A stretch of DNA of 62,707 bases, filler included, from Sphacelaria rigidula (lineage: Eukaryota), in NCBI GenBank assembly GCA_964200075.2. It is 9 parts of 9 records of this genome, joined end to end, with 100 filler letters (N's around TTAATTAATTAA, not from the genome) between each part and the next. Parts side by side here need not be neighbours in the genome. Positions count along the whole stretch, not along the records: positions 27,917 to 34,795 come from CAXNAA020017611.1; 8 more parts are not named here. The stretch is one strand, 5' to 3'. Within the stretch, counting starts at the first letter, position 1. Each line of letters opens with the position of its first letter. Below, piece after piece: positions 1 to 62,707 of this stretch. Under the pieces are notes generated by a model. It was not told where the DNA came from. It made no database searches and saw only the letters and a list, made by a program, of their open reading frames with translations. The position numbers were made by a program, and so were the translations under genes.

Positions 1-27
1 CTGCGTGCGCCCACTCCTACTCCGCAG

Positions 28-3000
28 TGATCACGATTGCCCGCTTCTTGCCCGGAGAGGAGGTGGCGAAGTTTGCCACCAGTGCGACTACCATGATTTC
101 CTTCGGTTTCGGCCTGTCCATCTTCGTGCTCGTGTAAGTTACACCTGCCCGCTCTTGACTCACCGTTAAACGTACGATAGGCCTCGTGGAATAGTTGACA
201 ATGCCATGACCTAGGGGTATCCCAACTACGGGTAGGTAGGTATCGGCATCGTTTTCAAATGGGTATGTAATGAGATCACGTGTCCGTCCGTCTGCGAGCG
301 CTCGGGTTCACACACGATGGTTGCGATGCACACCCTTGGAATGACACTCCTCGCATTCATTTTGATATTCCGTAGCGAATGACTGCGCATTGAACGGAGG
401 AAAAAGTAGTGTCTGCGGTTGTGTCCCTGAAGTACGATCCACTCGCCGCATGCAGTGCACATCTCATCGTTCGTCACGCCGTCGTGGGCGGGTGCTTGGT
501 ACTGTGTTCCGTCACCGTATTATGCAGCAAGGCCATTTGCGAGTCAGGTAGAGCGTGATGAGACGTTCCTTTCTCGGTTTTCTCGAAAGCTGCGGTGACC
601 ACGCCGCTGAAAGCTGATCTGCAAGCCCTCGCCGGGAGCTGTTTACTCATTCGTACCTCGTGATGGCCGATGGATACTGCTGCCCGCGTGCATACTACCG
701 ACGCTCGGCAGGCTCCAGCATCGGCCTGATGTGATACTTCCTCTGTTCCATAAGTAAAGGCACCTAATTTTTGTACGGGCCCTTAACGACGTCCAATAAT
801 TTCTTTTTCAATGAACTCTGCGGTGTTTTCTCGGTTGAGAAAATGTGTTGAAATTTACGGCTCGTGCTTGAACCATGCCGCCGAACGGCTGCAAAAACAG
901 TAGTCGGCCCAAAAATGGCCGTTTTTTGCCCTATTCCAAGGGGGGGGAAAGTGAAGAAAATAATCTTGATACTTTTAATTGCCCTCGTGCTTGCTGCCAG
1001 GAAGTCCCACGCAATTAAAAAAGAATCAAGCAAATAAAAACAACGCTTTTTTTCCCGTCGGAAAGGGGCAAAAAACGGCCATTTTGGGCCGACTACTTTT
1101 TTAGCAGCCGTTCGGCGGCATGGTTCAAGTGCGAGCTGAAACTTTCAACATATTTGCTTGACCCGAAAAACACCGTAGAGTTCATTGAAATAAATATGAA
1201 ACGATCGGACATCGTTAAGGGCCCGTGCAAATGTAGGTACCTTTACTTATGGGATAGAGAAAGTATTTCATTTTGTGAATACAGATATCGATATCTGGTG
1301 CATACGACAAAACTCCTGATGACAACGAAATTCCACTCTCGTCATACCCTGATTGTTGCTGTTGTATGGCACGTTCGTTTGGGCATTTTGCAGATACGTC
1401 CTGACTGAAGTGTCTGGCGCCAACCTCAACTCGGCTGTATCCCTTGGCCTTCTGATCGGCAGACGCATCCGCATCAAGCGTTTTGTCCTCTACTTGATCG
1501 CCCAGGTATTTCAGTCGCTCGCGCATCACGCACGATGAGCATCGTGTAAGTACATGGTAGGACGTATTTGGTTGGATGAGAATGAAGTGGTGTCCATGCC
1601 AGGAAATGGATGACAGAGCTCGCCGCCCCCTTCACCCGTGCAGAGGGGGGGGGGGGTGCGCTCTACTCGCCATCCTATTAGGATACCGGCCAGCCTAATC
1701 TTGCGAATCTTCTCTCAATCGTTTCTTGCCCCATGGGTCCGCCCGCCCGTGTGTGCCACGACGAAATCCCCTGTATGATCGTTGACAGGAGGCGAATGCC
1801 CCCCACCACCCCCTGCCCCCGTGGTCAAGTGGCCTTGTGACCACGGCACGCAGAATCATGAATCCGCACCCACACCCACCCCCACCCCCACCGCCAATCA
1901 TTCCTAGTACACCGGTTTCCTCACCTCCCACCACTCGATCGGGCTCTGTTTGCAGATACTTGGAGCTGTTGCTGGTGCGGGTCTGGCTACGACATTCCCG
2001 GACGATACAACGGGAGGTTTTAACTCGGTGGCGGACAACGTGTCGATGAGCTCGCGCGCGGTGGTTCGATACGTTGATTCCATAGTGCACGTGTCAGCTT
2101 TTTACACAGCTGCAGTGAACGATCCAGTTGTCGCCGCTAACACGACACGCCCGCAATAGTTGTTGCGTGCTTCGGGCGGCGCTGGTCGATGGAAGAGTAC
2201 ACCACTCAGCTTGTCAAGTATTGGCAGTAGCCGAGATGTATATCGATACTCATTTTTCCTCGCGGTGTCTCTTGTCCCTCAGGAACTGGATGCGTTCGGC
2301 GGTGAGGTGCTGTGCACATTCCTCTCGGTGACTACCGTGTTTGCGGCAACAGATGGAGTTATGGGCAACAAGCACGGCCACATCCGCACCCTCTTGCCCT
2401 TCGCCATCGGCATGGCCGTCTTGCTTTGTGAGTCTTTCGAAGGGTTGGTGGGCATCGTGCACAAGCGCGGAACAAGTGTAAACCCAAGTGTAAAACTTGT
2501 CTCGCGGGAATAGCCACCCTGCACATCACGCACACCCCTCCCATACCCCCCGTTTGAGGGTTGACATCGGTTGACAGCGACGCTGTGAAACACGCCACTC
2601 ACCACGTAAGCACGGCAGCCAAGTTACCGGCGATGTTTTTGATTGCATTTGTTTTTGCGGTAACCATGATGGTTGAGTATATCATTCGTGCGAGGTGGAG
2701 AACCTGAACTCCGCGCAAAGGGGATGATCGTATAGTACGCAGTGCTCATATGATGAGACATCCATGAGGCAGTGCGTGAGCCGGGGCTGTCTTATCACGG
2801 CACTTCGCGCTTGGTGATCGAGTGCGAGCGTGGTCCGGCAAGCACCCGGTGTGCTTCGTCCCGGCTTTGTGGGGATGCGGGGTCAAGGGTCTTGAGAACT
2901 GCGGTCTGGGATTCAATGAGTACATTCTCCCCTCCCTTCGTCCATTCCCACTCCCCCTCACCCCCTTCCCCCCCTTCCCCTTCGCGCATTACGCCTTGCT

Positions 3001-4220
3001 ACAAACGCCAGCCCACCTGGTGTTGATCCCCGTCGACGGATGCTCGATCAACCCCGCTCGTTCCTTCGGCACCTCCGTGACCAACAACAACTGGGAGAGC
3101 CACTGGTAAGACACTGCGACACTACGCTGGCCATCTCAATACCTATTTAGATGGGGCATTCTACGGGAATACTTAGGGTAGCGAACAAATCCGGTAGTTG
3201 GCCACCGACACCACTCACCTCCACCCACATTTTGCGCTTACAGTTGGAAACGGTGATGGCTCCTCGGTATACATTTGTGGCGGTGTATATTTCCATGAGG
3301 TACCATCCACACCACCACCCTTGCTGTGGCCCTCTTTGTGGGTTCCGTGTCGAGAGGAGGCTGTTGTAAGGCTAGCCGTTTTCACCGACCCGCAATGGGA
3401 GCAGTTCCGCCCCGTTTCTCACGTAGTTCTCGCGTGTGTTGGGTTGCTAGACCAACCGTCTCCGCGAGAGACTATTTTAGAGTTATTTCTCGGTGTCCCG
3501 AACAGTAGTAAGGGCGACGAGTCCTCGACAGAGTTATGACCATTTACCCCTTCTGTGAAGTGTAATGGTACCATCAGCCCTACCAGGTTTTGTTTTGTTT
3601 GAACGCTTTCGGGCCCTCTACGCATGTAACCCCCGACGGCTTTATCCGTAGGTCCGGCTGGCAGTAAAAGCGCTGCTGAGTGGTGTCGCAATAGGCCGCC
3701 CCCCCAGAAAAGTGGCTGGTTTGAGGACGCACATCATGCATGTTTACCATAATGGCAAAAGCCGAGAACACAGAGCAACTGAGAACTCCCTACGCTTCAG
3801 ATTGTTTTCGTCTAAGTCGCCCACATCGAGCGTTTCATAGGGTCTGGAACCAGATGCCATGCACTGCATGACCATTTTCCTCGTGACAGTTGGCGGCTGG
3901 TTTGATGGGGAGGGCGATCGCAGCATCACTGTGCTTCATAATTCCTCAAGCATAGTACCCTAACTCTACCTTCGCCCGAAAGCCAAGCATTTGAACGGCT
4001 TGATCTCAAAATCATATCCGACAAAGTGCATCCATCCCTTACCCCCGCCCCAACACGGCCCCATGACGTTTAATCGCCACTTTTGTCTTGTGTTTCCAGG
4101 GTATTTTGGGTCGGTCCTCTGGGAGGAGGGGCCCTAGCAGCCGTGGTCTGGGAAACTATCCTACGCCCCCCGCAGCCTGTCAAGACCGTCCCTATGTGTG
4201 ATGGATCTATGATGGCATGA
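28..4220 (+). CDS. Aquaporin (MIP family), 5'-truncated; exons 28-133, 1394-1505, 1956-2045, 2283-2427, 3012-3105, 4100-4220; may be a decaying paralog
   Basis: Phase-consistent splicing gives ...ISFGFGLSIFVLVYVLTEVSGANLNSAVSLG...YLIAQILGAVAGAGL...AFGGEVLCTF...IGMAVLLSHLVLIPVDGCSINPARSFG...HWVFWVGPLGGG...MMA*, matching MIP helices and both NPA loops. The exon-3 donor reads ATGAGC rather than GTGAGC. Confidence 0.93.
737..1263. mobile_element. Tc1/mariner-type (Stowaway-like) MITE in aquaporin intron
   Basis: TA at 735-736 and 1264-1265; termini CTTCCTCTGTTCCATAAGTAAAGG and CCTTTACTTATGGGATAGAGAAAG; imperfect inverted repeats of roughly 200 bp; non-coding. Confidence 0.85.
2548..2897 (-). repeat. 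Unclassified dispersed repeat family R1 (copy 1, intronic)
   Basis: Reverse-complement similarity to 20938-21280 and 51375-51852 (shared CATCCCCGTTGTGCGGAGTTGAGGTT-like and CTTACG..GTGAGTGGCGTGTTT motifs). Confidence 0.75.
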
Positions 4221-5563
4221 TCGATCTGTTAGTTATTCCTACTAGCGCACCTGTACATCTACAAACCAGGAACACACGAAAGCGCAGATGGTCTATCTCT
4301 CACGGCAGGTGCATGAAGGATACATCACCCCGGCGGGTGGTTCAAGAACTCAATCACCCAGCCGGCTGGTGGTTGTTTGTGCAATATGGATTGGAGATGA
4401 CTGAATTTGGGCGAATATATTTATGTTTGGAAGAAAGTATTTGGCCGGGAGAGAGATGGACGAACGACCGTCAGAGGGAGGGGGGGAGGAGGAGAAAGAA
4501 GTCATGGCAGAGCGGCAGGGACAGAGGCAGACAAGAATATTCAAGTTGCAGCAGTAACGGGGGAGATATGGATTGATCTCTGGGGACCAGGACTCGTTCC
4601 GGGAGACAAAAGTGTGCACACAAAATAAAAGGTAATTCTTGTAAGCATCCGTGAAAATGCAGCAATCCTGTCCACCCATTGACGTGTGCCGCTCTCTGCG
4701 GTGTGCAGTAAGGTAGTTTGGGCGTTTTGTTTGCCCGCAAATTTCTCAGAAGTGCTTTGCAGCCATTTTCTCTTCTGAATTTTCTATTATGGACCCGCAG
4801 TTGCGTGACTACCATTTATAACAGGAGCGATGGTCTCCCATTTATAACCGGAGCGATGGCCTCCTTCATTACTCGCAGTAACGACGATTTATTTGTTGCT
4901 GAAGAGCGTGAACAGCATACGTGCTGTCGTGTTTAACCCTGTTTCATATGTTTTCGTACTGCTGAATGTGGATGACGTTGGGGGGGGGAGGGGGTTGCTG
5001 TATAATTGTGCCACTCTTGTGCGTGATAGTGGGGCAGGGAGAGGGGCCAAGGGCAATCAACCCCACACCCTCGATGTGAATCCTGGTTGGATCACAACTC
5101 TCGTACGTACTGACATCCCTTATCCTTATGTCGGGGATTGGGGCTGCAACTCCAAATGTATCGTGCTGTATAGTGTGATGTATGGTGCTGTAGAATATGA
5201 TGCATTGTGCTGCATGATGTGATGGCAGTAAAGAGGCGTAGACATTAGCTAGCTGGTGTCGGGAGACTTTTTATATGAGTAGGTGAGAGGGAATCGCTGC
5301 TGAGAATTACATGCTAGCACTTGGTACACTCGGTACACAAGTTGGCTCTAGAAGCAGCACGTTTTTAATTTTGAGCAGTTTTGGTCGGTCTGGATGATGA
5401 GTATAATGTACGCAGTGACACATACCTTGGCCTGTGTCGCCGTTGTCTAGATGGGATCCCCGCGTGGAATCATGATGTCATCATAAATGAAGGCCGTGTT
5501 GTTGCAGTGACGAGCTCTTGTGAACGATTCGAGTGCTCATCATGTAAGAGATATGGGGGGTGA

Positions 5564-5632
5564 GGGCGTACTCATTTGTTGCTTGCCTTAGTCGTTTGAC
5601 CATTGACCACGCATCCCTTTCGAGACGGAGCA
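5564..5632 (-). mobile_element. Extreme 3' end of LINE family L-A
   Basis: Reverse complement of GCTCCGTCTCGAAAGGGATGCGTGGTCAATGGTCAAACGACTAAGGCAAGCAACAAATGAGTACGCCC, shared with copies at 20697, 31318, 44340 and 48905. Confidence 0.7.
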
Positions 5633-6235
5633 TGGGGGGTGAGGGGGAGCACCGGGAAGGGGGGGTGCTGAACATCAGAGGGAGGGTGGGGTCGATTGAA
5701 TACTAAGTACGACTGTTTTATGTCTTGTGGATAAGGTGTGAGATAGCGGCATGTCGGAGTAAGCCAACGGCACGTTGAAGTGACGATCTTGTGTAACCAG
5801 TCCGAGCATCGTTCATAATAGATGAATCGGGTCGGGGGGGGGGAGGGTGGAATGAACTCAGCGGAGGGGGAGGTGGAATGTACTCACGGGGAGAGGAAGG
5901 GCAGGCGGGCGGGCACACAACAGAAATTTACATGTTCTTGGCTTTTGGTTTAATCATTTCAAAAGTTGGTGGAGTGTTTGCCGCAACATTTCTTTATTGT
6001 GATTTTCGAGCTCGGGCCTCCCTCACGTACATTGAAGATACATGTATGACGCCGGGTTGCACCCGTCCGTTGAAGAGACAGAACGAAAAAAGACAACACA
6101 TGCATCGAAGGGACCGTGTGAACAGGGAGTCGTCCTTCTTGGATCATACTATGTTCATTCGGGACTGCCCTCGTTCTTACGAGTATGGAGGCTGTAGTGC
6201 TGTTCACTTGTTAAGAGCAAATTGTGCTTGATTTC

Positions 6236-6658
6236 AACAGCGGATTCTAAAAAATGGGATTGAACCCAATATTCAACTCAAAAGCAGTGCTTTCCCTGAC
6301 TGGCCTACAATGATGACAAATTACTCTCATATGGAAGACCTCATCCATCCCGACCTTCCTCGAACTATTCCGGGAGATTTCTATCCTTCTTCCCCCAGAC
6401 AGTATGCTATGTGGGAGCACGATTTTTGGGCCAAAAAGCGTCCCTTTTCTCACCCCGAAATCGAGGCAACAACGTGATTTCGCACATACCCTTTGGGGGA
6501 AAGGAGGGCAAGAAATCCCACGAAATAGTTTGAGGGAGGTTGGGAAGGATGAGGTCGTCTCTGTGAAAGTCATTTGTCATGACTTTAGGTCAGGGAAAGC
6601 ACTGTTTTTGAGTTGAATATCATTTTTTTGCCCAAGCCCATTTTTTTAATCCGCTGTT
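6236..6658. mobile_element. MITE / foldback element with long TIRs
   Basis: AACAGCGGATT..AAAAATGGG at the left and CCCATTTTTTTAATCCGCTGTT at the right, with about 150 bp of imperfect inverted similarity. TSD unclear. Confidence 0.75.
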
Positions 6659-6879
6659 TACTCCTCGGGTTCCGTCTTCCCGGTCCCCTTGTCGACGTCC
6701 ACGAGGAATAAATCTCAAGACCAACAGCTTGCTAATTCCCTACTCCCCACGACCTCACTCTTCTGAGAAGTAATCGTCATCTCCACAAGGTTAGCAAGAC
6801 GCTTTCTACGATGGCCCCTCCCCAAAACCAGTCCAAAAGTGTCACGAAACAAATGGCCATACAGCGCCTGATGTTTGGG

Positions 6880-6979
6880 NNNNNNNNNNNNNNNNNNNNN
6901 NNNNNNNNNNNNNNNNNNNNNNNTTAATTAATTAANNNNNNNNNNNNNNNNNNNNNNNNNNNNNNNNNNNNNNNNNNNN
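6880..6979. other. Artificial contig spacer (N44-TTAATTAATTAA-N44); also at 13859-13958, 20838-20937, 27817-27916, 34796-34895, 41775-41874, 48753-48852, 55731-55830
   Basis: Identical 100-bp spacer containing a six-frame stop linker; flanking contigs are 6879 bp (x6), 6878 bp (x2) and 6877 bp, i.e. sorted by size. Confidence 0.99.
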
Positions 6980-7051
6980 CGGAGATATGAACGATTAAAG
7001 AAACTTGTATCTTAATTGGCTCTGTATCTTAATTGGTACATTTCCCTCTAA

Positions 7052-7250
7052 TCAAACAGCGAAACACGAAATTAGACCCCTCAGCGTGCATTATATGTCA
7101 CGCGCATAGTTAGTCAAACAGCGAAACGCGAAATGAGCCTCCTCAGCGTGCAGTGTATGTTATCTGCATGGCTAGTCAAACAGCGAAACGCGAAATTAGC
7201 CTTCTCAGCGTGCATTATATGTCACCAGCATGGCTAGTCAAACACCGAAC
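7052..7250 (+). repeat. 62-bp minisatellite, about 3.2 copies
   Basis: TCAAACA(G/C)CGAA unit starts at 7052, 7114, 7176 and 7238. Confidence 0.9.
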
Positions 7251-7893
7251 CCAAACTTATCAACCCACCTCTCACCACCATAGTGCAAAAGGCACGGCAA
7301 TGACCTCTGAAACCGCGGTGTCTCGAAATATCAATAACAAAGTTTCTACCCAACCTGCGAATGCACTACCTTGTCATACCCTACCATTCAGCAAGCGAAA
7401 TAAGGAGGTGTGTATTGGACGGTCTTGCCGCATCTCAGCTCACAAGTTGAGAGGAGTTGAAAACTGCAGATAATTGAATAAATCACTTCTCAGTACGCAT
7501 GCTATGGAGAAAAAGTACCAACCCTCTGGTGAAAGATATCGGAGAAAAGCGGGTTTTCTAATCAGCACAGTAACTCCTCCGGTGGGGGACCAATACAGGC
7601 CCCAGTTGTGACGTAAAAGTGCATACTAGGATAAAGCAGAAGCCAAACAAGAGCGCATTTCGAGTTTGTTCCTAAGCAGCCTTTATAACAGCCGTCGAAA
7701 ACGCGATACACCAGACACGAGTCCAAAATCGTCGAAAACAAAACTCAACTTGTTGAGACTCATATCATGGTACATTCGGCGCGGTACCCCAGGGAATCGG
7801 TAACGTTACATTCCACTTTGACACCTGTTCAACCTGCCGCCAGAATAAACAACAACTTTGTAAGCAATGGCTGCTGATTCCAAATCGGGACTA

Positions 7894-8335
7894 ACACGGG
7901 ATCCTACACATTGGGGATGGATTTTTATTGGGGATGAGGATCCCGGAGAATTAAAATCTTCGTATCCACACCAAATCTTCAAAACATGTTTTCATTTCTT
8001 CACCTACTGATAGCTATGGACAACTGCTACACGCCGTAGAAATTTGGATTTCGATCACCGAAATGTTGGGATCCTAGGCGAAAAACCAACTTTCGGGAAT
8101 TCCGGATGTCCGAACGGACGTCAAAATGGTTCCGAAATTATTTTTTTCACCTGGGACCCCAACATCTCGGTTATCGAGATCCAAATATTTATGGCGTGTA
8201 GCAGTTGTCAATAGCTATCAGTAGGTGAAGAAATGAAACCATATTTCGAAGATTTGGTGTGGATACGAAGATTTCAATTCTCCGGGTTTCTCATCCCCAA
8301 TAAAAGATCCATCCTCAATTTGTAAGATCCCGTGT
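7894..8335. mobile_element. TA-flanked MITE with ~185-bp TIRs (Tc1/mariner-type)
   Basis: TA-ACACGGGATC...GATCCCGTGT-TA; long inverted arms (CTTCACCTACTGATAGCTAT / ATAGCTATCAGTAGGTGAAG). Confidence 0.88.
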
Positions 8336-8439
8336 TATTTGCCTATAATCTCTCTAAAAGATCATCCGGTCACATCTAGTTTAGATGCAGCACCTGGATA
8401 TTTAGATCTGGTAAATCTTAAAAAGAAAGAAGCGGCGAA

Positions 8440-8992
8440 ACAAGTGTCAAAACTCTGGAATACCGAACGTAATGAAGCCTTCGGAAAAATTAAGCAATTA
8501 ATGACCGAGGCACCCGTCCTTCAATTTCCAGACTTCACTAAATACTTGACGATATATACATGTCGATACGTCAGACCGAGGTGGGGGAGCGACGACGACG
8601 CGATCGTAACATACTTCAGTCAACGTTTCAGCGATGCTCAATCTCGCTACTCGCTCAGCATGAAAGGATGTTATGCCGTCGTACTCGCCATTCAGCATTT
8701 CAGACCTTTCCTATGGGGCCGTCACTTTACGTGTGTAACCGATTATGTCGCTCTTCGATATCTATATGCAACACAAGATACGAGCAAAATTTTGACCCGT
8801 TGGGCGATCTCATCGCAATTGTATGATTTCACGGTCAGACATGAACCGGGGAAACTTCATGTCATTCCGAACACCCTCTCACGGCTATTCGCTTTCGAAA
8901 AGCGACAAGAGGCTGAAATCGTGCCTTCCCTGCTCCCCGCCAGGTATTACAAAAACGATGACAGGATTTTTGTAAGCTCTATGGGACGTTGA
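8440..8992 (+). mobile_element. Degenerate Ty3/gypsy pol fragment (RT connection and RNase H)
   Basis: WNTERNEAFGKIKQLMTEAPVLQFPDF...YFSQRFSDAQSRYS...AVVLAIQHFRPFLWGRHFTCVTD...LTRWAI..QLYDFTVRHEPGKLHVIPNTLSR; several conserved residues decayed. Confidence 0.9.
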
Positions 8993-9929
8993 CGGGCATA
9001 GAGAGTTTTCTCCTAATGAAATTCCACATCTTCCCACTCGCGAAGTGTTTCATCTGCACAAATTTCTATTTTGAACGTGAACGTATGAATTTCAGTTCGG
9101 TCCTATACTGATTGTTTCATGCCAATCTCAGAACAGTTTGGTATAACTGTTCGACGGTATCTCCGCACGTTTGACCGAACCCCAAGCGGGCGCTTTCCCG
9201 CAGCTCTTGAGAGGCGTTTTGATACTGTGGAATGAGTTAAAAAAAACGGAACTGTTTCATTTACAACCATTGTCAATCTCGATGCTACGGTGGTTGCACA
9301 GTCAGTACAGCAACGAGAGCTAGCTACAGGCTTTGTCCGGGCTTGTCAGACGTACTGCTGCCAGCGCTGCTTGAAACCTATTCTTAGGCAAGACCTTTGC
9401 GGTCGCCGGTTGATGGCGTGGGTCACGAATGCAGCGGCTAGGGGTTGATCATAGAGCACTCGTGTTCCTCGTGAAACCATAATCTCGCCACAGCTTATAC
9501 TGAGTGACCTCCTCAAATGCAATTTTTGGGAAGATACCCACAATCACGTAACGGGTGCTCCAGACTACAGCATGGCGGCAGGCACCCCTATGTTGGGTCA
9601 CGCCAGCAACAGTTTGATCACTGCCAGAGGTGTATTTCCTCACTCCGCATGACAAGAAGATCTTCAAGGTGTATGATCTCTCAGACATCCCCCCAACTGG
9701 TGTGTGGCACGCTCTTGTCCTCGTCGCGCACGCACAGGTGCACGGGTAAAATCAACGATGATAACAACACCCCCCAAGTTGCGGTTGGATCTTGTTATTG
9801 CGGCAACACTGTCCTTGCTGCCACATGTAAATCAGAGAGGAGTAGCGGTGACGGGAACATCGCACTGCTTTTCGACGACATGTTCTATAGTGCACAGGGG
9901 CGCGCCCTGCCCAAAACGAGAGGCAGAGA

Positions 9930-10100
9930 GGATTCGATCTTTGCGTTGATCTGCGCCACAGACAGCAAGAGACGACACCCCTTGGCACCTCGATGTTCTT
10001 TGAGGTACTGTGCAGCAATACTCCGCATGCCGGCACATGAAAAATTGGGTAGTGCTGGTAACATGATGGCAATCTCTCGAGCGATTGGGAACCGCCAAAC
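9930..10100 (+). mobile_element. Possible hAT transposase dimerisation-domain remnant
   Basis: RRHPLA...LRYCAA.....HE.LGSAGNMMAISRA loosely matches YPxLA..A..YL.IPATSA.SER.FSxAG...T..R. Confidence 0.3.
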
Positions 10101-10899
10101 GAGAACACACAGAGGACACGGACGACGAGCTTCCTCTCCGCCGGTGCTCCTCCGGTGATATCGTCATCGACACGCGTGTGCACGGCATTCGTTCCGTGAG
10201 CCTAGCCACACCTGCTAGATTGCTACAGTTTTTTTGGGGGGGAAATATGTTTTCTCTTGACGTAACTGTTTCGCACCATATCTGCAACAATTTTATGCCG
10301 TTCGAACCCCGTTTCTATGTTCAACCCCACTTTTGAGAAGCGGTTGTTATGCGTAAGGTCCGCACAAGCTAGGGGACGTAATCGTCCACGCAGTCACAGC
10401 CAGAAGATTCAGAAATCAGGTTTTCTCTCGAAAGTGATGCAGGTGCGGCATTTGTTCGCACGTTGTAAGGCCGATGAATTACGCGAGAGAGCCATCTGTA
10501 ACTCTGTTCATCAACAGTTTGAACAAATAGGGCTGTTCCAAGTTCGTTGAGTAGAAGCGCGCTGAAATCTCCAGCATCCATCTTGGGATCTCTGGCATGA
10601 CTAGCCGGGAAAAAGGCACCACCGAAATGTATGACGGAGACAGTCATTTAGATGTAGAGTCACCAGCTGCTGGATCTGCATCAAGATCAAGCCCTATCGG
10701 GACCCGCTCCCGAGGTCGTCAGCAACCGTCCAGTTGTGCGCGTGCTCTTCACCGGAAGGGGCAGCGACGACGACAGAGGCGGCAGCGGCAGTGGCAGCGG
10801 GGGCAGCTTTGCAGACCGAGCAACTCGAGGACCTTGCTCATGGCGTGGCGGACTACTCCCGCACGGTATCATATGTGAGGGCAATTGCCAACACGTACG

Positions 10900-12800
10900 G
10901 AGCAAAATAATATGATCGCTGTAGCTAGTAGTTGTTCAAGATTGTGCACTTGAAAACAGCTGGTGCAGCAAAGCAGGTTTTATATTACGTTTCAGGCCGT
11001 ACTACTAAAATACCAGGATAATTTCAAACGAAGACGCCGTGCTCTCATGCGACAGTTGGACAGAGCTACCGTATCAGAAGAACAGGGCCCTGACGTGCTC
11101 ATGACACAGTTTACCAACTTCGGGACGAGATAGCCTACATGCGCGATATAGCGTCAGAGGAGGGACTTGCGGATATTGTGATCGAAGATTTGATCGATGA
11201 CCATGATCCAACCATATAAGACGTTGAACGCGACCCAGATTTCAGCTCTTCCGAAATTGAAGTCGCGATGCGCAACATATGTTCCAACCGGGTTGCGTGT
11301 GAGGTTTCGGCTACAAAGGCTCATGGGCGTGAAGCAGCCATACTCGCGGCATCACCGTTGCATCTGTCAATGAACTTTCCTAAGTTTCACAGGAATATAT
11401 ACTCCTGTCGCAATACAGGGCATCATATGTGTGACCGTTGGGCAAGAAAACAGTCCCACAGTGAGAGTTGACCTGAAACGTGGTGCAGCTTACACCACAC
11501 GGATAGCATGATGATTTTGAGCGCAAGAGTCTACCAAGCAACGGGAGCATGATGAGAAACACTGGCAATTACAGCAACAAGCATCACCGCAACCACAATA
11601 GCGACGGCAACCGCTCCATCCAGCACCAGCAGCAACGGCAACCACGGCGCCCGCAGCAGCAACAAGAAAAGTCCCGGCGCCCACAACGGCAACAACAATG
11701 AGCCCTCAAAACAAGCAAACACCGTCACCGTCGATCCAGCATCAGCTATTGTACCTTCGACGAATTCCGTTCGGCAAACCAATGCCCCCCTCAGCAAACC
11801 AACGCCCTCCGCAGCAACAAAAGTGACTGGTACACCCTCGCCACCAAGCGGGCAGGTTGTGCTTCCCTTGTCGGTTCCTAGATTATCGACAGTTATCAAT
11901 CACCTGTCTAATTTTCGTTCAAGACGGTCGTTGATAGCGGAGCTTCACGTAACTTCATTGATAATCAGTTGTCGCCTAGGATCGAACACGAAATGGTGAC
12001 TACATGAAGCTTCATCCTCCTATGAGCATTTCAGCAACTAGGCGTCATCTACTCCACAGCACCGGAGGAGGAGTCGTTCACGATATTATCACTGATATCA
12101 GAGCTCTGTGCGTACTCTAGCTGTAGTCGTTAAGAAAAAGATCTGGTTGCACCAGTCTAAGTATTGACGAAGGACTTTCAACCGTATCCCCCGTCCATAC
12201 TGCTCGGTACTTTCCTCGGGAATTTTATAATGTTGACTAGCATGAGATGTAACGGAACGCCCCACTACAACAACATACATAAAGCTTGTACAATAATCGA
12301 GGGTTTTCAACCTCAGCACTCACGTCTACTGTATAGTATTTGGGGAACTCATGGGTGTCGGTACAGCATTTTTCAACGGAAATCATCGATGAGGAAACAA
12401 CTGAAGACTCGACAGCTCTTTCGAATACCGCGAGAGCGGAAGTTTGGTGCGACTGGGTTACCCCAGAAAGTGTTATGCGCGGCGTTCAAAACATTACTGA
12501 ATCAGGTGTACATTTTGAAGGCTCACTCTTACCATGGAGTGGTGCCACGGCAGGGGTGAACATCACGTTTCTCAAGCTCCTAACTTTCGGAGCGTTTCAA
12601 TGAGAAACAGTCATGAGGTTGGAAGGCGTTTATTACCACGCCGAGGACTGTGGGGCTGCAGGTTTGATCAGACTTGATCAGATGGAACAGGGCTTTGATA
12701 AAAAGGATATAGTCGGCTAGCGTCTCAGTTTCAGCTTCCGAGTCACTTACGACCTTTGCTTGGAAGGCGAAACATTGCAAGCCCGTCAGTCCGGTGAGAC
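10900..12800 (+). mobile_element. Highly degenerate Ty1/copia remnant (gag, protease, integrase traces)
   Basis: Frameshifted gag-like peptides (RRRALMRQLD, DPDFSSSEIEVAMRNI, GREAA); protease motif VDSGASRNFID near 11930; RLxSD-like integrase trace near 12670; many stops. Confidence 0.6.
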
Positions 12801-12999
12801 AAGTGAAAGAGCATTGAGCAGAGCAAATAATAATACGAATGAATGAGGGTCTTATGGATCAAGTGGACATCAACCTACTCATTGTGTGAGTTAAAGGGTT
12901 GGGGATGCTGGTTTGTTGTGAACACACGACAAATACCTTGGTAGATTGTTCGAATCGACCGCCCTGCCAATCTTATCGATGGCCGCCAAGGCCGAGATC

Positions 13000-13830
13000 A
13001 GGGCCAGATATCCTACCATGACCTAGCATGCTCACGACAGCGCAAAGCTTTCACCGTTGTACATGAACAACACGTAATCAACGCCTCGCACCTTGAGAGA
13101 TCCAACGCTGCTCTCTACAACTTGATGCACAAACGCTCTACCTGGACCATTGGCGATTGGGCCTGGGTTTAAGACAATTTGTCGGCCATCCGCCAAGGCG
13201 CCGACAGGCTCGCCAACGAGACAGTTTTGAAAACTAGATTTTGCCTCGACTGGACAGGGCCATTTAAGATCCTGACAGTCGGACCCTCGCCATCGTTACC
13301 TGATAGAAAACCTGATGGCGACAAAATTCTTTGTCTCAACCTCCCCCGTGATCTTCAGGGGGACATGACACTAAATCTCGCATCTTCGTTTACCGATGCA
13401 AGCCCTGCACGAATCCGCATGATACCACTAACATTCCTAAATATCTGTCTGCCGCTCTCACCCAATACGTGCTTAACATATGTTCTAATAAATCACCGCC
13501 TTATCACGTTACCACCGGCGACCCACTGGCGAGGCCTTCGGAGAGCGTCCTGGGAAGGTGAATCAGACCTCCAGTTGCATCACTGCGCTATGCTTACATA
13601 CTGGACGCAACCCCAGCAGCAGCATCTTGCTGACGAAAATACCGCAACATGCGCCGAGGCACTGCAGCCCGCGAACTCCACCGTGACAAAGATTTGCGCT
13701 TTGTCGCCGATGTTCATGACTTGATACCCACCAAACATTGGGAAGGAAAGATCCACGAAAAACAGGGAATCCTCCCCGAAGGCGCTTACTTGTGGTAAAA
13801 AGGCAGCGACAACCTCGGGTGGAGTCATCC
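13000..13830 (+). mobile_element. Degenerate Ty3/gypsy integrase C-terminus with chromodomain-like remnant
   Basis: WTGPFKILTVGP (GPY/F motif), ILCLNLP, THWRGL...SWEGESDLQ; frameshifted. Confidence 0.65.
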
Positions 13831-14043
13831 TACGATAGCGGGGGGGGTATTTTGGGCCNNNNNNNNNNNNNNNNNNNNNNNNNNNNNNNNNNNNNNNNNN
13901 NNTTAATTAATTAANNNNNNNNNNNNNNNNNNNNNNNNNNNNNNNNNNNNNNNNNNNNAGTCTTCTGTTGAATCGGCATCCATTTCAAGTGGGAAAAAAT
14001 ATGCATGATCCAGAAAGACTGATCTCGCGGTCTAAGGGTTAAG

Positions 14044-15471
14044 CAGGTATGTGTACGGATAAAGGATTAATCCGCGGAGCGGATTATTACGGTGCGGTTT
14101 GTCAAACTGCACCCCTCCGTGGCGTTGTAGGGGGCAAATACCCGCTCAGTGACAATCCGTGACCTTTCTCACAAGCGGATATCCGCTCCGTACCATATTC
14201 CAAGAATCCGCTCCGCTCCGTGGCATTATCAAGGCCAGATACCCGCTCCGCAATGATCCGTGAATTTTCCGATGTACGGATATCCCCTCCGCTCCGTGGC
14301 AATTAGAAAAAAAACGCTCCGCTCAGTATGGAGTACAGCTTCACGGTTGGAACCGTGAAATACGGTTTTTCTACGGAACGGTTCTATCAACTCCGTAGGT
14401 CATCCGTGCGTTCTCCGAAGCATAACTTACGGATCGAATACCTGAAAAGCCACAGATTTCCACGGACAAAAATATTCCGAATGCCTGATAACTTGGAATT
14501 CGAAGTACAAAAAATGTTTTTTCGGATACAGTGAGTCATTCGTCGATGCGGTTCTCAAATTCTGCTTCAAATCGTCGAAACCGCGGTTTGCACGACACAC
14601 GCACAAACACACATACGCTCCAAACTGAAAAGCGTAATCCAAACACGACGGCGGTGCGCGAACCTCGGATGGTTGATGCCGCGGATTCCAATACCGAACA
14701 CAGGGCCGAGCAATCTCCTACTTTGGAGGCTGAGGTGGAGGTGTGCACCTCCACACCCAGTTCTGAATCCCCGCCTCCTTCTCCTCCACGTGAGAACTCT
14801 TCCAATTTTACTGTGCCTACCCCCAGACCTCCCGGCAAGACCGTAGAAAGCGTTCGATACACGGCGGTGGACGCTGGTGCTAGGGTAATCTCAGAGGTGT
14901 GGCTATACTTCCATCAGTTCGACAAGGGACGCGGCGTTGTACATGGAGCATTCTATCCACCGTCCCCCCTGTCCAGAATCTGGAAGTCCCAGCAGGAGGG
15001 CTCATTTCGTACTTGTTGGTATTTATTTGCAGATATCCATATAATTTTTGCGGATACCCTTATCATTTTGACGGAGTATTTATTTCCACGGTGCACCGTG
15101 GAAAAATGCCGTGGTTTGTGCGGTTTATTCCACAGAGGGGGGCAATCCGCTGCGTGAAAAAAATCCGTGAAACGGACATCCGCTCCGCAGTAATCCGTGC
15201 TTTTGTAGCGGGCGGATATCCGTTCCGTGACAGTCCGTAATTTCTCCCACTAGCGGATATCCGCTCCGCTCCGCTCCGTACCACATTCGGAAAATCCGCC
15301 CCACTCCGTGACATGATAAACGGCGGACATCCCCTCCGCAATCCGTGACATTTTCAATCGCGGGTATCCGCTCCGTCACACTCCGTATAATTTCGCACGT
15401 TCGGATATCCGCTCCGTGAGGTTAAAACAAATCCGCAGCGCGGAGCAGATTGTCCTCCGTAGACATCCCTG
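14044..15471 (+). mobile_element. Internally deleted hAT-like DNA transposon retaining the transposase N-terminus
   Basis: Termini CAGGTATGTGTACGGA and TCCGTAGACATCCCTG; flanks GGGTTAAG / GTGTTCAC (5/8 match, eroded 8-bp TSD); dense subterminal (G)CGGATATCCGCTCCG motifs at both ends; internal ORF reaches ISEVWLYFHQF (start of a BED finger) and then breaks. Confidence 0.72.
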
Positions 15472-16015
15472 GTGTTCACGCCTGATGTGCGTAGTATAGA
15501 CCATGTCGGTTGAGTGGCTATTTTGGTTACAGTAGTACGGGGCTACAGCAGTCGTTCAATCGTCTGAGGTGGGCAACATGAACTCTTATCCCTGCAGTCC
15601 TGGAGAGCTTCGTCACATCATGAAAACCTAGTGACATACAGTAGTATGAGTGATATATGCAATGAGTCAAACATGATTCTTGACAATCGCTCAGGGAAAA
15701 AAATGCCGTATTGGATGCCTGTGCAAAATAAGAATCTCGAAATTATGAATTTGGTGTTTTGCACCTCTTCGAACAAAAACAAATTGGATTCAAACATTTC
15801 TGCTGGAATCGGAGAGAAAATTAGACCCCGAGCCTCGCTCAAAATAAGAGTTTCTCAACATCTGTCGCGCTTTGTATGTCAAGAGCGCTTGACAACGATT
15901 CCGGTCCGACATGTCGTTATTTCGACATGAATGATGACAGTCGAAATCACGACCTGTCATGTCTAGATCTTACGTTTGTACCACACATTTCGGTCGTAAA
16001 ATAATGTGCTACTAA

Positions 16016-16824
16016 GGCTAATTGTTACGGCAACAGATTTTTGGCCGCGGATCTTCATATTTTGAAATAAGTCGTGTTACACCCATCCTATGGGTACGGA
16101 CTATTCCAAATTTGGGGTGAAATAATCCGCGGCCAAGATTCGGGGCCCGGGTCCCACAGATTTCTGGGCAAACTGGCGGAGGTCGGCGAGCACAGATTTT
16201 TGCACACGGATTTTTGCGTTTTGGCCGGCAGACCGTCATTTCTTTCATGTGCCGGCGTGCTGGTTGCGCCTTGGTGAGTGATCCTGTGGACCACAACCAG
16301 CAACACACGAAGCAACTACACGCCGCACCCGACGCGCGATGTAACCCGCTTCGCGCGTACGAGACAAAAAACGACACGCCTTGCCCGTCGGTCTCCTGGC
16401 AGAAGCATTGCAGAGACGTCAGGAGTGGAGACATATGATGCGCACTGTCGCTATCTGGCGGGTGGTTCTGCGATCCTTCGATGACGGGTTCAACTTTAGC
16501 GGCAACGAGGGGGGCATGGTCGCTTACTTATGTGCTCGAAAGAACCGGCATTGGTGTTAGTGGGGTGGTGATGACCTCTCTACGGCAGTGACGCTGCATC
16601 ACTACAGCACACCACAACACACGAGACACCTACGAGGCTGTGAGCTGTTGAAACACGCTACACATAAACTCGAAACCCTGGTGGAGGTATACAAATCAGA
16701 ACAATATGGTATGAAAATCTGAGTGCTACCATAAGATCGTTCGCGGACCCAAATTTGCCGCGGATTTATTTCACCAGGATTCAGAAATCTGTGGGCCAAA
16801 AATCCGTTGCCATGACATCCGGCC
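16016..16824. mobile_element. PIF/Harbinger (Tourist-like) non-autonomous element
   Basis: TAA TSD at 16013-16015 and 16825-16827; TIRs GGCTAATTGTTACGGCAACAGATTTTTGGCC / GGCCAAAAATCCGTTGCCATGACATCCGGCC. Confidence 0.8.
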
Positions 16825-17532
16825 TAAGACACACCTTTATCGAGACCTCAAAAAAAAGCTAGAAAAGGATTGTGCGCCCGAAGATGCACGTGAATTGGTC
16901 GCCGGGCGGGTCCACTGTGGCAGCGACCAATCTAGGTCCTTCTGGACTATTTTTCCCTCCTTCTCTTTTTTTTGCCGGTCCCGGTAAGACACGGCATAAG
17001 GCTCCGGGATACTTTTTTCTTCCGGGCTCGCGTAACCAATTATCATTGTTGGAGCCTGATGAATACCGTGAACCAAGTTCGCTCCACATTGTTCGGCATC
17101 ATGAAATAATATATCCCAGATTCCGACACCTGCGGCTGGGTAACTCACCGCAATACCGCTCTGTTTAAGGAGATCGGCTCTTGCAGCGATACAGAGCTCG
17201 TGAGATCACTTCTCCTCTGTTCCACGCGACAGAAATGTACGGCACACAGCCGAGATCGATCGGCTCACGAGGGCTCGCTTGGCGTCCTGTTTGAGCCATC
17301 ATCCATGTCACAGCAGAGGATGAGCGCGGGCGTGCGGGGGCGAGGTTGAAATGTGTGCGGTACATTACTGTGGATTTGTTTTTTCTTCAGCGTGTGTTTT
17401 AGTTTTGTTTTTGTCTCGCGTACGTTTGTCATGTAACCACGACTGGATGTCAGAGGGTCAGGGTTGAAGTACGACAATCGATCAAATCAAAATTGTGCAT
17501 TTGCACGTTGCGGAGGCTGCCGTTGAGGAGTA

Positions 17533-17864
17533 CATACGCGGCCATTTGGCTACCTCCAAAATTCCTCCAGATGGGTAAAGTTTTCGAGCCTCCAGAGGAA
17601 TTAAACACCTCCGGAGGGGTGTGCGGCCCTCCGGAGGAGATTCTTCGGTTTCCTCCAGAGAGATCAAACGCCTTCGGAGGCTTATTTTTGCCTCTGGAGG
17701 GCCGCGCATACCCCAAGTTCCTCCGGAGGGGTGCGCGGTCCTCCAGGTCGGTAGTGTTTGGTTTTCTCCAGAGGGATGGAAGGCCTCCTGAGGCTTGTTT
17801 TACCTCTGGAGGGCCGCGCATCCCTCCGGAGGCATTTTGGGGGGTAGCCAAATGGCAGCGTGTG
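17533..17864. mobile_element. TA-flanked MITE packed with CCTCCGGAGG palindromes
   Basis: TA at 17531-17532 and 17865-17866; TIRs CATACGCGGCCATTTGGCTACC / GGTAGCCAAATGGCAGCGTGTG; about a dozen CCTC(C/T)(G/A)GAGG-like motifs inside. Confidence 0.85.
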
Positions 17865-19001
17865 TAGTACCAACGTGGGGGGATTTATCACCTCCGCCCG
17901 CGTGCGAATGTAAGAAGTTGCCCAGGCAGGAACAGCGGACCGCTGATTCGTAACCTAATATTTGGCGTTATGCTCACACTGTAGCGTAGCACAACCTGTT
18001 TGAATAGACGTGAGCCAAAAAATGCAAACATTCACAGGTCTTCTCGCGGGTAATGCATTCGCGACATTACGTGGGTTCGAGCGGACCATACGGGTCTAGG
18101 TGTTCCCAGCGGTGTCTGTAACATGTAATGAATACTGATGCCCGTCACGTATCCTTCTACTTCCCCTCTTCCTCTTGTGCGCTGCCATAAACCTTGCATC
18201 TGCAGTCGCAATCAGCAAAAAATATTCGTTAATGCGTTCGAAGTGTCACGCGGATCACCGCGCTACGTACGCGGACTGTAATCAATCTATACGGGCAGCA
18301 GAGGGTAACGCGAAAAAAATACGGGCAGCAGAGGTAGTCCGAGGGCTCTGGATGCCCGCGACATCATGAACTCAGCCTGGGCAGAATTCACAGCGGTGGT
18401 GCGCACACCGTATGATGCGGCTATAGTAGTAGACACGCCATTCAGCAGCACAGTAAGCAAACAGTGAACCCCGCGTTTTTCGCGGAGATGCCGTCGCAAA
18501 TAATAGGTCATGATGAAAAGGTAGTACGAATTGAAAAAAAGTCTTCTCCCCCATTGCCGCGTATGTCGGTGCCGTGTCATCACTGGTCCAAATTTCCATG
18601 TCGCCTTCCGTTAGACGATGGGTTCTCAAACATGGTGACCTGCAGCCGCTTGCGTGGTCGGCGACTCCCCCCGTCGGTGTTCACAATCCGTACCTATATC
18701 TAGCTGCCGATGAACTCGTTCTCCCACCATTTGTCAGAATGAGCTGGAGATGACGGCCGCCGCCTCGAGGGCTTCCGCGCGGATCCTCGGCCCCGCCAAA
18801 CTTTCCGAGGGGCTGGAACCGAGGGCGGGGGGAACGATCAACCTCGACAAACCCTAGGAGGTATTCGGGGGCGTGCCTGGCGCCTACTTAAACACGGTGA
18901 GCTTTGCACTGTAGAATTGTTCGCCGTTCCCCAGAATATGGAGATAGCAACGACGGGTGGTGTTCACGGTTTGTTGGTCACACGCCAAAAGGGTCGCGGA
19001 A

Positions 19002-19222
19002 TTTAAGGGGCCGGGCACTGTATGCCGCCGCGCTGTACGTTTGCTATACCGCAAAGTTTCGTACCCACGGAGAAGCAGAAGCAACGGCGTATTCCCCACG
19101 TCGGCAACGTGTTTAAGGGGCCAGGCACTGTACGCCGCCGCGCTATACGTTTGCTATACCGCGAAGTTTCGTACTCACGGAGAAGTGGAAGCAATCATGT
19201 ATTCCCCACGTCGGCAACGTGT
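19002..19222 (+). repeat. 110-bp tandem duplication (2 copies)
   Basis: TTTAAGGGGCC..GCACTGTA...TATTCCCCACGTCGGCAACGTGT at 19002 and 19112. Confidence 0.92.
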
Positions 19223-20045
19223 ATCAAGCCTGGTCCTTGACAGAGCCTGTGGCGATGCCTAGGAAGGAGCACTTTGTCCTACTCGGTGGTCTCGTCCGAC
19301 TCGTTCAACTTTGATGTATTCATGTCCCGTTAAGAGGTCAGCACCGGGGGCCCAGTATCGACCAATGCCCGATACGGCACCCGGCTCTTTTGCAGGCGTT
19401 GTCGGCACTCGGTACGTCGTTGAATAACGACGAGTTTCCCCCCAACATATAAAAGTATATGTCCGGCACTACGGAACCGAGTACAATGTAAGGCTGTGCC
19501 GCATTTGTTATTTATATGCATTTTTTTTGTTAACTTCATCAATATCCATTGTCATGATGCTCTCCATCATTTTCTTCACCGTCATTGTTATTGCTGCTGC
19601 TATCGTTGTTCATTGCAATTCACTGCTATCTTTTATTTGTGTCCTCCCTTTTGAGGCCGGTTCTTATGATTGTAAATACTAGTACTGTTGAGGCTCGGGC
19701 GGTCACCACCTATGTCAGGGGTAGAATTAGGGTAGGGGGGCTAGGGGAGTTCAGAAAAATACCATGTTGGTGTCCTTCTCGGGCGCACGCTCACATATAA
19801 CCTTTTCTCCATATCTTACGCACTGGGGCCGCAGAGGAGGTGGGCCGCCCTCTGTAGCATTGCATCGTACTGTCCATAGGGACATGACTTCAACGGCCAT
19901 TCGCGTATTTTTCTGACGATCTGGCATTTTCCCCAAACATTTGTTGAAGAGAGCACTGGCGGGAACCAGATATACCGGGTTAATTTCCTGTTTGTACCTA
20001 TTGTTTCTCGGCGGTGCTGCCCGCTTCGTTTCTCAGAAGAACATC

Positions 20046-20644
20046 TTCATATTCCGGTAACCTTTTCTGCTGTCCGATACCAACTTTTGGTTCCTTCGCG
20101 ACCGCAGGTGCTACGCCCGGCATCGAAGATTATGGCCGACCAGGTTGCGGCTAACGTCGCCGAGAGAAGGGCCGCGGCATGGGTATTGGCTACAACGACC
20201 ACCAGGGTAGCGGTGAAGATGAGGGGAACCTCCCAGGATTTAGCATCCCTGAGGCTATGCGCGACGCCTTCAAATTCTGGCGCCCGCGTCCCTTGGGGAG
20301 GGGGGTCATACCCTTTCGTTACTTGCCTCAATCGTCAAAAAGTGTGCTCATTGACGGCTAAGGCAAGCAACGAAATAGTATGCCCCCTCTCCCCAAGGGG
20401 CGCAGGCGCCAGGATTTTGAGACGTCGCGCATGGCGTCAGGGGTGCTAAACCCTGGGGGGTTCCCCTCATCTTCAATGCTACCCTGGTGGTCGTTGTAGC
20501 CAACACCCATGCCGCGACCCTTCTCTCGGCGACGTCTGCTGCAACCTGGTCGGCCATAATCTTCGATGCCGGGCGTAGCACCTGCGGTCGCGAAGGGACC
20601 AAAAGTTGGTATCGGACGGCAGAAAAAGGGTACTGGAATATGAA
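20046..20644. repeat. Long imperfect palindrome, ~293-bp arms with a 12-nt spacer
   Basis: 20046-20338 is the reverse complement of 20351-20644 with scattered mismatches; spacer at 20339-20350. Confidence 0.95.
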
Positions 20645-20696
20645 CATCACACGATTAAGGCAAGCAACGAATGAGTACCCCCCCCCCCCGTAACTC

Positions 20697-20820
20697 AGGT
20701 GCTCCGTCTCGAAAGGGATGCGTGGTCAATGGTCAAATGACTTAGGCAAGCAACAAATGAGTACGACACCACCCCCCCCCACACAAGACACCCACAACAC
20801 ACCCCCCCCCCACCCCCCAC
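20697..20820 (+). mobile_element. LINE family L-A 3' end with C-rich tail
   Basis: GCTCCGTCTCGAAAGGGATGCGTGGTCAATGGTCAAATGACTTAGGCAAGCAACAAATGAGTACG followed by C/CA-rich tracts; a shorter copy lies at 20651-20690. Confidence 0.75.
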
Positions 20821-20937
20821 CGCGACAGACAACACAANNNNNNNNNNNNNNNNNNNNNNNNNNNNNNNNNNNNNNNNNNNNTTAATTAATTAANNNNNNN
20901 NNNNNNNNNNNNNNNNNNNNNNNNNNNNNNNNNNNNN

Positions 20938-21280
20938 GTATCCTGCTAAGATTGTTCGGCCCGAAGCCTACTGAGTATCTTGCATTTAGATGACAGCCTC
21001 CAATGACTTGCTTTATTGTCTGGTATCGCCACTTCCAGAGACTGCCACGTCTTATATACTTCCTCATGGGGTCTCACCATTTGAACACTACGTGGAACGA
21101 TCATCCCCGTTGTGCGGAGTTGAGGTTATCCCACGTCGCACAACATGATCTAGCTTGACACCCATGGTAACCGCAAAACAAATGCAAGCGCGCAAAATAA
21201 AACGGTAACCTGATTGCCTAGCTTACGCAGTGAGTGGCGTGTTTGATAGCACCATCGCCAACCGACGCCAACCCCATCGG
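20938..21280 (+). repeat. Dispersed repeat family R1 (copy 2)
   Basis: Colinear with 51515-51852 (GATTGTTCGGCCCGAAGCCTACTGA...GCCAACCGACGCCAACCCCATC). Confidence 0.85.
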
Positions 21281-23281
21281 GAGTCCGCCGCTACAAGGCC
21301 GGGACGGAGCACGCCGGGTTCTCACCGGACCAGGCTGACTCAAAGAGCAAGGCGGCTTAGGGAGGGAAAGAAGGGGAAGAGCTTGGGAAGACAGGGAAAT
21401 TGAGCAAGCCGAAGTGGTACTCGGTTGATATACGCGTATCTAGCACTCACGGCGATGAGTTGCCGTGCTCTGCAGAAGCGGGCGAGAAACAATGAGAGCC
21501 TAAATGCCGCCAGCCGATGGTTTTGACACCCACCCGTCCTTGGTTCAACCGCCCCTCGTCCAGACATATCGCTCACTACTGCGGAGCCGCCGACCAGGGA
21601 CGGCTCAGGGGAAGCGGAGGGTCTCTGGTCGTTCGATACCAACAAAGAATGGGTTACCTTGTTTGGTATCAGCGGGATTGTCCAGGGTTTCGGAGGTGCC
21701 AACGGCGAGGAGACTGAAGGGTCGGTCTGCGAGAGCGAGGAAGGCCAGTCGAAGCATTGGCGCTTCAGGCTCGAATCAATAGACTCCTGAGAACAATAAG
21801 CGAGATGCTAAGTACATTGGTCCGTTACCTGGTAATGACGATTTCACTTCGTCATGAGTTGTTCAACAGGCGCGTACCGTGTGTAAACCGTCAAAGCGCA
21901 CGCAGCGGAGGCGAAATACTTATCCTAGCACCAAGTCGGAACGATAACCGTGAACAATACCTGCAGGGCAGAGGGTGTCAATCCAAGGGTACTTTGCGAC
22001 GAATGATGCGGGAACAGCGCGGACAGCATAAAATAAACCTTTCCATTTCTTGTCTTCCTTTTCAATGATCCGGTCAGCTTCAGGGTGGGTTTGAAGTTGT
22101 TGATCGCACCAGTCACCATGGCGAGAGAACTCCGTAACTGCAGCGGTAACCATCAAGGAAAACAATGTTCAGCGCGAATGTGGTGCGCGACTTGGCGTTT
22201 GGTCTGTGATCAACAACCGCTCCCGGCTATATCGACTAAACTGCGATTCTTCACGTCGCCAGCAACGAGACCTTTTGTTCGCGAGTCAAACGCGAAGCTG
22301 GTCACCGTACTTTATCCCGGAGCTGGTCACGAAGGGACAAACCGACATTCGCTTGATCAAGACGTGGCGTTGGGACCAAGAAGCTCACCAAGCACAGTCA
22401 CCGTTACCTCATCATGATATCCGAGAGCTCGCCCGCCCAAAGCAAGCTGGGCATCATAGCCTTCTCTGGGGCGTTTCGGAAGGTGTTCATTGGCGGGGGG
22501 TTTTCCTCGTTTTCCTCAACACTCGAAGAACCGCTCGCTTCCTGCAGTGGAACTCCTCAATGACCACTTGGGTAAACTAGTATGGGTTGTTTGTTCGGGT
22601 GTTACTAAAACATCTTCGCTCCCTTGAAGAAAAATGTCCTTTTTGGCACTTGGCAGGCGTGATATTCGGCGTATATCAATTTCGTGTTTTGAGGACTCGC
22701 GTTGAGGAGTGCCAATAGAATATGCTTTTCTACCCCATGTCGCCCGCGTTCACAACACGTTGCATGCCATGAGAGTGGTTAGTCAACAACTTTATAGCCC
22801 CTCCTTGGATAGATTATGGATTGATTCGATGGAATGTCGCACATTAGTGTGAGACGGACGGATACCGGAGATACACCCATGTCTCGAGACTTCCAGGAGG
22901 TACAATAAAAGGTGTGGAGAAACTTTTCACATATAGCACGAGCTGTGATCCCAACAGATTGATGATGATGATGATGATGATGATTTCTTACAAATATCGA
23001 GTGCGGACCATGTCCCAAAGAGTCTCGCGGAAGAGTCGTGGATGGGGAAAAAATACGACGAGTGCACACCTTTCACGCTAGATTCCTGCAGTGTAGATAT
23101 CATGTGATGGATCGGTTGATTAATTGTCGCACTTGAGCTGACCACCCAGGAATTCAGCCGTCATTACATGAGAGACGTACCCAACACGAAACAAAACTGA
23201 CAACTCGCTGAAGAGAAAAGAAGAAACAGAAAAGGTCGAACAGAGCAACATACTCGTAGTAGACTAAGACACATAAATCAT

Positions 23282-23600
23282 AAATGGGGAAGATGTACGT
23301 TTGATTCATGCCGCACGAACGATAGGTGGCAGAGATGCACGCTTGATTGATGCTGCGCGGATAACAGGTGGGAAAAATGTACGTCTGATTCAGGCGGTAC
23401 GAACAGCAGGCAGAGAAGGAGTGCGTTTTATTCAATCGATTCATGCCGTACCAATGACACATTGGAAAAGTGTATGCTCGATACATGCTGTCGGGATGAC
23501 AGGCACGGAAAATGTACGTTCAATTCACCATAAACGGGCGACAGGTCGGAAACGTGAACGTCCGACAAATGTCATGTGCACCAAGGGTGGGAGGTGAAAA
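23282..23600 (+). repeat. Degenerate 42-bp minisatellite (about 7 units); related units near 24340-24470
   Basis: Approximate consensus AGGTGGGAAAAATGTACGTTTGATTCATGCCGTACGAATGAC, translating as a 14-aa repeat (GGKNVRLIHAVRxT). Confidence 0.75.
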
Positions 23601-23790
23601 CGACTCCCCGTTCTTGTCGGAACTGTACGAGTTAACTCGTGGGAACGGGTGAGACTTCAGTTTACGTATGATACTGGCTACATAACATTCATCTGTCAAG
23701 CTACACTTCACGATTAGTAACATACGGGCCTGATTCTTGAACCCACAGCTTCAAGACCACATATCCACAGTGAGCTTTTGCTCGGTCAAT

Positions 23791-23962
23791 GAGACTGAAC
23801 CTGACATCCCACTCACTGCCGTGATATTACACAAAGAATTGAACAAACGCTGACCGCATGAGACTAGAAACCTGACATCCTGCCGTGATATTAGCACGAA
23901 GAATTGAACAAAAGCTGCGGCATGAGACTGGAAACCTGACATCCCACTCACTGTCGCGATAA
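23791..23962 (+). repeat. ~65-70-bp tandem repeat, about 2.5 copies
   Basis: Recurring GAGACT..AACCTGACATCC...TGCCGTGATATTA...AAGAATTGAACAAA. Confidence 0.85.
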
Positions 23963-24759
23963 TTGTTTGGCACACCTGCTGTCTCTGTACCAACGCAAGG
24001 ACAGATTACCATTTCCGTGTGATGAAAAAAAATCAAAAACTAGCCATAATCAACAATCAACAGCTACACGGGCCAACGAAACCGAATAATTCCGCACTCT
24101 CTGCTTCATCTCTTTCGTGTCTGTGCCGCAAGTTGGATCACTGAGCCACTGCCCGCCATACCAACATGCAATCATCAGTGCAGTGGGGTGAAAGGCTGCC
24201 CCTCTCCCCCCGCACCTTGCCTCATCGAGACGTTGCATGACCCCCTGGTGAAGAAAATTTCAATTCGAATCACTCCGCAAGAAAAAAAAGTGAAGAATGT
24301 ACATATAATGTTCATGCTTCAAGCATAACCGATGAGAGACACGTTTCTATGATTCGCGCCGTATGAGTTACGGGTGATATATGTATGAGTCACGCCGTAT
24401 GCACCACAGGTGGGAACGATCTACACTTGATTCATGCCGTATAGATCACAGGGAATGTGTGCAGAGCTGAACATGATGTGGACTGTGGATTGGACGCATG
24501 TACTACCTGCTGTAATCGGAGATGGAGGGACGGAAGGTTTCAATTAGGACTTTCCATAAGGACTTTTCAGAATAGTAGCGGGTGAGTATTCTGCGGATAG
24601 TTCCCGCGTGTTCTTCGGAAGGTTTTCAGAAGGAGGTCTCAGAAGAGTAACTGCGGGATATAACTTCCACGTGCTATCTGGAAGGTTCCAAGATGACGAG
24701 GTGGGCCGGCAGTACAGTAAATCCCGCATTTGCATGTCACACCGTAACTCATCAAATTT

Positions 24760-25267
24760 ACCAAATCAGTCCGACTTGAGCATATCGGTGTGACCTGCAG
24801 ACCAACGTGGTAACGCACGGGACCGCCACTGGATGAAGAAAAAAATGGGGGAAAATGTACCGCGCATAATGTATCACCTAACCGACGGAACAAAACAAAA
24901 GAAATCCGTCGAGATTCGAACTCGTGACCTCCACAACTGGAGTCAACTGAATCACTTGAGTTGTACGAGCGTAGCCGTGCCACACGAAAAGTTGGATGCG
25001 GCGTCAAAGTCCTGGATTTTTGCCGAAATTGTACCAGGATTTCCTCCACACAAGGACGCACAACTACACTAACGATGTCCCGGTACTTCTTTATTTTTAC
25101 GGAGGTATAGCGCTTCTTCTATTTTTCTCTGGAACTTAAGATCGCTCCAACTTTTTTTTAATTTGACATTCCCCGGAAGGTTGTGAGTGGCGATGATAAA
25201 GATGTCGTGTCAAAATTTCATCGCCCAATACTTGGGTTACTCACCGCCCGGCCCGTCCAGCTCGTAT
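24760..25267. repeat. Dispersed repeat family R2 (second copy ~39895-40542), containing a tRNA B-box-like motif
   Basis: Both copies share CCGA(C/T)TTGAGCA(T/C)ATCG..TG..CTGCAGACC, GATTCGAACTCGTGAC, AAAATTTC..CGCCCAA and terminal CCAGCTCGTATG. Confidence 0.7.
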
Positions 25268-25722
25268 GCATACGACGACTGACGCACTCACAGAGGTGTC
25301 GGCTCTCTTTGACTCAGGGGCGGACATCCGTTTGACCTCGAGTACACATGATCTCACAGGGGAACGTGCGGTGAACTGGAACCGCCCATTCAGGAAAAAA
25401 AGGCAGCTGCGTACACCACCTGTGGGAACTCACCACTAGGAGCGGGAGTGCGGATAAAGAGGCACCAACGGATATAACGCTGAAGACGTCCTTCGTGTCC
25501 CCTACTACCTTGTCGGCTCCTGAGTAGCGGACGCTTCATTGTAACGAAACGTTGCATTTGACTCCAGGTCCACGAAGCATTGTAGCCGACTCGCCAAGGA
25601 CCGATCGAGAATCCCTAGCCCATAAAAAAGGATCCTTCGCGCTGTTCGCAACCGTCCGAGCGAAGGACAGCCGTCAGGCATCGGTACATGTATCATGTAC
25701 GAAATAGAAGCAGCACTTTACG

Positions 25723-27486
25723 TTGAAGGAATGGCACGACACCTTGGGCCATGTTGATTCAGCCGCCATCCAGCATTTGGTGAAACGTGGCCTCTTTGAA
25801 CTTGCCGACGCTTCGAACATGCTGTGCGTGGTCTACCGCAAGTGTGAGTCACTAACGCTTTCGTACGGGAGAGGAGGTCGTAGTCCGAGTCCCCTGGGAG
25901 AAGTGATTTACACACACCTGGAAGGGTCTCCCACCCTGATGCTATTGGTATGTTACTTTCAAGAGTTCGTGAACGAAAGCACACGCGGCAAGCGTGTCCG
26001 AGGGCTCAAGACGAAGGATGCAGCCGCGGGTGCAGCAGCCCACTACGCCGACGAAATGGCCCGGGAAGGTGAAGCGATAAAATGCAACAGCGGCGACGAC
26101 GCTGGTGAACTTGGAAGATTCGTCAAATTTCAACTTTTGCTGACGAATAAGGGAATCAGGTGGATGAGGTCACGGAATCGGATATCACAATCCAATGGGA
26201 TAGGTGAAAGGACACTTGAAGAATTCATGACAACAACACGACGTCAACTCGCCAGATCAGGAAGAGGAGAGGACTGCTAGTTCTTGGCTGTGGCGAATGC
26301 CGTTTTCAACACGGCAGGAATGCCCCACGAATATCTTTGGGAGGCAACACCATAGGGGCGGCTAATCGTGGGGCAGTTCACCTACGATCGTCTCCACATG
26401 TGTGGAACGGAATGTTTTGTGCACCAGCATCAGCGACAACGATAAGAATGTTGACATTTCTATCCGTACGACTGATGCCACGATTGCTCTCCCCAGAAAA
26501 GCGGCCGGGTTGATGAGGCAAAGTCTTCATGTATAGCGAAATGACAAAAGTTGACCACACTGAGTAGCTGGGAAGTCCCATGCCTGGGAAAGGTTCCGTC
26601 AATATCGACCATATGAGGGGCTTCGTGCAGTCTGAAAGCAGCTATCGTGCGCTGTATGGTCATCTTCTTTGTGGCAATTATGAGGCTGGTCTGCGCGGGG
26701 GGCTAACGCGACGTGACTCCTATGCAAAACGCGGGATAATGTTTGGGCATGACCGCCCATCGCCTCGTTGGTTCGTGTGGCTGAACCAGGAAAACAAGCT
26801 CATGAAGTCGTCACATATCACGTTCGAATGTGAAGCGAAGCTCCTGAACATTGCGGGGGAGCTGAAAACTGGCGAGTTGAGCGATGATGAGGGCGGACCG
26901 GGGACAGAAAGAAACACGGAGACTACGGTGTTGGTTTGGGTGGAAAACAAGAGGACCCGACCTTGTCAACGCGCTCCTCTCAGAAACATTGGACTGCGCA
27001 GGTCCAGCCGACTGACATGAAGACGTTGATCAAGCAACCTACATCAACGCTTCAAGAGTTCTCATGACAGTGACTCCGACCGGAAGAATTTCCTCGCTGT
27101 CCTACTTGAGAACGGTGACGAAACGGGAACGGTAGTGCATCTTCCACGATGGGACTTACAGGCGAGATTGGCGCTAAACCAGACGAATGTTTGACCATGA
27201 ACGAGCTCTACTACCACCCGATGCGGACGAGTGACGTCATGCAATGGAAGAAGAGCTGAGCGATCTTCGAAGGCAGGGAATTTTCCGGGTCGAGCAACCC
27301 CCGTTGAACGGACTACCACTCAAGACGCGCTTCGTGTTTAAAATCAAACGGAGTATAGACGAGAAAATCGAGCAACATAAGGCAAGTTTCGTTACAAGGG
27401 GCTTCACTCAACAATCACGTATGAATTTCCTTGAGACGTTCAGCTCAGTCATCGATTTCGATGTAATGCGTGTTGCGCGAGGCTGA
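25723..27486 (+). mobile_element. Degenerate Ty1/copia pol (GAG-pre-integrase, integrase, SH3-like region, RT start)
   Basis: WHDTLGHV; DDAGEL; SQSNGIGER; RGIMFGHD; MEEELSDLRRQGIF...KTRFVFKIKR...HKASFVTRGFTQQ..NFLETFS. Integrase precedes RT, the copia order; stops and frameshifts present. Confidence 0.93.
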
Positions 27487-28019
27487 TACGCCTGTTGGAA
27501 TATAATTGGCTATCGTGGCTTGTATATCACACACAACGTTCAACTGTCCAGTAGGCAGGAACAATCGGTTCAACTTGTGAACCCAGCTCCAACAAGAGAG
27601 CTCGCAGAGGCTGCACAGTGTTGGTTAAACACTTGTTTGTGCGAGAGGGAGGATGCGTAAACTTGCCGCTTCACCTGGGCATTACTCAAATCAAACACAT
27701 AAAACACTTGGTTCCTTATTAACGCAGAAACCAATAACAAGCTGATAGGCTTGCTTGAGGCGGGTCGCTTTGGAGAGTAAATAGCGTGGGGCTATTTCAC
27801 TCTGTCGATAAAACTCNNNNNNNNNNNNNNNNNNNNNNNNNNNNNNNNNNNNNNNNNNNNTTAATTAATTAANNNNNNNNNNNNNNNNNNNNNNNNNNNN
27901 NNNNNNNNNNNNNNNNCACTCGTACGCCGAGAAACAATCCAGTGTGCAGTGAACACATTCACCGCATCTGATGCATGTTTTTCTGCACGGTCCGATGGTG
28001 TCCCCCCCGTTACCGATAG

Positions 28020-31000
28020 CAGCTGGGTTTGAATTCTCTGTCGTTGGTGACGATGCGGCACTGGCGCAAGGCCTGCTTCTCCACTACACCGGAAGCAATG
28101 AAGGCCATTGCCTGGGCGTTTCAGACGTCGGACCCCGGTATCGACGCAAAATGTGTTTCGCTGACGTACCTGAAGAGCAAGGCTTACAGCGATCTACACG
28201 CCAAACCCGCAGCGCAATCGATCGCCGTCAATATGCTCGTAAGGTATGCACCGCCGCTGCATCCAGTCGATTGTTGTGATAATCTAGAGTTATCTTCCAT
28301 CAATTCGCCGCACCGAAGGATGACGAGAGTGTGTCATGTGGTACGTCCTGGTTGATAGACCGTCAGAACCAATTTATCCAAGGTGTAACCACACATACCC
28401 ACCACCCCAGCGCGAAGCAGTCTACTTTCAAAATTGAGGATGGATTTTGGCAGAGGACCAACCTCGGGAACCTTCATCACATCGAAAATGTTTCGAAATC
28501 AAAATATAAAAGCATTCTCCGGTTGGCATGCATGACCTCAGACATCGTAGCAAAACAGAGTATAACATGAACAGTTTTTTGCACCGGAATCGCTGGAGAA
28601 CGACAGCGTCCCGTATAAACGCCGGCGGTCGCGAATTGCAGATATCAAAAATATTAATTAATTAAAGATTGTTTGAGGATGGTTGGTTGGGATGGTTGGT
28701 TGAAGTTTGAACATAATTAAAACTGTATATAAAAATTTCTTATTAATTAAGAAAAGAATGTTTGAGGATGGATGATTGGGATGGTTGGTTAGATGGTTTG
28801 TTGAATTCTACTTTTTGAGACAATATCGACCGGTTTGAACGCCGGGGGTTGCGAATTGCAGATGACTGCTTTCGAGGATGAGCGAGGCCACATATGACAG
28901 GCGGAAAGTGCAGATGTGTGTTTACTTCGAATATATCGCGATGCTCATGAAAGATCCCAAGGGCGGTACCCAGATTACATTCATCCTCGATTTTCGACCG
29001 TGCCACGCCAGACATTCGAGGGCGAACAAGATGACACCCACACCGAAAGATTGGGATCGGATCACCAAAAACGCCGGCATCGCGCACAACCTGGTGGAGA
29101 GAATCGAGAGCGTGGTCCTTCGTCTTGCTTGGACGGACAGGTTTAAAGAGTGAGTGCCGTTAATCTGTAGCCCGGCCACCGCCCGAGGTAAGGCGCTCTG
29201 TCCATATTGAGACCATGTTAGAATGCGCCGCCGTGTATGTGACTATCTCTGCACACTAGTCGACCCGTCACGGACTGTGGTGCGACCTCTAATGTTTTCG
29301 ATTCCGATTTCTGCGAACAGTGGCGTGCACAGAATGATAAACGGCACGTACGGGTCAGAAGATTTCCAGCTGTTCGTGGGGGAATACATATCGTCCGTAG
29401 ACAAGACGATATCAGAGACAAAAGAAAGCCTGCCGGCCGAAGAACAGGAAGGCGAAGTCATGAAGGAATTCGAGGCGGTCTACAAGGGAAGACTTCCACG
29501 GCCGTTGGAGCTGGTGCGTTGCTCCCCGTCGGTATTTGACTTTATCGTAAGAAAGTGGAGACATATATTCGCTGTTGCGAGCTGATCGGTGACCGGCCTC
29601 GCTGCTCAGGCACGGAAGTCAACTGTATCTTTCCCGGTAACACTGGTCGAGGAGAGTAAAACACCACCACCGCCCACGTACATTTGCACTCCAGAGACGA
29701 AGCAGAGACGTGCTGCCGGTCGTCCTTCTGTTGTATCTTAGTTCATACTTGACACAACAGAGATACTGCCGTCACCCCCGATCGCAGATAACACAAAGAG
29801 GGACCCTCAAGTCTTGCAGCGAAACGTGGAGAAAAAAATGGAACGCGATAAACGACAAGACAGCGCGTTTAAAACTCGTGGGTAGCGGCGGCGAGGGAGA
29901 TGTGAACGACGCATCCGTTGGGGACGCCGACGGCGAGGGTGAGGAGGGCAGAGACCGACCAGCAGCGGGTAGTCGCGAGGGCAAAGTGTGCGAGTCGTGC
30001 AAACCCACCCTACACGTGAGGTGAGAGTGAAAATAGCGCACATGGAGTATCTAGTCGGAGGGCGGGCACCGAGGTACATACCCATCGATGAAGGCATTGC
30101 TCGCGAGACTGTCGATCGATTCGCCGCCGACATATATTCCTCTGTCCTCATTCCCGCAGGTACCGATGCACGCACTGCGGGGTTGCACACCATACGTTCT
30201 GCGACCTGCTCGCCCCTATCTCAGAAGATGCGACTCTGGCCGAGCGAAAACAGTGCCTTTGCATATCGTGCGAGGGCGACCCAGAACGCCGGAAGAGGAA
30301 GGAATCTCAGGCACCAGCCGGAAACGGCGTCACATCAAATAGCGGGAAGAAAGCGAGGAAGGCAAGCGTTCCCCGACCGCCCGCCGGCGCCACCATGGAA
30401 GAGCAAAGGTGCGATGATCCCAGATCCAGCCGAGCGTTTCCTCGTGTGAAAACAGTCGCCGATGAATCCATCTTTTCGGCACGTGTCTCTCAGTGGGTGT
30501 AGTTCGCCACATAACCCTTGCCTTCCCCCGCGGATACACCAACGCCAAAAACGACCGATCGGTTGGCAACTATGGCTGCGCCGCGTTCATACCTTCGGAG
30601 TACACCGTGAGAGTGTTACTACGTCAGGACGGGGGAGGGGAGGGGTGTGGCGGCGTAAGGCAGTACCGTAGGTCTTAATCAGACCCCAGCACTCGATACA
30701 TATTGTCATCTTCTATACTGTGTTTGTTACCACGCTTATAATACTTCCGGTTTGTTTGTGCCGCGATTCTTCGAATTTGACAATGTGCCGATGTAGCCCC
30801 CCCCCCCCCCCCCCCCCTCCCCAAGAGTTGCGCCCGTAACATAAACACAGCGCAGGTGAAGGCAATGAGATCGTACATTAAAGAGAGTCGGTGATAACTG
30901 CAGGCTAATAAAAATGAAAGCGGAAACATGTAATGATGACCCGTCGGGAAGGGTGCGTGTTTCGACGGTGCTTTGGTTGTCTGCCTCAGGGTCGCACTTC

Positions 31001-34000
31001 ACCCGCGTTCTTCCGTCGGATATCGATATGTACCGTGTGGAATGGCCTTTGTTTTTTCGCACAGGCGCAAGAATTCTACCACGCACGCGGTAAACCTACT
31101 TCGCAGAGGGTGTGAGCTCATCGATGGAGGCGACCCCCTGTCTGTGGCACGCCAGCCGAAGCTCATCCTCGTCTCCTTGGATGCCGAGAAAAGCATCCTG
31201 TCCCTAACAGACGACCACGTGAAGAGGTACTTCAAGCGGTTCGTGGGCAAACTGCTGAGCGCCTTGCATCCTTTGGGGACGATCGCATTTGCCGTGCCGC
31301 GGCCGTGGTTCCCGCATGGAAATCGAATCAGAGGTACCACCCCACACGCAATGCATAGAGGGGAAAATTCGGGATTTAAATCAAGGTGGTATGGCATTGT
31401 TTGGCACCTACAATTGTAGCGAGATAACGATCGCTATACTCGGAGATAGATGGTGGCCACAGAAGGTAAAGCAGGAAGGGGATAAGGTCTGTAAAACATC
31501 TCGTGTCATCTATGGAAGAAGCGTCATGGGTGCCGAAATGTTGGAGGTATTTATTCATCAGGTGTAGGAACGGAGCTCCGGCTGAGTGTCGCGCGGTCAA
31601 TGGTGAAACGGCGAAGGCGAGCAAAAAACGACTATGCGCCCCCCCCCCACCCCACCCCCTTCCGCCCTTCCGCCCGACCGCCCACCCCGGCCCGGCCCTC
31701 GCTGTCGCCGACCCGCCTGCACCACGTGACGGACGCCATCACTCAAGACCACACCATGGCGCTCGAAGAAGACCCTGTCCTCATCGAATATTCAAGCAAA
31801 CACGGGGGCTCCCGGAAGAGAGAAGAGAAATTCTATTTCTACCCGCATCACGAAGCCATCATGGTGGCCCACAAACGGTCAGAGCTGGAGGGGAAATGTT
31901 TCACGGTGAATCAGAGGGTCACATTTGAAGACCCCTACGGCAGCACAATCAGGGGGAAAATGGCAGACTGCTGGCAGAAGATCGGCGGTGGGCACACCGA
32001 GATGTTGACGTACAACCAAGGAGCTCCGGCCGGCGGCCCCGAAAATTCTTCCCCCCAGGGATTGTTGCGCACCTTCGGTTGGAGGTGATGGCGTGTCCGG
32101 TGGTTAATGGAAGGTATTACTTCACCCTTCGCGATGTTATATGTTCCATCATTAAACTGTTGGGTCTTGTTTTTTCTCCGTCGTACGAGCGGAGGGCAAC
32201 TCGTCACGCGACAAGCGGGTTGTTGTATGTACTGTTATATCAGGGTGCGTGTCACAAAAAGCGCTGATTCATTCGCTGAGCGACGAACCTCGCAATCGAC
32301 CACTCCGCGCGGATAGCGAGGTCTCACTTCTGCGTCGTTAATCCAGCGTCGTTGCCTCTTCATATCCATGAAGTTTCACCAACATGGGCGACGCTGTCCT
32401 TGGTGTTGGACCCGAGAGGACGCAACTGCTGGAGATCGCCCTCCAAGGTGGGCGCCCTATCGAGCTCTTTCTCTCAAATGCCAGTCTCTCCGGCGAGGTG
32501 CATGATCGCGAAGAGAAGACGTTCCACAAAGCATTCTCCTCTGGGCTCTTCAAGGTACAGAGAGCCACACCACGGCTAGGCGGTATACGTGCGAACATAA
32601 AAGTCGTGTTCCCCGATTGCCGTAGCGGCGGGTCTTCATGTAGGTGTCACAGGTTTTCGTTTGTGACAGGTGTCATCAACTCTCACCAATCTTTCCAACT
32701 GCCGCTGGGCTCGTTTTCACCCTCTATTTCTCGACAGCACGATATCGGCGGCGCAGTGTATGTGGGCCCATAGTTGCTCCCGTCGAAGCTTCCGGTCGAC
32801 ACGACCTCGCCGGCATTGCTGACTCCTGCCCCCGGTACTTCTGCTGAAGAGGTCATGAAGACCGCCATGCAGCCGTTCGAAGACATAGTGGAAGTGAGAG
32901 TGTTTCGGGCGAGACAAACGGTGTTCATCTCGAGTCATGTGTACTTGCTTCTTCGCCGTTTGAGGGTCGCACAGTGAGGACAACGTGGTGATCAGGCTAG
33001 CGGGCGCCAACGCACCAGTTTTGTTCGTTTCACATATTTCTTGGTGCATTTGCGAGCCAAATATACTTTCTCTGTACCATACAAGAGAACACCCTGTATT
33101 GTACGAGCCGTTCACCTTGCCCGGATTTTGGTCTGATCTTCGTATTAAAGTTTTGGTCAATTTTCGGTCAAAAGCATATTTTGCCTACATTTCGTGCTTG
33201 CTTGGTACGAATGAAAATAAATAATAAACAAACAAAACAAACAACATTCTACATAAACAATGAACGATAATTACAACCACGATCCAACCACTAGTTTTGC
33301 TTATTACCGTGGGCTGACCCCACAGCCTTCTTAAGTAACAAACGTTGCCGGTGAAACCAGCGCTGTTCGGCTCGACAACGGCCAAAACCTTATACGATTG
33401 ATTCGAAATTGGAGAATAAGTGCAATGCTTGGGTATATTACCTTCTAGTCGCGATACGCGGAGATTTCGAAGGCAACGGGTATGGCATGCCAAACAGAAT
33501 GCGTATCGCGCTTCGAATCCTTCGTTTGGGATCGTCCAGAGTGTGTATCACTGAGAATCTGAGGGGTGGGGTTTGTCGCGGGATCTCGTACCATCGTTTT
33601 CACACGTCTACAGTGACTGCTTGAAGTCTACTACACATTCTTGTTTCCTCACTTCGCGACGTGACTATGAACCGCGTCTCGCGCATTCACCTCCCCCGCG
33701 CGTGCAATCCAATTTGGTCAGTTTTCGAGCCTGGGTCAGGTCAACAGGCTGCACGCGATCGCGAAACAAGGCCAAGAGGTCGCCTATCCGGACATTCCCG
33801 TCTGGGGGAAGTATAAAATATACGACACTCCGGAGGACGCCCTTTAATATATCGACCATGTTGTAGAGGAGCAGTCTATCCACCTTATTTTGGTTGCTAC
33901 CAACGAACAACCAAAGCAAATGTTGGAGCCTGGCAAGGAGACGTGTAAAGCAAAGGCGGCGTTATACCTAAAAGTGGCGGAGACATGCCCATTTTTCTAC

Positions 34001-34336
34001 CTCAAGGGGGAAGCAACGGTAGATGATGAGGCCATTGATATAACGTCGCAGGTTCCCCACGTAGGTGGTAGAGACGCTTACGTTGCCGCTGTTGTAGTCA
34101 GCGAAGATGGAGATAAGCACGCTCTCATTGCTTGTGTACCACCACCTCGCGTGCGGAGCAGTATATTAGCGGCGAAGAAGCCTTTAGTCATTGGTGCCGG
34201 AGATCTTATTGTAGGGGGCCCTGGATTTAAGGAGAGGTGGCTTGGATTCACCCCGGCCGCTAGTCCCTGCGACGATGATGAGGAAGACGATGTAGATGAA
34301 GATGAAGACGCTGCGGATGACGGCGCGGGAGATTGA
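28020..34336 (+). pseudogene. Disrupted multi-exon gene: helical N-region, NLS-like/CxCxxC linker, beta-class amino-DNA-methyltransferase-like domain, SET-like domain, acidic tail (5' end outside contig)
   Basis: Exons ~28020-28243, 28862-29149, 29222-29513, 29761-30159, 30225-30408, 31065-~31317, ~31723-32084, 32347-32554, 32670-32893, 33722-34336, with GT-AG sites and mostly matching phases. In-frame stops at 28863, 32369 (or a 1-bp frameshift), 32771 and 33845; frameshifts near 29988 and 32692. Domain calls are by-eye motif alignments. Confidence 0.7.
31318..31690 (+). mobile_element. 5'-truncated LINE L-A insertion inside the MTase-like region
   Basis: Translates as ...GGMALFGTYNCSEITIAILGDRWWPQKVKQEGDKVCK...; ends GGTCAATGG..AAGGCGAGCAAAAAACGACTATGCG plus a C-rich tail; homologous to the 44340 and 48905 copies. 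Confidence 0.8.
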
Positions 34337-35360
34337 GGATGTAATGCATGTGGCTGCGGTTCTGAAAACGAGGGTCTAGATTCCTGGGGTTGGGTTGGGG
34401 TAGGGAGTCTGGAAGTTGGTGGGGGAGAGGGGAGGGAGGGGTTCATCTTCCTGTCGCGTTGAGCATGGTTTCACGGGGGTCCCGGTTGATGAGAATAGAC
34501 GGCGTCGACGCTTGTCGTTCGCAACCGATGGTATCACCGTGCGTAGAACACCTACCTGCTCGTGTTCTCGAATTCGTTGAAAGACAATGCACCATTCTGT
34601 GCGCCAGAGGGAAGGGTTCGAAGGGGAGTATCCTAGTCGTTTCCGTGCCGGAATCTTGTGGCCTATCCATGTTGCGTTGAAACCGGCTTTTTGATTGAGG
34701 GGGGGAAACACAAACCCGCAGCTGATCGATTCCAAGACACGAACATTGCCCGTCTTAGTCGTACCTGATAGACGCCCCCCCCCCCCCCCCCACCCNNNNN
34801 NNNNNNNNNNNNNNNNNNNNNNNNNNNNNNNNNNNNNNNTTAATTAATTAANNNNNNNNNNNNNNNNNNNNNNNNNNNNNNNNNNNNNNNNNNNNTTCTG
34901 GCCATTTTTCGTACCTTTCTTGTCCGAAAAACGAGAAGGTAAACTTTTTCTAGGCCATTGCCCTCTATTTGTTTCTTCATTTATTTCGTTTTTTTAGGGC
35001 AGTTTTGAGGAGAAATGAACACTGCTCTCCGGCCTTATCTCAATTGTTTAGCTCAATTTTTAGAGTTGTGATTTGAAACTTAGGATGAAGGACCGCAGAG
35101 GTATGCTGAATGAAAAAAATGGGCCTTCGTTTTTGTTGGGGGGGAAAGGTTCGGACGTTCTCGTAAAAATATGGTCGTTCCCACGCTAAAACGCCCTACT
35201 AAACTAGTGAAAAATAAGTGAGTATTAACCTGACCCATTTGTTTGGTTCATTATCCCCTAGCGAGGTCCCACACAAAGTTTCGATACACAAACATCAAAC
35301 GTGGGCCGGTAAGTGGCCTGCAAAATACTGCTCTTAATTTTCACCGACCCCGATACTAAA

Positions 35361-35990
35361 CCGCTTATTCGTCGACCAATATTTTGATTTGGCCCCTGAA
35401 ATTGGGGATGGACAATGCACAGGGCACATGAAAAAAATGACGCATGTATCCTAAGATTTTTTCTTCTAATGAAGTAAGGGCAATAAACAGTTTTCAGGTA
35501 ACAGTAAAATGTCCTCAACTCATGAAAAAAAGACAAATGGGTATGTGAGTACCAGGGTAGTCGACAAGTCTTCCACGTGTCTTCAACCGCCCCTTCGTTC
35601 CAGGATCGTTCATATCTCCGGCATGGTTCCGGGAACGTTCTCAAGAACACTACTCTGTCCCGTCCGGGTCAATGACTATCCCGTCCGGGTCATTGTCTAT
35701 CCTGTCCGGGTCATTGTCTTCCCGTCTCCGGAGTCATACTCCAACCTCAAGACGGCACCGTTCACGGTGCCCTCTCGAGGCACTTCTTATCTCAACCCCG
35801 GAGTTTCCCTCCACACAAGAACGAAGTGTCTAGGCACATCTCACGGCCAAACCCGTGGCTCCTGGAACTACCACTCCCACACCAAGGGGTAGTAGCCTTA
35901 GGTACATCGTATTTTTTTATTTTGTGCCCTGTTCATTCTCCATACCAAATTTCAGGGTCCAACTCAAAATACTGGCCGACGAATGGGCGT
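35361..35990. mobile_element. Non-autonomous element with ~95-bp inverted repeats and an internal 21-bp tandem repeat
   Basis: 35361-35455 is inverted relative to 35897-35990; CC(C/T)GTCCGGGTCA(A/T)TG x3 at 35659-35720. Confidence 0.65.
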
Positions 35991-36417
35991 GCAAACTACA
36001 AATCCGCCTCTAGGCTGGCCCAGCTCGTATGGTGACAGATGAACCGCGGGCAGGATATGAAGAAGGGGTTTATTGATGTATAATCGCACCCGCAGGAACG
36101 GGTAACGACAATCTCCACCGTCGAAGAAGACACACGGAGACACGCATTCACGTTCTCCACACACAGCAACAAATAGGAAACATTTCACACCGTCGACGAA
36201 CACACACCCAGGAACACTCGTACCATTAGACAAAATATTATTGCGCCGCCCAATCACCCGAGGACACAAAGACTTGTGACGGACACACGCCAGTGTTCGC
36301 AACCATGAGTCCAGCACTATTGCACCGCAAAAACGCCCGTAACCGCAGTGACCATCGACATTTTCAATCCCACATCACGATAGAGGTATCTCAAACTCGG
36401 CTCCCGGTATCCCGTTT

Positions 36418-36540
36418 TGTTTTGTTCTATTTTTTCAAGCGAAAGTGATGCCGATTCATCAGATGACGAGACCGTTTGACTGCCAGGTCAGGTCCTCTCA
36501 TGAATCGCGATCACTTTCACTTGAAAAAACAGGACACAAC
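36418..36540. repeat. ~120-nt hairpin sharing the TGAATCGGCATCA motif with the TTAA-flanked MITE
   Basis: TTTTTTCAAGCGAAAGTGATGCCGATTCAT pairs with ATGAATCGCGATCACTTTCACTTGAAAAAA. Confidence 0.7.
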
Positions 36541-37389
36541 TCATACTACGCAAAACACTGCTGGAAAAACGATGCTCCTGAAACCTCCTGAAGCGAAATG
36601 TCCAGCGGAATGGAAGCGGAAAACGTGTACTGTGATACTGTGAAATGAAGTAATGCTTGTAAGAGGTTGAGAGAACCGGGCAGAGACGCTAGCAAAGCCC
36701 ACGACTCATGATAGCAGAGACGTTTTGTTCTGTGTTGTGGTCTGTACACCGGGAAAGTTCGCGACTCACTACAGTACGGGGAAATGCTCGGTTCTCAGAG
36801 CTTTTGTGAACGTTCTGGAATTCTGATCAAAAACGGCGGAGCGATTGGAAGGCCTGTATGCGGTGTGAGGTGGAGGAACGAAGGGTGGACGAACGGAGGG
36901 TCTACTTCGACGGCGAGGAAAAAAGGCGGAACAAAATGGATGGAAACACCATGCAGAACACTGCCGGGAAAGCGATAAAAGCGATGCTCTCGAATCGACA
37001 TGAAGCGAAATGTCTAGCGGAATGGAAGCGGAAAATATGTCAGAGGTTGAGAGAACGATGACCCCGTTTTGCTGTACTTCTTTGTACTTCGCTGTAGTCT
37101 AAAATCAAGTGGGAAAAGTTCACCTGCATCCAAGGCTCTTCAACGGCAAAAAAGATAAATGAACTAACTGATACAAGGTTTTTGGCGCTTCGCGCCCCCG
37201 CTCAATGAAGCGTTACCCAAGGCAAAGGATGATGTGGAGTGTTCCAACCGACATCAACTGTCGCCCACATACGGGAATGCTTAGAGGCGAAGATAAGATC
37301 CAGAGATGGCTCGTTCTCTTCTTTTTGCCTCTTTGGACTTTCAAACATCGTCCGCGACGATCAAACCTGATCAATTAAGAGCCGGAAGG

Positions 37390-37712
37390 AGGCAGAAGAC
37401 ACTGGCCCTGCACAACTAAAAACATAACCGTGAAGCTCCACCCATTCTCCGTCCAAGAAATCCACGCGAAATGAACGTATTCAACCTTCAAAAAACGACA
37501 AATCTTGAACGAGAATCAAGAATCGAAACGGGGCAGAAGACACTGATCGTACAAAACTCAAGAATAACCGCCATTCTCCACCCATCCTCCGCGTCTCAGA
37601 TATCTGCCCGAAATGAACTCATTTCAACCTTCGAACATGGACAAAGCTCGACGGAAAATAAAGAGTCTCAGCGACGCAGAACACACTGATCTTGCAGAAC
37701 CAAAAACTACCT
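37390..37712 (+). repeat. Degenerate ~130-150-bp tandem repeat (2-3 units)
   Basis: Recurring GCAGAA(G/C)ACACTG, CCATTCTCC and CGAAATGAAC..ATT.CAACCTTC motifs. Confidence 0.65.
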
Positions 37713-50917: not shown

Positions 50918-53900
50918 CTGCTAGCGCGCTCCACTGCTTGGCCTTCTTCTGCAGAGCTTTCTCTTTAGCCTCGCTTTGCAAAATCTCCTGCTGATTTTGG
51001 GTCAGCCCCCCAACCCCACCCCCGCCTCCGCCCCCACCCACCGCTCCTCCTCGGTCACCCACAGCGCCACCACCGCCTGCTGCAGCAGCGCCTTTGGCCG
51101 AAGGTGCTCCGGCGCCTCCAGCGGCGAGGGCGGCGGCTGCCGCCGCCTTGGCAGCAGGGTTACTCTGGACACCCGGCTGCGATCGGTGCTGTTGCATCTG
51201 CGAATAGTTGAGAATCAGAGGAAGTGGGCGGAGGGAGGGGGGGGAATGAGAGGGACGGTAGTCATGCGGTGGAAGCCTTGGCTCACGCGTACTCGAGAGA
51301 ATGGTGCATTTCCATCAATGACGCGATACCCGATAACCCGATGGGTATACTCATGATCATGCATGCCATAGTCATAAGATCATTGACCTCGCATCCCTCC
51401 AAAGCCGGGACNNNNNNNNNNGCACGCCGGGTTTTCGCCGGACTGGGCTCACAATCAATCACCAAGCGCGAAGCGCCGTAGTGTGCTCGACGAGTCGCAT
51501 GAAGGGTGAGCCGCATCCTGCCACGATTGTTCGGCCCGAAGCCTACTGATTATCTTGCACTTGGATGACAGCCTCGAACGAGTTGTTTCATTTTCTGGTA
51601 TCGCCACTTCCAGAGACAGCCACGGCTCATACACTGCCTCATGGCTGTCTCACGATACACACCACGTGCGTCATCCCCGTTGTGCGGAGTTGAGGTTCTC
51701 CGACGCCGCGCAACATGATCTTGCTCTACTACCATTGTGATTACCACAAAGAAAACGCAAGCGCGCAAAAAAGACGGTAGCCTGGTCGCCTAGCTTACGC
51801 AGTGAGTGGCGTGTTTTATAGCGTTATCGCCAACCGACGCCAACCCCATCAGGCGGTAAAATACAAGTCATCTTCACTCTGAGAGTACACAATATCTTGG
51901 GGGGGAAGCGTAGCGTACACAGCTGGAATATTCGAACGACGTCCGCCGCGTATCGACAAGGGGGCACTGAAGATACGCCAACTAAAGGATACATATGCCC
52001 ACGTGACATCAATGCACCTGCGGACCACGCATCATCTGCTGACCAAACCCGCCACCTCCGCCCATTGGATATTGCCCGCCGGGTGGTCCGCGCGGAAATC
52101 CGCCGCCCATCTCATTGGGTCGCATGCCCATTGGCCCGCCGGGGCCGCTCATGCCTGTTAATCGCCAGGTGTTGGTGCAAGACGAACATAGCACAATACG
52201 ATTATTTCGTCATTGGTCTAGTAAGGAAAGCGCCTCACGGTTCGTACAAAACATCGTCATCAAAAGCAGAAACACCGAGAACGACACGGACACCGACGAA
52301 ATGAGACGAAGGACAGCACGCGGAAGGTACAGCGATTCGTACGCCTGCTCACCTCCCATGCCCCCCATGTTCAGCGAACCGCCTCCCTGGCCCGGGTGAG
52401 GAGGCATCCCACGCCCCATGCTACCCATGCCGGGCGGTGGCATACCCATACCCATTCCCATGCCAGGCCCTCGTGCCATTCCTATCAATCCGGGACAACA
52501 TGTACACAAACGCAGCATCAATACGTACGAGTCACGGCATGAAATGCAGTAGAGTTAACCGGAGTTGGGCTACAAAGTTGGATTGTTTGATATGAGTATG
52601 AATAACCGGATCTTTCGTGGGGCTTGACAGTCCCATGTACGTCCATGATAGCGTGCGCAAAACGCGTTCTGGGCGCCGATTTGAGGTCTACCAACGCCAC
52701 ATTTCGCCTAGGGAACCCTGAGCACCTCCCTTGCCCGAGGGTTCTCAGTCTGCCTTGGGTCGGGGTCGGGGTTCGGGTTAGCGATAGTTGTACAATGTGT
52801 CAACCATGAATAGGGTGTAGCCAAACTCCGGTTAGCCCGTCTCATGAAATGAGGGAGTGGCCTACAAGTTACGGCCAAAAAAAACGCAAGATGCGCGTCA
52901 TGTACCCCACTACTGTGCCAAGGAGGGAGAAGCTTTTCGCGCGCTTTCGGCCGTGCGAAGAGGACAGCGAACGCGCAACAACATGCGACGAGTGCGGTCC
53001 CGTGAGATGACACGGCGTGACACGGGACTCAGATTCACGGCTGCACAATCGCGTCACCATCGCCACCACCATCATCATCAGCATCAATAGCAATAACTCC
53101 ACCACCAGTAACAACAACTCACCCATTCCAGGGGGGGGCATACCGCCCTGCATCCCAGGGGGAGGGGCACCGTGAAACATGCCTCCTCCCATCATAGGCC
53201 CGCCGCGAGGACCTCCCATGCCAGGGGGGGCACCGCCTCCCTGTCGATTCCCATTGGGATGTCCACCTCCGGGGGGAGGGGGGCCGCCCATACCCGGGGG
53301 TGGAGGCCCACCCATTCCAGGGGGTGGGGGCCCGCCCATACCAGGGGGGGGAGGCCCGCCCATGCCTGCGGTACATCAAATCGCAAAATGGCGAGGTGAT
53401 CGCATTTGAAAAATGGGACGCGGAGAGCGGTTACCATACATGGTGGAGGATGGACATCCAAGGTGGATACTTGCTGCATTTTCTCCACGTCTTGAATACG
53501 GTAGCGGCCAAGCTGCCAAAAAGTTATGTAGCTGGACCTATTGTTGTGTAAATCTCGTTAAAAATAGACGGAATCTCGCGGCGGACGTTCAAGGAGAAAA
53601 AATATAAATGAACAGCCACAACTTCAAGCATCGGACGTGGAACCTGTGGGAGTTCGTTCCTAAATCGGCTATTCAGTTCTCCATGATGGCCGTTGGTTTG
53701 CTCCTTTCTCTGGTTTTATATATGGCGTATAGTACCGATAAAGGACAGCTAGAATCAAACAGTTAACGGCCGAGAGTAGGCAATGCTACGTATGGAATGG
53801 TGTCGGGAGATGAGTTGACCGTCACGGCGCGATTCAGCCATGGCGAAACTCCTGGAACACCTCCACATATTTCGCAAACCAGATCCGTATTGCCACTTTC

Positions 53901-54005
53901 CTCCACCATGCGACGTTACGGTCTGGAACCACGGGGTCTCGTCAACTCTCTCAACGGATTTGTATACGTACCGGGCGGACCTCCTCCACGTGGCGGCTGG
54001 TTCAT
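50918..54005 (-). CDS. Gly/Pro/Met-rich low-complexity protein N-terminus, possibly splicing factor Prp8; exons 53972-54005, 53123-53365, 52353-52481, 52018-52154, 50918-51197; 3' end unresolved
   Basis: ATG at 54005; canonical GT-AG introns with matching phases; MNQPPRGGGPPG(MGGPPPPG)x4...QQEILQSEAKEKALQKKAKQWSALA. The last motif resembles Prp8 EEKLQEKARKWQQL. Confidence 0.8.
51375..51852 (+). repeat. Dispersed repeat family R1 (copy 3, intronic; contains an 11-N gap)
   Basis: Homologous to 20938-21280 and, inverted, to 2548-2897. Confidence 0.85.
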
Positions 54006-55830
54006 CCTCGCCTCCCGATACTACAACTATTCACCGACAGACAGAAAGGCCAACAGACAGACGAATGAACACACGGACGGTTAGTAGCATGGTGGGATGG
54101 ATCGCGGGAAAAATAATGCTGCGGTGTGTGTGTATGTGTGTGTTGTTACCATGCTATTACTCGTCATGTTGCAGACGTACGAAATCGAACGACATCCCAC
54201 GACTAAAGTGAAGGTGCCCGCGCGAAGATGCAGGCGGTAGGTGTTATGGTACCGAGCCGTGTGTGGCTGGTGGATGGGGGAGGGGGGGGGGGTTCCGGGT
54301 TTCTTCGCGAGCACTTAACCGCACTGTATTTCATCTCTCCTTTCTTTGTTATCTCTTTCCTTTCTCGGATTTCGTCAGCGAGCGCTCCATTCATTCACCT
54401 TGCGTACGTCTTTTCTCGTGATGACGGCTGGACGATTCCACACCCTGGACAATGACATATATCGACAATAGATGCAATAGACAAGAAAAATGTGCTGCGT
54501 AAAGTACAGGCCTATTGCAACTGTAGACCACACACATCATGTTCAAGGTGTGAACAATTCGTAGTATAATACATCAGCTCATGTGCGACAGTCAAGTCAA
54601 ATCAATCACTCGGACATGTTGCAAGGGGGATGTGATGTACATGGTACTCCTGATGCACAAGATATTCAAACGCAGTACAGCACTGCTTGTGTACCACTAT
54701 GCTTACTGACCGCACCTGCTTTTGCAACTACTGGTCGCAGCCAAAGCTCTCAGCTTTGCCAGACGTGAATCGCGAAACAAGCTTACCTCATAATATTTCG
54801 AGTTCCCAGTCGGGAAAAAGGGTGTAAGTCGTGGAATATCAACTCATCCCCGGAAGGATGGTCATTATCCAGAAGCCGTGGTCATTATCCACACGATAAA
54901 TGACCCCAAGGTAAGCAAAATGATAACGTTCGCGCAGGAAAAATAAAAGTGGAAAAAACAAAAAAGGTACAACGAAAAAATCGGAGTTCAATGAAAATTA
55001 AAAAAACTAACATGAAACTTAGCAGAAAAAGGAAAGGAACGGAGAAGGACTAAAAAAAAACTTAATATTGAAAATAAAAGGTGACCATAAAGGAAATGGA
55101 CGCATGAGATTTTGGCCCCTGCAGCACGGCTTCAGGTGAAAAAGGCCGTGCGCGAGACGAAAAAATGCTCATGTACCTATACACGAAAAACAAAAAAAGT
55201 CGTGGGAGCAGATCGCGGCTCAGCCATTTAGGATCATAACACGCGGGCATGATCTGTCACCCACTAGCCGTCCGGAAGTGGGGCACCAACCTGCTTCTGT
55301 GTAACGCTAAGAGAATAGAAATGGCGAGAGAGTAATGAAAGAGAGAGCAGACAAGGAGAATACGGAAGCTACGGAATTCAAGGACTTAGTTGAGCAGAAG
55401 TAAAAGAGCCTAGCTGTGGACTGCTGGAAGACCACAAGCCAAAGGAAAAAGTCAACAACCGATGAGAGAAGACAGGGGTGGATGAGTTTCCATGTTAACC
55501 CAGCCTCCCACACTTACCCCTAGCGGGGTATATAGAGGGACACTATCTCGACCATTCTCATCCCCCATAGATTCCTCAATTCCGTATCCACCACAGTATA
55601 GTCATTCAGTCCTGCGCCATAGCAAAAATTGAAATATATCTGGATGCCCGCACACTAAGGCCGCTTCTTATAATAGACAAAAATAAAATCCTGGAAGAGT
55701 GTATTTTTGGAGCTTTTACGTCGTTTTACGNNNNNNNNNNNNNNNNNNNNNNNNNNNNNNNNNNNNNNNNNNNNTTAATTAATTAANNNNNNNNNNNNNN
55801 NNNNNNNNNNNNNNNNNNNNNNNNNNNNNN

Positions 55831-55901
55831 ATACATACATACATACATACATACATACATACATACATACATACATACATACATACATACAATACATACA
55901 T
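55831..55901 (+). repeat. (ATAC)n microsatellite
   Basis: Direct reading of the sequence. Confidence 0.98.
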
Positions 55902-56170
55902 GGCATGCATATATGGTACGAAACGGTTACCAGTTTAACTAACACATCACAATATATACCATGTCAACTTGTAGTTCTTGTCGTCTCTCATGAAAACACA
56001 TCGACGAAAATCTCTTGCCAAGATTTGAACGGCATATTCCGATTTCGGGGCACATTCTAAAGCACACAACATTCTATTGATTACACCAAACAACACTGCA
56101 CGACCCCAGCGTGAGTTTGTTTCTGGTACTTGCACATCTACTCATGATATTATGTCCACTTTCGTATTAA

Positions 56171-56298
56171 ATCTTTTGGAACCCACTGACGATTCTTGTT
56201 TCTGTGAATCGGCATCATTTTAACTTGAAAATGACTGAAAATGACTGAAAATGATACCGATTTACAAAAACAGATATCGTCAATGGGTTCCAAAGGGG
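56171..56298. mobile_element. TTAA-flanked (piggyBac-type) mini-MITE
   Basis: TTAA at 56167-56170 and 56299-56302; ~50-bp TIRs (TTTGGAACCCACTGACGAT / ATCGTCAATGGGTTCCAAAGGGG). A related right end (TGAATCGGCATC...AAGGG-TTAA) lies at 13959-14042. Confidence 0.75.
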
Positions 56299-56496
56299 TT
56301 AATTTTGAATGTTTTTGTACCAAGTCTGAACATTTTCGTATGAGCTCAGAACATTTTCGTATTAACGCAAGAAACAATTCTGACTGATTTAGTCTATTTT
56401 CGTGCTACTATCGTCTGTTTTCGTGATAATTTCGTCTATTTTCATGTTAAATTATTGGAGTGCGATCATGAAGTAATATGCCGCATATATACAGAC

Positions 56497-59400
56497 CTGC
56501 ATCAACGATATTTTGAGGTCTGTTTGGTGGCTGAGCTCCAACGCGAACTGCGGGTTGTTCTCCAGCTCGCACGCCTGAGTACCACGCACGCGCGCGCGCA
56601 CCAACGAGCATAGGCCCACAAACCGACCGACATTGAGGCGGAATATGAAGAAAGTGCGCGAACCTCAACAACAATATCAACGAGAGCGGCAGTAACAACG
56701 GCAACAGTACAACGGCAGTAGCAACAGCGGCAGCAGCGGCAGCCGCAGCACCAGCTGTAGCGTACGCGCAGCAACACCTAAATCATTAGTACCCGCTCTT
56801 TGTGTGCATGCGGGAGTCCCTTTTGGAATCCGCCTTTTGGAAAAAACACTACTTTGAGTATCGAATCCGTCCATAGGCATCTTTTTTGTTTCAGATAAAC
56901 TGTACTTTGCACTCATTGTTCGGGTATGCATTTGACATCTTAATAAGATCTTTTGTTTACGACGATATTTCACTGATATTGTGAGGCTCTTCCCTCATCC
57001 AGCACGACACGACATTGTCCACGGTTGAGACCCCCTCTCACCCCCTCGTCTCTCGATACCTTTTGTAGGGCAGACGGAAGCCCTGCAGCCGTGTCGATAT
57101 CTTCTCGCATTTCCCAGCTACCAGACTTTTCAATCGTCGTCCATCGCCTGAACGGTTGAAGTGCATGGGAAAACATGAAATAGTGAAGCAACTTTGCGAA
57201 CCGTTCATCAACTCATGAGCGATTAGCAAATCAGGATTGTCAGCTAGTATAACCTAAATGTTGTATCAATTCCGTACAGTGCCTTTGTTGTTTTGTTTTG
57301 TTTTGTTTTGTTTTCTCAAGCCTACGTTGTCTGTTCTACCGTTTCTGTTTTTCTCACCTTTTCCTCAGCGACTGTCTTAGTTTCGTTTCATCTCGGGTAC
57401 ACCTACGACGTGACTACGGCTGGATCCCTGGGGGATGAGTTGAAAGGCGACAACCAATCAATCAAAGTATCATGTTCGAATCCAAACACAAGGATCGCCT
57501 TCTTGCTGAAGAGCAGTAGCCGCTCTGCACGTCCCCACTAACTGCAAGTGACAGTAGTAGTGCACACACAGAGGGGTTAGGATCGCCCTGACATACACTC
57601 ATTTGTGCACCGCTACTGCCTTCCCTCCTCCTCGTCCCACCGGCCATTCATCTTAGCTAGCTCACCGGGGGTCATACCAACGGCAGACGTACAGACTGCG
57701 GAATGCCACGCAGAAATCATTAAACGACATCCAGAACGCGTTATCCTTGTCATCTTCCACCAGGCCCAGGCGCGCCCGTCGACGACGTGTCCACAACGCC
57801 GAATGATCTCCCCAATCTCCTTTCCACTCCTGGCACAGTCACAGGAATTCACGGTATCACTCTTGCTTAGGTGCTTGTCCATCATTTTCGATTTCCGGGT
57901 GATTTGCCCACAGCACAACCGAGACAGATGAAAGTGATGGGTGGGCGGAGGGGGGGGGGGCGAGGAAACCCAGGGGAGCGCATGCGGGAACGGGGAAGGG
58001 CTGGTCTGGCAAAATATGAGCTAGATTATATATTACAGAATTCCAGAAACGAGATTTTTTCCCTTCATTATGTACGCGTAACGTGCGTATCTCTGATGAA
58101 GTTGACAGTTCCGAAAACTTCCCGTAGTTTGCCTAAAAAGTTGAGATTCCGAATGTATTGTGTGAAAAAGAAAGTGTTTTCAGAGCTCTCGACGTACACG
58201 AGATAGACCTTTGCAGAAGATTTGCTGACAAAGAAGACCCGCATTTCCGTAATTCTCTACTAATGTGAACTTCAACGTGCGCGGTCTCAGTCGTCGAGAC
58301 GTGCTAATTTTCTCTCTGACCAACCGTTACAAGTGCGGAGGGGCTTTTTAGAACCTATTTTGCTGTGTTTTTCTCCACGAAGCGTATGCAGTTCGCTAGT
58401 CTGACAGCACTCGTCACCGTCCAATACACCCGTGAAATCAGCTCAGATATTGAGCACGATAAGCAAGGGCTCACTTGTTGTACTTTTCTGCGTACCACTG
58501 CAAAAAACCTGCATCAACTAGACGCGTACATATACGCACAAGCTCCTTTGCAAACGTATTGCGAATCGCTACGAAAAAGTACCATCACTCAATACGATTA
58601 TCCCACAAGGAAAGCTGTTGAGATAGATAGGTAGCTCTTGAAGGATTCCACCACACGCAACCTCTCCCGAACAGGACGGACGGACGGATGGAGCACGATT
58701 TTCCCGACGATGGTGCAAAGTTACCCTTTTCTACTTCTGTGCTCAGAGGGGCCAAATTTCACGTCTTATTTCAAACATTTATATCCCTCCTGTTATCCAC
58801 AGCACCCCGTAAGTGAGGGGGGGAGGAACCCATGTACCGTCGGTATGCGTGCATCCATTCACCTATGTGAAGAGCTCAATCTGGGTGAATTTTTCTCTTA
58901 CTCGATATTTTCATGGACGATTAGGCGGGCTCGGGGGGGATTCCTCGCAGATAGTGTCTATGTTTCTGTGCACATATTTATCAAGAACGGGGATATCACA
59001 CGACACATCGTCCCTGTATTCTCACCGCCGGCGAGAGCAGAACCACAGCATTCAAAGTCAATCTAATAAAATGTTTAGGATGGCATCGAAAGGACACATA
59101 TATCATTATGCATTTCAACTAGCTGCACCCTCGTCTTGAAAGCTAACTATTCATCTCTCGGTTCGTACTCCACCCTGCTTCGTCGCCGCGTGCCCCGTAA
59201 TTAAACTCGCTCTGCTATCAAATGTCATACTATCGATTCCCCCCTCCCCCCACCCCCCCCCTGCCTCGCGACCGTAAAAGCAGTTGCAATAGCAGAACCG
59301 CCTGTGATCCCGGCATGTAGTGACCGAATCGTGTGTGGAGAGCTGGGTTCATGAGGTGGTGTCATCAGCAGACCAAAAGGCAAGTGCAGTAACATGTAGG

Positions 59401-62166
59401 TGGACCTATGTTGATATTGACATTTTCCAGTATTCGTTGTTGTGCTAGGGTAAGATACTCTTTAACTTCGGAAGCGTCTCCACTGGGTCACAATCCTGTG
59501 ACAAAGTCTGTGCACCTGAAAGAGCCATGCTTCACACATTATGCAGGCCAAACATCACTTGACCTAAGCACTTCATATCTAGCTACTAGCTCATACGAAG
59601 TTTCCGGGAGTTTTGTGTAGCCGGGGTCGTCCTGAGTGCGTACGCATTTGCGGGCATGTATTTATTGTCGTATGTTTGCTCAGATGCTTCATGAGAAAAT
59701 CGTCGCGAAACGACAAAGGACGACCACCTGATCGATGAACCAATTAATTAAACAACAAACCAACCAGCCGACGTCCGAATAGGTTCGACCGCTGGCTTTC
59801 GTGAGACAGAAATGGCTCCGCTTCCTTGCTAGCAAGGTGACTGAAATACAAAAGTAAGTCCTACTGTATTACAGCGGTACGTGCGCTCTTGTTTGATGAC
59901 GGTCGTCTTTATTTTCCTCTCGTTTTTTGTTTCGATCATAGCTTTTTGTTTTTCACCTCGTGATCTCCAGGTGGGTTCCTGAGCTTGATGAGCTGCTCCT
60001 TGTCCAATTGCCGAACGTCGAGGATGGTGTAGGCCGCACCGAACACCAAACCAATGTCTTGGATCTGATCAGCGGTCAACACCGCGTTGAAGTGTGAGAG
60101 GGAAGGGAGCACGCGGAGGCGTTTTTACAGTAGTAGGCCAGAGCACGTCACATTGTCATCTGTTTTTATTCTTGACGTGTCCATCGAGTCTCTCTTGCCT
60201 TGCTTCATCCCTTAAATGTGCTCGGCATCAATTTCCCAATTGTTTTCCGTCTATTCTGCATATGCCTTGCCTACGACTATCTTGCCACGAAGGAGGCTGG
60301 ATTTGAACAGAGTGAATCAACTCATGTAAAACAGTTGATCAATGAATAGTATCAATCCGTCAATCACCCCGAGATCCGATCGCGGTCGGTGTTGCGTGTG
60401 CATGGCTGAAACTTTCCTCAATTGTGAGGGCTACAGCACGGTAACTGTTGCGCCGGTACACTTCAAGAGTCGCTTCAAAACAACTCTTCCGTTCGCAACG
60501 ATATACTCGGTTCTTTCCACCGCTTCGTTTTCCTCTCAAGCGTCTAAGCCGCTGGGTGCTGGACACAATGCAATGTCTACGCGGTGCAGGAAGATCCGTA
60601 AACGATACAAAAATATCATCTGCACAACAGTAGCGATATTCGTTCGAGACTTGTGCGTCAGAGGAAGAATTGCAGTCCCATACACCCAAAGATGAGGTGC
60701 TACGCATGACAGCACAAAGGCGGCTCGCTGTTCAAGAAAAAACAATTATAAGCAGGATTCCTGTTTCAAAACAAACCCGAAGATACTGGACCATATATTC
60801 TGTCTCCTATTCTAGCGTTTTCATGTAGGGATTGGCGTGTGGGCGGCCTTTAATTAAGTCCTATTTCTCATGCCGAGACTCTTATACGCAATCAACCGTC
60901 ATCTACACGTGCGTCTGTCAGAAAGGAGGTGAACTTCCGAAGTGTTATGAAGAATATCACCCTCTCGGAGGCAAGGCTATACATTTTCATAACACACATT
61001 TCTCCAATCAAGAGACGGCCGGCAGTCACGCGCTTCGAAACGTTCGTGTCGTGTAGTTGGGAAAAATAAATACATACAAATGATATCTTCGGGAAAGTTT
61101 TTGTTCCCCGGTCTTTTCCACAAAAACAAACCCACGGAAATTCTCCGAATTCATAGGTATGCTCGCTCTTGCTTTGTCCCGAAAGAGCAAAAGATACGAG
61201 GGCGAAAACAAAACTGCAGCCTCTGGGAGGATAGGGGTGTGATATCCCACGTCTCCTACATTACGTTATCGTTTGTTGAAGTACTCACTTGTTTCTCCAC
61301 CAGGTTTCCAGTGATGGTTCCCGCCCCCATGATGTATCCATTTCGGCGATATCTATTTGTTATTTGTTATTCGCCCAGAAGAAGACGAATGTCATGGAGA
61401 ACAACACACGCACACACCCGAACAATTAGGAATCAGATAAGGTTTTGCGGTGCACGATAGCGACACGGCGGTCGGCACGGATTAGGTGGTGGACGACAGC
61501 TGGCAATGTAAAGCCCAAACGGAGCGCTGTCTTTGACAAGGTAAAATCGTACAGGACAAATTCAGAGCGGCAAAATGAGAGAGGCAATCACAGAAGTAAT
61601 ATCGTTCGTCCTTCCTTCCTCGTCTGCTCGGTTTCTCTGCGACAATTGTGGACACCCAGTACATATGTTGTTACAAGCAACCAGATGCGAACGGGAAACG
61701 AGCATCAAAATCGAAATGTCAAATGATCCAGAACAAAACGCAAGTGATACCACTCTATTTGATCATTCATTACTTGAGCTCGCGCATTTGATGGTGCCGA
61801 ATAAGTAGATCCAAAGCGTGTTCAAGCGCTGCTGCACAGGTAGCGTGAGACGCACCCGACTATGTCCTCATTTTTTTCAGTGCCGACAAGGCCCTTCATG
61901 GTCGAGGACGGAGCTTTTCGACTTCCTCTACCCTGACCAACATCCCCGAAGAAAAAAGGGGGAAAAAAACAAGAAAATGAATAGGTTGCCTTCTGCTTGA
62001 TTTACACTCGCTTGGTCATCTTCTTCCACAGGGTCTTCTTAGCCAACCCCTTCCCGGCCCCAGACAGAAAAATCTCCTCTGACTGAGCTCCCGTGAATGC
62101 TCTGAGTGCATGGTGCACATGACCCGTTTCCAGCGCGCCGTAGCTCCCGAAGTACTTTGCGTACGC
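56497..62166 (-). CDS. Calpain-family (C2/CysPc plus domain III) protein, internal fragment, predicted non-catalytic; exons 62012-62166, 61289-61352, 59957-60064, 57666-57829, 57060-57147, 56497-56574
   Basis: Spliced frame AYAKYFGSYGALETG...AFTG...LWKKMTKYRRNGYIMGAG...GLVFGAAYTILDVR...LIKLRNPPG..EWKGDWGDHS..WT...AFWMSFNDFCVAF...GSW...TAAG...NNPQF. Phases consistent, no stops. Not shown in frame by the ORF track. Confidence 0.92.
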
Positions 62167-62707
62167 CTACGATTCGATACGGCGTGCATAGCGAATAAAT
62201 GGATAAATGAATAATGAGCAGACGAACAAAATATAATCGAAACTATACGTATAAAACAGAGAGATGGGTATACGTACAGATAGAGTGCTAACGATAATAT
62301 TAGTGATATATTTGTTACGACGAGGTCACCGGTACCTACAGGCGACAGATACAGAATTGACGAATGAATACGTGCTTTTTACGCCGATAGCCCGATGGAG
62401 GCAAACAGTTGTTCACACCCTGGACAATAGACGACATCTATTGCAATAACAATAGAAAATGTTGCAGTAGATGCCGATATTGTCGTCCGTAATGGCCATC
62501 GATCGTCAAGGTTATCTTTCTATTGTCGTTGACGATGCCTACCAACAGATCGGTTTCCCCCACTCTTGTCTGGGCAGCAGTCTGCTGTGGCTCTACACCG
62601 AGATCTATTGCGGCCGACCAAATGCATCGATCAATAGCTTTCCAAATCTATTGATGACGGCAATGGCTATCGATAGACCGCGTGCCAAATCTATTGATGA
62701 CGACGAT

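Follow-up and report, generated by a model that had tools for sequence, protein, structure and literature searches.

A many-copy spliced gene of Sphacelaria rigidula joins a PHD-type finger pattern to a probable beta-class methyltransferase-derived domain lacking the catalytic motifs

Does a stretch of algal DNA that reads like a beta-class DNA methyltransferase (MTase), with both of its catalytic motifs rewritten, encode a pseudo-enzyme, or is it the remnant of an ordinary enzyme gene or something unrelated to either? The interval that raises this question, positions 31065-32554, lies within a 62.7-kb window, the whole stretch of Sphacelaria rigidula DNA analysed here. In the original prediction it was read as a beta-class skeleton in which DPPY (motif IV) and FxGxG (motif I) had been replaced, a domain selected as a pseudo-enzyme before this copy decayed. 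All of the peptide blocks quoted for that reading do occur in the window, spread over three plus-strand frames. The setting of the interval is a eukaryotic, brown-alga-like genome; exons of G6PD, MIP and a Ty3-type RNase H occur elsewhere in the window, which holds four ORFs of at least 200 aa and showed no tRNA and no Rfam match. Overall, we put the probability at roughly 55% that the locus is a many-copy spliced gene with a dead MTase-derived module that probably serves as a transposon accessory.

The interval corresponds to three consecutive exons of one plus-strand gene of at least ten exons (28023-34336; Table 1). Both of its ends coincide with exon boundaries given by joints in RNA-like contigs, the start by the joint 30406>31063 and the end by the joint 32552>32736, each with the cut placed at +2. 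Nine exon joints were each present in two or three of three RNA-like sequencing runs and in none of the contigs of a DNA-like run, the RNA nature of the three runs being an automated guess, with no RNA label on record. One RNA-like contig of 1021 nt spans four exons (29872-30018, 30158-30406, 31063-31332 and 31732-32086). In the gene model, eight of nine introns have GT..AG boundaries, reading is open across eight introns for 623 codons, and the spliced gene forms a single 868-codon frame with only two internal stops. The gene family is transcribed and spliced; since the RNA-like contigs differ by about 3% from the window copy, this expression is that of the family rather than of the window copy.

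Because the introns are skipped by all three RNA-like runs and by none of the DNA-like contigs, the few stops within the interval, originally taken for decay, are not decay but sit in introns 31334-31732 and 32085-32373. For eukaryotic windows in general, this argues for reading frame breaks as introns before inferring decay. The first of these introns contains a nested dispersed repeat (31383-31659); an in-phase acceptor AG at 31746-31747 had been considered for it and was displaced by the observed joint at 31732. The second is canonical provided that one boundary letter varies among copies. RNA-like contigs also carry 30 extra letters 5' of 28023, in frame, which points to an exon further upstream. 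These letters had no match in the 62.7-kb window at up to six mismatches, and the exon may be hidden by a masked N block or be situated beyond the window.

Table 1. Features of the plus-strand gene, with positions along the 62.7-kb window
Feature	Coordinates	Strand	Evidence
First visible coding exon	28023..28243	+	Acceptor CAG 28020-22; joint 28241>29010 in 3/3 RNA-like runs
N-terminal-region exon, no assigned fold	29012..29149	+	Joints 28241>29010 and 29150>29322 in 3/3 RNA-like runs; frame open
N-terminal-region exon	29321..29513	+	Joints 29150>29322 (3/3 RNA-like runs) and 29512>29787 (2/3)
Exon with acidic linker and first half of PHD-type finger	29788..30020	+	1021-nt RNA-like contig
C4HC3 PHD-type zinc-finger pattern	29989..30271	+	Spliced translation; intron 30021-30159 splits the pattern
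Exon with second half of PHD-type finger and basic linker	30160..30408	+	Joints 30018>30158 and 30406>31063 in 3/3 RNA-like runs
Exon A, MTase-like domain	31065..31333	+	hhalign; 70%-identical P0017 ends at same exon boundary
Intron, GT..GG here	31334..31732	+	Joint 31332>31732 in 3/3 RNA-like runs; junction also in protein P0001
Exon B, MTase-like domain	31733..32084	+	Eight exon-sized homologues, 29-94% identity; hhalign
Intron, GT..AG	32085..32373	+	Joint 32085>32375 in 3/3 RNA-like runs, 0 DNA-like contigs
Exon C, MTase-like domain	32374..32554	+	hhalign C-terminal block
Exon with premature TAG 32771-32773	32738..32893	+	Read depth: other copies GAG
Last exon: TAA 33845-33847, C-terminal region, acidic tail, terminal stop 34334-34336	33722..34336	+	Joint 32891>33720 in 2/3 RNA-like runs

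Not counting an N-terminus that is out of view, the family protein is about 870 residues long. It is laid out as an N-terminal region, a C4HC3 PHD-type pattern, the MTase-like domain of about 280 residues, and a C-terminal region ending in an acidic tail. The spacing of the finger, as read from the spliced translation, is C-x2-C-x9-C-x2-C-x4-H-x2-C-x19-C-x2-C. PHD fingers usually have a Trp before the last Cys pair, and this residue is absent here. For the C-terminal ORF in the last exon, Pfam, the ESM Atlas and an AF2 model (pLDDT 32) gave no usable match.

The window copy itself is decaying, as had been proposed, with evidence of a different kind from the stops first cited. Two nonsense codons are private to it, neither of them within 31065-32554. 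One of its introns reads GT..GG, and its private changes are mostly non-synonymous: 15 missense, 2 nonsense and 4 synonymous changes make up the 21 exonic differences listed. At the premature TAG (32771) other copies have GAG, with G making up all of the read depth in the runs and nearly all of it in the DNA-like run (four runs in total), and at the TAA (33845) other copies have CAA (T>C).

The beta-class skeleton was recovered by profile-profile comparison. Using a template profile of 13 PF01555 members (YhdJ of E. coli together with 12 enzymes from phages), hhalign matched the spliced domain and its homologues colinearly over 192 columns (query 2-217 to YhdJ 12-219; score 43.0, probability 78%, P=1.7e-5), and all 13 template masters gave a match (probability 45-85%, P 6e-6 to 2e-4). 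The P value was 3.5e-4 without P0017, a relative with 70% identity. None of 550 shuffles (200 column, 200 block and another 150 block) equalled the observed score, the best of the 150 block shuffles reaching 26.9. Reversed and circularly re-ordered templates scored 13.1 and 31.1, respectively, versus 43.0 for the native template, and the native exon order topped all six orders tested. The colinear match follows the permuted beta-class order of motifs IV-VIII, target-recognition region, X and I. Exon B was its highest-confidence segment; taken by themselves, the C-terminal block gave P=2.3e-4, the N-terminal block was marginal (P=0.012) and exon A was non-significant (P=0.078). One 24-column block supplied most of the score (31.1 of 43.0).

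Searches of other kinds did not recover the relationship. Pfam placed no family on any of three ORF pieces, nothing relevant on any of ten exon pieces (E<=10; piecewise and unspliced) and none on eight homologues. Our own HMM of the 13 PF01555 members gave -1.5 bits (E=0.08) for the spliced domain and scored no single homologue above shuffles, and the exon B family alignment alone gave P=0.15 against the MTase profile. A PDB profile search with the same alignment had its best match at E=0.75, to an unrelated protein; tblastn against phages returned four records for exon C and 27 for exon B, all at E>=4 and none an MTase; ESM Atlas scores for exon B (<=0.81) amounted to noise; and AF2 modelled exon B alone as two strands at pLDDT 42. 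The resemblance to beta-class MTases exceeds chance, at the profile-profile level only. On this basis, we consider it probable that the domain of about 280 residues descends from a beta-class (PF01555, N6/N4) DNA amino-methyltransferase.

Both catalytic motifs are absent, in agreement with the original prediction. In exon A, the degenerate motif-IV region (ARQPK / LILVSLDAEKS, 31147-31194) lacks (D/N/S)PP(Y/F/W) in either register, showing ARQPK in that of hhalign and SLDAEK in the one first proposed, and a 'RVLKPGG'-like strand is present at 31252-31296. In exon B, strands resembling 'IIWxK' and 'hExilvfxK' (31777-31875) are followed by a variable central part and then by a 'HPxxFPxxL'-like helix (32032-32082). 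The His of the 'HP' in the domain is replaced by Gly, and the family consensus GGPRCAFPxxxL..LVNR is closer than the window copy to the MTase sequence HPxxFPxxLxxRLV. The proposed pairing of ADCW with DVW proved weak, with W in four of nine family rows. In exon C, a retained 'TNxGDxVL' leads into VLGVGPERT (within 32375-32425) in place of VLDPFxGSGTT, which leaves VL and one G-x-G without FxGxG, a state known for the window copy and near-identical paralogues only; 'GRxxIxxF' is found at 32447-32470.

Relatives of the domain indicate that this condition is not private to the window copy. A phmmer search of 1.84 billion representatives gave 13 matches, nine of which were taken as family (P0001-4, 7-9, 11 and 12), and eight of these nine are included in the exon B alignment. 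Seven of nine alignment rows, whose identity to the window in that alignment is 27-60%, stop at the same exon boundary, and nine columns are invariant. This exon end is common to exon-sized homologues of 29-61% identity. Homologues of exon B reach down to 29% identity, and near paralogues stand at 94-96%. These distant homologues, the invariant residues and the shared exon end argue that the motif-less state did not come about by recent decay in a single copy, with the distant comparison covering exon B, outside motifs IV and I. P0017 keeps S-I-D-A-E-K-S and has KRSPK / SIDAEK at motif IV, so that a relative at 70% identity is also without DPPY; motif I could be compared in near-identical paralogues only. 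The earlier view of a domain under selection before the copy decayed is supported by the conservation of exon B, the open frame and P0017 with its non-DPPY sequence, but has to be revised in that the stops are introns and the gene extends far beyond the interval, carries a PHD-type finger and further regions, and is one among very many copies.

The nearest named relatives, P0001 and P0018, bear the label Sphacelaria rigidula and are partial or chimeric models; no full-length family model turned up in NCBI, in keeping with the poor modelling of repeat-borne genes. Searches for homologous proteins gave none for exon C in the near setting and none for exon B in the longer setting. P0004 matched two loci among metagenome contigs over 18 residues, with no other exon matches, and P0003 and P0011 found no loci among viral contigs. 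Homologues occur in several other clusters.

How the domain arose can be read in other ways. The absence of Pfam families from exons and homologues, the blank PDB search, the HMM and exon B values of E=0.08 and P=0.15 and the weight of a single 24-column block would all suit a repeated PHD-finger gene whose domain is not MTase-derived and resembles one by chance, or through convergence of an unrelated alpha/beta domain. We find this unlikely in view of the colinearity over 192 columns at P=1.7e-5, with 13 of 13 masters and 0 of 550 shuffles, the superiority of the native exon and template orders, and a family consensus nearer to the MTase sequence than the window copy is. If the domain is MTase-derived, it might still be active with non-canonical motifs, the G-x-G remnant LGVGP binding SAM and other residues catalysing; G-V-G does stand at the place of the SAM loop behind the retained 'TNxGDxVL', and conservation across the family shows selection on the domain. 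Such activity is nonetheless very improbable, as (D/N/S)PP(Y/F/W) is missing from both registers and from the 70% homologue, and the Asp/Phe of VLDPF and GSGTT are gone; we know of no active MTase without these elements. Least probable of all, by a little, is that simple decay turned the gene of a recently active MTase into a pseudogene. The two nonsense codons, the GT..GG intron and the mostly non-synonymous private changes would be expected of one, but the stops in the interval are introns, 623 codons remain open, and the motif-less sequence is common to the 94-96% paralogues and the 70% relative, with exon B kept down to 29% identity.

The question of what carries this gene turns on its abundance. 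The 6879 bases containing it, introns included, were matched by 7902 DNA-like contigs at 90-100% identity, with all 30 depth bins covered; 1663 of these contigs were at >=99%, 2979 at 95-99% and 3260 at 90-95%. The window contains a single copy of the gene, which sits amid other repeats. No transposase domain was found in 217 window ORFs of at least 85 aa, a search whose sensitivity is limited by small exons and masked N blocks, and around the gene the window showed neither element ends nor convincing terminal repeats, whether inverted or direct. Among 1419 fragments of the window, no other MTase-like ORF was detected (best E=1.1). With all of these features missing from the window, the case for carriage by a transposon comes from copy number and precedent, and such carriage is somewhat favoured. 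A lineage-specific host family of chromatin regulators that multiplied through segmental or tandem duplication would explain the same absence of transposase, TIR or LTR and the single copy in the 62.7-kb window, along with the many introns, the ordinary splice sites and the homologues in several other clusters. That alternative also seems unlikely to us: 7902 contigs at 90-99% identity, in exons and introns alike, are far above ordinary gene families, the copy lies decaying among repeats, the NCBI models are partial or chimeric, and accessory genes with introns are on record for giant algal transposons (PMC12477816).

That study describes giant DNA transposons of Ectocarpus that bear transcribed accessory genes, and some of the curated transposon genes contain introns. 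One accessory protein, of Sola1-1_Ec32, combines ParB with an N4/N6 DNA MTase (PMC12477816), and the red-alga Plavaka accessory gene PAG2 of Bostrychia/Chondrus is described as PF01555 plus SET (10.1101/2025.02.11.637652). As far as these descriptions go, the gene studied here shares with both an algal host, high copy number, transcription and a beta-class MTase module joined to a chromatin- or DNA-targeting domain. It differs from them, in a comparison made through descriptions, in that their PF01555 is recognised by Pfam/InterPro, presumed active and joined to ParB or SET, whereas the partner here is a PHD-type finger. Four supplement files of PMC12477816 contain no mention of PHD, methyltransferase, methylase or accessory. 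Only lately have giant algal transposons been reported to carry genes for PF01555 MTases.

Relative to PF01555 enzymes as a class, the domain has the same order of blocks (motif IV region, 'RVLKPGG', 'IIWxK', 'hExilvfxK', 'HPxxFPxxL', 'TNxGDxVL', 'GRxfIGxE'), similar spacing between them and a similar size of about 250-280 residues. Unlike those enzymes, which include the beta-class DNA amino-methyltransferases M.PvuII and M.RsrI, it has neither a DPPY-type loop nor the FxGxG/GSGTT SAM loop, falls below all curated profile thresholds, and is eukaryotic, intron-split and part of a larger protein with a PHD-type finger and further regions. A non-catalytic binding function has, on sequence grounds, about even odds: with the catalytic motifs absent, the domain would no longer methylate and would probably bind chromatin or DNA instead, acting as a DNA- or partner-binding module taken to chromatin by the PHD finger. 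The protein would then most likely be an accessory of a high-copy, probably giant DNA transposon, comparable to the PF01555 accessory genes of algal transposons. A conserved, expressed and very abundant relative that lacks both catalytic motifs and has a PHD-type finger suggests that some elements use the fold for something other than catalysis, for example to bind DNA or a partner. It also offers a concrete case for studying how pseudo-methyltransferases originate beyond the METTL14 and DNMT3L paradigms.

A more specific version of this scheme, which we regard as a long shot, is a brown-alga mobile element with its own chromatin adaptor, whose PHD finger would recognise histone tails while its dead MTase module would hold on to DNA, possibly the repeats of the element. 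Such an adaptor would protect the element against silencing, direct where it inserts, or activate or target a separate adenine/N4-cytosine MTase as a non-catalytic subunit. To our knowledge, the brown-alga lineage is generally thought to be without cytosine DNA methylation. If true, this would be the first case in which a transposon encodes a pseudo-methyltransferase of PF01555 descent.

Catalytically dead MTase modules include DNMT3L and ciliate MTA9. Others are METTL14/Kar4 and the MT domain of the DIRS1 retrotransposon, as treated by Iyer et al. (PMC4738411). Such modules resemble the one proposed here in that selection has kept an MTase fold whose catalytic or SAM residues were lost, and the DIRS1 case is likewise transposon-borne. 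They belong to other lineages (PCIF1-like, MT-A70 and C5), and METTL14 and DNMT3L have a known partner enzyme. Unlike in DIRS1, the domain here is not part of a retroelement polyprotein but belongs to a spliced gene that also encodes a PHD-type finger.

Comparison of contigs from four public sequencing runs with window positions 27917-34795 revealed that the segment 31065-32554, originally read as a decayed methyltransferase (MTase) domain, comprises exons A, B and C of a + strand gene of at least ten exons (28023-34336), and that both ends of the segment coincide exactly with exon boundaries. In the RNA-like runs X1-X3, whose RNA nature is a guess, contig joints skipped nine introns, each in two or three of the three runs, and a single 1021-nt X3 contig spanned 29872-30018, 30158-30406, 31063-31332 and 31732-32086; the DNA-like run X5 covered the introns and had no contig with any of the nine joints. 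The stops within the segment, taken by the original prediction as decay, lie in two introns skipped by X1-X3, and the peptides it quoted are all present but spread over three different + strand frames. GT..AG ends were found in eight of the nine introns of the exon model, three of which require a one-letter boundary difference between copies, while intron 31334-31732 is GT..GG in the window copy, where an AG in phase follows 15 bases downstream; the spliced exon A-exon B junction is also contained in P0001, a database protein labelled Sphacelaria rigidula. When spliced, the window copy forms a single 868-codon frame from 28023 to a stop at 34334, with only two internal stops. The RNA contigs carry 30 additional in-frame letters ahead of 28023, indicating at least one upstream exon, which was looked for across the window and not found; part of the gene may be hidden by the N block at 27817-27916, a short way ahead of the first visible exon. 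N blocks (44 + 12 letters + 44) recur every ~6979 bases across 6880-55830.

Features of the window and layout of the encoded protein
Feature	Position	Strand	Size or remark	Basis
Aquaporin/MIP exons	2160-3106	+		Pfam
Ty3-type RT-RNase H fragment	8237-8989	+		Pfam, E=1e-17
Gag-pre-integrase	25708-26277	+	weak match	E=0.0013
G6PD gene exons (G6PD_N, G6PD_C)	42016-47686	-		Pfam
N-terminal region			~190 residues	no family match
Acidic linker			after N-terminal region, ahead of C4HC3 pattern	
C4HC3 pattern, PHD-finger spacing	29989-30271	+	intron-split	pattern alone
Basic linker			between C4HC3 pattern and MTase-like domain	
MTase-like domain	31065-32554	+	~280 residues; exons A 31065-31333, B 31733-32084, C 32374-32554	
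C-terminal region			~245 residues, acidic tail at end	no match
Introns	28244-29011; 29150-29320; 29514-29787; 30021-30159; 30409-31064; 31334-31732; 32085-32373; 32555-32737; 32894-33721	+		X1-X3 joints
Dispersed repeat	31383-31659; 49166-48888 (-); 44339-44473; 5555-5647 (inverted)			
Dispersed repeat, short form	20354-20392; 20651-20689; 20737-20775; 31608-31646			

Profile-profile comparison indicates that the domain probably resembles a beta-class MTase. Pfam gave nothing relevant for any exon or homologue of the gene, a PDB profile search with the exon-B family alignment was blank, and tblastn against phages matched no MTase. An MTase HMM based on 12 phage PF01555 enzymes together with E. 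coli YhdJ gave the spliced domain -1.5 bits (E=0.08), with two local matches falling at the colinear 'hExilvfxK' and 'PxxL...GDxVL' positions. An MTase profile match came instead from hhalign: the spliced domain with exon-B homologues gave P=3.5e-4, and adding the single exon-A homologue gave P=1.7e-5 and a probability of 78% over 192 columns (query 2-217 versus YhdJ 12-219). All 13 choices of template master gave probabilities of 45-85%. The observed score of 43.0 was matched by none of 200 column shuffles and by none of 200 and 150 block shuffles (maximum 26.9); a reversed template scored 13.1 and one with motif I moved first 31.1. Among the six exon orders, the native A-B-C scored highest, followed by B-C-A (34.5) and the others (at most 23.5). 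These controls indicate that the signal is real and colinear, but modest. It comes mainly from exons B and C: the C-terminal block alone scored 31.1 (P=2.3e-4), the N-terminal block 23.1 (P=0.012), and exon A alone gave P=0.078. Compared with the window copy, the family consensus 'GGPRCAFPxxxLxxLVNR' is closer to the MTase 'HPxxFPxxLxxRLV'. The predicted structure of exon B, one exon of three, folded alone had a pLDDT of 42.

As originally proposed, this skeleton lacks both catalytic motifs. Motif IV, (D/N/S)PP(Y/F/W), is absent in both possible registers of the window copy, hhalign placing ARQPK there and the original register SLDAEK; at motif I, VLGVGPERT stands in place of VLDPFxGSGTT, with the preceding 'TNxGDxVL' well kept. 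The rest of the window has neither an MTase-like ORF nor a convincing DPPY context.

Whether motif loss reflects selection or simple decay was addressed with homologues. A phmmer search with exon B against 1.84 billion representatives gave 13 matches, nine of which, all exon-sized ORFs of 48-163 aa, form the family; the other four, bacterial repeat proteins, were dropped as spurious (three YadA-type, beta-helix and similar by Pfam, and P0010, plainly repetitive). Alignment A1, the window plus eight of the nine family members (excluding the 48-aa P0009, and cluster members P0014-16), has nine invariant columns at 27-94% identity to the window, and a common exon boundary ends seven of its nine rows, indicating protein-level constraint on the domain across several lineages. 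Among named sequences, the closest relatives come from the brown alga Sphacelaria rigidula; these partial 'unnamed protein products' are 94-96% identical, so the window probably derives from this species or a near brown-algal relative. Exon A homologues were limited to near relatives; P0017, which has 70% identity and ends at the same exon boundary, retains S-I-D-A-E-K-S and K-R-S-P-K at the motif-IV region, so that motif-IV loss is shared at 70% identity. No exon C homologues were found, and evidence on distant members comes from exon B, motif-IV loss reaching as far as P0017. The conserved sequences thus favor, at the level of likely, the proposed selected non-catalytic state. Public paralogue gene models are partial or chimeric and the family is poorly annotated: P0018 fuses exons A and C in the wrong frame, and P0009 begins in another frame at the exon A/intron border.

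Decay of the window copy was upheld, through lesions other than those originally cited. At 32771 and 33845 the window has T where nearly all depth of other copies in four runs has G and C, converting TAG to GAG and TAA to CAA, respectively. These nonsense codons are unique to the window copy. The copy is therefore decaying, within a family that has a consensus frame extending to 34336. Among the 'best supported' 40 of 457 entries, a biased sample, 21 exonic differences comprised 15 missense, two nonsense and four synonymous changes. The window contains a single copy of the gene. Across the 6879 bases of 27917-34795, exons and introns alike, 7902 X5 contigs matched (1663 at ≥99% identity, 2979 at 95-99% and 3260 at 90-95%), covering all 30 depth bins.

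We propose that the gene most likely encodes a PHD + pseudo-MTase protein, transposon-borne or at the least repeat-amplified, that would bind chromatin or DNA without methylating it, because introns are co-amplified at high copy, the gene is transcribed, and a chromatin-type domain lies beside a beta-class MTase module. The absence of a transposase and of element ends from the window counts against the transposon part. The matching class, algal transposon accessory genes, has become known only recently: Ectocarpus giant DNA transposons are described with transcribed accessory genes, some of the curated transposon genes containing introns and one accessory protein combining ParB with an N4/N6 DNA MTase (PMC12477816), and red-alga Plavaka elements encode PAG2, PF01555 + SET (10.1101/2025.02.11.637652). 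Dead MTase modules are described in DIRS1 elements and METTL14 (PMC4738411), and a 2026 preprint describes Dam-type MTases, a different family, in retrotransposons (10.64898/2026.05.21.726589).

The 62.7-kb window behaves like eukaryotic-type DNA, with only four ORFs of at least 200 aa, a GC content of 42-56%, and no tRNA or Rfam family found in it. The RT-RNase H and gag-pre-integrase matches are LTR retrotransposon remnants upstream of the gene, and the G6PD and aquaporin/MIP exons are ordinary-looking host genes either side of a repeat-rich middle. At 33843-33918, ~74 bases are replaced in other copies by a CCCTAA-type (telomere-like) repeat and other letters; this was seen in X2 and X5 and is therefore a structural variant between copies, not an intron. 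Inside the exon A-exon B intron, and elsewhere in the window, lies a short dispersed SINE- or MITE-like repeat that terminates in a C run, and X5 depth was highest in the bin containing it (31367-31596). A near-perfect hairpin at 20063-20338/20351-20626 consists of 276-nt arms that are 90% complementary and separated by 12 nt.
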